From the NCBI GenBank assembly GCA_040285825.1, contig JAUPSS010000003.1, positions 1,984,001 through 2,048,000 of the forward strand: a DNA stretch of 64,000 nt, written 5' to 3'. Positions 1 through 64,000 of this stretch are shown here, one piece after another (positions within the stretch are counted from its first letter, which is position 1; each line of letters begins with the position of its first letter). The notes beneath the pieces were generated by a model, which saw only the letters and a program-made list of their open reading frames with translations, was not told the DNA's origin and did no database searches. Position numbers and translations under genes: made by a program. The DNA is from Eukaryota sp. TZLM1-RC (lineage: Eukaryota > Protista > Metamonada: BaSk clade).

Positions 1-1730
1 ACTTCGTTCCTTTATCTGGCCCCGTAATTTGCCTCATAATTCAATTTGTAAATGTGCTCAAAAAATTACACTTACTCATTTGTTAAATTATATTATTCTA
101 AGAAGCAATGTTGCTGTCAAAGACCAATTTAATTTTATGTGTAATTTTCATAGTATTGAATCCTTTTTGAAACCTTGTTGTCAAATCTGTTTGATGCTGA
201 TGATGATTTTCTAAAAATATACAGGTGATGTCATATTACCCAGATTAGATGGAGCCTCCATTTTATTGGATGTAATGTCTGATGATCCTTGTAATGTCTC
301 AAATAAAAGGCTTGTGTTAGATTTTGGATAACATGAAATCACTGGTGATGACGTGGCAATAGTTGAATTTCTGTATTTGTCAATTATTAAAGCTTTTCTC
401 CCGATCACTGCAGTGGAACCCAACAATAACGTTATTGTCCTTGGCCCTGTCCCAGTCCCTGTACAGTCACTGTTCTTGTTCCTGCCTTTGGTAAAACCGT
501 TAGATGCGTCCTGTCGACCGTCCCTATCTAACCTCGCTGTCCGAGAAAGATGTATGTATGTCTTTGAGCGAATCTGAAGTGTATTAGTCTGTCACTGATA
601 GCACTAAAGTGGTTTCGTTAAGACTTTCCGTACATCTTTTTATTTCAATGTCCTTAGAGTTGTGTGAACCTAAGGTTAATTCTTCTGATAGTGTTTTGTT
701 TAACTTTTTGAAGTTCCTGAACAGTTTTCCCTCCTCTGAAGCTTTCAACGAGACGGTGTTTCGGTTGAAAATGAACGTAAAAATTACAAGTGCCAAAAAA
801 AATGACCGATTACCTCAGAAGCTTTTTGAAGGTGAAGGAAAAGGCTGACTGTCTTGCCATTCTTAATTCTGTGTTTATAAAACAATTTGTCGCTGGTATT
901 ACTCCTAAAGGACTTGCTGAATTCCTTGTCTCTCGTATCAATGTCCGATTGATTCCTGATTTCAAAACTCTTGTGCAGGTCGCTACTGAAAGAATTGTTG
1001 CCCATGATAGATCTAAAGTTTCACAGAACACTGAACTAGAAAAACTAGAACTAGAACTAGAAAAAGTGAACACTATTCTTTGTGTTGTTAATGAAGTAGA
1101 TACCAATACCTGTTCTAAATCACGCCTTGGTGACGTGCTGAATGTTTATGATAGTGATTATCCAGATGAAGAGCCGTATGAAGTTGTACTCAATCCTTTA
1201 ACAAAGAATTTGCCATCATCAGAGAAGAGAGGTGAAAAAGGGGTAGTGTTAGATGTTGAATAACATCAAATCACGTGTGATGACGTGGCAATAGTTTAAA
1301 TTCTGTTTTTGTTAATTAATAAAGCTTTTCCTTTGGTCACTGCAGTGGAACTCAACACTTGTTAATTCTGAAACTCACAATCTTTTATCAAATGCTGAAA
1401 ATTTTAAAATCAAAAAATACAATGAACCTTTGACCAAATAGTTTTAATCAACAGCATGTAAAATACAATTTATATACATTGGTATTTTCTCTATTTGGTT
1501 CACTTGCTCCCACGGCTATACGTGTTTTGGCAGATTTTGAAATGAATTTCAAGAGAAGAACTAACAGAAATTTCAACAGATTGTTTTGGCAAAATAAAAC
1601 TGTGTTTTTTCTTGTTAAGGGGATGTTGAGGATGGTTTCTGATGCTTTGCTTTCTCTTGGATCTCACTATGAGAGAATTGATTTTGGGAGAGATGGATTA
1701 TTTAAATTTTCATTTATAAGCTTTTCAATA
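1..1730 (+). mobile_element. Degenerate 3' half of CRE-like non-LTR element (older A' lineage), split by an LTR element at 315-1357
   Basis: Frameshifted homology to family A C-terminus (ICKC..LTHLLN, LDVMS.DPCN, FSLFGSLAPTA..FNRLFWQN); the sequence resumes exactly after the LTR insert. Confidence 0.85.
315..1357 (+). mobile_element. Mini LTR retroelement family L1 (gag-only, TRIM/TR-GAG-like)
   Basis: 111-bp LTRs TGTT...AACA at 315-425 and 1247-1357; TSD CTTG on both sides; polypurine tract just before the 3' LTR; degenerate gag-like ORFs (KMTDYLRSFLKVKEKA..F..GI). Confidence 0.9.
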
Positions 1731-1737
1731 TTTGAAT

Positions 1738-2345
1738 ATTTATTGAACATGCACACTTGATTAAATTAATTCATAACTAATGGGACGAATATCATTGAAC
1801 CAAGATTTCCTCTACAAAATCTTGGTCTGCTTGCTGTCTAGCTAAAACTTCTCTAATTCGATTGAAAAACCGAGGTAATCTATTAATAATGCCAAATTAA
1901 ATCCGTGAACGCCATAAAAAATATCAAATCTTTTCATTGTTTTTTCTTAAACCATTTTTTTGAAGTCGTTCAAAAAAGTTTCTGCTTCTACTGTTAATCT
2001 TCCGTTTATCGAAAATGGGAAAGCAATAAAAACTAGCTGTGTATTTCTATCAGCATTAGCTTCTTCAATATCTTTATCATTTTTTCTATGTTTTTCTTTT
2101 GCTTTAAAATCAAAAGCACTTACAGGATTAAGTTTTCTTCTGTAAACCAAAGTATCATTTGCAACATTACATGAGACAAAGTCAACAATAGCTTCAGAGT
2201 TATCAATCCAATCACAGTATACATCACCTCTATCATCAGAACCAAAATTATTCAGAGAAAGTGTTTCCTTCAGCAGAGGCTCTTTGATACACGATATCCT
2301 TGCAGTTTGTGCCATATTGAAAACAGTGTCTCTAACAGCATCATT
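1738..2345 (-). mobile_element. 5'-truncated CRE family B
   Basis: RLE motif DRGDVYCDW..DFV..KEKHRK and the B 3' UTR. Confidence 0.9.
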
Positions 2346-2354
2346 TGATGAAGA

Positions 2355-2431
2355 GTTTTTTAATTAACACATATCATTAATATAAGAGAAACGTGAAGAG
2401 GCAATAATGAAGTGTATTGAGATCGGTCATA
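2355..2431 (+). pseudogene. Duplicated tRNA-Asp upstream flank plus first 9 nt of the tRNA
   Basis: Aligns with 8095-8172; ends in TCGGTCATA (2423-2431). Confidence 0.7.
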
Positions 2432-2470
2432 CATATGATTATTTAAATGTTCATTTATAAGTTTTTTATT

Positions 2471-3975
2471 CGTCATTTGGGTTCGTTTTTAGGAAATAAT
2501 GATGAAATTACCAAAAAATTGTTTGAAAAGTTGAACTCAATTTCTGACAAAATTGACCGAATGATGAATTTAGATATAAAAAAACACATCAAATTTACCA
2601 TTATAAGACTGTGTTTTAGTTCCAATTTTAATCATATATTTCGATCTACAAATCCTCTCGTCACTAGACCTTTGGCTCAGAAGTTTAATGAGTTACGTGC
2701 AAAAGTTCTGTCTCAATTACTGGGATGTAAAATGTTCCAAATTCCTGATCATGCTTTTCTTAGTCCACATTATGGTGGTTTAGGGTGGACGAAGGCTTCT
2801 ATTCTTACCTCGTGTGCTTTTGTTGGTGGATGCAGAAATGCAATCTTTGAGTTTTCCGACAGATTTGCAGATTGGGAAGATTTATTGATGTCAACGCAAA
2901 GTTCCACTGTTTTTGCATTAAATGAAGAAATTTCAAAAATTGATGTAGAAAAATAGGGTCGATGTTTTCCCCAATCATTCAATGGCAATATTCCAGAAAA
3001 AAATGTTTTAAATTTGAAGTACACTCTTCGAACATTACAGAAACGATTGACTGGAATGTATGAAAAAGATTTTTATAATACTATATGCAGCTCGCCTGTT
3101 TTAAATCAAGATCTTCACTCATTGTTATTGGAAAAGGGTGTTTGTGAAAACAAGTCATCAGATTCTTCACTTTTTGTAACCATTGTACCACGAAGATTTG
3201 GATTGTGTGCCGCTAATGAAGCATTTGTAACAAAAGCGAGATCATATTTGAATATCCCCATTAAACAATTATTATCAAAAGAAGCATGTATTTGTTCGAA
3301 TTCACCTCAACTCACTTTGTGCCATGCTCTGAATTGTTCTAAATTGATAACTTATCGTTTTTCATTACATGATGCTGTGAGAAACACTGTTTTCAATATG
3401 GTACAAACTGCAGGAACATCGTGTATCAAAGATTCTCTGCTGAAGGAAACATTTTCTCTGAATAATTTTGGTTCTGATGATAGAGGTGAAGTATACTATG
3501 ATTGCATTGATAATTCTGAAGCTATTGTTGACTTTGTCTCATATAATCTTGCAAATGATACTTTGGTTCAAAGAAAACTTAATCCTGTGAGTGCTCTTGA
3601 TTTTAAAGCAAAAGAAAAACATAGAAAATATGATAAAGATATTGAAGAGGCTAATGCTGATAGAAATACACAGCTGGTTTTATTGCTTTCCCATTTTCGA
3701 TAAATGGAAGATTATCAGATGAAGCAGGAACTTTTTTGAATGATTTCCAAAAAATGGTTCAAGAAAAAACAATGAAAAGAATTGATATTTTTTTTATGGC
3801 GTTCTCGGATTCAATTTGCCATTATTAATAAATTACCTTGGTTTTTCAGTCGAATAAGAGAAGCTTTAGCTAGACAACAAGCAGATCAAGATTCTGTAGA
3901 GAAAATCCTGGTTCAATGATAGTCGTCCCATTAGTTATGAGTTAATTTAATTAAGTGTGCAAATTCAATAAATAT
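2471..3975 (+). mobile_element. 5'-truncated CRE family B (degenerate)
   Basis: ORFs 2447-2956 and 3014-3703: post-RT region, CIC..HALNC, LHDAVR, RLE; B 3' UTR. Confidence 0.9.
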
Positions 3976-3999
3976 TTCTATCAAGTTTTTTAATAAGTT

Positions 4000-5898
4000 C
4001 TTTAGGTGTTAAACAAGGCGATCCACTTGGTCCTTTTTTCTTTTGTCTGGCAATTCATCCATTATTGTGCGAATTAAAAGAAAAATTCCCAGAAATAGAT
4101 ATTGTAGCATATATTAATTTATTGAATTTGCACACTTGATTAAATTAAATCATAACTAATGGGACGACTATCATTAAACCAAGATTTCCTCTACAAAATC
4201 TTGAATGCATATATGGATGACATTTCTGTAATTGCTTCTATTACAATTCTCAAACAAATAGCAACTTTTATTCAACAGCGTTATGAAGATATTGGTCTCT
4301 CATTGAATATCTCCAAATGTTTGATTATTGGCCATGAACCAATTGATTTTTTCATTAATGATGTCAATGTCCCCTTTATCAATTATGATCAGTCTGGTTT
4401 TCGTTTTTTGGGTTGTTATTTCGGAAATATTGAAGAAGTCAAAGGCCAACTTTCGACTCTGTTGACTCAATTTGGAAATGAATTAGAATCAATAGAAAAT
4501 TTAAATATTGAGAAACATTGTAAATTCTTTTTCCTAAAAATTTGTTATTCTGGAAAATTTACTCATATTTTGAAATCAACATCACCATCAATTTCTTTGG
4601 AGTTTTGTCGAATTTTTAATGAACAAAGAACCAATTTTTTGCCAGATTATTAGAAATTGATGCATCTCAGTTACGAAGCCACATTTTTTGTGGTACAAAT
4701 TTTGGTGGTGTTGATTTTCATAAACCAAGCTACCTTTGTGAAGCTGCCTTTATTGGAGGTGGTGAAAATTTTATTTATGAATTTGTGAATCGTTTTTCTG
4801 AAAAAATTGTGGCAGCTCTTATCTGTTTTCTTTGCAACAGGAAATTGAAACTATTTCACCCAATATTTGGTCTAAATGTTTCCCCTCTGATATTGTGGAA
4901 CTTCCTCCAAGAAGCTTGCTCTTTTTACCACTGACTTTTGCAAAATTGCAGAAAAAAATCTTGAAAGTTTTAGAAAACTTGGATTATATTGTACGTCTTA
5001 GCCTGGCTAAGGAAAAAAATCCCGTTTTTGCAAACTTTTTGATTGATCTTGAAGACAGTTGCTCAAGTTGCCTAATCTCCCAAATTCCCAACATTTATGG
5101 CCTTCTACTTAATGATCACCAATGGACGTAATGAGAATGAGATGTTTTCTATGGCCTTGTTCATTACCAAATGATTTAATTTGTCGCTGCAAGAGTGTTG
5201 TTACGCTTTCCCATATTTTAAACTGTAAGTATTTTATAACTTATCGCTCACTTGTTCATGACTCAGTTCGTGATCAATTATATGCCATGTGCAAAAGTTT
5301 CAATATAGAGGCATTTATTGAGCCATATAGTACGTAAGCTGTCTTCAGATCAAACTGATGATTCCTTTGGTAAAAGAAGGGCAGATTTAGTAGCTCCAGG
5401 GATCGATGGTGTTCTCAATGTTGTAGACGTTGTCTCAGTTGATGTTTGCAAAAATTCTGCTGCTCGTTTAGTGTATTCCGCTGATTCGCCGTTATCTAAC
5501 CCCGAAAAACAGAAGATAAAAAAATATGAAGAACCTTTGGCACAGTTAGGTAGAGTGGAACATGTGAAATATCAGTTTGTGCCGTTTGCAATTTCTCTTT
5601 TTGGCAATATTGGACCTTCAGGGTTGCACTTTTTTGAAAATTTCAAAAATGTGTTACTGAATAGGTCTGGTAAAACAATGAACTCCACTTTCTGGTTAAA
5701 TAGAATTGTTTTTTGCATTTTCAAGTCTATTCCAACAATGATTTCAAAGGCACTTTTAGCTATTGGTGTAGAATATGAACGTAATGCTGTGAGTAGGTTC
5801 AGTAATAGTGACGCTTGTTTGGAGGATATTGAATTCTAGATGGGTTTTTTTATCTCAATAATTATTCCAGTTTTAAAAATAAATAAATTGAAAAAAAA
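4000..5898 (+). mobile_element. 5'-truncated CRE family C
   Basis: GVKQGDPLGP, VAYMDD (interrupted), CRC..HILNC, RRADL, ends LEDIEF with A-rich tail. Confidence 0.9.
4115..4206 (-). mobile_element. 92-bp family-B 3'-end insert inside the AYMDD codons of family C
   Basis: TSD GCATATAT at 4107-4114 and 4207-4214. Confidence 0.9.
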
Positions 5899-5899
5899 G

Positions 5900-5979
5900 T
5901 GTTTTAATTAATACATATTATAGAAACTAACAGAAAAGTGAAGAGGCAAAAATAAATTTTATTAAAATCGGTCATAGTA
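5900..5979 (+). pseudogene. Duplicated tRNA-Asp upstream flank plus first 12 nt of the tRNA
   Basis: Aligns with 8095-8175; ends in TCGGTCATAGTA (5968-5979). Confidence 0.75.
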
Positions 5980-8100
5980 ATAAAATTGGTCTTTGATAGC
6001 AACCTTGCTACTAAGAATAATCTAATGTTTACAATTTAACAAATGAGTGAGTGTAATTTTTTGAGTGCATTTACAAATTGAATTATGAGGCAAATTATGG
6101 TGCCAGATAAAAGAAGAAGTCTCTTTCTTTTTTCTTTCTTATGCTAAAAATTTCAAAATCAAAAAATACAATGAACCTTTGTCCAAATTGTCCTGTCAAC
6201 AGCATGCAAAATACAATTTTTATCCATTTGTATTTTTTTGGTTCACTTGCTCCCACGGCTATAGGTTTTTTGGCAGATTTTGAAATGATTTTCAAAAGAA
6301 ATAACAGAAATTTCAAAAGATAGTTTTGGCAAAATAAAATAAGTTTATTTTTATTCAACAACAAATATGAAATACACAATTAAAACTCCACATCCTCAAA
6401 ACCTGCCTCCCCTACATCAAAACAATTAATCGCTAAAGATTCAGAAAATTTCCCAAAAGAAGATAGTGAATCAGAAATTAGTGTTACCATTCCCTTAAAA
6501 ATAGAAAATACAATCCTGTTTTGCCAGTAAACACGATTGAAAATTCTTCCAGTTCTTTCCAGTTCTAAAAAGGAATCTACACGATATGATTTGCACATTA
6601 CATAAATTTGGTCCCTGACGTTATTATGCACTTTGCTTCTAAACGTAATGAAATGTTTACAGTTCAAAAGATGAGTAAACAAAAGAGGTTTACCACATTT
6701 ACAAGTTAAATGATTGGGCAAATTGTTTGGCCACAGAAAACAACGAAAACGCATGTTTAGAAGCCATTCATTGTCTTTTAACAAAAGTCCATAAACAGAG
6801 GGAACTTGAGTTACTAAAGCAGCAGCTGAACTATCACGAATATCCTTTAAAAAATTACCGAAAGCGGGATTTTTAGTTTTGGCCAAGCCAAGTCTTACTT
6901 CATAATCCAAGCCTTCATATAATTTAACCAGATGGTGCTGAAGCTTTTTCAAGCAAAAACGTAAATTTGGAAGTGATCGAGTGGGAATTTCTTGAACATT
7001 TTGAGGAAAACACTGAATCCAGATATCACTGGGCAAATTTTCTAATTCAAATTGCAGTTGATTCAAGTAAAAATTTGATTCACCATTGATCAGATGAACA
7101 TCAAAAGGGAACCTTTGGAAAAATTCAAAAACAAAATTTTTACCACCTCCCAAAAATGCTGCTTTACACAGAATCGAAGATTTGGTGAATCCAATTCCAC
7201 CCAAATCTGCTGAACAAAATACATGACTTCGAATTAAAGATTCATTTACTTCTAATAAAGAAGAAAAAAATTTGACTCGAAGTTTGTTAAAAGATCTGCA
7301 AAAATTGAGAGATACCGAAGGGGAGTTGACCTTAAAATATGAGTGAATTTTTCCAGAATAACAAATTTTTAAAATAAAAAATTTGATGTGTTTCTCAATG
7401 TCACATTCAGCAATAAAACTAAGATCCTTGTCAAACTTCTCCAATAAATTGTTTAACTGGGAATAAATTTCATCCAAATTGCCAAGCCAACATCCAAGAA
7501 ACTTAAAAGCTTGTTGGTCATAATTGATAAAAGGAATCTGAGCTCCACCAATCATCAAATATTGTTTTTCTCTACCAATCAAGAGACATTTAGATGGGTT
7601 CAAAGCTAAACCAATTTCTTTGTATTTCGCCGCAATGTCTTCAGAAACCCTAGAAATGCTTTCAAAAGAGCCAATAATAGAAATGTCATCCATATAGGCA
7701 ACAATACGCAAATCAGGGAAATCTTGTTGTGTCATTTTAATAATATTATGAATAGCCAAACAAAACAGCAAAGGGCCAAGAGGATCACCTTGTTTCACAC
7801 CAGAAGAAGATTCAAGGGTAAAGGAGTCAAAAATTAAGTCTGATTTTTTTCCATAAAATAAATAAAAATATGCAGAAAGTTCAGGAAAATCATGAAGAAG
7901 CACATCAAAAATACAATTACGTTTCACAGAATTGAAAGCATTTTTGAAATCCAAATTTGGCAAAATAACAATGTGTTTTTTATTGTTAAGGGGATGTTGA
8001 AGATGCTGTGCTTTCTCTTGGATCTCACTATGAGAGAGTTGCATCTAGTTGCTTGGTTTTGGGATAGATGGATTATTTAAATGTTCATTTATAAGTTTTT
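5980..8100 (+). mobile_element. CRE A' copy with inverted 5' segment (about 5980-6120), interrupted by family D
   Basis: 5980-6120 is the reverse complement of sequence homologous to 1-130; 6141-6337 and 7956-8100 are a collinear A' C-terminus. Confidence 0.75.
6341..7955 (-). mobile_element. 5'-truncated CRE family D with an in-frame internal deletion of the RLE core
   Basis: LDFKNAFNS, QGDPLGP, VAYMDD, CKC..HLLNC; FLE/LERTGR junction lacks the RGD..D region present at 60014-60340; TSD TTTGGCAAAATAA (6325-6337, 7956-7968). Confidence 0.9.
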
Positions 8101-8163
8101 TAATGAATACATATTATTGAAACTAAGAGGAACGTGACGGGACAAAAATCGTTCTTATTGACA

Positions 8164-8235
8164 TCGGTCATAGTATAGTGGTGAGTATCCCCGCCTGTCA
8201 CGCGGGAGGCCGGGGTTCGATTCCCCGTGACCGAG
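8164..8235 (+). tRNA. tRNA-Asp (GTC)
   Basis: Acceptor stem TCGGTCA/TGACCGA, anticodon arm CCCGC-CTGTCAC-GCGGG, T arm CGGGG-TTCGATT-CCCCG, 72 nt. Confidence 0.97.
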
Positions 8236-8749
8236 AAAATTTTTATTTTTATCAAAATTCCTCAATATTCGAGATGAGACAACATTCAGATGAGGCGGAA
8301 GATACACTCTATTTATCTTTAAAACAATTATTTGAACAATTACTTTGTTCTGCATTGCTTTATACAAAGCACACTTTGAATTTTTTGCACTTATTCCTTA
8401 AGACATTTGAACAAGACAATTTAAAAATTTGTTCTACTGGGAAAATGTCCCTCTTTTTTTATTGAGGTATTGCTCACAAATAAATTATTGATACTGCTTT
8501 TTGTACATTTTTACAACACATTTGTGTCAAGCCATTGTTTTCTTTTATTATGCAACTACCTCAAAAATATTGCTTCGTTTTGAGCTGTTTTGTATAGGTT
8601 ACCAATATGAGATTTAGATTGGATTTGTGGCCTTTTGGACGTCTTATAGATACTCAATGTACTAAATGTGCTATCTTTCATCAAGTAAGAAATTGTCTCA
8701 AATTTTCGAGATTGTTCTAACGAAATGCTGAAAAGTAATCGATTTTATG

Positions 8750-10150
8750 CCAAATAAGACTGATGATTTTGAAAATTTTGTAAAAAAGAAGAATGAACAC
8801 GTGTTTTGATCACCGTTTCATGTTGAATCCTATTGTTTTTACTATTTTTAAAGCAGTTCCTGAAATGATTTCGAAAGCTGTGATGTCTGTCAGTGCACAT
8901 TACGAAAACAGTTTCATGGTGGGGAAGCTTGTTTTGAAGATATTGATGTTTAGACTGTGTTTTTTAGAATAAATTAAATTTGGAAAAAACAAGATTTGTT
9001 TTTTTTCAAAAATCAGGGTAGCAAGAAAACAAATGATTAAGTGACATCCCTTGGGTTTGTGTCTAATTACCAGGAAATCGTATCGGACCTTGTTAGTGCT
9101 AATACTTCCCACTATTTATCTAATTTTGATATACTAAAATCAGGCTTAGAAAATAACAATGAAAAGATTTGGCATCTTTTCATGGCGCTTTCGACTTCAA
9201 TTTGCCATTATTAATAGATTGCCTCCGTTTTTCAATCGAATTAGAGAAGCGTTAGCTAGACAGCAAGCAGATCATTATTTTGCAGAGGAAATCTTGGTTC
9301 CATGAATTTTGTCCCATTAAGGCTTATTTATTCATTTAATAAGGAATATGAAATCATGAAATACACAACTATAACTCTACATCCTCAAAATCTGCCTCAC
9401 CTACATTAAAACAATTAATTACTAAAGATTCAAAAAATTCCCAGATGAAGAGAGTGAATCATAAATTAATTTCACCATTCCCTAAAAAATAGGAAATACA
9501 ATCCTGTTCTGCCAGTAAACACGATTGAAAATTCTTCCAGTTCTTTCCGTTACAACTACAACAAAATCCTCAAGGAAAGCCATAGCAGCCTTACCTAAAA
9601 ATCCAAGCAAAGAAAAAACAAAGAGACATAAATTATATTGGGCATGAGAATTTTCATTTACAGAGGAAATGTGTTTCGCGTATTAGCAATTTTCTATTTT
9701 TGCCAGCAAGAAGAGGATTATTTACATCCGAGTTAATGAGATGTTCGTTAGAAGAATGACAAGGGTCAATAGACATGGCGTTCAAAATAGTGAAACTACC
9801 ATTTAAGCCGGGAACAACCAGATCACCTCTTGTCAGACCCATAGAAGCTCTGTTGTAGCGCGTACTGTCAATATTGGGGTCATCAAGAATTAATTTTAAT
9901 AACAACGGCTCTAAAAAGGAATCTACTCGATATGATTTACACATTACATAAATTTGGTCCCTGGCATTATTATGCTCTTTATTTCTAAATGTAATGAAAT
10001 GTTTACAGTTCAAAAGATGAGTAAACAAAAGAGGTTTACCACAATTACATGTTAAATGATTGGGCAAATTGTTTGGCCATAGAAAACAACAAAATTTCGC
10101 CCCATTAGTTATGAGTTGATTTTGTTAAGTGAGCAAGTTTAATAAATTAA
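8750..10150. mobile_element. Mosaic of degenerate CRE 3' fragments (G +, B +, D-like -, B tail)
   Basis: D-like ORF 9654-10067 (TRGDLVVPG..SIDPC); B C-terminus about 9150-9320; G-like about 8750-8960. Confidence 0.75.
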
Positions 10151-10902
10151 GAAGCAAAAATCAGGTTTTAAGCCTTTAAAAGTTGCTGAAAAAGCTGAAG
10201 TTGATAATTGTAAGAGTCTTGTTTAAGCCTCAAATGTTAGTAGTTAAAATACAATATTTTTTGAACCGTATGCTGATTTTGGTTGGACACAATATCCAGT
10301 CGAAATTTTACACTGTTCTATTTTCATATTTGAGATTTCTACGTGCCTCTAAATCAAATGAATTTGCCTTTGGCTCTATAAGACATCAATAACAATTATT
10401 TATACAACATTTGTTATTTATACATGACAGTTTGTAATCACTATTCTTTGTTTCCTTTTCACTATTTTTGTCCTTCTGTTGGGACATATCATGTAGAAAA
10501 TTCGGTAGCTTCAAAGTATGGATAAAGAAAATTGTCATAAGAGAGGTTCAGCAAAATGTTTGAAGAAAAGTGTTCTGATAACAAGTAATCTAGTCTTATC
10601 AATTTTGAATCCAGGAATTTAAGCTCGAAATAATGCAGCTACTGGAAAAAAATTTACAACTATCTTCATCAACCAAACGAGAAATTAATTTTCTACGAGA
10701 GATGTAACCTCTTTGTTTGTATGTCTCTCATCATTAGAAAATAAAATTTATTTTTGCAGAGTTTGTCTTATCGGCGGCAACACTGAGGTGATTTATCCAG
10801 GTGACGTCATGGTGACAATTTTAGGTCTTTAGAAAGTGATATTTTCATATCCTCTTTCATTGCTGTTCCCTTTTTGCTTCGGTGATTTTGAAATGAAGCA
10901 TT

Positions 10903-12753
10903 ATGGGCTCTGTTCGATTACCTTGGGTATGGGCTGTTTGTTCTGTACTCTTCTTGGTCTTTATTTGCGGTCATCAGTATCACTCTCTTTCTGTCAGCTT
11001 TGATGAGGCATTTAGCTCTCTAAGTCACGATTATACATTTTTTAGTGCAAGATCTTCTTATAGACTTCATATGTATACATTCCTTCTTCTTGCTTCAATG
11101 AACCTTTTACTTCTTTTCAATTTCTTTTCTTTTCGTTTGTCTGTATTACTTCACCCATTCTATTACTACTTCATCAATTCACCTTTACGCAAATTCCTTC
11201 TTCACAAATTCCTCAAGAAGCTCGGAATTCATCCCAAGTACCATCAAGAACTTCGTCACTACATTAGCCGAGGAATTTCTTCACTCCAACCTATCCGATC
11301 GATCGGGTTTTTTGACACCGACCCCCGCCGACCTATTCATTGGAAAGATTTTAGCGAAACCACCAAGATAAACCTTCCTTGTGACAATGCTCGATATCTT
11401 TTTAAAGAATACTCTCCTCTGGTGTTTCAATCAATAAGGCAACGCTTTGGTATCACTGACGAGGCTTTTAAGCATTCTCTTTGCTCTACTGATTCTCTAA
11501 TGATTACTCCCACATCTGGAAAATCTGGTTCAATGTTCTTCTTTTCGGCAGATTCTTTCTATGTTATCAAAACAATGTCTCATTCCGAGTCACTTTTTCT
11601 CCGAAAGATTTTGTTTTCTTATTATCAGCACATGATGGCTAATCCACATTCCCTACTTACTTGGTTTCTTGGGCATTATCGGATAGAACGTAATGGTCAT
11701 AAGACTCACTTGGTGGTGATGCGTAATGTGTTTGATTCCGAACTCAAAATTCATGAGGAGTATGATTTGAAAGGCTCTACTTTTGGGCCGTGAAGTTTCC
11801 CAGAAAAGAGGAAGAGCCCAAAAGTTACTTGGAAAGATAATGATTTATTACGTAGAAGAGGGTTTAATTGTGTCAAATTGGGAAGTATAAAGAAAAAGGC
11901 ACTTTTTCAGCAATTAATAGCTGATGTTGGGTTTTTATCATCTGTAAACATAATGGACTATTCTCTACTACTAGGAATACATCATACAGACGTTTCTACA
12001 CCTGAACCCATGTCTCCACTATGTAACTCCTATGAGGGGGGCTTGGATGAAAGTGATGTGAGTATTGACCTAGATCATGAACATCCTTACCTTACCAAAG
12101 CTTATCTGTGTCAGGGTCCAAGAGCACCTGCTTTTGTTGGTCCAAAAGGGCTTACACTGTCAATGTTCCAGCTTGAAGAGGGTGGTTTTGCTTCAACTTC
12201 AGATTTCCCCCATGCTGGTTCTCGGTACTCCATTCCTATCAGCCAACGTCGCAAGACTGTTGTTGGTCGTCCTCCTCCAACAAGAACACTTCCACTAACC
12301 CCAGAGGTAGAGCGAAAGTTTAGCATTGGATCACATAATTCTGCAACTTCAAGAGCTTCTGTAGATTCTTGGGTTCAGCCAATTTTCATTTCTCCACCCA
12401 TTCACACAGATAGACCTAGTTTTGAGGGCTCTGACAGTGATCCTGACGTCTCTTCCCGTTCTTCTGACATTGCTCTTGGTGAGAGTTTCAATCCTCTCCA
12501 TGGACTCTTCAACATAAGGGACCAATGTACAAAACTAGAAAATACAAGGAAAGAGGGCCCTGAACCTGAATTAGAACGAGGAAATGAAATTTATTTCTTT
12601 GGAATAATTGATATCTTGCAAAAATATAATACTAGAAAACGACTTGAAAGTTCGGCTAAAAGTTTATTTAACAAATCTGATGCAATTTCTGCTGTTGCAC
12701 CTGAACATTATGCTAGAAGGTTTCTGAATTTTATGGATAAACTGATAGAGTAG
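10903..12753 (+). CDS. PIP kinase (PIP5K/PIP4K family) with hydrophobic N-terminal extension; one apparent stop between compensating homopolymer indels
   Basis: FKEYSP.VF..IR, SGKSGS.FF.S.D..YVIKT, YDLKGST, IMDYSLLLGIH, FGIIDILQKY; ORFs 10903 and 11878 are in the same frame; +1 T and -1 C versus the 30440-31981 copy. Confidence 0.8.
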
Positions 12754-13475
12754 TGAGTCAAATAGTCTTTTGTTTGAAATGTATATATTGTTGAATTTAA
12801 CGTTGAAAAATTCAATTAGTTTTGAATAAAATTTATTTAAGTTTACTTATTGTCAGCATTTGGATGTTTTGTTTCCATCGAAATCGATATGAACAGATAG
12901 TATTTTTAAATAATGGATCAACAAATTTCATAAATTGTAAATTAGTTAATTTTTACATCCTTAAACCCTGTCTCTTGAGATCATACAGTTTATTACTAGA
13001 GAATTTGAAAAATGAGCAAAAAAATTGATAAAACAGAAATGTATTTCAAAATTGTTTTAATTAATCAAACACCAATTCTATTTTACCAATACACTTAACA
13101 CAAATCCTAGCAGTTCGTTGCTTGCAAAAAGGAGACAATCTTCAAAGAACGCCATACCAAGCCAATGTAATGAAAAGACGACGTGAACCAATATTCATTA
13201 GACACCTTGTTTTTAATATGGATATTGGTATTTTTGCATACAAGAAATTAGAATCAGTCTCACAACAAAATGTTTTATTTTATTTTACTAATTTTTTTGT
13301 TTGCTGATGCGTTTTCAACTTCAATTGCTTTCTTTCATGTTTGGCAACAAAAAACAGTGAAATTTTGGTTAACTTGATATGAACCACTTGCAACAACAGT
13401 GTCTTGCTTTTAGTCCTATGGTATTAGAGACAATTGATTTATTTTCTATTTATATTATAAAAGCCTTTGGGCGCA
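11328..13475. repeat. Inverted duplication partner of about 29730-31865
   Basis: Near-identical reverse-complement sequence over the kinase domain and 3' flank, more diverged distally. Confidence 0.95.
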
Positions 13476-13779
13476 AATCCAATTCGATGTCAAACAATCT
13501 TTTTGAAGTTGTGTTATAAGTGTTCTCCAAAAATTGTACCTTTCAGGATCAGGATTGGTGGTGATTAGTATGGTGTTAGTTTCTACTTCAACGATAAGTA
13601 ATGATTGCAGTTATCAAACCATTACTTCACTTACAGCAAAGTGTTGCATCTTTGTTTATATAATGGTAATGGCCGTAATTGTTTGGTGTGCTGAAACTCT
13701 ATACCAATACATAGCTAAACGTCTCTTTCTTTATCCAAAAAGTATCACGTCATAGATTTAACTTTTTTTAGAATAAAAT

Positions 13780-14205
13780 ATTTATTGAATTTGCACACTT
13801 AATTAAATTAACTCATAACTAATGGGACGGCTATCATTGAACCAAGATTTCCTTTACAAAATCTTGATCTGCTTGCTGTCTAGCTAAAGCTCCTCTTATT
13901 CGATTGAAAAACCGAGGTAATCTATTAATAATGGCAAATTGAATCCGTGAACGCCATAAAAAAATATCAAATCTTTTCATTGTTTTTTCTTGAACCATTT
14001 TTTGGAAGTAATTCAAAAAAGTTTCTGCTTCATCTGATAATCTTCCATTTATCGAAAATGGGAAAACAATAAAAACCAGCTGTGTATTTCTATCAGCATT
14101 AGCCTATTCAATATCGTTGTCATAATTTCTATGTTTTTCTTTTGCTTTAAAATCAAGAGCACTCACAGGATTAAGTTTTCTTCTGTGAACCAATGTATCA
14201 TTTGC
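13780..14205 (-). mobile_element. 5'-truncated CRE family B
   Basis: QEKTMKRFDIFLWRSRIQF..EILVQ and B 3' UTR. Confidence 0.9.
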
Positions 14206-14320
14206 AACATTACATTTAACTTTGTTTACTTGTTTTACTTTCCTGATTTCTTTTATTGTGCTCATAAACTACAGAAAGCCATCATGTGTTGTAAATATTT
14301 TCGATTAACAAACATTGAAA

Positions 14321-14394
14321 TGTTTCCGCCGAGACTCGAACTCGGGACCATCTGTGTGTTAGACAGATATCCTAACCAACTAGACCACAGAAAC
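14321..14394 (-). tRNA. tRNA-Val (AAC)
   Basis: Minus strand GTTTCTG..CGGAAAC-A acceptor, TCTGT-CTAACAC-ACAGA anticodon arm, CCGAG-TTCGAGT-CTCGG T arm. Confidence 0.95.
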
Positions 14395-14709
14395 AACTGT
14401 CGTCGACCATAGCTCTAGAAATACATTGGTGCAAGCAAATATGCTATTTAATGCCTAAATATATATTCCGAATAATCTTTTTAATGTCATTAGCACTCAC
14501 AAATACCATCCTATAACTTTTCGGATGAAATTCATTGAACCAACAGTTCCACAGTCCGGTTTTGAATCGGTAGCCTTGAACTTGAATCTGCAATTCACTC
14601 AAAAGTCACTGCTTAATTGTCGAACTGTCATGAATATCAAACGTTTCCATTTTTTAAAAATACTTATATGCAACAGTACGCTTTCAAACTCCTCTCATAA
14701 TTGATACAA

Positions 14710-15155
14710 AATGTGGTTTCCTGTAATGTTGCAAATGACACTTTTATTTAAAAAAGGTAACTTAATCCTGTAAAATCTCTTAAATACAAAGCGAATGAAA
14801 AACATAGAAATTATGACAACGATATTGAAGAGGCTAATGCCGATAGAAATACACAGCTGGTTTTTATTGCTCTCCCATTTTCGATAAATGGAAGATTATC
14901 AGATGAAGCAGAAACTTTTTTGAATGACTTCCAAAAAATGGTTCAAGAAAAAACAATGAAAAGATTTGATATTTTTTTATGGCGTTCACGGATTCAATTT
15001 GCCATTATCAATAGATTACCTCGGTTTTTCAATCGAATAAGAGAAGCTTTAGCTAGACAGCAAGCAGATCAAGATTTTGTAGAGGAAATCTTGGTTCAAT
15101 GATAGTCGTCCCATTAGTTATAAGTTAGTTTAATTAAGTGTGCAAATTCAATAAA
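14710..15155 (+). mobile_element. 5'-truncated CRE family B
   Basis: B C-terminus and 3' UTR. Confidence 0.9.
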
Positions 15156-15329
15156 TAAACCCTTTTGACAGTTCTCAACTATTTCACATAATTGCTGATA
15201 AATTTTTTTGAGACAAATGAATCATCCTCTTCTTCATTTTTACCAACATCATCAACAGAAAGTCGAGAAACAGTACTATTAATTGATGTCACTGGTAAAA
15301 ATAGGCTAAAATTAAATGAGTTCTTTTTT

Positions 15330-16097
15330 ATGTTTCATTTAAGAATATGCAAAGGTTGCCGAAGCTCCATAGGACCTCTATGGTTCTGGGCATTCCCTCT
15401 TCTTCTATTTGTTCTCTTTATGTACCTTGTCATTCCTCCTGTCAATAGAGACATTAATGTGAACGACCCATCAATTTCCCATAAACATCGTGATGAAAGC
15501 GTGCCTTCATGGCTACTTATTGTTGGAGCTCTTATTTTCTCAGCCATTGTGTTACCAGTATGTTCTTCTCCCAACAGTCAAGCTATGTGTGTCATTTTTG
15601 CTGCTTTTTCATGCCTTCTCTTCTCTTATTCCATCAACCTCTTCATTGTCCATTTCCTGAAAAGCATTGTTGGCAGGTTACGTCCTGACTTTCTCTCACG
15701 GTGCATCTTAGTGGATGACATTTGCACAGGGGATCCCAGTATAGTACGGGAGGGTAGATTCAGTTTTCCCTCAGGTCATGCTAGTACTTCTTTCCATTTC
15801 TGCGCTTTTCTGTGCTTGGTGCTTTACAAAAAACTTTCAAACCATCAAAAAAATTCATTCCAACCTCCTTTCATTTACTTATACTTACCACTCGTTTGTT
15901 CGGCAATATTTGTAACTGTGTCCCGAGTTTCGGATTACTGGCATCATGTCGGTGATGTCATTATTGGTTCCTTGATTGGTATTCTGACCGGTTTTTATGG
16001 GTTTTACGTGCTGAATTCTCGATACTTGGGGTGTGATAAGATTGATGATATAGAGACTTTGATGAATGAATCTACTGTTAATTTTGATAAGGTTTAG
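15330..16097 (+). CDS. PAP2-family lipid phosphate phosphatase
   Basis: KSIVGRLRP (K-x6-RP), SFPSGH, SRVSDYWHHVGD (SR-x5-H-x3-D) and hydrophobic helices; start taken at first in-frame ATG. Confidence 0.92.
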   Translation: MFHLRICKGCRSSIGPLWFWAFPLLLFVLFMYLVIPPVNRDINVNDPSISHKHRDESVPSWLLIVGALIFSAIVLPVCSSPNSQAMCVIFAAFSCLLFSYSINLFIVHFLKSIVGRLRPDFLSRCILVDDICTGDPSIVREGRFSFPSGHASTSFHFCAFLCLVLYKKLSNHQKNSFQPPFIYLYLPLVCSAIFVTVSRVSDYWHHVGDVIIGSLIGILTGFYGFYVLNSRYLGCDKIDDIETLMNESTVNFDKV

Positions 16098-16760
16098 TTT
16101 AGTTTTATTTAGTTATTTTTATTTTTATTTTAAATTCATATTTGTATAAAATATTTCTGTTCATCATATTGTTATTCTTTAAACAATTATTTGTTATGTC
16201 AAATATAACATCAATTTCAAATAAAATTCTCACTGAATTAATCATTATTTCACCTTGATTGTTTTTTCAAAGTTTAAATTTTCATTTGGAAAATTTTGAA
16301 GTGATGTATTTGCTTCCTCTTTTCCATAAATAGCTCCAAGACCATGTTGCAATGTGAGACAGTTTATAGTGTCCAACTAGATAATATCAAAGTTTTTCTG
16401 AAATTAAGGACCAAAAGTAAACAATATTAAAAAAAGAATATCAACAGTAGGTGTGGTTTGTAAATGCACCAAAATTAATTTCCATATAATGAAGCCTGTG
16501 GGCTTTCCATATAAGGGAAAATGAAGATGATCAGCAAATTTTTGACTGAGTGAACGAATGTGAAGGAAGAACCACTGAGTCTAACATTATCAATTGGAGA
16601 CTCACAAGTTGCATGTTGCTATCAATTCTGATAAATCATATCATTTATTTTCTGAACATTATCTTTTGTTCTGGCCAATGTTTTCAGTACACGCGGTCTA
16701 CAATTATTATGAATTATTTTTGCCAGTGAGTTTAAAATATCGTAAATACTACCTAAAGTA

Positions 16761-17130
16761 GGAAATTCCAAAACATCTGAGATTCATTGTAAATTAGACT
16801 CGACCGCAATTGGATCAGCGTTAACTCAATCTTTACCACTGAAATCGCTTGTCAACATAGGCTTTCGATCATCAGGGTATATGACTAATACTATTGGGGA
16901 ACAAAACTTGTAGTTCGATTCAATTGCATAGCCAATTTCAATCAATTCATCAAAAATCTGATTTGATATTTGTAATTTTTTTGGGCTGAGGCCCCGAGCT
17001 GCTTGATGTACAATTGTATTAGTATTGTAGAATGGTCATTGTTGGACATTCGATTCATTCTTTGTTGAATTTTTCACTAAATACATCATTGTATTGAGCC
17101 AAAATATCAGACAAACTTTGATCCAGATCT
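16761..17130 (-). pseudogene. Degenerate Ty3/Gypsy pol fragment (RT N-terminus)
   Basis: Hand translation YNDVFS..ARGLSPKKL..IFDELIEIGYAIES..FCSPIVLVIYPDDRKP.LTSDFS..N...L..ISDVL matches the Gypsy RT start pattern; contains stops. Confidence 0.7.
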
Positions 17131-17800
17131 TTCTAATTGCTAAGTAAAATCTTCTTTACTACAAGAAGTTGATTCTACATGGTCAATTTGGAAAGTTTTA
17201 ATCGAATCTCATCTCAACGAGTTCAGAATTTGACGATGATGGGTAATATGACGAGTAGTGTGTCTGACATATCCCAGACATCTGTTGACCATATACAGCG
17301 CTGCTGCTGTTGGCTGCTTGGTGTGCCTGTTGCGCACAATAATTGTTGTTGCCGTAAGGGATATAGCTAGCTGAAAGTTAGAATGTGTTGGAGTGTAATA
17401 GGAGTTGAGATGAAAGACAATTTTATTTAATGTTATTCTATATATACTAAGGTACTCACTAGTGATATACCTACAAATACTAGAATTTGTGGTTATGTGG
17501 CCTTCATTCTGAACATGTACATAGGTTCAACTGGTTCAAAATCGAACAATGCTGTTTAATTGTACTTGGTCTTTAAACGTGATCTTGAAAGTTTACACAC
17601 ACTGAGGACATATCCATTGAAGAAGTGCTGAGGTGGTTATTGAACAAAAATTTCTGCTGGTTTAAATGAAATCAAATCTAAATCACTACTGTTTTGTTGC
17701 CCACTGATGTGATATTACCATAAATTGGTTATATGGATGACAATTGCAAGTAGTGTCAAACAGTCGTTTTAAAACAAGTAGCTCTTCACACTTGCTCTAG

Positions 17801-17896
17801 TGTTGGGGTTCATTGTAGTGACCAAAAAAACAGTTGATTAATGTTACACTACTGCCACATCATCACACGTGATTTGATGTTATCCAACATCTAAGA
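17801..17896 (-). mobile_element. Solo LTR of family L1
   Basis: Homologous to 29445-29555; flanked by TSD CTAG (17797-17800, 17897-17900). Confidence 0.85.
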
Positions 17897-18375
17897 CTAG
17901 ATGTTTTATGTCTCGCTAGTTCTAGCAAAACACTCTACAAAACTCAACTCTCAGATTTGAATATTCATTGTCAAACTTGTCACCATCCTCTACTACCAAA
18001 CTAATTGCATCCTATAAATCTATGATATTAAGCAAAATTGTACTTATTGTGAAAATACCACTGTGGGGCTACATTATTTTCAAAGTTCGTCAAAATCCGT
18101 CTCAACCAAAAAAGCCATGTTGACTAACATTACAACTGACTTTAATCAAGTTGTTCGTCTTCGTCACTATCAATCTCCATAATGAAATCCTTAGTACTAG
18201 GCGAAACTACTTAGTAATAATTCAACCATATCATGTGTATCAGGGTGTTCATTAAGTTATAACTTAGGTAAAGATAATCAAAAGAGAAGAGAAATTTATT
18301 TGACGATGATAGAAAACATTCACTGAAAATATATTCACTGATTATATTTGAATATCCCCATTAAAAAATTATCAT

Positions 18376-19256
18376 ATTAATTGAATTTGCACACTTGATT
18401 AAATTAAATCATAACTAATGGGACGACTATCATTGAACCAAGATTTCCTCTACAAAATCTTGATTTGCTTGCTGTCTAGCTAAAGCTTCTCTAATTCGAT
18501 TGAAAAACCGCGGTAATCTATTAATAATGGCAAATTGAATCCGTGAACGCCACAAAAAAATATCAAATCTTTTCATTGTTTTTTCTTGCACCATTTTTTG
18601 GAAGTCATTCAAAAAAGTTTCTGCTTCATCTGATAATCTTCCATTTATCGAAAATGGGAAAGCAATAAAAACCAGCTGTGTATTTCTATCGACATTTGCA
18701 TTTTCAATTTCTTTATCATATTTTCTATGTTTTTCTTTTGCTTTAAAATCCAGAGCAGCCGCAGGATTAAGTTTTTTTCTGTGAACCAAAGTATCGTTTG
18801 CAACATTACATGAGACAAAGTCAACAATAGCTTCAGAATTATCAATCCAATCACAGTATACATCACCTCTATCATCAGAACCAAAATTATTCAGAGAAAG
18901 TGTTTCCTTCAGCAGGGGCTCTTTGATACACGATATCCTTGCAGTTTGTGCCATATTGAAAACAGTGTCTCTAACAGCATCATGTAATGAAGAACGATAA
19001 GTTATCAATTTAGAGCAATTTAGAGCATGGCGCAAAGTGAGTTGAGGAGAATTCGAACAAATACATTTTTCTTTTGATAATAATTGGTTAATGGGAATGT
19101 TCAAATATAATCTCATTTTTGTTACAAATGCTTCATTAGTGGCACACAATCCAAATCTTCGTGGTACAATGGTTATAAAAAGTGAAGAATCTGACGCCTT
19201 GTTTTCACAAACACCCTTTTCCAATAACAATGAGTGAAGATCTTGATTTAAAACAG
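18376..19256 (-). mobile_element. 5'-truncated CRE family B inserted antisense into another B copy
   Basis: Open ORF 18430-19269 (CIC..HALNC, RGD..D, K..KY); CCCCATTAA..AATTAT duplicated at both ends. Confidence 0.9.
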
Positions 19257-19980
19257 CCCCATTAATCAATTATTAGCAAAAGAAAAATGTATTTGTTCGA
19301 ATTCACCTCAGCTCACTCTGCGACATGCTCTGAATTGTTCGAAATTGATAACTTATCGTTCTTCATTATATGATGCTGTTAAAGACACTATTTCAATATG
19401 GCACGAAATGCAAGACTATCGTGTATCAAAGAGCCTCTGCTGAAGGAAACACTTTCTCTGAATAATTTTGGTTCTGATGATAGAGGTGATGTATACTGTG
19501 ATTGGATTGATAACTCTGAAGCTATTGTTGACTTTGTCTCATGTAATGTTGCAAATGATACTTTGGTTCACAGAAGAAAACTTAATCCTGTGAATGCTCT
19601 TGATTTTAAAGCAACAGAAAAACATAGAAAATATGATAAAGTTATTGAAGAAGCTAATGCTGGCAGAAATACACAGCTAGTTTTTATTGCTTTCCCGTTT
19701 TAGATAAACGTAAGATTATCAATTGAAGCAGAAACCTTTTTGAATGACTTCCAAAAAATGGTTCAAGAAAAAACGATGAAAAGATTTGATATTTTTTTAT
19801 GGTGTTCAGGGATTCAATTTGCCATTATTAATAGATTACCTCGGTTTTTCAATCGAATAAGAGAAGCTTTAGCTAGACAGCAAGCAGATCAAGATTTTGT
19901 AGAGGAAATCTTCGTTCATTGAATTTTGTCCCATTAGTTATGAGTTAATTGTATTAAGTGTGCAAGATGAATAAAAAAAC
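19257..19980 (+). mobile_element. CRE family B 3' part
   Basis: ORFs 19398-19703 and 19740-19922, A tail. Confidence 0.9.
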
Positions 19981-20025
19981 ATTATGTAGATGTAGAGGTA
20001 AATTGACCTTCAACTTTACTACACT

Positions 20026-22572
20026 ATGCCCTTTACTTTGGTCGAGCTGTTATACACTTATGATGTACTGTCTTCTTTCAACGAGGGACCCATAGGTAAG
20101 GAAGTTCCTCGTAGTTTGTTGTCTCAAACGCTATCAACCTCATCCGTTCCCAGTAGCACTCTCAAAACCTGCATTTCATCACTCTCCCTCAACCTTGCCA
20201 ATATAACGTTTTCCGATGTCGTAATCCTCTTTCGGGCCATATCTCTTCTTCAGACATCTCCTCAATCCATTCCTACACGCTCCCAAATTGATTCCCTCCC
20301 CCTCTACACCCCACCCACTTTCTCCTCCATTTCTGTCTCCACTCCCCCTTCTCATGACATTCCTTCTACATCCATCTATCCTACGCCAGATGCTGTCGTA
20401 TTTGCCGCTTCTTCTTTTGATAAACTTGGAATTCAAGGTCCTGCTTCTAGACAGTCTGTGCTGCCCTTGCTTGAAATGTTCAGGTCCAGGGTTTCTGGTG
20501 ACAAGATTAAAAAATGTTGGGACCACTTCAGTAAAGGTCAAGAAATCAGTAAGGTTTCCTTCGTAGGTTTCTTTTGTTTTTTGGGTAAGATTGCCAAAGG
20601 TGAAGTTAGTGGGATTGATGAAGTTACAGAAGCCTTTAACCCTAACCCCAACCCTAACCCCAGGTCTAACCCTAACCCCCAGGTGAATACTGATTTGGAT
20701 TTAGTGATGAAAACCAGTGATCAAAGCAGCTTAACCAAGGACACTACAGAAGTTTACAAAGCTAAAGAAAGTATTAGTCCAAAGCCCAAGGAAACAGCTC
20801 AAAAACAATCAAAAATTCAACCAAATTCCACTGAAGTTGTTAAAAGTCCACCAGTAGAATCAAAACCTGTTGAATTACCAAGAAAGTATTCTATTCAAGA
20901 ATTATCTACTGAAGTACCACCATTACCAAATATAAAGTCTGTGTCACAAAATTCAAACGAGTATATTCGTCTGTTGGAAAGTAGAATTTCTAATTACGAA
21001 AAACATTATTCAAGTTTAGTGAATGATTATGAAGAATCTCGAACTATTTTACAAGAAGAACGTTCCAGGTTCGATTCCCAGTGGGAAACCTTAATTAAAT
21101 TGGAAAAAGAGAATGAAATATTAACGGAAAAAATTGCAATTATTCGAGTGAATTCCGCTGAAGTCAAGGCAAAGATCAGAATGGTCGAGACCCAGAATGA
21201 AGAACTCAGTGTCAAAAATTCTGAGTTGTCAAGACGTAAAGTTGATCTAGAGCAAGAATTACAACGAAGTTTAGTTCTACTCGAGCAGATTAAAAAAACC
21301 GAAAGTACCCTGAAAAGTGACAATATAGAACAAGAAACTACAATTAATTCATTGTTGTCAGAAATATCAGCAGTCAATTCTAATCTGGAACAATCAGTTT
21401 CCTTTTTACAGGGTTTTAAACTGCCTTCTTTAGACACAACAGTCAAGCGAATGATGTCAGTTTTTGCTGAATCTGAGCGAGTTTTGGAATCAATGTCAAT
21501 GTTCAAAAGTAGGGTTGCAGGATTTTCTTTGGATGTAGAGCATGAGAAGATTGAGAATGTTTCTCGGTTGTCCAAGCAAATTAATGTTGACGAAATGGAA
21601 TCTATGGTTCAAAGAAAAATTACTGAAAGTCACAAAGGTCGTCCAGTAGTGTTGAAATCTGAACAAAGAGCCAATGTTCAAGATACAAAAGAAGTCTCAT
21701 TAGGTCGTAAAGAATCAGCCAGTCAAGATGTTCAAGAATACAAAGAACAATGTGGGAAAGAAGTCAAGAAAACTGAAGAAAGTCAAGAGTTTTCAGATGG
21801 TTCTTTTAATTTTGAGCAAGCAGATCAAAAAGAAGTCAAAAAAACTGAAGAAAGTCAAGAGTTTTCAGATGGTTCTTTTAATTTTGAGCAAGCAGATCAA
21901 AAAGAAGTCAAGAAAACTGAAGAAAGTCAAGAGTTTTCAGATGGTTCATTTAATTTTGAGCAAGCAGATCAAAAAGAAGTCAAAAAAACTGAAGAAAGTC
22001 AAGAGTTTTCAGTTGGTTCTTTTAATTTTGAGCAAGCAGATCAAAAAGAAGTCAAGAAAACTGAAGAAAGTCAAGAGTTTTCAGATGGTTCATTTAATTT
22101 TGAGCAAGCAGATCAAAAAGAAGTCAAGAAAAATGAAGAAAGTCAAGAGTTTTCTGATGGTTCTTTTAATTTTGAGCAAGCAGATCAAAAAGAAGTCAAG
22201 AAAACGGATGAAAGTCAAGAGTTTTCAGATGGTTCTTTTAATTTCGGACAATCTGACGATTTATTTTCTACAGCTAATGTAGACGAATTTGATTTTGAAA
22301 GTGGTTTTTTTGATGATAAAGTCAAGAGTGATCAACCAACTTCAACCAAACATCTTGATGATTCAAAGGAATCTGAACGACCTCAATCTGCACCTTCCTT
22401 TTTCGATCAATCAGCTGTGGATCAATCCCATTCAAATCTCCAGGGAGCTGAATTTGAGGACCTCTTTGCATCATTTAATAGTGCCTTTTCTCCACTTTCT
22501 GTTGATGATGTTGGTAAAAATGAAGAAGAGGATGATTCATTTGCCTCAGAATTTGCATCAGCATTTATGTAA
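20026..22572 (+). CDS. Eps15/EH-like endocytic adaptor (putative), 848 aa
   Basis: Long intact ORF; divergent EH-like segment (IKKCWDHF..GQEISKVSFVGFF), central coiled coil, acidic Phe-rich tail; family assignment is inference from architecture. Confidence 0.6.
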   Translation: MPFTLVELLYTYDVLSSFNEGPIGKEVPRSLLSQTLSTSSVPSSTLKTCISSLSLNLANITFSDVVILFRAISLLQTSPQSIPTRSQIDSLPLYTPPTFSSISVSTPPSHDIPSTSIYPTPDAVVFAASSFDKLGIQGPASRQSVLPLLEMFRSRVSGDKIKKCWDHFSKGQEISKVSFVGFFCFLGKIAKGEVSGIDEVTEAFNPNPNPNPRSNPNPQVNTDLDLVMKTSDQSSLTKDTTEVYKAKESISPKPKETAQKQSKIQPNSTEVVKSPPVESKPVELPRKYSIQELSTEVPPLPNIKSVSQNSNEYIRLLESRISNYEKHYSSLVNDYEESRTILQEERSRFDSQWETLIKLEKENEILTEKIAIIRVNSAEVKAKIRMVETQNEELSVKNSELSRRKVDLEQELQRSLVLLEQIKKTESTLKSDNIEQETTINSLLSEISAVNSNLEQSVSFLQGFKLPSLDTTVKRMMSVFAESERVLESMSMFKSRVAGFSLDVEHEKIENVSRLSKQINVDEMESMVQRKITESHKGRPVVLKSEQRANVQDTKEVSLGRKESASQDVQEYKEQCGKEVKKTEESQEFSDGSFNFEQADQKEVKKTEESQEFSDGSFNFEQADQKEVKKTEESQEFSDGSFNFEQADQKEVKKTEESQEFSVGSFNFEQADQKEVKKTEESQEFSDGSFNFEQADQKEVKKNEESQEFSDGSFNFEQADQKEVKKTDESQEFSDGSFNFGQSDDLFSTANVDEFDFESGFFDDKVKSDQPTSTKHLDDSKESERPQSAPSFFDQSAVDQSHSNLQGAEFEDLFASFNSAFSPLSVDDVGKNEEEDDSFASEFASAFM
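21757..22245 (+). repeat. 72-bp coding tandem repeat, about 6.8 copies (KEVKKTEESQEFSDGSFNFEQADQ)
   Basis: Units start at 21757, 21829, 21901, 21973, 22045, 22117, 22189. Confidence 0.97.
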
Positions 22573-22799
22573 AATATTTGAGAACTTCCAAATAAAACAA
22601 TTGTAGTACTAATTGAAATGTATCGACTCTGTCTTGTTTGTAAAATTTGTCAATATGTTAACAACTATAATATCTTGATCTTTATTTAAAAGCAAGTGCC
22701 GCCAATGTTATTGGCCTTTCACATTAGAATCAACGTCATCATAGTTAAAATTGGAAAAGTTAGCCCAAGATCTGACAATTGCAAAAAGAGAATTACCAC

Positions 22800-25700
22800 T
22801 TACTAAAATGAAATCAGAACTAATGGGACTATATTCATTAAAGCAAAGATTTCCTCTAAACAATCCTGATCTGCCTTTTTCTTGCCTTTGCTTCCGTTAT
22901 TTGATAAAAGAACCGAGATAATCTATTAATTATAGCGAATTGAATTCGTGACCACCACATATAGACATCAAATCTCTTCATTGTTTTTTCTTGAACCAAC
23001 TTTAGGAAATCATTCAAAAACATTTCTGGTTCTACTGACACTTTTCCGTTTAGCAAATGGACAAGCAATAAAAAACAAGTGATCTTTTTCTATCAGTATC
23101 AGCTTCTTCGATATCTCTGTCATATTTTCTATGTTTTTCATGCGATTTGCATTCAAGAGATTTTACAGGATTAAGTAACCTTTTTTAAATAACAGTGCCA
23201 TCTGCAACATTACAGGAAACCACATTTTGTATCAATAATGAGAGGAGTTTGAAAGCGTACTGTTGCATATAAGTATTTTTAAAAAAATGGAAACGTTTGA
23301 TATTCACAATTAATTGAGTTCGACAATTAAGCAGTGACTTTTCAGTGAATTGCAGATTCAAGTTCAAGGCTACCAATTCAAAACCGGACTGTGGAACTGT
23401 TGGTACAATGAATTTCATCCGAAAAGTTATAGGATGGTATTTTTGAGTGCTGATGACATTAAAAAGATTATTCGGAATATATATTTAGGCATATTTATGA
23501 AAATCAACACCACCAAAATTTGTACCACAAAAAATGTGGCTTCGTAACTGAGATGCATCAATTTCCAATAATTTCGCTAAAAAATTGGTTCTTTGTTCAT
23601 TAAAAATTCGACAAAACTCCAAAGAAATTGATGGTGATGTTGATCTCAAAATATGAGTAAATTTTCCAGAATAACAAATTTTTAGGAAAAAGAATTTCAA
23701 ATGTTTCTCAATATTTAAATTTGCTATTGACTCTAATTCATTTCCAAATTGAGTCAACAGAGTCGAAAGTTGGCCTTTGACTTCTTCAATATTTCCGAGA
23801 TAACAACCCAAAAAACGAAAACCAGACTGATCATAATTGATAAAGGGGACATTGACATCATTAATGAAAAAATCAATTGGTTCATGGCCAATAATCAAAC
23901 ATTTGGAGATATTCAATGAGAGACCAATATCTTCATAACGCTGTTAATAACAGTTGCTATTTGTTTGAGAATTGTAATAGGAGCAATTACAGAAATGTCA
24001 TCCATATATGCTACAATATCTATTTCTGGGAATTTTTCTTTTAATTCGCACATTAATGGATGAATTGCCAGACAAAAGAAAAAAGGACCAAGTGGATCGC
24101 CTTGTTTAACACCTGAAGAAGAAAGCAGGTCAAAGTTTTCGTAGACCAATGTTGATGATTTTCCATAAAATGAATAGAAAAAAGGCTCAACTTCAGGAAA
24201 ATGCTTTCGCAGCAAAGGCAAAATGGAAGAACGAGATACAGAATTAAAAGCATTCTTAAAATCTAGATTGAAGATGTAATTAGAATCACTAGAATTAAAA
24301 AACACATCAGACGAAAGAGCAGCAGATGAAGCACCATCAATTGTCTTGATTCCAAATTGAAATGGACTGAAAAATTCTTTGGCTTTTTTCCCAATTCTAT
24401 TGAAAACAAGAGACGCAAGAATTCTTGAAAACGATTCTCCAATTGCAATTGGACGGATTTTGGATTGACTTTTTTTTGAGGGCAATTAAGCGAGCACTGG
24501 TCATCTCAAAAGGGACTTTAATTTTTAACGTAAGAAGATTGTTAAAAAAAAGAACAAGATCATCAGCAATTTCAGGACACTGTCCAACAGCTGATTTGAT
24601 CATGTAATTTAAGTATTTGGGAACACTTCTGTACAAAGCAAAAATGATACGATTCTCCCACAAATTTCCTGTAAAATTCTTACCACTTGAACACATCAAT
24701 TATCAAAATCATTGAGAAAATTCAAGGCAGACTGACCAATGTTGCCAAAAATCGAGAAGGCAAAAGGAACAAACGAAAAGTTCGAGTAAAGGTTCTTATT
24801 TGAATCATTGAATAACTCAGCATATTGGTCTCGTTTACGAACCTCAGCCTTGTTCAAGTGACCATTAGAACTATCTAAAACATCATCACGATAAATTAAA
24901 GCAAAGGAATCAACTGTAGTATAATCAACAACAACTTGAGAGGAATCCACAAAAGGAGCAATTAGAGCACCTCGACGTGAATTAAACAGATTATTATCGC
25001 TATAATGCTTCAACAACGGTTCTACTTTGCAACTAAAATTGTAACACTTAAACATCTCATATGTCACATCACGAACGGCATTATGAAGAACTGACCGATA
25101 TTGAAAAATTTCTTACAACTTACAGTATAACGGATACTGACAGATACTGATTTTTTATCTCAATAAATATTCCAGTTAAAAAAATGATACTGACAGTCAA
25201 TTTTTCGTTACAAATACAAACAGAATTATCCAAAAGACCACTTGGATACAGCCCTAAGCTCAAACGCATGTTTTGCTTCCAAGCTTCATTTGTTAAGTAA
25301 AGACCAAATGGCCTTTGTTGCTGAGTTATTAAACTAGTGCAATTTTGGATGTCTGATAAAAAAGGCAGCAAAGACGGGATTATTGATCTTAGTCACACTA
25401 AGTCGTTTAGAGAAATCCAGGTCTTCAAAACCAATTAAAACAGACTTCTGTTATTTCACAACAGCAAGATGAAGATTAGTTAAAGATCTCGAAGGTACAG
25501 AGGGCAAACATGAAGGAAAACACTTACTCCACACATCAATAGGTAGTTCATGCACCATGTTTTCGAGTTAAATTAATAAAGGATGTGATTCATTCAAAGG
25601 AATTTGATCAAACCGGAATTTCCACTCAAAAAGAAAATTTTTCATACCGCCAATGAAAACACTTTTGCAAAAATACTCTGCTTTTGAAGAACCAACTCCA

Positions 25701-25850
25701 GCAAATTTAGGACTATAAAAAGCATAATAAGGAATATTTGACGGACAAACTTCCCCTAAATCCCCTAAAAAATTGGTTCTCAGTGCATTAAATTGACGTG
25801 CAAAATTATGTGAAATTGTAAGAGATTAAGAACGAAGAAGAACAAGTAAA
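22800..25850 (-). mobile_element. CRE fragments: divergent B (22800-23230), family C RT (23490-24600), family H C-terminal half (24600-25850)
   Basis: RPIAIGE, FQFGIKTIDG, LDFKNAFNS, QGDPLGP, VAYMDD; H: KVEPLL..VVDYT..KRDQY..PFAFS.FG. Confidence 0.88.
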
Positions 25851-26299
25851 CAAAGTTAAATCTGTGATGATGTGATATTTTCCGGATAAAGAAAGAGACG
25901 TTTAGCTATGTATTGGTATAGAGTTTCAGCACACCAAACAATTACGGTCATTACCATTATATGAACAAAGATGCAACACTTTGCTGTAAGTGAAGTAATG
26001 GTTTGATAACTGCAATCATTACTTATCGTTGAAGTAGAAACTAACACCATACTAATCACCACCAATCCTGATACACCTTATACCTCAACTTCAAAAAGAT
26101 TGTTTGACATCGAATTATCAGCAAGTGCATTGTTCAATAGCTCACCATGGATGTCAATTTGTAATTCATTTGTTGGCGCCCAAGGTATACATAGAATGAA
26201 TAGAAAATAAATCAAATGTCTCTAATTTCATCAGACTTAAGGCAACAGTAATTGATGGCCATTTCTTAGTTTATGTATATTATAAATAACTTCACCACA

Positions 26300-28370
26300 C
26301 TTAACCAGCAAGAAATCTCAAACATGTCAGATATTTCAGGAAAAGATATCTCTGACCTTACTTCCTCACTTTCAATGCAGCACCAAGATACATCAAAACA
26401 ACACACATACATACACTCTACATAAAGGACAAACATGCAACCGACCCGGTTCCTACCTCCTATTTTCCAAAAAAAAGATGAAAAAGTGGACGAAGTCTCT
26501 CCATCTTCTAAATTGCAAGACAAGGAAACAAGTTCGGATCCGGCTCCCACCTCCCCTTCTGTCTTAGTCAAAAAAAGAGGCAACGACAACGGACCAGGCT
26601 CCCTCTCCCCTCAATAAAGAAGTTTTGTCGACAGAGGCAACGAGAACGGAGCCAGTTCTTTTTACCCATCCAAAATTAGAATTTAATGATAGGAAGACGG
26701 ATGAAAATCCCACCTAAATTAAAAAGCATGTCGATCCATTTAGGAGAATATGATGAATTTCATGCTCAACTAGATAATATGGAAGGAGAAACGACTCAAA
26801 AGAAGGGTGCTATAGGCTTTGGAAGGGGACGCAAAGGCTCACCTCTAACCAACAAACTTTTGTTTATTCGAGCAGCTCCCTCCTCTATGGAGTTCAACGT
26901 CTAAAGGTGGCAAAAGCGTTCGTTTTTTTAGACCCTCATATTTGTTGGGGAAACCCAAAGTGTGTCAGAAATTTTTCCAAACGAACGAAATGAGCCCATC
27001 AAAGCTTTAAACAATTCAAGTATGGAGACTTACGGACGTAGTGCAGAAAGTCCAGACTCTTCGTAATGGACAAACGGATCAATGAGATCATGGCCACTCC
27101 AATCAAAAATTGAATGAATTGGAAGGCCTCTCCATTAGATCACTTTGACAAAACAATCAGGGTATTTTCTATTGAACAGAGGAGTAACACTGGCTTTGAG
27201 GACATTCTACTATCCGAATTACTTGCCTGGTTTGATACCATATACGAAACTACCATTCATAGTTATACGGAGCTGACGGCAGGAGGGTTATTCCCTTGGG
27301 ATTAACCGCGATGAGGACTTATTCAAGAAAAATAAACCCATCAACTCAAACTTCAGCAGGACAAGCAAGGCGTTTAGGTGGAAAGTTTAAAGGAGCTCCT
27401 CAACACAAATACAACCCTGAAATACATGAACCAGCAGGCTCTAAATTCTGTACATTCTGTAACAATGAAGGCAACAACTCCATCAGCCACAATGTGACTG
27501 ACAGCAAAGATCCTCGATGCACCAGAAGTAAAGTTCCCAAGGAAGAAAGATTTTAACTTAGGAAAATCAGACGAGCCTGCTAGTAAAAACAGCGTCAAAA
27601 AAAACCGAGATCGCCAAGGTAGACGTGTTAATAGGTTTAGATATAGAGGCCGTGAAGCCGTTTTAGAGGCCAAAGAGGCAGAGGACAATATAGACCTGTA
27701 CATAACATCAATACATCAGAGGGCATATCATCACATGCATCCCCTACTAAGACCAAACGTCTAGTTCGAGCACGGTTTTTCACAGAGGGATCAATAACGG
27801 CAACAAGAATAGCTACCGAGTGCAACTGGTATTCTGTTGCTCAACGTAGGAATCATTGCGTAACAAGTCCATTACAGACATACTCTTCCCATAATCCTGA
27901 GATCAAACAAAACATTAATTGGGACAGACATGTTGTAAGCACTTGGGTTTCAGAGTCTGAAACCCAAGTGGTAAAATTCAGACGGATGATGGTCTTCTCA
28001 TTATATTAGACAAAGAACACCGCACTCTGTAAAAAGCAGAATCGGAATTTGACACAAGAACCGCTCAACATTCGATTGGGAACCTAGGTAACCAATCATT
28101 GAGTCCCTCTGATTTTGTGCAGCACTAAACAACATCTGGATGTGAAATCAAATTTGATGATCTTAATAACAAAATAAGATAAATGAGTTTATCAACGATG
28201 CTGAAAAACACGTTATAGAGAAAACCCTCTCCAAAATTAACTCTGACTCAGGTAGTTTTTGTACTGTTCAACGGTTTAACGGTGAGACAACAGAAGAGTC
28301 TTTCCATTCGGTTAAACATTCAGAAGCTGTTCAGTAAGTACAATAAGAAAATTGGAAAACGTACCATTAG
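26300..28370 (+). pseudogene. Degenerate LTR-retroelement gag/protease-like relic
   Basis: Broken ORFs with a C-x2-C..H..C-like motif (FCTFCNNEG..SH) and a protease-like LIGTDML..LG near 27915; no clear LTRs. Confidence 0.4.
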
Positions 28371-28372
28371 GC

Positions 28373-29555
28373 TGTTTTTTTCCACTACAGTGACCAAAGG
28401 AAAAGCTTTCTTAAATTACAAATACTAAACTTAAACTATCCCCACGTCATTATACGTGATTTGATGTTATCCAACATCTAACACTACCCCTTCTTCACTC
28501 TTCTTCTTCAGTGATGGGAAAATCCTTGTTAATGGATTGAGTACAAGTTCGAACGGCTCTTCCTCTGAAAAATCACTATCATGAACATTCAGCACGTCTC
28601 CAAGGCATGAGTCAGAACAGTTATTTTTATCTGCTCAGAGCACAAAGTACAGTGTTCACCTGTTCTAGTTCTCTAATACTATGAACATGAGCGGATCTTT
28701 TGACATCAAAAGTTTGGGCATTACCATTGCAAAGAGGACAATTAACAGCAATATGACCAGGCTTATGGCATCTGTAACAAGTTTTGACAGCAATATCTGT
28801 ATCTCTGACGGCAGAACGAGTATTTGTATTAGGTTCTGGATCCTGACCAGATTTTAGATCTGTCATGGTCAACAATTTCGTCAATAGCAACTTTCACAAG
28901 GGTTTTGAAATCAAGTAACAATTGGTCATTAATACCGGACACAAGAATTTCAGCAAGACCCTTAGAAGCAATACCAGGGGGAAATAGTTTCATAAAAACA
29001 TTATTTGGAATGGTGAAACAGTCAGCCTTTTCCTTTACCTTCAGAAAGTTTCTGAGGTAATCATTCATTCTTTCTCCAACACTAGGGATCTTCACATTCA
29101 TTTCAACCGAGAGACCGTCTCGTTGAAAGCTTCCTAGGAGGAAAAATTGTTTAGCAATTTCAAATAGTTGAGCAACACACTATCAGAAGTTTTCACCTTA
29201 GGTTCATGCAACTCTAAGGACTTCAAAATAAAGGAATCTACGAAGAGCCTTAAGGAAACAATTTTGGTGCTATCAGTGACAGACTGATACACTTCAAATT
29301 CGCTCAAAACAGTCATACATCTTTTTCGGACAGCGAGGTCAAATAAGGACGGTCGACAGGACGCATCGCACGGCTTTACCAAAGGCAGGTACAAGAACAG
29401 TGACGGATCTGGAACAGGGACAGGGACAGGGACAATAACGTTATTGTTGGTTTCCACTGCAATAACCAAAGGAAAAGGTTTATTCAATTACAAATACTAA
29501 ACTTAAACTATCGCCACGTCATCACACGTGATTTGATGTTATCCAACATCTGACA
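28373..29555 (-). mobile_element. Mini LTR retroelement family L1, second copy, with zinc knuckle
   Basis: 111-bp LTRs 29445-29555 and 28373-28483, polypurine tract, gag-like remnants and CYRCHKPGHIAVNC; TSD not preserved. Confidence 0.9.
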
Positions 29556-30439
29556 AGTGGACGAACAGGTACCTCCAATGAGTCTACAGTCCCTAAGTGG
29601 CTTGGACATAACAATAGAATTAGGAAGCGAAGCTAATTCTTAGTATTAAATAGTTATTTAGTTATTGCTTCACAGTTTTAGTATCATCTTCATATATGCT
29701 GATTTATGTTGAAAAAGGTAAAAGTAGTGTTGGCGCCCCAAGGTTTATATAATGTGAATAGAAAATAAATCAACTTTCTCTAATACCATAAGACTAAAGG
29801 CAAGACATTGTTGTTACAAGTGGTTGTGATTTCACTGTTTTTTTGTTGCCAAACATGAAAGAAAGCAATTGAAGTTGAAAACGCATCAGCAAACAAAAAA
29901 ATTAGTAAAATAAAATAAAACATTTTGTTGTGAGACTGATTCTAATTTATTGTATGCAAAAATACCAATGTCCATATTAAAAGCAAGGTGTCTAATGAAT
30001 ATTGGTTCACGTCTTTTTTTATTACATTGGATTGGTTTGGCGTTCTTTTAAAATTTTGTCCTTTTTGCAAGCAACGAACTGCTAGGATTTGTGTTAAATG
30101 TATTGGTAAAATAGAATTGGTGTTTGACTAATTAAAACAACTATGAATTACATTTCTGTTTTATCAATTTTTTTGCTCATTTTTCAAATTCTCTAATAAT
30201 AAACTGTATGTTCTCAAGAGACAGGGTTTAAGGATGTAAAAATTAACTAATTTATAATGTATGAAATTTGTTGATCCATTATTTAAAAATACTATCTGTT
30301 CATATCGATTTCGATGGAAACAAAACATCCAAATGCTGACAATAAGTAAACTTAAATAAATTTTATTCAAAACTAATTGAATTTTTCAACGTTAAATTCA
30401 ACAATATATACATTTCAAAACAAAAGACTATTTGACTCA

Positions 30440-31981
30440 CTACTCTATCAGTTTATCCATAAAATTCAGAAACCTTCTAGCATAATGTTCAGGTGCAACA
30501 GCAGAAATTGCATCAGATTTGTTAAATAAACTTTTAGCCGAACTTTCAAGTCGTTTTCTAGTATTATATTTTTGCAAGATATCAATTATTCCAAAGAAAT
30601 AAATTTCATTTCCTCGTTCTAATTCAGGTTCAGGGCCCTCTTTCCTTGTATCTTCTAGTTTTGTACATTGGTCCCTTATGTTGAAGAGTCCATGGAGAGG
30701 ATTGAAACTCTCACCAAGAGCAATGTCAGAAGAACGGGAAGAGACGTCAGGATCACTGTCAGAGCCCTCAAAACTAGGTCTATCTGTGTGAATGGGTGGA
30801 GAAATGAAAATTGGCTGAACCCAAGAATCTACAGAAGCTCTTGAAGTTGCAGAATTATGTGATCCAATGCTAAACTTTCGCTCTACCTCTGGGGTTAGTG
30901 GAAGTGTTCTTGTTGGAGGAGGACGACCAACAACAGTCTTGCGACGTTGGCTGATAGGAATGGAGTACCGAGAACCAGCATGGGGGAAATCTGAAGTTGA
31001 AGCAAAACCACCCTCTTCAAGCTGGAACATTGAAAGTGTAAGCCCTTTTGGACCAACAAAAGCAGGTGCTCTTGGACCCTGACACAGATAAGCTTTGGTA
31101 AGGTAAGGATGTTCATGATCTAGGTCAATACTCACATCACTTTCATCCAAGCCCCCCTCATAGGAGTTACATAGTGGAGACATGGGTTCAGGTGTAGAAA
31201 CGTCTGTATGATGTATTCCTAGTAGTAGAGAATAGTCCATTATGTTTACAGATGATAAAAACCCAACATCAGCTATTAATTGCTGAAAAAGTGCTTTTTT
31301 CTTTATACTTCCCAATTTGACACAATTAAACCCTCTTCTACGTAATAAATCATTATCTTTCCAAGTAACTTTTGGGCTCTTCCTCTTTTCTGGGGAAACT
31401 TCACGGCCCAAAGTAGAGCCTTTCAAATCATACTCCTCATGAATTTTGAGTTCGGAATCAAACACATTACGCATCACCACCAAGTGAGTCTTATGACCAT
31501 TACGTTCTATCCGATAATGCCCAAGAAACCAAGTAAGTAGGGAATGTGGATTAGCCATCATGTGCTGATAATAAGAAAACAAAATCTTTCGGAGAAAAAG
31601 TGACTCGGAATGAGACATTGTTTTGATAACATAGAAAGAATCTGCCGAAAAGAAGAACATTGAACCAGATTTTCCAGATGTGGGAGTAATCATTAGAGAA
31701 TCAGTAGAGCAAAGAGAATGCTTAAAAGCCTCGTCAGTGATACCAAAGCGTTGCCTTATTGATTGAAACACCAGAGGAGAGTATTCTTTGAAAAGATATC
31801 GAGCATTGTCACAAGGAAGGTTTATCTTGGTGGTTTCGCTAAAATCTTTCCAATGAATAGGTCGGGGTCTATTGGTGTGACGTAGTTTGTTGAGGATAGA
31901 AGAGATTCCAAGCATTATATATTGCCCGACTTCCCGATTCTCCTGGGATGTAGGAGATGACGGAGAGTCATTGGGGGACAT
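30440..31981 (-). CDS. Phosphatidylinositol phosphate kinase (PIP5K family), 513 aa
   Basis: Intact ORF with IMLGI, GKSGS, IKT, DLKGS, MDYSLL, GIIDIL motifs. Confidence 0.95.
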   Translation of the reverse strand: MSPNDSPSSPTSQENREVGQYIMLGISSILNKLRHTNRPRPIHWKDFSETTKINLPCDNARYLFKEYSPLVFQSIRQRFGITDEAFKHSLCSTDSLMITPTSGKSGSMFFFSADSFYVIKTMSHSESLFLRKILFSYYQHMMANPHSLLTWFLGHYRIERNGHKTHLVVMRNVFDSELKIHEEYDLKGSTLGREVSPEKRKSPKVTWKDNDLLRRRGFNCVKLGSIKKKALFQQLIADVGFLSSVNIMDYSLLLGIHHTDVSTPEPMSPLCNSYEGGLDESDVSIDLDHEHPYLTKAYLCQGPRAPAFVGPKGLTLSMFQLEEGGFASTSDFPHAGSRYSIPISQRRKTVVGRPPPTRTLPLTPEVERKFSIGSHNSATSRASVDSWVQPIFISPPIHTDRPSFEGSDSDPDVSSRSSDIALGESFNPLHGLFNIRDQCTKLEDTRKEGPEPELERGNEIYFFGIIDILQKYNTRKRLESSAKSLFNKSDAISAVAPEHYARRFLNFMDKLIE

Positions 31982-32609
31982 AGTGTTGGCTTGTAAAGGA
32001 TGACTAAAAGGAGAAACAATTTGATTAAAACAAAATAATTGTTTTCATCTCAACTTTCTGGGAAAATGTTGAACCATTGTCTTCATCTTGTCTTTTTGAC
32101 AGCAAATGTTTGCCGAAAATTGACCTATTTGAGTTTCAATCAACTGTTGATGGATTCTGTTAATGCCCCTTATCGAACTTTGGACAAACTTGATAACAAA
32201 CTCAACTCTTGAAATTATTCAAAGAAGACAATGATGTGAATGTTGAAAAATTATAATAAAGTTTTAAACCCACAAAAAGTCTTTTATCTACTACACATTT
32301 CTTTGAATAGTAGGGAAATTTTAGTAACCAATCAACAATGAACTATCAGGGTGTTTGAATGAATAAGTTTTATCAAACAAATAGGCTCGCCCTAGTAGGC
32401 TTTGTTTTATGTTGTTTGTCGAAATTTAGACTTATTCAAGTTGGTGTGATCTGCTGATAACATTTGTCAAAAGAAAATGATCGAACGATGCCTGATGTAT
32501 CTGAACTATTGTCTCCAGTGTGTTTATAATGTCAATAAGGTTAATTAAAGCACAGTTATGCTACATTGTATTCAGTCGTTCAAATTATCAGTCGTTCAAA
32601 TTTATAGGT

Positions 32610-32880
32610 TACTGTGAATTTCACTTATCATGCATTCCCCTGTGAAATTCACTCCTGTTTTCAACTCCCTCAATGTCTACTCACAGGCTGTAAGAGACAT
32701 GTAGCATCATTTGACAAAGACAATCATGATCTTCATCAATGGGCTACCTCACTTAAATACACCTACTGCTTTCACAGAACAAAGCCTCGCGACTTGATGT
32801 ATCTAAGTGGATCTACCAAATGCTACTAGGGCATTTGTAGATCGGTCTCAAAAGTTTTTGTTTCTGTATGCTCAGGTTCC
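32610..32880 (-). ncRNA. Candidate Fanzor omega-RNA scaffold
   Basis: Immediately 3' of the Fanzor stop; helices at 32810-32843, 32750-32809 (three-way junction with GCGA and GAAA tetraloops), 32701-32747, 32673-32700, 32614-32652; G-U pairs form only on the minus strand. Confidence 0.6.
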
Positions 32881-32884
32881 CCAT

Positions 32885-34414
32885 TCATCTTCTCAACAGA
32901 GCATCTGGGCAAATGTATCTTTCCGGCCACAATTCCGCTTTCTTCTTAATTTGAATATTTTTTGCAGCGGAAATATCTCTGTCATATACTATTTGACACT
33001 CAGTACAAATACGCATCTGCCATGAGCCTGCTTGAATATTTTCGGCCATGCAACAACTTGACATTTTGCTTGTATTAAATTCACTGGTTGACAAGTGCTT
33101 CACGTCCTTTTGATAACACAACCATTTTCTGAAAGCCCTTGCTGATCCATATCGATTGACTTTTCGGCAATGAGAAGGGAAATTAGCAGAACCCACAGCA
33201 AGATAGAGTTTTTCAGGATGTCCAGCCAGCCTTTGAAATTTGTTGAGAGTCTCTCTGAACCGTCTCTCTTTTCGTCTTCGGTTATCAAATTTAATTATTT
33301 TCCATTTCTGGCGATTACTTTCCAAATAAACTTTCCTCCTAACCAAATTCCAATGGTTCAAATATTGGTTGAAATTTTGAACGGAATATTGGTTGGGAGA
33401 GTGTTTACTGGGTGAAGGATTTGTCCTGTACCTCCTGCCAGTTGGACAAGGAATAACTCCACATTGATTATCATCTAAGAAGTAACCACATAATCTTGAT
33501 TGGCCCAGATCAACACCAATAAGGGGCCTTTCAGGTAAAATTTCGACTGGATGTCTACGTCTTCGACGGGGCATTTTTTTAGTGCCCTTCAACTGTGTTT
33601 CTCTGGTTTTGTTGGCATCAGGGTCACTTTTCATTTCATTTTTTGATCTTCTTTTCTTTTTCGGTGGTTCATCCAGCTCATCTGTGTTTTCTGAGTCATT
33701 ATTTTTACCTTCAAAGGTCAAAAGCAGTTCATTACCATTAGTTTTCAATAAAATTTTTTTAAATCTATTTTTCAAACTTTTTCTGTTGATATTAAATTTT
33801 TGGTAAGGACATTGTTTGAATACTCGTTTCAGACATGTATTTCTGATAAACTTTGTTTTGGAAGATAATCCTTCAATAATTGGAAATTTTTTCACAAAGT
33901 GGAAAATTTGTGAAGGTACCTCAATAAATTTAGAACCTTTATGAGAAGCTAAAGGTATTATTCTAAATTTCTTCCAGCAATGCATATGAGAAAAGAAAGT
34001 GAGTAAGTATTGTGAAATTTTAAGATTGAAGAGAAAAAGCTCACTAATTTCCTTTGATGAAAAAGTGATTTTATCATGTGAGGACAGTAGGGAGGCAGTG
34101 GTAGGAAATCTTTGCAGGAGATTCAAGATAAACCTACATGCATTCAATAAAAAAAATCTTTCTCTTGAATTATTCAAATTGAAATTGATGGTGATGACGG
34201 TCATAAACAGATACCATACATCCTGTTCCACTAAAGCTCTAGATGCCAACGGAAAATTTAGAAGAAAAGATTGAAGTAATAAAGAAGCTTCATGACAAAT
34301 CTCGGTGACCAAAGGAAGGTCAGTCCGAATTTGTTGCACCGCTGCAGGGGTCAGCAGCGAGTTAAGTGCACAAGACCGAGTGAATACACGTGACACAGAG
34401 TGGGTGTCTGTCAT
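32885..34414 (-). CDS. Fanzor1-like (eukaryotic TnpB) RNA-guided RuvC nuclease, 509 aa
   Basis: RuvC-I IGVDLG; LAVG with Gly at the canonical RuvC-II Glu and relocated Glu in SEFNTSK; zinc finger CC..C-x2-C; RuvC-III DRDISAAKNI; Fanzor1-like FRIIPL and KTNG motifs; basic NLS-like PPKKKRR and PRRRRR. Confidence 0.88.
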   Translation of the reverse strand: MTDTHSVSRVFTRSCALNSLLTPAAVQQIRTDLPLVTEICHEASLLLQSFLLNFPLASRALVEQDVWYLFMTVITINFNLNNSRERFFLLNACRFILNLLQRFPTTASLLSSHDKITFSSKEISELFLFNLKISQYLLTFFSHMHCWKKFRIIPLASHKGSKFIEVPSQIFHFVKKFPIIEGLSSKTKFIRNTCLKRVFKQCPYQKFNINRKSLKNRFKKILLKTNGNELLLTFEGKNNDSENTDELDEPPKKKRRSKNEMKSDPDANKTRETQLKGTKKMPRRRRRHPVEILPERPLIGVDLGQSRLCGYFLDDNQCGVIPCPTGRRYRTNPSPSKHSPNQYSVQNFNQYLNHWNLVRRKVYLESNRQKWKIIKFDNRRRKERRFRETLNKFQRLAGHPEKLYLAVGSANFPSHCRKVNRYGSARAFRKWLCYQKDVKHLSTSEFNTSKMSSCCMAENIQAGSWQMRICTECQIVYDRDISAAKNIQIKKKAELWPERYICPDALLRR

Positions 34415-34610
34415 GTAGTGAGAATAAAGAGCTCATCTATCAAATTTTACACTTGTCACCCCATTTTCGACTTCTGGTTGCCTGTTCTGGGAGGTTTTTA
34501 ACCCTCAACTTGGTTTTGGGAGGTTTTCACTATTCCCACACTTTCCCCTCACTTCATAAACTAGGTTCATAAACTAGGTATCCTTTGTAAAAGTTGCACT
34601 GGAGTAGTCA

Positions 34611-35969
34611 ATGACATCCATATACGACCACCTACTACCATGCTTTCTATCTGAGTTCTCTGCTTGTTACATGAACTGCTTTTATCACAAGCCTCCCCTT
34701 CTTGCTCAATTTACAGACCACCGATCTTCGTTTATCAATATTACACTGAAGCACCTCCTCACCTCAGTAATCCGCTCTCTTAAACTCAAAGATCCATCCA
34801 TAACAATATACTCTTCCTACTCTGTCTTTCACTCACATTTACCCCTCCTCTCCTTATCCCAGCGAAAGACACTATGTGAGATCATCTTCTCTACTCTTTC
34901 GCCCTTCCATCCTTCTTCTTCGCCATTAGATCCTCATACTCCATTTTTCTCTCCTGATTCTCTTCATCGCCTCACGCACCTTACCACTACCCTACTCCAA
35001 CAAGAGGAAGCCGGAATTGAGCTAAAAAGTGATGTCGAGTTGAAACTAGTTGAAAAGGTGGCCAGTTTAACCAGAGATTTAGATAAAGCCAATAATGAAG
35101 TAACAAGACAACAACAGAATGTGGTGGATTTGGAGCATAAGTTGATGACTGGTGCTATAAATAGTAACAGTCACGATAACGATTGCGATCAGTTTGATTC
35201 AATTAGCACACCAATGCCTCCTTGTAATGTTAAGAATGGACCGACACCCAGAACAGGAAGGTCTGTGCTGTCACGGTCAATGATATCGGAAACTAGTCAA
35301 CGAGAGTCAAATTTGATGACGTCACCTCGGTCAGAAAAGCAACTCAGAACGGAATTATCACGTGTTACTGAAATTTCTGAACAATTGGAGTTTAAAATCA
35401 GAAATGAAGAGGCCAATAAAGCGGTATTGGTAAACCAAGTTGAAAATTTGAGGAAACAGGTGCAAAATTTGGCAGATGATCTAGTGGATCATGTGAAAGT
35501 TAAACGAAAATTTCAATCAGCCAAAGAAAGGATCAGTGAGTTGGAAGATGAGCTCAGTGGTGTAAAATCTGATTTTCAGAAAACAAGCACTGAACTCTCA
35601 CACATTAATCAAATTTTGGAAAAAGAACGGACTGAGAACAAGCGAAAGTTGTACAAATATCAATCGTTCTATGACAGGGTCAACAATAATCAATCAGTTT
35701 CTGTTCAATCAGATTTATTAATGATTGATCTCAACCAACAACTCGAGGATGCAAATCTAGCATTAAAAGGAAGAGAAATTTTGACACTCAAGCTAAAAAA
35801 AAGTCATACAGAGCGCCAAAATTTGATTGAGCAATATGGCCAGATGAGATCCCAACTAGAGTCGTTAGAGGTGGTTAATTCAAAGTTAAACGAGGAAGTT
35901 GAAAATTTGACAAGGGAGTGTGTTTGTTTAAAAACAAAATTTGATATTCAAAATGGTGACGTGGCGTGA
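34611..35969 (+). CDS. Hypothetical coiled-coil protein, 452 aa
   Basis: Long intact ORF with ATG start; heptad-rich C-terminal two-thirds. Confidence 0.75.
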   Translation: MTSIYDHLLPCFLSEFSACYMNCFYHKPPLLAQFTDHRSSFINITLKHLLTSVIRSLKLKDPSITIYSSYSVFHSHLPLLSLSQRKTLCEIIFSTLSPFHPSSSPLDPHTPFFSPDSLHRLTHLTTTLLQQEEAGIELKSDVELKLVEKVASLTRDLDKANNEVTRQQQNVVDLEHKLMTGAINSNSHDNDCDQFDSISTPMPPCNVKNGPTPRTGRSVLSRSMISETSQRESNLMTSPRSEKQLRTELSRVTEISEQLEFKIRNEEANKAVLVNQVENLRKQVQNLADDLVDHVKVKRKFQSAKERISELEDELSGVKSDFQKTSTELSHINQILEKERTENKRKLYKYQSFYDRVNNNQSVSVQSDLLMIDLNQQLEDANLALKGREILTLKLKKSHTERQNLIEQYGQMRSQLESLEVVNSKLNEEVENLTRECVCLKTKFDIQNGDVA

Positions 35970-36649
35970 CGTAGCATCTGGGCTTTTTAGTTTACTGTAT
36001 TATAATGTACTTTTTTATTTCAGCATACAATTCGAGTGTTGTTTTACCCACATTCGATTTTGTATATTTAAGATATATTTAGTTTTTTGAAAAATATTAA
36101 TTATAAACAACATTTTTCGTTTTTCACTTCATCGCTACTACTTAACTACTCCAATCTTCCCATTTAGGTTCTTTTGCCACTGCTATTACTGAAACCAATT
36201 TGCTCAAATTCGTAACGGAAGAAAGATATCGCCAGTGAATTGTTGTGCATTTAGTATAGAAAATTTTTAAATTCTTATCGTTCAAAAACAGTTCTCAGGC
36301 TTGCTAAAACCAATATTTCTTATTTGTTGTTATTTTGGGATATTCAGATTTTGAATTTCAAAAACGATCTGGGTGAGCCATATAAATATTTATTACTGGT
36401 ATTGCACATTTGGCAATCACCACAAAGGAAAATCATCTGACAAAAATTCTTTCTGTTAAACCAAAAAGTTCCAGTCATTGAGCTTGTTACAATTTCTACT
36501 TTTCTAATCGAGGAATTTAGTTTTTTATCTAACAAATTTGTTACTCAGGTAAAATTACTCACATTTTAAGAACAACTCCAAATAATTTACGTGAATTTTG
36601 CTGCTGGTTTATTTATTTGAAAACAACTATATTTTGCATCTATGATTGA

Positions 36650-37750
36650 TGACAATCTCAATCTAATTCGAAACCAAGAATTTGCGCTTCGTTGATGAGT
36701 TGCGAGACTTTGCCCTCCGTATGTCTTAAAATAGACCTGAGTCTCATTTGACAGATTTCCAGAACTTCAGAAGAGGTTCCCGTAATCCCGCTCCCGAATT
36801 TACTGAGGAAAGCGAAGTTAGACCCGAAGATATCCAGTTTAATCTGCACGAAACCCTAGCCGAAGAAGGCCCTGATAATCAAGAGGACAATGAAGTCCCT
36901 CTTCTGTGATCAAACGACTCCGATGTTTCTGATGAAGAGAACCTGATCTGCTGCGTTCTGTTGGAGCCCAAGACCCTGAAGACCTTGAGTCCCTGTTGCT
37001 GCCTTACATTCCAAAATGTATAGCCCCTGATGTATTGAATACATTCCATGTAATCCACCAGATTTCGCCGAAGAAGCCGAAAAAGATCCTTAGTTACCTG
37101 TTGTCCTGTACGCGTGTTGAAGATACAGCCAAAGCGTTCCAGTTGTTTAACCGATTATTTTTGCCCCTAAATTGCCCTAATGCAGACGAAGCCATCACCA
37201 GTTATACTAGAGACTTCGTGAAGATAGCTCGCAAAGTACCTTTCCTCCAGAACGAAGAAGCCTAAGCCAGAAGATTTCTGAATGAAATACGTCCCGAAGC
37301 ACTTAAGATGTTGCTCAGAACTGAAGCCGAAGACTGATTGATCACCTCCATTGCTGAAGTTATTTCCCTATTGAAAAAATTGCTCCCTGACTATCACCGT
37401 CCGTATTCTAGAAATGCCTATCTGTTTGAAAATAGATTAACTCAGAGGTACCAGAATTCCCGTAACCAGCAATCGCCACCCAGAAACCAGAATATCCAAA
37501 GTAGAAAAAACTTCTATAGAACCCCTAAGCAAGCTTCTTCAACTCAGTCCCGTAGATCTGAATCCAAATCAACCCAGTCCCGAACCCGTACTCCTCAATC
37601 TAACCCTTTACAAGAACCGAAATGTTTTTACTGCAGAAAACCCGGACAATTTGCTAAAGGTTGCCCTGAACCTGGCTACAAATCAAGCCAAAATAACCCT
37701 CGTCGTCCTTACCGAAATCCCCGCAATGCTACGCAGCCAAGATTTTACCA
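36650..37750 (+). pseudogene. LTR-retroelement gag relic
   Basis: EAITSYTRDF...RRFLNEIRP gag-like core and degenerate knuckle CFYCRKPGQFAKGC; in-frame stops. Confidence 0.7.
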
Positions 37751-40700
37751 GACAATAATTGGTCCAATTGATTCATTGAGAACAATTGCTGAAATTGTTC
37801 AACAGCGCTATTATCAAATTGGTCTTTCTGTAAATATTTTCAAATGTTTATTGATTGGTAGAGAGCCTGCTGATCTCATTATTGATGATCAAAGTGTTCC
37901 TTTTATCAATTATTTTGAATCAGGATTTCGTTTTTTAGGTTGTTATTTAGGCAATTTTGATGAAATTCGAAATCAACTTTCCTCTCTTTTGGATAATTTT
38001 GAAGAAGAATTGATGGTTTTTTCAGATTTAAATATTGAAAAACATCTCAAATTTTTCTTCCTCAGAATTTGTTATTCAGGGAAATTTACTCATATTTTAC
38101 GATCAACGTCACCATTTATATATCTCGAATTTTGCAGAATTTTTAATGAATTAAGAACAAAATTTTTGGCTAATTTGCTCGATATTGATTCTTGTTTTTA
38201 CGTAGTCATATTTTTTGTAGCACAGAATTGGCAGGCCTGCATTTTCACAAATCAAAATATTTGTGTAAAGCCGCATTCATCGGTGGAGGCAAAAATTTCG
38301 TTTTTGAATTTTTGAAACGTTTTCTTGAAACCAGCATTTAATAGAATGTTGTGTTAGTGACTATTTAGTGTCTTTGCAGAGTGAAATTGAATGCATCTCT
38401 CCTCACATATAGACCAAATGCTTTCCTGCTGATATTCAAGAAATTCCACCCAGGAGTTTGATTTCCTTGAAATTTGCATATGCTAAATTGCAGAAACAGA
38501 TATTAAAAGTTTTTGAAAACTTGGATTTCACTGTTCGTCTTAGCTTGGCTAAAGAAAAGAATCCCTTTTTTGCAAACTTTTTAATTGATCTTAAGAAAGT
38601 AGCTCAAGTTGTCTTATAAATTTTTTCTCCCTCCCTTAGTCAACCCTCTCATATTTCACTTTCTGTCAAGGCGTCAAAGTCTTGTATAAAAATAGTTGCT
38701 TATATGGATGATATATCCTTGATTGGTTCATTTGATTTACTAGAATTGGTTGCTCAAGAAATTGCCGATTCATATGAAAATATTGGCCTTTATCTTAATG
38801 CGAACAAATGTCTTCTGATTGGCTCTTCTGCTCAAGTTCTTGTGATTAACGATTCTATTGTCCCTTTTACTAATTATAGTAGTGATGCTTTTAAGTTCCT
38901 TGGTTGTTGGTTAGGAAACGTGCCTCAAATTCAGAATGATTTGCAAGTTATTTTGGAAAAAATGAAAATTGAACTTGATTCAATTTCTTATTTAGATACA
39001 GAAAAACATATTAAATTTTTCATGCTTAAAATTTGCTACACTGGGAGAATAACCCACATTTTGAGATCTTGTGCTCCTTCCATAGCATTAGATTTTTGTC
39101 GTTCATTTAATTCATTGAGAACAGAATTTTTTGCTGATTTATTGGATGTAGAACCAGGAATGTTGAAAAGTCACTTATATTCTTCAGCAAATTTGGGTGG
39201 TATTGGATTTACTAAATCTTCAATTTTGTGTCAATCAGCATTCTTGGGTGGTGCCAAAAATTTTATTTATGAATTTTCTCGTAGATTTCCTGATGGTTCT
39301 CATCTGTTAGTTCCCAATTGCAGTCCTTATTTGTATGAGTTATCTTGTGAACTTAAAAAATTGCCGCCACAAATTTGGACCAAACGTTTTCCTCAATCAA
39401 TTCAAAAAATTCCAAACCGATCTCTTTTTAATTTACAGTTTTGCTGTAAAAAGCTTCAACATAAATTGTCAAAGATTTTTGAAAGCTTGGATTTTGATGT
39501 TAGACTTGGCTTGGCCAAGAAAAAGAATCCCGCTTTTGCAAATCTTTTACAAGATATGTGTGACAGTGCTTCTTCTGCCTTAGTAACAACAATTCCCCAA
39601 GTTTATGGTACTCTCATAACCGATTCTGCTTGGACTCTCAATATGAGATTTCGTTCCTTTATCTGGCCTGATAATTTACCTCATAATTTAATTTGTAAAT
39701 GTTCTCGAGAAATTACAACTACTCATTTGTTAAATTGTAAACATTGTATTACTTTTAGAAGCAAAGTTCATGATGCTGTAAGAGACCAGTTATATTGTAT
39801 GTGTAAATCTCATAGAATTGAATCCTTCTTGGAACCTCTGTTGTCAAGTCTGTTTGATGCTGAAGATGATTTTCGTAAGAATAATAGAAGTGATGTTATA
39901 TTACCTGGATTAGATGGAAGTTTCATTTTATTGGATGTAATGTCTGTTGATCCTTGTAATGCCTCAAATGAAAGGCTAGTTAATTCTGAAATTCATAATC
40001 CCCTTTCAAATGCTGAAAATTTTAAATTCAAAAAATACAATGAACCTTTGTCCAAATTGGCCAGACTACAGCATGCAAAATAGAATTTGTATCCATTTGT
40101 ATTTTCCCTTTTTGGTTCACTTGCACCAACTGCTTTACGTATTTGGGATGATTTTGAAATGATTGTAAAGAGAAGAACTGGCAAAAATTTCAACAGATTG
40201 TTTTGGCAAAATAGAATTGTGTTTTCTATTTTTAAGGGGATGTCGAAGATGGTTTCTGATGCTTTGCTTTCTCTTGGATCTCACTATGAGAAAGTTGCAT
40301 CTAGTGTTTTTGTTCTGGGAGAGATGGATTTTGTAGATGTTGATTTATAGGTTTTGAATAAAATTAAAATTTTGGTCAAAAAAAAGTTGTCTTATTTCCC
40401 AGATTCCAAATGTATATGGTCCATTATTAAATGATCATCAATGGACAACTGCCTTCAGGATGAGGTGTTTTCTGTGGCCATGTAGTGTGCCAAATGATTT
40501 GATTTGTCGTTGTGGTCAGCTCATTAATCTGAATCATTTATTTAATTGCAAATTTAATATTACATATCGCTCAGTTGTTCACGATGCTGTTAGAGACCAA
40601 CTATACGCTATGTGCAAAAGTCATCACATTGAAGCTTTTGTTGAACCACTTGTGCGAAGGTTGTCATCTGAAAATGAAGATGAAAATACTTTTGGGAAAC

Positions 40701-41220
40701 GCCGTGCTGATTTAATTACCCCTGCGTCTGATGGTGTTATTAAAGTTGTTGATGTTGTCACTGTTGATGTTTGTAAAGACTCAGCAATTGATTTTGCTAA
40801 AAGAGATGAAACTCCACTTTGCTTTTCTGAAAAGAGCAAAATCAAAAAGTACAATGAACCCTTATCTCAGCTAGGACGTGTTGAGCATGTCAAGTATCAG
40901 TTGGTTCCATTTGCTGTTTCTCTTTTTGGTAACATTGGAATATCTGGCATTAAATTTCTTGAAAGTTTCAGAAGTTTAATAAAAGAAAGAGCAGGAAAAG
41001 AATTGAACTTCAATTTCTGGCACAATAGAATTGTTTTTAGTATTCTTAAAGCAATTCCAGAAATGTTGACCAAAGCACTGTTACAATTAGGAATAGAGTA
41101 TGAAAATCGCGAGGTGAAAAGATTGGATGATGTTGATGCGTGTATTGAGGATATTGAGTTCTAGTTTTTTCTTTAATGTTTTGTTAGCGTTGAAAATAAA
41201 TTTCAATTTATTCCAGTTTA
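37750..41220 (+). mobile_element. CRE family F, split by a family A insertion
   Basis: FRFLGCYLG, ICYSGKFTH.. then CRC..HLFNC, RRADL..DV, ends IEDIEF. Confidence 0.88.
38618..40383 (+). mobile_element. CRE family A, both ends intact, large internal deletion
   Basis: A 5' end joined at about 38685 to IKIVAYMDD; TSD AAGTTGTCTTAT (38606-38617, 40384-40395). Confidence 0.92.
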
Positions 41221-41329
41221 TCTCCCGAATTATGACAATCATGTTTTCCCATATCCATTCAAGAAATTCCAGACAGAAGTTTGTATTCATTAAAATTTGC
41301 GTTGAAAAAGCTCCAACGACATCTTTTTG

Positions 41330-42400
41330 CAAAAATTTGAAAGCAAGGATTTTATTGTTCGACTTAGCACGGCTAAGAAAGAAAAATCCTGCTTTGCAAA
41401 TTTTGATTGATTTGAAGGACAGTTCATCTGCAGTTTTGATAAATCAAATTCCCCAGATTTATGGCCTATTTTTGAATGACGACCAATGGACCACTGCTAT
41501 GAGAATGCGTTGTTATTTATGGCCTTTTAATTTGCCCAATGATTTATTTTGCAAATGTGGAGCTAGTTTGACATTATCACATTTATTTAATTGCAATAGA
41601 TTTATTTCCTATCGTTCTACGTTGCATGATGCAGTTAGAGATCAAATCCATGCAATGTGTAATTCTTATCATATTGAATCTTTTGTAGAACCTTTGTTGA
41701 GGTCTCTTAATATAAATGAAAGCGTAAGAGATTCAGAATATTGAAAATGACGTGCTGATGTTGTTGTGCCCTCGTTTGATGATGTCATGAATGTTGTTGA
41801 TGTCGTAACAGTGGATGTTTACAAGAAAAATGCCTTGAAAAATGCTCAATCCGAAGTATCCCCCCTTGATGACTCCGAATTGTACAAACGGAAAAAATAT
41901 TTTTTTTAAAACTGGAATATTTATTGAGATAAAAAAAACCCATCTAGAATTCAATATCCTCCAAACAAGCGTCACTATTACTGAACCTACTCACAGCATT
42001 ACGTTCATATTCTACACCAATAGCTAAAAGTGCCTTTGAAATCATTGTTGGAATAGACTTGAAAATGCAAAAAACAATTCTATTTAACCAGAAAGTGGAG
42101 TTCATTGTTTTACCAGACCTATTCAGTAACACTTTTTTAAAATTTTCAAAAAAATGCAACCCTGAAGGTCCAATATTGCCAAAAAGAGAACAAATATGCA
42201 AATCCTTTAAAAGAATTGAAACATGTTCGCCATGTAGATTACCAAATTTGCCCATTTGCTATATCGTTGTATGGTCGTCTTGGAAAAACTGCTATGAATT
42301 TTATTGATGATTTTGAAAATCTTGTGAAAAGAAGAATGAATAAGCGTTTTGATCGTCGCTTGTGGCTAAATCGTATTGTTTTTACTATTTTCAAATCAAT
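41330..42400 (+). mobile_element. CRE family G fragment with antisense family C insert (about 41900-42190)
   Basis: CKC..HLFNC, LHDAVRD, RFDRRLWLNRIVF; C 3' end on the minus strand. Confidence 0.85.
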
Positions 42401-43778
42401 TCCTAAAATTTTTCATGCTTAAAATTTGCTACACTGGGAGAATAACCCACATTTTGAGATCTTGTGCTCCATCCATAGCTTTAGATTTTTGTCGTTCTTT
42501 TAATTCATTGAGAACAGAATTTTTTGCTGATTTATTGGATGTAGAACCAGAAATGTTGAAAAACCACTTATTTTCTTCAGCAAATTTGGGTGGTATTGGA
42601 TTTACTAAATCTTCAATTTTGTGTCAATCAGCATTCTTGGGTGGTGGCAAAAATTTTATTTATGAATTTTCTCGTAGATTTCCTGATGATTCTCATCTGT
42701 TAGTTCCCAATTGCAGTCCTTATTTGTATGAGTTATCTTGTGAACTTGAAAAATTGCCGCCACAAATTTGGACCAAATGTTTTCCTCAATCAATTCAAGA
42801 AATTCCAAACCGATCTCTTTTTAATTTACAGTTTTGCTGTAAAAAGCTTCAACAAAAATTGTCAAAGATTTTTGAAAGCTTGGATTTTGATGTTAGACTT
42901 GGCTTGGCCAAGAAAAAGAATCCCGCTTTTGCAAATCTTTTACAAGATATGTGTGACAGTACTTCTTCTGCCTTAGTAACAACAATTCCACAAGTTTATG
43001 GTACTCTCTTATCCGATTCTGCTTGGACTCTGAATATGAGATTTCGTTCCTTTATCTGGCCTGATAATTTACCTCATAATTTAATTTGTAAATGTTCTCG
43101 AGAAATTACAACTACTCATTTTTTAAATTGTAAACATTTTATTACTTTTAGAAGCAAGGTTCATGATGCTGTAAGAGACCAGTTATATTGTATGTGTAAA
43201 TCTCATAGAATTGAATCCTTCTTGGAACCTCTGTTGTCAAATCTGTTTGATGCTGAAGATGATTTTCATAAGAATAATAGAGGTGATGTTATGTTACCTG
43301 GATTAGATGGAAGTTTCATTTTATTGGATGTAATGTCTGTTGATCCTTGTAATGCCTCAAATGAAAGGCTAGTTAATTCTGAAATTCATAATCCCCTTTC
43401 AAATGCTGAAAATTTTAAATTCAAAAAATACAATGAACCTTTGTCCAAATTGGCCAGTCTACAGCATGCAAAATACAATTTGTATCCATTTGTATTTTCC
43501 CTTTTTGGTTCACTTGCACCAACTGCTTTACGTTTTTTGGATGATTTTGAAATGATTGTAAAGAGAAGAATTGGCAGAAATTTCAACAGATTGTTTTGGC
43601 AAAATAGAATTGTGTTTTCTATTTTTAAGGGGATGTTGAAGATGGTCTCTGATGCTTTGCTTTCTCTTGGATCTCACTATGAGAGAGTTGCATCTAGTGT
43701 TTTTGTTCTGGGAGAGATGGATTTTTTAGATGTTGATTTATAGGTTTTGAATAAAATTAAAATTTTGGTAAAAAAAAA
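42400..43778 (+). mobile_element. 5'-truncated CRE family A
   Basis: ORF to ..DFLDVDL, A tail. Confidence 0.92.
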
Positions 43779-46700
43779 GTTTTTAACAAATCAAAGGAAA
43801 TGCCTGAAGGACCAGCAGCTTTTCCTTTTGGTAATTTAGCAACGGCATTCAATACTTCTTGAGCCTGAAATGGATTATGGAGCCAAAATTGACAAATAGA
43901 AGGCTTACTGGGGCAAAAATGTTCAGTTGGATGGAGGGATTTCAATTTTTCAACAATTTCGAGATTAGTATCAGCCAGTTTTCCCGAAAAGATATTTTTT
44001 AATCCGCTTCCATATCTACCTCTCAAAAACAATTTTCTTGCTTGAAAAGATGAATTAGCTTTTCTCTGTTTTGGTTTGTAATTAATTTTCTTCTTATTCT
44101 TTTTGGCAAAGAATTTCCAAAATCTTGTTATGTTCCATTTGTTTAATTTCAGTTGCGAAGAAAAAGAACGCATTTCCATTGACAAAGGAACAGAACTGGC
44201 AGGACTCACCTCTACAGGAATTTTAACAGGTGCACGAAGAGAATCACTTGTTTGACAGTCAAAACAAAACAAGAGAGGGCGACCATTAGAAGAATTAGAG
44301 AGGAACTTTTTGCAAAGAGGACAACTGTAAAAAAAAGGACTCAAATGAAAGGCTTGTTAATTCTGAAATTCATAATCTTCTTTCAAATGCTGAAAATTTC
44401 AAACTCAAAAGATACAATGAACCATTGTCCAAATTGGCCAGTCTACAGCATGCAAAATACAATTTGTATCCATTTGTATTTTCCCTTTTTGGTTCACTTG
44501 CACCAACTGCTTTACGTTTTTTGGATGATTTTGAAATGATTGTAAAGAGAAGAATTGGCAGAAATTTCAACAGATTGTTTTGGCAAAATAGAATTGTGTT
44601 TTCTATTTTTAAGGGGATGTTGAAGATGGTCTCTGATGCTTTGCTTTCTCTTGGATCTCACTATGAGAGAGTTGCATCTAGTGTTTTTGTTCTGGGAGAG
44701 ATGGATTTTTTAGATGTTGATTTATAGGTTTTGAATAAAATTAAAATTTTGGTAAAAAAAAAGTTTTAACAAATCAAAGGAAATGCCTGAAGGACCAGCA
44801 GCTTTTCCTTTTGGTAATTTAGCAACGGCATTCAATACTTCTTGAGCCTGAAATGGATTTTCGAGCCAATATTGACAAATAGAAGGCTTACTGGGGCAAA
44901 AATGTTCAGTTGGATGGAGGGATTTCAATTTTTCAACAGTTTCGAGATTGGTATCAGCCAGTTTTCCCGAAAAAATATTTTTTAATCCGCTTCCATATCT
45001 ACCTCTCAAAAACAATTTTCTTGCTTGAAAAGATGAATTAGCTTTTCTCTGTTTTGGTTTGTAATTAATTTTCTTCTTATTCTTTTTGGCAAAGAATTTC
45101 CAAAATCTTGTTATGTTCCATTTGTTTAATTTCAATTGCGAAGAAAAAGAACGCATTTCCATTGACAAAGGAACAGAACTGGCAGGACTCACCTCTACAG
45201 GAATTTTAACAGGTGCACGAAGAGAATCACTTGTTTGACAGTCAAAACAAAACAAGAGAGGGCGACCATTAGAAGAATTAGAGAGGAACTTTTTGCAAAG
45301 AGGACAACTGTAAAAAAAAGGACTCAAATGAAAGGCTTGTTAATTCTGAAATTCATAATCTTCTTTCAAATGCTGAAAATTTCAAACTCAAAAGATACAA
45401 TGAACCATTGTCCAAATTGGCCAGTCTACAGCATGCAAAATACAATTTGTATCCATTTGTATTTTCCCTTTTTGGTTCACTTGCACCAACTGCTTTACGT
45501 TTTTTGGATGATTTTGAAATGATTGTAAAGAGAAGAATTGGCAGAAATTTCAACAGATTGTTTTGGCAAAATAGAATTGTGTTTTCTATTTTTAAGGGGA
45601 TGTTGAAGATGGTCTCTGATGCTTTGCTTTCTCTTGGATCTCACTATGAGAGAGTTGCATCTAGTGTTTTTGTTCTGGGAGAGATGGATTTTTTAGATGT
45701 TGATTTATAGGTTTTGAATAAAATTAAAATTTTGGTAAAAAAAAAGTTTTTAACAAATCAAAGGAAATGCCTGAAGGACCAGCAGCTTTTCCTTTTGGTA
45801 ATTTAGCAACGGCATTCAATACTTCTTGAGCCTGAAATGGATTTTCGAGCCAATATTGACAAATAGAAGGCTTACTGGGGCAAAAATGTTCAGTTGGATG
45901 GAGGGATTTCAATTTTTCAACAGTTTCGAGATTGGTATCAGCCAGTTTTCCCGAAAAAATATTTTTTAATCCGCTTCCATATCTACCTCTCAAAAACAAT
46001 TTTCTTGCTTGAAAAGATGAATTAGCTTTTCTCTGTTTTGGTTTGTAATTAATTTTCTTCTTATTCTTTTTGGCAAAGAATTTCCAAAATCTTGTTATGT
46101 TCCATTTGTTTAATTTCAGTTGCGAAGAAAAAGAACGCATTTCCATTGACAAAGGAACAGAACTGGCAGGACTCACCTCTACAGGAATTTTAACAGGTGC
46201 ACGAAGAGAATCACTTGTTTGACAGTCAAAACAAAACAAGAGAGGGCGACCATTAGAAGAATTAGAGAGGAACTTTTTGCAAAGAGGACAACTGTAAAAA
46301 AAAGGACTCAAATGAAAGGCTTGTTAATTCTGAAATTCATAATCTTCTTTCAAATGCTGAAAATTTCAAACTCAAAAGATACAATGAACCATTGTCCAAA
46401 TTGGCCAGTCTACAGCATGCAAAATACAATTTGTATCCATTTGTATTTTCCCTTTATGGTTCATTTGCACCAACTGCTTTACGTTTTTTGAATGATTTTG
46501 AATTGATTGTAAAGAGAAGAATTGGCAGAAATTTCAACAGATTGTTTTGGCAAAATAGAATTGTGTTTTCTATTTTTAAGGGGATGTTGAAGATGGTCTC
46601 TGATGCTTTGCTTTCTCTTGGATCTCACTATGAGAGAGTTGCATCTAGTGTTTTTGTTCTGGGAGAGATGGATTTTTTAGATGTTGATTTATAGGTTTTG

Positions 46701-48320
46701 AATAATATTAAAATTTTGGTAAAAAAAAAGTTTTTAACAAATCAAAGGAAATGCCTGCAGGACCAGCAGCTTTTCCTTTTGGTAATTTAGCAACGGCATT
46801 CAATACTTCTTGAGCCTGAAATGGATTATCGAGCCAATATTGACAAATAGAAGGCTTACTGGGGCAAAAATGTTCAGTTGGATGGAGGGATTTCAACTTT
46901 TCAACAGTTTCGAGATTAGTATCAGCCAGTTTTCCCGAAAAAATATTTTTTAATCCGCTTCCATATCTACCTCTCAAAAACAATTTTCTTGCTTGAAAAG
47001 ATGAATTAGCTTTTCTCTGTTTTGGTTTGTAATTAATTTTCTTCTTATTCTTTTTGGCAAAGAATTTCCAAAATCTTGTTATGTTCCATTTGTTTAATTT
47101 CAGTTGCGAAGAAAAAGAACGCATTTCCATTGACAAAGGAACAGAACTGGCAGGACTCACCTCTACAGGAATTTTAACAGGTGCACGAAGAGAATCACTT
47201 GTTTGACAGTCAAAACAAAACAAGAGAGGGCGACCATTAGAAGAATTAGAGAGGAACTTTTTGCAAAGAGGACAACTGTAAAAAAAGGACTCAAATGAAA
47301 GGCTTGTTAATTCTGAAATTCATAATCTTCTTTCAAATGCTGAAAATTTCAAACTCAAAAGATACAATGAACCATTGTCCAAATTGGCCAGTCTACAGCA
47401 TGCAAAATACAATTTGTATCCATTTGTATTTTCCCTTTTTGGTTCACTTGCACCAACTGCTTTACGTTTTTTGAATGATTTTGAAATGATTGTAAAGAGA
47501 AGAATTGGCAGAAATTTCAACAGATTGTTTTGGCAAAATAGAATTGTGTTTTCTATTTTTAAGGGGATGTTGAAGATGGTCTCTGATGCTTTGCTTTCTC
47601 TTGGATCTCACTATGAGAGAGTTGCATCTAGTGTTTTTGTTCTGGGAGAGATGGATTTTTTAGATGTTGATTTATAGGTTTTGAATAAAATTAAAATTTT
47701 GGTAAAAAAAAGTTTTTAACAAATCAAAGGAAATGCCTGAAGGACCAGCAGCTTTTCCTTTTGGTAATTTAGCAACGGCATTCAATACTTCTTGAGCCTG
47801 AAATGGATTATGGAGCCAAAATTGACAAATAGAAGGCTTACTGGGGCAAAAATGTTCAGTTGGATGGAGGGATTTCAATTTTTCAACAATTTCGAGATTA
47901 TTATCAGCCAGTTTTCCCGAAAAGATATTTTTTAATCCGCTTCCATATCTACCTCTCAAAAACAATTTTCTTGCTTGAAAAGATGAATTAGCTTTTCTCT
48001 GTTTTGGTTTGTAATTAATTTTCTTCTTATTCTTTTTGGCAAAGAATTTCCAAAATCTTGTTATGTTCCATTTGTTTAATTTCAGTTGCGAAGAAAAAGA
48101 ACGCATTTCCATTGACAAAGGAACAGAACTGGCAGGACTCACCTCTACAGGAATTTTAACAGGTGCACGAAGAGAATCACTTGTTTGACAGTCAAAACAA
48201 AACAAGAGAGGGCGACCATTAGAAGAATTAGAGAGGAACTTTTTGCAAAGAGGACAACTATAAAAAAAAGGACTCAAATGAAAGGCTTGTTAATTCTGAA
48301 ATTCATAATCCTCTTTCAAA
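43779..48320. repeat. Tandem array, 983-984-bp unit: antisense CRE N-terminal fragment plus sense family A 3' end
   Basis: Junction GGAC|TCAAATG at 44341, 45324, 46308, 47291, 48274. Confidence 0.97.
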
Positions 48321-51300
48321 TGCAAGGTTCATGATGCTGTAAGAGACCAGTTATATTGTATGTGTAAATCTCATAGAATTGAATCCTGCTTGGAACCTTT
48401 GTTGTCAAATCTGTTTGATGCTGAAAATGATTTTCATAAGAATAATAGAGGTGATGTCATATTACCTGGATTAGATGGAAGCTTCATTTTATTGGATGTA
48501 ATGTCTGTTGATCCTTGTAATGCCTCAAATGAAAGGCTTGTTAATTCTGAAATTCATAATCCCCTTTCAAATGCTGAAAATTTTAAATTCAAAAAATACA
48601 ATGAACCTTTGTCCAAATTGGCCAGTCTACAGCATGCAAAATACAATTTGTATCCATTTGTATTTTCCCTTTTTGGTTCACTTGCACCAGCTGCTTTACG
48701 TTTTTTGGATGATTTTGAAATGATTGTAAAGAGAAGAACTGGCAGAAATTTCAACAGATTGTTTTGGCAAAATAGAATTGTGTTTTCTATTTTTAAGGGG
48801 ATGTTGAAGATGGTTTCTGATGCTTTGCTTTCTCTTGGATCTCACTATGAGAGAGTTGCATCTAGTGTTTTTGTTTTGGGAGAGATGGATTTTTTAGATG
48901 TTGATTTATAGGTTTAGAATAAAATTAAATTTTAAAAAAAAATCTTTCAAATGCTGAAAATTTCAAACTCAAAAAATACAATGAACCTTTGTCCAAATTG
49001 GCCAGTCTACAGCATGCAAAATACAATTTGTATCCATTTGTATTTTCCCTTTTTGGTTCATTTGCACCAACTGCTTTACGTTTTTTGAATGATTTTGAAT
49101 TGATTGTAAAGAGAAGAATTGGCAGAAATTTCAACAGATTGTTTTGGCAAAATAGAATTGTGTTTTCTATTTTTAAGGGGATGTTGAAGATGGTCTCTGA
49201 TGCTTTGCTTTCTCTTGGATCTCACTATGAGAGAGTTGCATCTAGTGTTTTTGTTTTGGGAGAGATGGATTTTTTAGATGTTGATTTATAGGTTTTGAAT
49301 AAAATTAAAATTAAATAAAAAAAGATTTTCCTGAGCTATCGAGTTTTTTCTACCATTTTTATGGGAAAGAATCAGATTTAATTTTTAATTCATTTGGTCT
49401 TAAATCATCTTCTGGTGTGAAGCAAGGTGATCCTTTAGGCCCATTATTGTTTTGTTTAGCCATTCACAAAACTTTAAATATCATTAAGCAAAAATACCCT
49501 TCTATAAAAATAGTTGCTTATATGGATGATATATCCTTGATTGGTTCATTTGATTTACTAAAATTGGTTGCTCAAGAAATTGCCGATTCATATGAAAATA
49601 TTGGGCTTTATCTTAATGCGAACAAATGCCTTCTGATTGGCTCTTCTGCTCATGATCTTGTGATAAACGATTCTATTGTCCCTTTTACTAATTATAGTAG
49701 TGATGCTTTTAAGTTCCTTGGTTGTTGGTTAGGAAACGTGCCTCAAATTCAGAATGATTTGCAAGTTATTTTGGAAAAAATGAAAATTGAACTTGATTCA
49801 ATTTCTTATTTAGATACAGAAAAACATATTAAATTTTTCATGCTTAAAATTTGCTACACTGGGAGAATAACCCACATTTTGAGATCTTGTGCTCCTTCTA
49901 TAGCATTAGATTTTTGTCGTTCATTTAATTCATTGAGAACAGAATTTTTTTCTGATTTATTGGATGTAGAACCAGGAATGTTGAAAAGTCACTTATTTTC
50001 TTCAGCAAATTTGGGTGGTATTGGATTTACTAAATCTTCAATTTTGTGTCAATCAGCATTCTTGGGTGGTGGCAAAAATTTTATTTATGAATTTTCTCGT
50101 AGATTTCCTGATGATTCTCATCTGTTAGTTCCCAATTGCAGTCCTTATTTGTGTGAGTTATCTTGTGAACTTGGAAAATTGCCGCCACAAATTTGGACCA
50201 AATGTTTTCCTCAATCAATTCAAGAAATTCCAAACCGATCTCTTTTTAATTTACAGTTTTGCTGTAAAAAGCTTCAACAAAAATTGTCAAAGATTTTTGA
50301 AAGCTTGTATTATGATGTTAGACTTGGCTTGGCCAAGAAAAAGAATCCCGCTTTTGCAAATCTTTTACAAGATATGTGTGACAGTACTTCTTCTGCCTTA
50401 GTAACAACAATTCCCCAAGTTTATGGTACTCTCTTAACCGATTCTGCTTGGACTCTGAACATGAGATTTCGTTCCTTTATCTGGCCTGATAATTTACCTC
50501 ATAATTTAATTTGTAAATGTTTTCGAGACATTACAATTACTCATTTGTTAAATTGTAAACATTTTATTACTTTTAGAAGCAAGGTTCATGATGCTGTAAG
50601 AGACCAGTTATATTGTATGTGTAAATCTCATAGAATTGAATCCTTCTTGGAACCTCTGTTGTCAAATCTGTTTGATGCTGAAGATGATTTTCATAAGAAT
50701 AATAGAGGTGATGTTATATTACCTGGATCAGATGGAAGCTTCATTTTATTGGATGTAATGTCTGTTGATCCTTGTAATGCCTCAAATGAAAGGCTTGTTA
50801 ATTCTGAAATTCATAATCCTCTTTCAAATGCTGAAAATTTCAAACTCAAAAAATACAATGAAACTTTGTCCAAATTGGCCAGTCTACAGCATGCAAAATA
50901 CAATTTGTATCCATTTGTATTTTCCCTTTTTGGTTCACTTGCACCAACTGCTTTACGTTTTTTGGATGATTTTGAATTGATTGTCAAGAGAAGAACTGGG
51001 AGAAATTTCAACAGATTGTTTTGGCAAAATAGAATTGTGTTTTCTATTTTTAAGGGGATGTTGAAGATGGTTTCTGATGCTTTGCTGTCTCTTGGTTCTC
51101 ACTATGAGAGAGTTGCATCTAGTGTTTTTGTTTTGGGAGAGATGGATTTTTTAGATGTTGATTTATAGGTTTTGAATAAAATTAAAATACTTAAAAAAAT
51201 CCTAAAATTTTTTTTCTCCCTCCCTTAGTCAACCCTTTCATATTTCACTTTCTGTCAAGGCGTCAAAGTCGTACTGTCTCTCTGTCAAAACGATGCCATT

Positions 51301-52550
51301 GGCTGATAGTGACTCTGATACTGATTGGAACGCCCAAGCAAAGATTCTACCAATCAATTGCATCAATTGTCTTCGATCGTGTCAAAGACAAAGCTTCTAC
51401 ATTTTTGAATCCTCATCAAGTTGGAATCAAAACAATTGATGGTGCTTCTGTTGCTGCTATTGCCTCTGATACCTTTTTTAATGCAGAGGAAAATAATTTT
51501 ATTTTTAATCTCGACTTCAAAAATGCTTTTAATTCTTAAAATTTGCTACACTGGGAGAATAACCCACATTTTGAGATCTTGTGCTCCATCCATAGCTTTA
51601 GATTTTTGTCGTTCTTTTAATTCATTGAGAACAGAATTTTTTGCTGATTTATTGGATGTAGAACCAGGAATGTTGAAAAGCCATTTATTTTCTTCAGCAA
51701 ATTTGGGTGGTATTGGATTTACTAAGTCTTCAATTTTGTGTCAATCAGCATTCTTGGGTGGTGGCAAAAATTTTATTTATGAATTTTCTCGTAGATTTCC
51801 TGATGATTCTCATCTGTTAGTCCCCAATTGCAGTCCCTATTTGTATGAGTTATCTTGTGAACTTGAAAAATTGCCGCCACAAATTTGGACCAAATGTTTT
51901 CCTCAATCAATTCAAGAAATTCCAAACCGATCTCTTTTTAATTTACAGTTTTGCTGTAAAAAGCTTCAACAAAAATTGTCAAAGATTTTTGAAAGCTTGG
52001 ATTTTGATGTTAGACTTGGCTTGGCCAAGAAAAAGAATCCCGCTTTTGCAAAACTTTTACAAGATATGTGTGACAGTACTTCTTCTGCCTTAGTAACAAC
52101 AATTCCCCAAGTTTATGGTACTCTCTTAACCGATTCTGCTTGGACTCTCAATATGAGATTTCGTTCCTTTATCTGGCCTAATAATTTACCTCATAATTTA
52201 ATTTGTAAATGTTCTCGAGAAATTACAACTACTCATTTGTTAAATTGTAAACATTTTATTACTTTTAGAAGCAAGGTTCATGATGCTGTAAGAGACCAGT
52301 TATATTGTATGTGTAAATCTCATAGAATTGAATCCTTCTTGGAACCTCTGTTGTCAAATCTGTTTAATGCTGAAGATGATTTTCGTAAGAATAATAGAGG
52401 TGATGTTATATTACCTGGATTAGATGGAAGTTTCATTTTATTGGATGTAATGTCTGTTGATCCTTGTAATGCCTCAAATGAAAGGCTAGTTAATTCAGAA
52501 ATTCATAATCCCCTTTCAAATGCTGAAAATTTTAAATTCAAAAAATACAA
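48320..52550 (+). mobile_element. Head-to-tail family A copies (3' fragments, 583-aa RT-RLE ORF 49417-51168, internally deleted copy from about 51205)
   Basis: Repeated A C-termini and tails at about 48940, 49320, 51195; A 5' end at about 51205. Confidence 0.92.
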
Positions 52551-54920
52551 AGGGACTATTTGAAGCCTTTCCAATTTGGTATAAAAACTATTGAAGGTGC
52601 TTCTGTTGCTTCAATGACTTCAGATGTTTTTTTCAATAGTCAACAACATCAATATATTTTCAATTTGGATTTCAAAAATGCTTCCAATTCTGTGAAACGT
52701 AATTGTATTTTTGATGTGCTTCTTCATGATTTTCCTGAACTTTCTGCATATTTTTATTTTATGGAAAAAAATCAGACTTAATTTTTGACTCCTTTACCCT
52801 TGAATCTTCTTCTGGTGTGAAACAAGGTGATCCTCTTGGCCCTTTGCTGTTTTGTTTGGCTATTCATAATATTATTAAAATGACACAACAAGATTTCCCT
52901 GATTTGCGTATTGTTGCCTATATGGATGACATTTCTATTATTGGTTCTTTTGAAAGCATTTCTAGGGTTTCTGAAGACATTGCGGCGAAATACAAAGAAA
53001 TTGGTTTAGCTTTAAACCCATCTAAATGTCTCTTGATTGGTAAAGAAAAACAATCTTTGATGATTGGTGGAGCTCAGATTCCTTTTATCAATTACGACCA
53101 ACAAGCTTTTAAGTTTCTTGGATGTTGGCTTGGCAATTTGGATGAAATTTATTCCCAGTTAAACAATTTATTGGAGAAGTTTGACAAGGATCTTAGTTTG
53201 ATTGCTGAATGTGACATTGAGAAACACATCAAATTTTTGATTTTAAAAATTTGTTATTCTGGAAAATTCACTCATATTTTAAGGTCAACTCCCCCATCGG
53301 TATCTCTCAATTTTTGCAGATCTTTTAACAAACTTCGAGTCAAATTTTTTTCTTCTTTATTAGAAGTAAATGAATCTTTAATTCGAAGTCATGTAAGATT
53401 TTGTAGAGGAAATCTTTTTTTTTAAAAACTGGAATATTTATTGAGATAAAAATAACCATCTAGAATTCAAAATCCTCCAAACAAGCGTCACTATTGCTGA
53501 ACCTACTCACAGCATTACGTTCATATTCTACACCGATAGCTAAAAGTGCCTTTGAAATCATTGTAGGAATAGACTTGAAAATGCAAAAAACAATTCTATT
53601 TAACCAGAAAGTGGAGTTCATTGTTTTACCAGACCTATTCAGTAACACTTTTTTAAAATTTTCCAAAAAGTGCAAGCCTGAAGGTCCAATATTGCCAAAA
53701 AGAGAAATTGCAAACGGCACAAACTGATATTTCACATGTTCCACTCTACCTAACTGTGCCAAAGGTTCTTCATATTTTTTTATCTTCTTTTTTTCGGCGT
53801 TAGATAACGGCGAGTCAGCGGAATACACTAAACGAGCAGCAGAATTTTTGCAAACATCCACTGAGACAACGTCTACAACATTGAGAACACCATCGATCCC
53901 TGGAGCTACTAAATCTGCCCTTCTTTTACCAAAGGAATCATCAGTTTGATCTGAAGACAGCTTACGTACTAGTGGCTCAATAAATGCGTCTATATTGAAA
54001 CTTTTGCACATGGCATATAATTGATCACGAACTGAGTCATGAACAAGTGAGCGATAAGTTATGAAATACTTACAGTTTAAAATATGGGAAAGCGTAACAA
54101 CACTCTTGCATCGACAAATTAAATCATTTGGCAATGAACAAGGCCATAGAAAACATCTCAATCTCATTGCAGTGGTCCATTGGTGATCATTAAGTAGAAG
54201 GCCGTAAATGTTGGGAATTTGGGAGAATAAGCAACTTGAGCAACTGTCTTCAAGATCAATCAAAAAGTTTGCAAAAACGGGATTTTTTTCCTTAGCCAAG
54301 CTAGAGGAAATCTTGGTTTAATGATAGTCGTCCCATTAGTTATGATTTAATTTAATCAAGTGTGCGAATTCAATAAATTGAATAAGTCATGTATTTTGTT
54401 CAGCAGATTTGGGTGGAATTGGATTCACCAAATCTTCGATTCTGTGTAAAGCAGCATTTTTGGGAGGTGGAAAAAATTTTGTTTTTGAATTTTTCCAAAG
54501 GTTCCCTTTTGATGTTCATCTGATCAATGGTGAATCAAATTTTTACTTGAATCAACTGCAATTTGAATTAGAAAATTTGCCTAGTGATATCTGGATTCAG
54601 TGTTTTCCTCAAAATGTTCAAGAAATTCCCACCCGATCACTTCCAAATTTACGTTTTTGCTTGAAAAAGCTTCAGCACCATCTGGTTAAATTATATGAAG
54701 GCTTGGATTATGAAGTAAGACTTGGCTTGGCCAAAACTAAAAATCCCGCTTTCGGTAATTTTTTAAAGGATATTCGTGATAGTTCAGCTGCTGCTTTAGT
54801 AACTCAACTTCCCTCTGTTTATGGACTTTTGTTGAAGAACAATGAATGGCTTCTAAACATGCGTTTTCGTTGTTTTCTGTGGCCAAACAATTTGCCCAAT
54901 CATTTAACTTGTAAATGTGG
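52550..54920 (+). mobile_element. CRE family D containing a short B insert (53396-54383) that itself contains family C
   Basis: TSD AAGTCATGTA (53386-53395, 54384-54393). Confidence 0.9.
53415..54301 (-). mobile_element. 5'-truncated CRE family C
   Basis: Open ORF 53460-54299; TSD TAGAGGAAATC (53404-53414, 54302-54312). Confidence 0.92.
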
Positions 54921-55491
54921 TAAAATATATTTTATATTTTAGATATATTTTAAAAAATAATTTATATGTATGCCATGTTTGCTCCTCGCTTGATACATTA
55001 CGGCCTCCATGTAAGATTCCGAATGGTCTCAGTCCCAAGGCTTCCGTTCCCTTTTCTGTTGCGTTTAGAACATTCAGTCTTGCTTTGAAAAAAGGAGAAT
55101 GGGATATATTTTCTATTTGGAAATTCTTCCTTGAACAAAAATCAGGTTCTCGTCCCCAAAAGGTTTTCACTCCAAAGAAACAACCCAAGAATAAGACTGT
55201 ACGAAAACTTTTGCTACGTGGGAGATATGGTTCAGGGAAAAACGCTCTGTTCTCATCTGATCTTGCTCCTGTGACTGATGAAACTGTAAATCAATTAGTA
55301 GATCTGCATCCAGCTGAATTTCTTAATTTGGATAAACCATCTGCTTCACAATTTTGGAAACAAAATCCACTTTCTGAAAAAGAAGTTGAAACTGCCATTT
55401 TCCGTCTTCCATCTGGAAAAGCTCCAGGTCCATCTGGAATTACTTTTGATATGCTGAAATCTGTGTGCCGCCAAAATTCCTTTATTATTAA

Positions 55492-56319
55492 TGATGCCGT
55501 TAGGCAGATGAACACACGAAGGAGAGAGAGAAATCTGAGTTTATTAATAAAACTGATTCATAAACGAGTATCACGTCATCAGTCAAAATACAATGAAACC
55601 TACTAATTCAATTTAAGTTCGACAACAACACTACTTTTTCCCATTTTTCTGAGGACAAATACAGTACTGGCTCAATAGAGGGGAGATATGGGGTTTGTTA
55701 AATTCTCCGGTGCATCGATGGTATGAGAACGTTGGATACCTACGAAAAGAAGTCCTCTGGCAAATCGGTTCAGAAAAGCTATGTCTGGCAACTTCAGTCC
55801 GGAAGCCCTACTCTTTACCTGGAAAAAACGTCGCAGGTAACAGGACATACGTTCTCGGACGTCACCAATACGGACATAAAGCATCAGTTCTGACATAGCC
55901 AGACTAAAATCTTCGTACATGGCGAACGATACGACAGATTGTAGATGTCTGAGAAGAACATCGTCACTGGATCAGCCGTCGGATTTCTGGAGAGATAGGG
56001 ACTCTAACAGAAAAGAATCGACCAAGAGTCTTGCTGGAACAAGCTCTTTCTTAGGAGTCACCGAAGAATAAATCTTTCACTCCTATAGGAACAGAAGAAC
56101 ACTTTCAACTTTCATGGAAGAAAGAGACGTCAGGTTAACAGAGGGAACAGTCATCTGAAATAAGAAGGGCCAATAATTATTGATGCCGTTAGGCAGATGA
56201 ACACACGAAGGAGAGAGAGAAATCTGAGTTTATTAATAAAACTGATTCATAAACGAGTATCACGTCATCAGTCAAAATACAATGAAACCTACTAATTCAA
56301 TTTAAGTTCGACAACAACA
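55492..56319 (-). mobile_element. Mini LTR retroelement family L2 (gag remnant only), recent
   Basis: Identical 139-bp LTRs 55492-55630 and 56181-56319 (TG..CA), TSD TTAA, polypurine tract adjacent to 55630, gag-like ERMSCYLRRF..F..GL. Confidence 0.93.
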
Positions 56320-57917
56320 TTAAAGATTTATGTTCCTTTTTTCCTTTTTTTTCTCCCTCCCTTAGTCAACCCTTTCATATTTCACTTTCTGTCAAGGCGT
56401 CAAAGTCGTACTGTTTCTCTGTCAAAACGATGCCTTTGGCTGATAGTGACTCTGATACTGATTGGAACGCCCAAGCAAAGATTCTACCAGTCAGATCAAG
56501 CTCATCCACTCCACTTCCCCACTCTCCCCACAATACAAGCTATGCTCGAAATTCATCTCAAAAAAATTTTCATTCAAAAACTGATCATTGTACTAGAAAA
56601 AACACAGAAAAACCACCATTACGTTCCTTGCGTTCTGTTGCGCGTTCTATTAACAACTCCGTTTCTCGAAATTTGTTTTCTCCAGCTGAAACTGCAAAAA
56701 GTCAAAAGTCTATTTCTACTTTTAACTCACAAATTAACAAAATTGAAAGAACTGAAAAAATGAAACCACTGCCATTAAAAGGTTCTAAAAAATGTTCGAT
56801 TTGTGGTTTCAGTGGTCATAATTCGAGAACGTGCCCTGAGAAACAAAAAAGAGAATTTGAATTAAAATCTGCTCAACAAATTCTCAAATGTTCTGTTCCA
56901 GCTGTTGCCGTTGTGAAAGGTGCTGAAAATAATGTTTCTGACGATCAACAGTTAAATGCTTCTAGTGTTCCCTCTTCTTCCCCTTCTGAAAACAGTAATT
57001 TTTGTTGTCCATTTTGCAAAAAAGATGTTGCAGATTCACGAAATGGTCGAAAACTTCTGTTTTGTACGAATTGTAAAGCCGTTGATACCGTAAGACCCCC
57101 GATCCGGATCCCAGTAGAAATAAGTCCCGCCAGCACAATCCCCTTCTCAATGGAAATGAGAAATTTTACTTCTGAATTGAAAAATAATAAGTGGAATATT
57201 TCATCCTTCTGGAAATATTTTGCTAGAAAAAACAAAAATTGTTTTAAGAAAAAATTTGGAAATAGAAAAATTGTAAAATCAAAAATTTGCCGTAAATTGT
57301 GCTTACGTGGTCGTTATGGTGCCGCAAAGCAGTCTTTGTTTTCCTCTTCTTTGGCTGATGCAAACTCTGATACCCTTGAAAAACTTCAAAAGTTGCATCC
57401 TCAAGAAAATTTCAAGTGCAGCAAGCCTGAAGTGTGTCCTTTTTGGATTGAAAATCCTATTACTGCAATTGAAGTTCTTAAAGCTATTCAAAAATTGCCA
57501 AAGGGGAAAGCAGCAGGCCCATCTGGAATTTCTTTTGATCTGTTAAAAATAGCGTGTTCCAGTGCTCCCGAAATTGCTGATGATCTAGCCCACTATTTTC
57601 AACAATTGATTGTTTTGAAAATTAATCCTCCATTTGAATTACTCGCAGCACGTCTGATTGCTTTAGTAAAGCCTGGAAACGGAATCAAACCTGATGGAAT
57701 ACGCCCAATTGCTGTTGGTGAATCTCTTTCTCGTTTGCTAGCATCAATTGTCTTCGATCGTGTCAAAGACAAAGCTTCTACATTTTTGAATCCTCATCAA
57801 TTTGGAATCAAAACAATTGATGGTGCTTCTGTTGCTGCTATTGCCTCTGATACCTTTTTTAATGCAGAGGAAAATAATTTTATTTTTAATCTCGACTTTA
57901 AAAATGCTTTTAATTCT

Positions 57918-58021
57918 TGATTTTATTAATTTATTGAATTTGCACACTTGATTAAATTAAATCATAACTAATGGGACGACTATCATTAAACCAAGATTTC
58001 CTCTACAAAATCTTGATTTGA
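57918..58021 (-). mobile_element. 104-bp family-B 3'-end insert
   Basis: TSD TTTTAATTCT (57908-57917, 58022-58031). Confidence 0.92.
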
Positions 58022-59742
58022 TTTTAATTCTGTAAAGCGAGAAGCAATTTTTGAAATTATTAAATCTGACTTTCCTGAGCTATCGAGTTTTTTCTACCAT
58101 TTTTATGGGAAAGAATCAGATTTAATTTTTAATTCATTTGGTCTTAAATCATCTTCTGGAGTGAAGCAGGGAGATCCTTTAGGCCCATTATTGTTTTGTT
58201 TAGCTATTCACAAAACTTTAAATATCATTAAGCAAAAATACCCTTCTATAAAAATAGTTGCTTATATGGATGATATATCCTTGATTGGTTCATTTGATTT
58301 ACTAGAATTGGTTGCTCAAGAAATTGCCGATTCATATGAAAATATTGGGCTTCATCTTAATGCCAGCAAATGCCTTCTGATTGGCTCTTCTGCTCAAGAC
58401 CTCGTGATAAACGATTCTATTGTCCCTTTTACTAATTATAGTAGTGATGCTTTTAAGTTCCTTGGTTGTTGGTTAGGAAATGTGCCTCAAATTCAGAATG
58501 AATTGCAAGTTATTTTGGAAAAAATGAAAATTGAACTTGATTCAATTTCTTCTTTAGATATAGAAAAGCATATTAAATTTTTCATGCTTAAAATTTGCTA
58601 CACTGGGAGAATAACCCACATTTTGAGATCTTGTGCTCCTTCCATAGCATTAGATTTTTGTCGTTCTTTTAATTCATTGAGAACAGAATTTTTTGCTGAT
58701 TTATTGGATGTAGAACCAGGAATGTTGAAAAGCCATTTATTTTCTTCAGCAAATTTGGGTGGTTTTGGTTTTAGTAAATCTTCAATTTTGTGTCAATCAG
58801 CATTCTTGGGTGGTGGCAAAAATTTTATTTATGAATTTTCTCGTAGATTTCCTGATGATTCTCATCTGTTAGTCCCCAATTGTAGTCCCTATTTGTATGA
58901 GTTATCTTGTGAACTTGAAAAATTACCGCCACAAATTTGGACCAAATGTTTTCCTCAATCAATTCAAGAAATTCCAAACCGATCTCTATTTAATTTACAG
59001 TTTTGCTGTAAAAAGCTTCAACAAAAATTGTCAAAGATTTTTGAAAGCTTGGATTTTGATGTTAGACTTGGCTTGGCCAAGAAAAAGAATCCCGCTTTTG
59101 CAAATCTTTTTACAAGATATGTGTGACAGTACTTCTTCTGCCTTAGTAACAACAATTCCACAAGTTTATGGTACTCTCTTATCCGATTCTGCTTGGACTC
59201 TGAATATGAGATTTCGTTCCTTTATCTGGCCTGATAATTTACCTCATAATTTAATTTGTAAATGTTCTCAAGAAATTACAACTACTCATTTGTTAAATTG
59301 TAAACATTTTATTACTTTTAGAAGCAAGGTTCATGATGCTGTAAGAGACCAGTTATATTGTATGTGTAAATCTCATAGAATTGAATCCTTCTTGGAACCT
59401 TTGTTGTCAAATCTGTTTGATGCTGAAAATGATTTTCATAAGAATAATAGAGGTGATGTCATATTACCTGGATTAGATGGAAGCTTCATTTTATTGGATG
59501 TAATGTCTGTTGATCCTTGTAATGCCTCAAATGAAAGGCTTGTTAATTCTGAAATTCATAATCCCCTTTCAAATGCTGAAAATTTTAAATTCAAAAAATA
59601 CAATGAACCATTGTCCAAATTGGCCAGTCTACAGCATGCAAAATACAATTTGTATCCATTTGTATTTTCCCTTTTTGGTTCACTTGCACCAACTGCTTTA
59701 CGTTTTTTGGATGATTTTGAAATGATTGTAAAGAGAAGAACT

Positions 59743-61247
59743 TTTTTTTTTCTAAAACTTTTTATTCAACAACAAATATGAAATACACAATTAAAACTCC
59801 ACATCCTCAAAACCTGCCTCCCCTACATCAAAACAATTAATCGCTAAAGATTCAGAAAATTTCCCAAAAGAAGATAGTGAATCAGAAATTAGTGTTACCA
59901 TTCCCTTAAAAATAGAAAATACAATCCTGTTTTGCCAGTAAACACGATTGAAAATTCTTCCAGTTCTTTCCTTTACAACTACAACAAAATCCTCCAGGAA
60001 AGCCATAGCAGCCTTACCTAGAGATCCAAGCAAAGAAAAAAACAAATGGACATAAATTATATTGGGCATGAGAATTTTCATTAACCGAGGAAATGGGTTT
60101 CGCATATTTAGCAATTTTATATTTTTCGCCTGCAAGAAGAGGATTATTTACATCCGAGTTAATGAAATGTTCGTTAGAGGAATTACAAGGGTCAATAGAC
60201 ATGGCGTCCAAAATAGTAAAACTACCATTTAAACCAGGAACAACTAGATCACCTCTAGTCAGACCCATAGAAGCTCTGTTGTAACGCGTACTATCAATAT
60301 TGGGATCATCAAGAATTAATTTTGATAACAGCGGTTCTAAAAAGGAATCTACACGATATGATTTGCACATTACATAAATTTGGTCCCTGACGTTATTATG
60401 CACTTTACTTCTAAACGTAATGAAATGTTTACAGTTCAAAAGATGAGTAAACAAAAGAGGTTTACCACATTTACAAGTTAAATGATTGGGCAAATTGTTT
60501 GGCCACAGAAAACAACGAAAACGCATGTTTAGAAGCCATTCATTGTCTTTTAACAAAAGTCCATAAACAGAGGGAACTTGAGTTACTAAAGCAGCAGCTG
60601 AACTATGACGAATATCCTTTAAAAAATTACCGAAAGCGGGATTTTTAGTTTTGGCCAAGCCAAGTCTTACTTCATAATCCAAGCCTTCATATAATTTAAC
60701 CAGATGGTGCTGAAGCTTTTCAAGCAAAAACGTAAATTTGGAAGTGATCGAGTGGGAATTTCTTGAACATTTTGAGGAAAACACTGAATCCAGATATCAC
60801 TAGGCAAATTTTCTAATTCAAATTGCAGTTGATTCAAGTAAAAATTTGATTCACCATTGATCAGATGAACATCAAAAGGGAACCTTTGGAAAAATTCAAA
60901 AACAAAATTTTTACCACCTCCCAAAAATGCTGCTTTACACAGAATCGAAGATTTGGTGAATCCAATTCCACCCAAATCTGCTGAACAAAATACATGACTT
61001 CGAATTAAAGATTCATTTACTTCTAATAAAGAAGAAAAAAATTTGACTCGAAGTTTGTTAAAAGATCTGCAAAAATTGAGAGATACCGAAGGGGGAGTTG
61101 ACCTTAAAATATGAGTGAATTTTCCAGAATAACAAATTTTTAAAATAAAAAATTTGATGTGTTTCTCAATGTCACATTCAGCAATAAAACTAAGATCCTT
61201 GTCAAACTTCTCCAATAAATTGTTTAACTGGGAATAAATTTCATCCA
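59743..61247 (-). mobile_element. 5'-truncated CRE family D
   Basis: Poly-T tail; TSD AAAGAGAAGAACT (59730-59742, 61248-61260). Confidence 0.93.
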
Positions 61248-61827
61248 AAAGAGAAGAACTGGCAGAAATTTCAACAGATTGTTTTGGCAAAATAGAATTG
61301 TGTTTTCTATCTTTAAGGGGATGTTGAAGATGGTTTCTGATGCTTTGCTTTCTCTTGGATCTCACTATGAGAGAGTTGCATCTAGTGTTTTTGTTTTGGG
61401 AGAGATGGATTTTTTAGATGTTGATTTATAGGTTTTGAATAAAATTAAATTTTAAAAAAAAATTTTCAAGATGTTTTGACAATGAAAATTGTTCCACCCA
61501 AAGAATTAAGTGCATCACGGTTAGTGGCTTTAACTAAACCTAATGGAAAAGTTCGCCCAATTGCCATAGGTGAAGCCATTTATCGCCTGATGTCTTCAGT
61601 AATTTTTAATCGAGTTTCAACAAAAGCTAAAGAATACTTTTCTCCATTCCAATATGGAATCAAAACCATTGATCGAGCTTCAGTTGCAGCTTTGTCATCT
61701 GATCTGTTTTTCAATTGTCACGAAAATAGTTGCATTTTTAATCTTGATTTCAAAAATGCTTTCAATTCAGTGAAAAGAGATTCAATTTGGAAAGAAATCA
61801 AATCAAATTTTCCTGAACTCGAAGACT

Positions 61828-64000
61828 TTTTTTTTCTCCCTCCCTTAGTCAACCCTTTCATATTTCACTTTCTGTCAAGGCGTCAAAGTCGTACTGTTTC
61901 TCTGTCAAAACGATGCCTTTGGCTGATAGTGACTCTGATACTGATTGGAACGCCCAAGCAAAGATTCTACCAGTCAGATCAAGCTCATCCATTCCACTTC
62001 CCCACTCTCCCCACAATACAAGCTATGCTCGAAATTCATTTCAAAAAAATTTTCATTCAAAAACTGATCATTGTACCAGAAAAAACACAGAAAAACCACC
62101 ATTACGTTCCTTGCGTTCTGTTGCGCGTTCTATTAACAACTCCGTTTCTCGAAATTTGTTTTCTCCAGCTGAAACTGCAAAAAGTCAAAAGTCTATTTCT
62201 ACTTTTAACTCAAAAATTGACAAAATTGAAAGAACTGAAAAAATGAAACCACTGCCATTAAAAAGGTTCTAAAAATGTTCGATTTGTGGTATCAGTGGTC
62301 ATAATTCGAGAACGTGCCCTGAGAAACAAAAAAGAGAATTTGAATTAAAATCTGCTCAACAAATTCTCAAATGTTCTGTTCCAGCTGTTGCCGTTGTGAA
62401 AGGTGTTGAAAATAATGTTTCTGACGATCAACAGTTAAATGCTTCTAGTGTTCCCTCTTCTTCCCCTTCTGAAAACAGTAATTTTTGTTGTCCATTTTGC
62501 AAAAAAAGATGTTGCAGATTCACGAAATGGTCGAAAACTTCTGTTTTGTACGAATTGTAAAGCCGTTGATACCGTAAGACCCCCGATCCGGATCCCAGTA
62601 GAAATAAGTCCCGCCAGCACAATCCCCTTCTCAATGGAAATGAGAAATTTTACTTCTGAATTGAAAAATAATAAGTGGAATATTTCATCCTTCTGGAAAT
62701 ATTTTGCTAGAAAAAACAAAAATTGTTTTAAGAAAAATTTGGAAATAGAAAAATTGTAAAATCAAAAATTTGCCGAAAATTGTGCTTACGTGGTCGTTAT
62801 GGTGCCGCAAAGCAGTCTTTGTTTTCCTCTTCTTTGGCTGATGTAAACTCTGATACTCTTGAAAAACTCCAAAAGTTGCATCCTCAAGAAAATTTCAAGT
62901 GCAGCAAGCCTGAAGTGTGTCCTTTTGGATTGAAAATCCTATTACTGCAATTGAGGTTCTTAAAGCTATTCAAAAATTACCTAAGGGGAAAGCAGCAGGC
63001 CCATCTGGAATTTCTTTTGATCTCTTAAAAATAGCGTGTTCCAGTGCTCCCGAAATTGCTGATGATCTAGCCCACTATTTTCAACAATTAATTGTTTTGA
63101 AAATAAATCCTCCATTTGAATTGCTCGCAGCACGTCTGATTGCTTTAGTAAAGCCTGGAAACGGAATCAAACCTGATGGAATACGCCCAATTGCTGTTGG
63201 TGAATCTCTTTCTCGTTTGCAGGCATCAATTGTCTTCGATCGTGTCAAAGACAAAGCCTCTACATTTTTGAATCCTCATCAATTTGGAATCAAAACAATT
63301 GATGGTGCTTCTGTTGCTGCTATTCCCTCTGATACCTTTTTTAATGCAGAGGAAAATAATTTTATTTTTAATCTCGACTTTAAAAATGCTTTTAATTCTG
63401 TAAAGCGAGAAGCAATTTTTGAAGTTATTAAATCTGATTTTCCTGAGCTATCGAGTTTTTTCTACCATTTTTATGGTAAAGAATCAGATTTGATTTTTAA
63501 TTCATTTGCTCTTAAATCATCTTCTGGTGTGAAGCAAGGTGACCCTTTAGGTCCATTATTGTTTTGTTTGGCTATTCACAAAACTTTAAATATCATTAAG
63601 CAAAAATACCCTTCTATAAAAATAGTTGCTTATATGGATGATATATCCTTGATTGGTTCATTTGATTTACTAGAATTGGTTGCTCAAGAAATTGCCGATT
63701 CATATGAAAATATTGGGCTTCATCTTAATGCCAGCAAATGCCTTCTGATTGGCTCTTCTGCTCAAGACCTCGTGATAAACGATTCTATTGTCCCTTTTAC
63801 TAATTATAGTAGTGATGCTTTTTAAGTTCCTTGGTTGTTGGTTAGAAATGTGCCTCAAATTCAGAATGAATTGCAAGTTATTTTGGAAAAAATGAAAATT
63901 GAACTTGATTCAATTTCTTCTTTAGATATAGAAAAGCATATTAAATTTTTTATGCTTAAAATTTGCTACACTGGGAGAATAACCCACATTTTGAGATCTT
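61828..64000 (+). mobile_element. CRE family A with intact 5' end, runs off the window
   Basis: Near-identical to 56345 onward; frameshifts fall in homopolymers. Confidence 0.93.

Follow-up and report, generated by a model that had tools for sequence, protein, structure and literature searches.

The elements SLACS, CZAR, CRE1 and CRE2 duplicate tens of base pairs of their target upon insertion (49 bp for SLACS), regenerating an intact gene start, and the Dictyostelium element TRE5-A lies about 48 bp upstream of a tRNA gene, its 3' end facing the gene. The corresponding distance for the element described here, A', is 41 nt. However, TRE5 elements are unlike A' in that they use an APE-type endonuclease, accept any Pol III-transcribed tRNA gene via TFIIIB and are not known to cut inside the tRNA. 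The insertion position of SLACS, CZAR, CRE1 and CRE2 in spliced-leader (SL) RNA genes is fixed (PMC12278014). Elements with a restriction-like endonuclease (RLE) that are specific to tRNA genes have also been published: NeSL-1_TV in tRNA-Pro of Trichomonas vaginalis, LIN15_SM in tRNA-Arg and LIN25_SM in tRNA-Glu (Kojima and Jurka, 2015; PMC4640811). A preliminary description of this DNA, whose author knew of no described tRNA-targeting CRE element, must be amended in that tRNA genes are already on record as targets of RLE elements (PMC4640811).

The locus lies in a stretch of 64,000 nt (the window, to which all position numbers refer) on contig JAUPSS010000003.1 of assembly GCA_040285825.1, from Skoliomonas litria (TZLM1-RC). 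Like NeSL-1_TV, which comes from another metamonad, LIN15_SM and LIN25_SM, A' is an RLE-encoding non-LTR element with copies in a tRNA gene. However, those three are defined by many copies at one tRNA site, whereas the A family as a whole does not reside at tRNA genes. With SLACS, CZAR, CRE1 and CRE2 the A family shares the RLE-type organization, in which a CCHC knuckle and a PD-(D/E)xK nuclease come after the RT. These four elements, which have oligo-A tails, enter a small RNA gene roughly a dozen nt from its start, as A' would have done here. They target the spliced-leader gene, whereas the target of A' would be a tRNA gene at one locus and its relatives are dispersed.

A single tRNA-Asp (GTC) gene is called by both ARAGORN and Rfam (63 bits) at 8164-8235. 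In agreement with the preliminary description, self-BLAST, ARAGORN and Rfam place the flank and the tRNA start three times in the window (2356-2431, 5899-5979 and 8095-8235), as direct copies in which about 69 nt precede tRNA-Asp nt 1-9, nt 1-12 and the whole 72-nt gene, respectively. Within the window, self-BLAST aligns unit 1 with unit 2 (2351-2431 and 5895-5976) at 80% identity (E 5e-14), unit 2 with unit 3 (5897-5979 and 8093-8175) at 82% (E 1e-16) and unit 1 with unit 3 (2354-2431 and 8094-8172) at 77% (E 1e-9). Since the units are about 20% diverged, the array is old, and the three identities would fit a ladder with the leftmost unit as the oldest. The exact 9-mer of the tRNA start is present at 2423, 5968 and 8164 and at 11808 of the paralogous locus L005, and nowhere else in about 220 kb sampled. 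Two further elements of the earlier account are borne out. An A' 3' end, marked by its stop codon TAA (1717-1719, 2458-2460 and 8092-8094), precedes every unit, with an inverted B element (1730-2355) filling the gap between stop and unit 1, and B(+) (2471-3976) and D(+) (3998-5898) that between stop and unit 2. Each truncated tRNA is also followed by an A' piece: the nt-9 stub continues into 2-5 filler nt and the last 30 nt or so of the A' ORF, the nt-12 stub into an inverted A' piece (5980-6123). The left edge of each unit coincides exactly with the 3' end of A', and the 3' junction (stop, UTR and 41 nt) is the same in all units, whereas the 5' junctions vary both in the tRNA position (nt 9 or nt 12) and in the A' end joined to it. 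The array thus displays the precise 3' and variable 5' junctions of tRNA-specific RLE elements. Such differences rule out that the units are a single simple tandem duplication, in which the junctions would be identical, and the common A' truncation point that the preliminary description had named as the mark of such an origin is not found among the units.

On the forward strand, the pile begins with the RLE-domain part of A' copy 1 (S1, 1-315), which self-BLAST aligns at 82% identity with A copies, 43043-43373 among them; in translation it is decayed, with a broken frame, zinc-knuckle and catalytic residues gone and the endonuclease motifs destroyed. To the left of the window this copy runs on for about 200 nt as an inverted A' arm with a 19-nt linker, and no partial tRNA copy was found at its 5' end. 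A small LTR-type element, with no strand assigned, was later inserted into it (316-1357; its ends, 305-425 and 1237-1357, repeat each other), and the C-terminal part (S2, 1358-1729, forward) ends with the stop and the first 10 nt of the UTR (1720-1729). The B element at 1730-2355, an RLE element on the reverse strand that is 5'-truncated and 91-93% identical to the B copies 3361-3976 and 18374-18993, entered the A' 3'UTR at a depth of 9 nt and left a 9-nt T-rich duplication (1721-1729 and 2356-2364). Unit 1 (forward) consists of the remaining A' 3'UTR (2356-2382), a copy of the 41-nt segment (2383-2422) and tRNA-Asp nt 1-9 (2423-2431). The filler and A' copy 2 follow (2432-2470, forward), the latter comprising the end of the ORF and the first 10 nt of the UTR and being 100% identical to 8071-8102 in self-BLAST. 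Next comes a nest of later inserts (2471-5898, forward) in whose ORFs RT motifs are legible, namely B(+), a copy of its target duplication (3977-3997) and D(+), which contains an 88-nt B fragment (4117-4204) and an oligo-A tail; B(+) and D each entered within the first 12 nt or so of the A' UTR. Unit 2 (forward) is made up of the A' 3'UTR (5899-5926), the 41-nt segment (5927-5967) and tRNA-Asp nt 1-12 (5968-5979). The 5' part of A' copy 3 (5980-6345, forward) comprises the inverted piece, derived from S1, a linker of 10-19 nt and direct S2 starting at 6134. It is interrupted by an F-family RLE element on the reverse strand (6346-7955; 554-aa ORF with RT domain, 6380-8044) with a target duplication of 13-15 nt (about 6330-6345 and 7956-7971), which is young as judged from its 99% identity to 60334-61249. 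The 3' part of copy 3 (7956-8122, forward) carries an in-frame TAG (8065-8067), the stop and a 28-nt 3'UTR (8095-8122); the 41-nt segment (8123-8163, forward), absent after the UTR of sister copies, connects the A' 3' end to the intact tRNA-Asp gene (forward).

The A family consists of non-LTR retrotransposons with a C-terminal zinc knuckle and restriction-like endonuclease. Its full-length protein P0033 matches Pfam RVT_1 (E 4e-43), the best solved structural relatives are R2 proteins and LINE-1 ORF2p, and the most distant matches in an exhaustive protein search are unnamed metagenomic proteins. A protein atlas and the names of protein clusters likewise yielded unnamed proteins only. The published RLE pattern CCHC-...HD-...E-...R.D-...D (PMC12857005) is matched in 68 of the 230 family proteins, with V for R before HD and G for P in R.D. 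A non-LTR-type RT followed by a CCHC knuckle with nuclease motifs is what characterizes RLE-type non-LTR elements. An intact A'-type ORF was not found among the 230 proteins by C-terminal signature and identity. Moreover, since the inner segments of A' are 93-95% identical to the dispersed copies L007 and L009, there is no separate A' protein lineage that could carry a new specificity. In the strict sense, as defined by the diagnostic 3' end, A' was found in the DNA sampled only in this pile and its segmental duplicate L005, and a metagenome scan with this 3' end gave no match.

These observations argue against the earlier proposal that A' is a dispersed tRNA-targeting lineage, as does the surrounding of its nearest relatives. 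No tRNA lies within 6-8 kb of L007, L011 and L012, which have the same UTR, or of L008 and L009, which have a similar one, so that A' ends unlinked to tRNA genes, which the preliminary description had itself named as evidence against its reading, are largely what is seen. None of the seven A'-like protein loci covered (P0079, P0060, P0109, P0039, P0026, P0132 and P0133), three of which supplied the UTR boundary, has a tRNA. No tRNA-like remnant was found after the L007 copy, no long duplications were detected around other A copies, and A-family 3' ends abut many unrelated sequences. The tRNA-Val gene in the window (14320-14395) has no A-family end at the corresponding upstream distance, and Rfam detects no SL RNA in the window. 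Thus, the family neither keeps a fixed distance upstream of many tRNA genes as TRE5 does, nor are all of its copies at one position of a spliced-leader RNA as in the CRE clade. Compared with tRNA-specific families, there are two tRNA breakpoints at one locus, a second locus that is a segmental duplicate and seven relative loci without tRNA.

The first 28 nt of each flank are A' 3'UTR. The sister copies L007, L011 and L012, which lack a tRNA, possess the same UTR (23-25 of 28 nt match, ending in A4-6) and then diverge completely into unrelated DNA; their UTRs measure 28-31 nt and have the A-run at the end. This shared UTR rules out that the entire 65-70 nt served as target, as had initially been assumed, and because 28 nt belong to the element, the duplicated target comprises 41 nt plus 9 or 12 nt (about 50-53 bp) rather than 76-80 bp. 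In the DNA sampled the 41-nt segment occurs only beside tRNA-Asp sequence, and most probably represents the native sequence upstream of that gene. The nested relatives F, B and D have target duplications of 9-16 nt, not 50.

DNA-level rearrangement has certainly acted on the tRNA-Asp locus. The tRNA-Asp locus 26 kb upstream, L005, is a segmental duplicate and neither an independent nor an empty site. It carries the same UTR/B junction as the window and also the LTR-type insert of A' copy 1, which must therefore predate the segmental duplication. In reverse complement, 5979-6309 matches a stretch that starts 196 nt left of the window and ends at position 135, with 87% identity and the linker junction included. 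Hence, A' copies 1 and 3 have an odd head-to-head junction in common, in opposite orientation, that is present once in L005, relative to which both copies are recombinant mosaics. Since they share this inverted junction and are mosaic, they are not simple independent insertions. Of the geometry first proposed, the succession of partial target, element and full target with a regenerated gene stands, but three clean insertions do not. The structure of A' copy 2 plus unit 1 is also exactly that of a 108-bp tandem duplication. The array predates the segmental duplication and later underwent invasion by B, D, F and the LTR-type element, as well as recombination among inverted A' copies. The window also contains, at 43.4-48.3 kb, a 984-bp tandem array, [A fragment + 592-bp target] x5, whose identical junctions and nearly uniform units (98.6-100% identity) indicate recent unequal crossing-over. 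Stitched together by a 5'-truncated A fragment, it illustrates that an array of this kind does not need new insertions in order to grow. It resembles the tRNA-Asp pile in that an element 3' fragment and a stretch of target alternate head to tail, but the pile has differing junctions and a divergence of about 20% among its units.

The pile at tRNA-Asp looks like repeated insertion at one spot. Because the two tRNA breakpoints, nt 9 and nt 12, are each joined to a different A' 5' end, we tentatively favor at least two target-primed insertions at this site over purely DNA-level duplication, though we would not put this beyond an even chance, and infer that both tRNA junctions formed as the 5' junctions of retrotransposition events. 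A nuclease acting at that place would be expected to leave breakpoints only 3 nt apart in the tRNA, which unrelated rearrangements are unlikely to do; the inverted 5' segment at the nt-12 junction may have formed as in twin priming. An old A-family copy is resident with its 28-nt 3'UTR ending exactly 41 nt upstream of tRNA-Asp. In this scenario, the 41 nt plus tRNA nt 1-9 or 1-12 would have been duplicated at least twice, with an A' 3' fragment between the copies each time. Target-primed reverse transcription would have had its first nick fixed at the boundary of UTR and 41-nt segment and its second-strand break inside tRNA nt 9-12, each event leaving a dead tRNA 5' stub upstream and an intact gene downstream. 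The 41 nt could have been duplicated by nicks separated by about 50 nt, the spacing reported for SLACS, or read-through RNA of the resident copy could have carried them, in which case the true stagger would be the 9-12 nt usual here. It is conceivable, albeit unlikely, that an A' read-through transcript is trimmed at the tRNA 5' end (e.g. by RNase P) and that its 41-nt leader guides the return with a 9-12-nt stagger, so that a transduced flank, and not the specificity of the protein, would bring about the homing, or else that an RLE sublineage truly specific for tRNA-Asp occupies several Skoliomonas tRNA-Asp genes and duplicates about 50 bp in the manner of SLACS.

However, the insertion reading covers one locus and its segmental duplicate, the dispersed relatives lie away from tRNA, the target duplications of nested relatives are short, copy 2 may be a tandem duplication and the 5' end of copy 1 is without a partial tRNA copy. 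A plausible if somewhat less probable course is that one chance A-family insertion about 41 nt upstream of tRNA-Asp was followed by DNA-level events only. tRNA genes are replication-fork barriers, and breaks at the tRNA 5' end could have given rise to the partial units through template switching and local duplication, tandem or inverted, with recombination between A' repeats later. The inverted junction common to copies 1 and 3, the arm mosaicism that implies crossovers between A' copies, the fit of copy 2 to a 108-bp duplication, the fivefold 984-bp array in the same window, the lack of site specificity among relatives and their usual 9-16-nt duplications all speak for this course. Yet it requires two independent tRNA breakpoints 3 nt apart, each joined to A', filler nt at one junction and an inverted 5' segment at the other are typical of retrotransposition 5' junctions, and the left boundary of every unit falls exactly on the element 3' end. 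Quite doubtful is the original proposal of A' as a CRE lineage in its own right, with an endonuclease directed at tRNA-Asp, which re-inserted serially with a 76-80-bp target duplication: it accommodates the array geometry, but 28 nt of that duplication are element UTR, no A'-type ORF is among the 230 family proteins, the inner segments are nearly those of L007 and L009, and the sole second locus checked is a segmental duplicate. It is more improbable still that all 69 nt after the stop constitute a long element 3'UTR and that insertion occurred exactly at tRNA +1 with an ordinary 9-12-nt target duplication. Such a length would agree with the 9-16-nt duplications of F, B and D, but sister UTRs stop after 28-31 nt with an A-run, the sequence beyond is unrelated between loci, and the 41 nt are found only beside tRNA-Asp.

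If the tRNA junctions arose otherwise than by insertion, this is an ordinary transposon pile that has been heavily rearranged. If they are true insertion junctions, an RLE retrotransposon would have landed at the start of a tRNA gene while rebuilding it. SLACS follows this strategy in spliced-leader genes and NeSL-1_TV in tRNA-Pro, and it would here be found in a deep-branching free-living metamonad. A generally non-specific family would then have repeated its insertion at one site, which would bear on the origin of site specificity.

Nested fragments of RLE-type non-LTR retrotransposons make up most of the window, whose G+C content is 32-37%, and among them lies its single tRNA-Asp gene, tRNA-Asp(GTC), at 8164-8235. 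The stretch upstream of this gene is found again, together with the first tRNA nucleotides, at 2356-2431 (unit 1, 9 nt of tRNA) and at 5899-5979 (unit 2, 12 nt), and comparison within the window gives 77-82% identity among the three units (E 1e-9 to 1e-16). Once later insertions are subtracted, namely an inverted B element (1730-2355), a B element in plus orientation (2471-3976) and a D element, likewise plus (3998-5898), a decayed A-family stop codon precedes every unit. On re-analysis, the coordinates and description of the three units in the preliminary description were correct. The insertion points of these B and D elements all fall within the first 9-14 nt of the 3'UTR of A', as we call the decayed A-family pieces at tRNA-Asp, at a T6AAT motif directly after the stop codon (1720-1730, 2461-2471, 3977-3998 and 5897-5910), with duplications of 9-16 nt each; the start of this UTR is a small insertion hot spot.

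Where the A' element ends can be read from seven further loci of the genome, chosen as encoding A-family proteins with A'-like residues. Dispersed, 5'-truncated copies at three of them (L007:10273, L011:6553 and L012:6553) extend 28-31 nt beyond the stop codon and end in A4-6, and 23-25 positions of this post-stop sequence match the first 28 nt of the 65-70-bp 'flank' previously taken as the duplicated target. Beyond the 28-31-nt UTR, the DNA is unrelated between the three loci. L008, L009 and young A copies possess a related UTR of 22-30 nt with an A6-9 tail. Since the UTR is shared with dispersed sister copies and then gives way to unrelated DNA, the A' element ends at 8122. The first 28 nt of the supposed target are thus A' 3'UTR, but the following 41 nt (8123-8163) are indeed duplicated, and this leader does not occur away from tRNA-Asp in the ~220 kb sampled. 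The duplicated segment thus comprises the 41-nt leader plus 9 or 12 tRNA nucleotides, 50 or 53 bp in all.

The sole other tRNA-Asp examined lies 26 kb upstream (L005:11808-11879). This locus and the window pile correspond at ~91% identity from the A' end through the UTR and leader into the tRNA and on for more than 500 bp downstream, and the B and LTR insertions of the window pile are also present there. By these shared flanks and insertions, L005 is a segmentally duplicated copy of the tRNA-Asp pile; partial tRNA-Asp copies are absent from it. The duplicate occupies L005 7932-12400 (JAUPSS010000003.1). Its A' arms form a whole head-to-head pair, it has an F-family insertion of its own besides the B and LTR insertions, and its arms and those of the window are reciprocal recombinants.

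In the window, A' copy 2 (numbered from the left) is merely ~30 nt of ORF plus the UTR, while copy 3 runs from an inverted piece of the RLE-domain part (S1) through a short linker into the C-terminal part (S2), and an inverted S2 arm with the same linker precedes copy 1. The segment 5979-6309 is the reverse complement, junction included, of a segment from -196 (left of the window) to 135, at 87% identity. The linker junction is present once in L005, within the complete head-to-head pair. Within the inner 150 nt, copy 3 pairs best with the left arm of L005 (94.8%) and copy 1 with its right arm (91.0%); in the outer part the matches are reversed, copy 1 being nearest the left arm (94-97%) and copy 3 nearest the right (95.5%). 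Judged by these identities, the arms have swapped partners between window and L005, the pattern expected of a crossover between inverted repeats. Given the shared inverted junction and the exchanged arms, neither copy 1 nor copy 3 is a clean insertion made independently from an ordinary master; copy 3 is either the retro-copy of an RNA made from the other strand of the head-to-head pair, or the product of an inverted duplication. At L012 5036-6565, in a gene-rich locus, a 5'-truncated A-like copy lies inverted inside another with a duplication of only ~2 nt, a head-to-head structure resembling that at tRNA-Asp.

The A family carries a non-LTR RT and shows the pattern that PMC12857005 describes for SLACS/CRE, a CCHC motif plus a restriction-like nuclease, which places it in the RLE group; its most distant protein matches are unnamed proteins. 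CRE-clade elements insert at a single position of SL RNA genes (PMC12278014), and A' had been proposed as a CRE lineage aimed at tRNA-Asp. The apparent novelty of such a target does not hold, since tRNA-specific RLE elements are already published: NeSL-1_TV of Trichomonas (tRNA-Pro) and LIN15_SM and LIN25_SM of planarians (PMC4640811). None of 230 family proteins carries the A' C-terminus, and the nearest of them to A' is no closer than ~78%; every A' copy is dead. In its best-preserved segment, A' matches L009 at 95% identity and L007 at 93%, indicating that it belongs, as an old copy, to a dispersed subfamily rather than forming a separate protein lineage. With no tRNA in any of the seven loci bearing A' relatives, and with the second tRNA-Asp lying in a segmental duplicate, a dedicated tRNA-Asp-specific lineage is very unlikely.

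At 43369-48278 lies a tandem array of five units with a 984-bp period (98.6-100% identical), each a ~385-nt A-family 3' fragment with UTR and A9 tail followed by 592 nt antisense of another element; all five share the same A truncation point, and the first A copy, which is longer, has no copy of the 592-nt target upstream of it. The young F family (RLE) has inserted independently three times, in both orientations, inside one 50-nt A-family stretch just before the conserved FWQN-coding part (window 6330-6345/7956-7971, 13-15-nt target duplication; window ~59745/61250, 11-12 nt; L005 10608/11555, 9 nt), which suggests a preference for this site in its relatives. At 13779-15157, a tRNA-Val (14320-14395, minus) occupies the 507-nt spacer of two inverted B-family 3' fragments of 436 nt each, 93% complementary, with their 3' ends outward. 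Two identical 680-aa A'-like ORFs in opposite orientation (L006 3186-5328 and 8001-10143), each adjoining a prolyl-tRNA-synthetase-like gene, suggest an inverted segmental duplication. Dozens of annotated 183-aa 'genes' on all contigs (P0114, P0115 and ~40 more) are the C-terminal ORF of 5'-truncated A copies of ~0.7-0.9 kb; two of the 90%-identity clusters contain 33 and 97 members.

Two explanations of how the partial units arose carry most weight. Repeated target-primed insertion at tRNA-Asp may have produced them, and it is favoured by 3' junctions that are exact in all units alongside differing 5' junctions (one with 2-5 filler nt, the other with an inverted 5' segment), by two tRNA breakpoints no more than 3 nt apart, and by unit identities of 82, 80 and 77%, which fit a ladder with the leftmost unit oldest. 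However, a 50-bp stagger would be unusual for this family and counts against such insertion, the target duplications of nested relatives being 9-16 nt, as measured for B and D in the A' UTR and for three F insertions (two in the window, one in L005). The target duplication of SLACS is 49 bp. It is possible that read-through RNA of a resident A' copy carries the 41-nt leader, in which case every event would amount to a normal insertion at tRNA +1 and the match of 9-12 nt to the usual stagger may be no accident.

Alternatively, a single insertion may have been followed by duplication at the DNA level. Taken together, copy 2 and unit 1 look exactly as a 108-bp tandem duplication would, and the 984-bp array, with its five near-identical units of A 3' fragment and 592-bp target, indicates that such arrays can grow by unequal crossing-over. 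Identical A' truncation points, expected of simple tandem duplication in the preliminary description, are not what the units display, since their 5' junctions differ. We consider one insertion with later DNA-level duplication somewhat less likely than repeated insertion. At least two retrotransposition events at the tRNA-Asp site have close to an even chance of having occurred. The original observation is confirmed and its interpretation partly supported. The locus is an old, rearranged and modestly interesting transposon pile, whose two tRNA junctions merit a genome-wide check.

Follow-up and report, generated by a model that had tools for sequence, protein, structure and literature searches.

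A Fanzor1 gene of the metamonad Skoliomonas litria in a probable decayed copy of a repetitive, non-autonomous DNA transposon

Among the described systems that come closest to the locus analysed here are the SpuFz1 loci of the fungus Spizellomyces punctatus (8GKH), which consist of a single ORF in an element flanked by inverted repeats and contain no transposase; 42 such loci are known, 19 of them full length (Saito et al., 2023; PMC10432273). Elements that carry only a Fanzor1 gene and are bounded by Mariner terminal inverted repeats (TIRs) and TA duplications have been described as well (Bao and Jurka, 2013; PMC3627910). Further systems for comparison are the Helitron2 elements CRe-1/2/3 of Chlamydomonas and the TnpB proteins of the bacterial IS200/IS605 and IS607 elements (ISDra2, 8H1J/8EXA). 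For both TnpB and Fanzor, the guide corresponds to the DNA immediately beyond the right end of the element (PMC10432273).

The present locus lies in a stretch of 64,000 nucleotides, referred to below as the window, on contig JAUPSS010000003.1 of assembly GCA_040285825.1 from TZLM1-RC, which is the flagellate Skoliomonas litria (PMC11603281). We read positions 32610-34595 of its minus strand, with a probability of roughly 85%, as a decayed member of a non-autonomous DNA transposon family that has many copies in S. litria and carries a gene for a Fanzor1 RNA-guided nuclease. The family resembles the SpuFz1 loci in having one intron-less Fanzor1 ORF in a short, transposase-less element with flanking inverted repeats, in its number of complete and partial copies, which runs to tens in a genome, in a catalytic set of Asp, relocated Glu and Asp that is accompanied by Gly at the canonical RuvC-II position and by a C4 zinc ribbon, and in a structured RNA at the 3' end that reaches the right end, which is here a candidate predicted from the nucleotide sequence. 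Unlike SpuFz1, it is found in a metamonad and not in a fungus, its intact element reaches a greater length of about 3.5 kb, of which the left arm makes up about 0.9-1.4 kb, a single Skoliomonas sequence has no detectable similarity to SpuFz1 outside the TNB region, and the window copy is short of 142 residues and of its left end. Table 1 provides an overview of the features.

Table 1. Features of the Fanzor1 locus, in window coordinates.
Feature	Positions	Strand	Basis or remark
Window copy of the Fanzor1 element, right end to left truncation point	32610..34595	-	1986 bp
Fanzor1 ORF, 509 aa	32885..34414	-	Shortened derivative of the 651-aa protein
5' leader, presumed promoter, common to all copies	34415..34595	-	Alignment of 5' sides
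Deletion junction, 426 nt in frame	34189..34190	-	2 bp microhomology; blastn gap of 424-426 bp against L002-L005; protein alignment A1
Two basic NLS-like patches, residues 250-258 and 279-288	33551..33667	-	Read from the sequence; just before RuvC-I
RuvC-I Asp codon, D302	33509..33511	-	GVDLG motif; invariant column D444 of family alignment A2
Gly408 codon, canonical RuvC-II position	33191..33193	-	Invariant column G550 of A2
Relocated catalytic Glu codon, E445	33080..33082	-	TSEFNTSK motif; invariant column E587 of A2
C4 zinc ribbon (TNB domain), C454-C473	32996..33055	-	PF07282; invariant Cys columns in A2
RuvC-III Asp codon, D480 (RD motif)	32975..32977	-	YDRDIS; invariant columns R621 and D622 of A2
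Candidate omegaRNA scaffold, 275 nt, stop codon to right end	32610..32884	-	Fold, compensatory changes, conservation
Right-end hairpin, 11-bp stem GTGAATTTCAC / GTGAAATTCAC, 17-nt loop	32614..32652	-	Outer arm is the right TIR; pair I25 in L004
Right terminal inverted repeat, GAAATTCACAGTA	32610..32622	-	Identical in S. litria and GEM-RC copies
Flank, putative guide of an omegaRNA from the window copy	32590..32609	-	By analogy with TnpB and Fanzor; sequence single-copy

The Fanzor1 gene and its surroundings

The reading frame is open over all of its 1530 nt, with neither a stop nor a frameshift, as had been stated in an earlier reading made from the DNA letters of the window, referred to as the sequence-only reading. 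Downstream lies a PIP5K gene (30440-31981, Pfam E = 2.6e-84), and a divergent coiled-coil ORF of 452 aa begins at 34611, 196 bp upstream of the Fanzor1 ORF. Both neighbours had been named before; the coiled-coil ORF, described there as a host gene, is a putative one, and a homologue search at E <= 1e-5 gave none. The reported absence of a transposase was confirmed within about 12 kb of the Fanzor1 ORF, where one reverse-transcriptase fragment was all that was found.

The ORF is a real Fanzor1-type (eukaryotic TnpB-like) nuclease gene, as seen from its motifs, the profile match to SpuFz1 and the RuvC fold. All three RuvC acidic residues are present, with D302 in a GVDLG that conforms to the (V/I)D(L/P)G motif of RuvC-I. 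The column of Gly408 is aligned with the Gly of SpuFz1, and a Gly at this canonical RuvC-II place is conserved in Fanzor1 (G500; Bao and Jurka, 2013; PMC3627910). The SEFNTS motif around E445 is aligned with DEYKTS of SpuFz1, the Glu of which is, by an offset estimate, the Mg-binding E541 of Saito et al. (2023; PMC10432273). Gly408 and E445 are 37 residues apart, and the relocated Glu of Fanzor1 is described about 36 residues past the Gly in an ExxTS motif (G500/E536 in Bao and Jurka, E541 in SpuFz1; PMC3627910, PMC10432273). The zinc ribbon has the pattern CC...CxxC (C454, C455, C470, C473), and residues 426-487 match Pfam PF07282 with 28.6 bits against a cut-off of 26.3. The two basic patches are kept in the homologues of the isolates GEM-RC and TZLM3-RCL; judged by their composition they are NLS-like and may serve nuclear import. 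The acidic residues, the zinc finger, the basic patches and the Gly with its relocated Glu were all part of the sequence-only reading, and its assignment to Fanzor1 is upheld by both the profile and the structure searches described below.

When the window protein alone was compared with the PDB sequences, only a weak match in the TNB region was obtained (UnCas12m4a, E = 0.013), and therefore a profile of the family, built on alignment A2, was used. Its best match among solved structures is SpuFz1 with E = 4.4e-12 over 349 positions (294-642), in which the G, the E and the RD are aligned. TnpB, Cas12f and Cas12m match this profile in the TNB part only, and no Fanzor2 chain is among the matches listed at E <= 1. 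The NCBIfam TnpB models gave scores far under their cut-offs for the protein, and a profile search of a set of 5.8 billion proteins found nothing outside Skoliomonas among the 8000 candidates with the most shared words.

An AF2 model was made for a 651-aa relative from an alignment that is only nine sequences deep. The model is poor as a whole, with a mean pLDDT of 49.7, and gives no confident fold for the N-terminal lobe; pLDDT is below 50 for residues 1-167 and about 70-89 for residues 430-651. The latter, C-terminal part fits the RuvC folds of Fanzor, Cas12f and TnpB with Z about 12-13, namely Z = 12.6 to SpuFz (rmsd 3.4, 171 aligned), 12.6 to PpFz, 12.8 to Cas12f and 11.6 to the TnpB nuclease core. 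The family thus shares the RuvC and zinc-ribbon core with bacterial TnpB, as well as the placement of a guide RNA, here a candidate, at the 3' end of the gene with its end at the right end of the transposon. Unlike bacterial TnpB, it has a eukaryotic host, NLS-like patches, the relocated RuvC-II Glu and a larger N-terminal lobe. By analogy with the characterised members of these groups, RNA-guided DNA cleavage is predicted as the activity of the family.

Copies and ends of the element

The 90% cluster of the protein contains 82 members on at least 8 contigs, a copy number that is derived from annotated protein clusters and contig depth and not from a genome-wide count at the DNA level. S. litria has further clusters, GEM-RC has at least 11 members, and TZLM3-RCL has three subfamilies with at least 9, 10 and 14 members; the divergence of the family among the three Skoliomonas isolates follows the host tree. 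The stretch 32610-34595 is common to the window copy and seven other S. litria copies. In the coordinates of L001, the locus of the window copy (window coordinate = 44415 - L001 coordinate), this shared stretch starts at 9820 or 9849 and ends at 11805. Contigs of DNA runs branch at 32610, 34568 and 34595, and their word depth is about 50 within the element as opposed to about 2 outside it (about 25-fold). Copies are 94-98% identical in DNA across the leader, the ORF and the 3' region, with unrelated flanks. The leader contains a 13-bp tandem duplication (ACCTAGTTTATGA x2, 34554-34579) and stops in the window at the truncation point, while L002, L003 and L009 continue into the left arm.

These data bear on the proposal of the sequence-only reading that the gene might be domesticated, i.e., a single-locus host gene derived from a Fanzor and kept for a cellular function. 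Its open frame, its place between two called genes with no transposase nearby and the lack of paired repeats in the window copy fit such a gene. However, the copy number, which had been set beforehand as the check on domestication, is high, with 82 members at 90% identity or more on many contigs and further members of the family in the two sister isolates, the near-identical copies share a conserved right end, the relatives bear terminal inverted repeats, and the window copy is a deleted form and not the conserved one. Domestication is thus extremely unlikely, and the other option of that reading, a transposase-less non-autonomous element, is supported.

The state of the copies varies. The ORF of L004 is intact with 651 aa, five of seven sampled relatives (L002, L003, L005, L009, L011) are broken by stops or frameshifts, and large parts of L010 are deleted. 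Compared with the consensus, pN/pS is 0.2-0.38. The private changes of the window copy, eight synonymous and eight non-synonymous, do not have a neutral ratio, but clearly dead copies show the same ratio, and private substitutions can therefore not separate selection from decay.

Full-length elements of the family are bounded by the inverted repeats TACTGTGAATTTC ... GAAATTCACAGTA. Nine copies show a sharply defined right end. The partner repeat is found with 13 of 13 bases at the left end of L006, and in L003, L004, L005 and L010 the left terminus is a version of it that contains a 4-nt insertion. The window copy keeps the right repeat only, as its left arm of roughly 1.1-1.4 kb and its left repeat are lost at the break at 34595. 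The earlier observation that no paired terminal repeat is present is hence true of this copy, and the reason is the truncation of its left end, since full-length relatives do carry TIRs. The ends read TA-CTGTG...CACAG-TA: recognisable left termini begin with TA-CTGTG, with single-base variants in L004, L005 and L007, and right ends are CACAG-TA or CACAA-TA in eight of nine readable copies, where the terminal TA could, in the sequences compared, be a target duplication or a part of the repeat.

The resulting architecture resembles that of PUl-4, a non-autonomous Tc/mariner element with a Fanzor1 gene only, short TIRs and TA at both ends (Bao and Jurka, 2013; PMC3627910). Unlike for PUl-4, the 64-kb window and 11 loci revealed no Mariner/Tc1/IS630 transposase that shares these TIRs, nor any other DDE transposase between the repeats. 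The TA-flanked repeats suggest a Tc1/mariner/IS630-type enzyme as the mover, and we infer from them a placement of the Skoliomonas element in the Tc1/mariner superfamily. We also asked whether an MJ1316-domain ORF upstream of several copies belongs to the element as a second, conserved gene; neither the GEM-RC nor the TZLM3-RCL loci contain it, and it is therefore a lineage-specific passenger.

A one-ended, Helitron-like pattern was our first reading of the ends, according to which the family would move by Helitron-type or other HUH rolling-circle transposition and not as a cut-and-paste TIR element. The 3' end and the subterminal hairpin are constant, the points of 5' truncation vary and internal deletions occur, and the same pattern of frequent 5' truncation, internal deletions, almost always intact 3' ends and a 3' hairpin is described for CRe-1/2/3 (PMC3627910). 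However, this reading was dropped because the right end recurs, exactly inverted, at the start of the longest copies in two species, as in L006. In addition, the left terminus is common to four S. litria copies, including L010 despite its otherwise different left arm, and the repeats are symmetric without a CTRR end. The terminal TA on either side is more in keeping with Tc1/mariner-type elements. Unlike CRe-1/2/3, the Skoliomonas family has true TIRs, no Helitron-type end and no visible link to a RepHel protein, which makes rolling-circle transposition very unlikely; its TIR-bounded ends also differ from those of Y1 or serine-recombinase systems with hairpin ends.

In the reading as a non-autonomous TIR transposon, an intact element consists, in this order, of the left TIR, a left arm that is non-coding or carries gene fragments, a short leader, the intron-less 651-aa Fanzor1 ORF and the 275-nt structured 3' region, the final 13 nt of which form the right inverted repeat. 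To move, it would need a transposase that acts in trans. The window copy, having one repeat only, could no longer be excised.

The in-frame deletion in the window copy

The sequence-only reading had described the gene as intact and compact. The protein of the family has 651 aa, and the window copy lacks 426 nt in frame, i.e., 142 residues (76-217), in addition to its left arm; the small size is thus a deletion in one copy and the gene is not intact. The contigs of other copies diverge exactly at 34189/34190, and the deletion is absent from every relative examined. Residues 76-217 are present and conserved in the GEM-RC and TZLM3-RCL proteins, and, although the proteins of the three species are only 32-59% identical, the deleted segment contains the motif RQLAxNVKxxLPKI...WxKNF in nearly invariant form. 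As a result, the N-terminal WED/REC lobe of the window copy is incomplete, while the RuvC and zinc-ribbon parts, the NLS-like patches and the 3' RNA region show no interruption.

In SpuFz1, R96, Q129, Q130 and N133 read the TAM, and Q148 and R157 hold the heteroduplex (PMC10432273). These residues lie in the N-terminal REC stretch to which, by position and predicted helices, the deleted segment probably corresponds. The shortened protein has thus probably lost a helical segment of the REC lobe for TAM reading and heteroduplex holding, and therefore the 509-aa protein is most likely inactive.

It is conceivable, on the other hand, that this copy encodes a natural miniature Fanzor1 of 509 aa that is still an active RNA-guided nuclease and does not need the 142 residues. 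The deletion preserves the frame exactly, the remaining ORF is free of stops and frameshifts, as opposed to the broken majority of the sampled relatives, and the catalytic residues, zinc ribbon, NLS-like patches and 3' RNA region are all unchanged. Chance alone, however, keeps the frame in one of three deletions, and the conservation of the lost segment in three species, its match to the REC stretch with the TAM and heteroduplex residues of SpuFz1, and the absence of the deletion, at whose junction the contigs of the other copies branch, from the relatives examined make this explanation unlikely. If it were true, the active protein would have a size some 20% below the 638 aa of SpuFz1, and the deletion would mark a part of the REC lobe that a Fanzor1 can do without.

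The candidate omegaRNA and the significance of the family

The 275-nt region between the stop codon and the right end is, judging from its sequence, probably the scaffold of an omegaRNA, because it is conserved above the CDS, has a strand-specific fold and shows compensatory changes. The sense strand folds with an MFE of -85.9 kcal/mol (z = -4.2) and the antisense strand with -68.0 kcal/mol (z = -3.2). The GEM-RC homologue forms the same stems (z = -5.0), and RNAalifold finds 76 pairs, five of which show compensatory changes. Between species, the region is 74.5% identical overall and 79-95% in its core, compared with 61.9% for the CDS and 43% for its third positions. An Rfam search gave no family for the region, and the TZLM3-RCL locus L008 contains no recognisable homologue of the scaffold.

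If the family works as proposed for TnpB, the guide would be read from the DNA past the right end of each copy, and a full-length Fanzor-omegaRNA complex would cut guide-matching DNA next to a TAM, which may help the element to persist. The RNA part of the window copy could still be made.

No mention of metamonads was found in the main texts of four surveys of Fanzors, in the supplement to Saito et al. (2023) or by a combined literature search; the present analysis documents a lineage-specific Fanzor1 family in the Metamonada and removes the lead of a compact, domesticated Fanzor as mistaken. The family persists in three Skoliomonas isolates with a candidate 3' RNA scaffold that is better conserved than the protein and with at least one intact 651-aa copy (L004). 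With its nuclease, candidate omegaRNA, right end and varied putative guides, it offers a natural set for asking what Fanzors do for TIR transposons, and the deleted window copy is a natural test of the need for the REC segment.

Assignment of the nuclease family to Fanzor1

The window contains one copy of a multicopy, non-autonomous Fanzor1 element with terminal inverted repeats; this copy is truncated on the left and has lost an internal segment, and as read from the sequence its nuclease core and candidate omegaRNA are unbroken. Exactly this protein has a single coding locus, on contig JAUPSS010000003.1 (assembly GCA_040285825.1, 'Eukaryota sp. TZLM1-RC'). This isolate is Skoliomonas litria, an anaerobic free-living metamonad, with GEM-RC as its sister lineage and TZLM3-RCL branching deepest within Skoliomonas (PMC11603281). 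The uninterrupted ORF described in the sequence-only reading was recovered, together with the three RuvC acidic residues, the zinc finger and the two NLS-like basic patches.

Coordinates of the element, its protein motifs and features at related loci
Feature	Sequence	Position	Detail
509-aa ORF	window	32885-34414 (-)	ATG start
RuvC-I motif	509-aa window protein	D302	GVDLG; read from sequence
Canonical RuvC-II place	509-aa window protein	G408	LAVGSANF; read from sequence
Relocated Glu	509-aa window protein	E445	TSEFNTSK; read from sequence
Zinc ribbon	509-aa window protein	C454, C455, C470, C473	CC...CxxC; read from sequence
RuvC-III motif	509-aa window protein	D480	YDRDIS; read from sequence
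Two basic patches	509-aa window protein	250-258, 279-288	directly N-terminal of RuvC-I; read from sequence
PIP5K gene	window	30440-31981	Pfam, E = 2.6e-84
Coiled-coil ORF	window	34611-35969 (+)	452 aa
Right end/PIP5K start	window	32610/31981	629 bp; gene calls
Right end/gene start	L010	6149/6177	gene calls
Right end/gene start	L011	7231/7272	gene calls
Right end/gene start	L007	8242/8306	gene calls
Right end/gene start	L002	8230/8328	gene calls
Right end/gene start	L003	7942/8044	gene calls
MJ1316-domain ORF	L002	5373-5795 (-)	140 aa
MJ1316-domain ORF	L009	4371-4793 (-)	140 aa
MJ1316-domain ORF	L003	5277-5522	shorter
Second repeat family	L001 (locus of the window copy)	625-1934, 4053-5332	window ~39083-43790
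Second repeat family	L004	2949-4212	
Second repeat family	L002	11476-13527	
Lone GTGAAATTCACAGTA	L004	10312-10326	15 nt
Two AATTTGAACGACTGA units	window	32572-32602 (-)	near-tandem, 15 nt each

Searched singly, the window protein matched only the zinc-ribbon (TNB) region of a Cas12m, and it scored 28.6 bits against Pfam PF07282 (Cas12f1-like TNB; gathering score 26.3). The profile built from the nine-sequence family alignment (A2) matched Fanzor1 of Spizellomyces punctatus (SpuFz1, 8GKH) with E = 4.4e-12 across 349 profile positions, and its matches to TnpB, Cas12f and Cas12m were confined to the zinc ribbon. The D, G, E, cysteine and RD columns are invariant among the nine sequences, and the Gly, the ExxTS Glu and the RD pair of the Skoliomonas family align with counterparts in SpuFz1. 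Bao and Jurka describe as Fanzor1-specific a Gly and a Glu about 36 residues downstream (G500/E536; PMC3627910), and by our offset estimate the SpuFz1 residue aligned to the family Glu is E541, which binds Mg (PMC10432273). The AlphaFold2 model of a 651-aa relative was poor overall (pLDDT 49.7), with values of 70-89 for residues 440-651; this C-terminal part gave Z = 12.6 to SpuFz and PpFz and Z = 12.8 to Cas12f, and the Foldseek match list consisted nearly entirely of Cas12f, TnpB and Fanzor. Language-model look-alikes were TNB/DUF8286 proteins, the majority from giant viruses. At the level of sequence motifs, profile match and modelled RuvC fold the family is Fanzor1, as had been proposed.

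Element ends, copies and surroundings

Nine copies of two species have the same sharply defined right end, 3' of the Fanzor gene (...GTGAAATTCACAGTA). The left sides vary among copies, which first suggested Helitron-style one-ended copying, a mode made very unlikely by the inverted left ends of the longest copies. Three S. litria copies (L003, L004, L005) share a left arm of ~1.1-1.4 kb starting with TACTGTGGTTGAATTT, and L010 has a different arm of ~0.9 kb with the same start motif; in GEM-RC, copy L006 starts with TACTGTGAATTTC, which inverts the right end exactly over 13/13 bases, with more similarity inward. Full elements measure 3445-3757 bp and end in TA-CTGTG...CACAG-TA, with no flank duplication outside these termini. 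The ends are compatible with TA-duplicating Tc1/mariner-type elements, among which Fanzor1-only non-autonomous members have already been described (PMC3627910), and suggest a transposase of this superfamily. The window copy ends abruptly at 34595, and no left arm was present within 10 kb of this break; the earlier statement that there is no paired terminal repeat therefore holds for this copy, which has the right end only, but not for the family. A lone exact copy of GTGAAATTCACAGTA lies ~2 kb past the Fanzor element in L004, adjoining a region of retroelement-derived look, and may be due to chance or mark the terminus of a different element that shares this repeat.

The reading had also considered domestication, which is contradicted by the inverted repeats of the relatives and by the copy number, since 82 proteins, all bearing S. 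litria locus tags and spread over at least 8 contigs, make up the 90% cluster of the window protein, besides further fragment clusters. The GEM-RC cluster has at least 11 members (59% identity), and TZLM3-RCL has three subfamilies with at least 9, 10 and 14 members. Logan contigs of DNA runs branch at 32610, 34189/34190, 34568 and 34595, with a word depth of ~50 within 32610-34595 vs ~2 outside, which is not a copy number and is used solely as agreement with the cluster counts. Two further Fanzor1-like subfamilies of TZLM3-RCL (proteins P0062, 592 aa, and P0066, 604-605 aa) contain several members of identical full length, and the equal lengths of 7 of the 10 in the P0062 cluster suggest recently active copies.

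No DNA transposase occurs within ~12 kb around the Fanzor ORF, only a reverse-transcriptase fragment, in line with the reading. Of the two host genes placed beside it, the downstream PIP5K gene stands; the divergent coiled-coil ORF is there, beginning 196 bp upstream on the opposite strand, but it is unconfirmed as a conserved host gene because no homologue was found at E <= 1e-5. The cut-off left edge of the element lies 15 bp from its ATG (34596-34611), and given this gap any promoter of the ORF would lie inside Fanzor DNA.

In 5 of 10 copies, a called gene on the same strand starts 28-102 bp beyond the right end, and MULE transposase genes occur 4-5 kb downstream in L002 and L003. Several Fanzor copies have a second repeat family nearby, with 86-91% identity from locus to locus. 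In several S. litria copies the left arm carries an ORF coding for an MJ1316 RNA cyclic-end recognition domain (PF04457, E = 1e-9 to 1e-11), divergent from the Fanzor gene with its ATG ~27 bp from the shared leader, followed by an RCC1-repeat-like piece; a 150-bp deletion runs through it in L004 and L005. It resembles a captured host-gene fragment, since it is absent at the GEM-RC and TZLM3-RCL loci. In TZLM3-RCL (L008 3923-5947) an XPG/FEN1-family nuclease gene precedes the Fanzor gene at a distance of 54 bp, both on one strand. The Fanzor 90% cluster also includes P0043, a protein of 674 aa, the length of this XPG product; it looks like XPG except for a terminal stretch resembling Fanzor, which may reflect an annotation artefact or an overlap.

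Internal deletion and constraint

The ORF had been called compact and intact, and neither description holds, as the left end is gone and an in-frame internal deletion has occurred. Of the seven S. litria copies compared with the window copy (L002-L005, L009-L011), all except the heavily deleted L010 contain ~424-426 bp that it lacks between L001 10225 and 10226. L004 encodes an uninterrupted 651-aa protein, from which the window protein differs by the loss of residues 76-217. This block, including the motif RQLAxNVKxxLPKI...WxKNF, is kept in the GEM-RC (646-648 aa) and TZLM3-RCL (659 aa) proteins, and therefore the long form is ancestral. In the low-confidence model the block is all helices; by position, not by alignment, it corresponds to the N-terminal REC stretch of SpuFz1, which holds the TAM-reading R96, Q129, Q130 and N133 and the heteroduplex contacts Q148 and R157 (PMC10432273). 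Frameshifts or stops interrupt L002, L003, L005, L009 and L011. The pN/pS against the family consensus is 0.2-0.38 in every copy, dead copies included, and has no specific bearing on the window copy; it suggests that the source copies were under protein-level constraint.

Candidate omegaRNA and place of the family

A fold of -85.9 kcal/mol (z = -4.2) is predicted for the 275 nt from the stop codon to the right end, vs -68.0 (z = -3.2) for the opposite strand, and the GEM-RC version forms the same stems when folded alone (z = -5.0). RNAalifold gave 76 pairs, 5 with both sides changed yet paired and 13 with one side changed yet paired, and length differences between the species are located in loops. 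Identity between S. litria and GEM-RC is 74.5% in this region (core 79-95%), compared with 61.9% in the CDS and 43% at third positions. No Rfam family matched the region. A non-coding 3' stretch that is constrained more tightly than the protein and ends at the transposon end has the look expected of an omegaRNA scaffold, which makes it a candidate. The AATTTGAACGACTGA units, 8 nt beyond the right end, would fall within the predicted guide.

No mention of metamonads was found in the main texts of the Fanzor surveys consulted, in the Saito 2023 supplement or in a combined literature search, and the genome paper mentions neither TnpB nor Fanzor. Beside these sources, the Skoliomonas family represents a metamonad occurrence of further Fanzor1 elements of an already known type.
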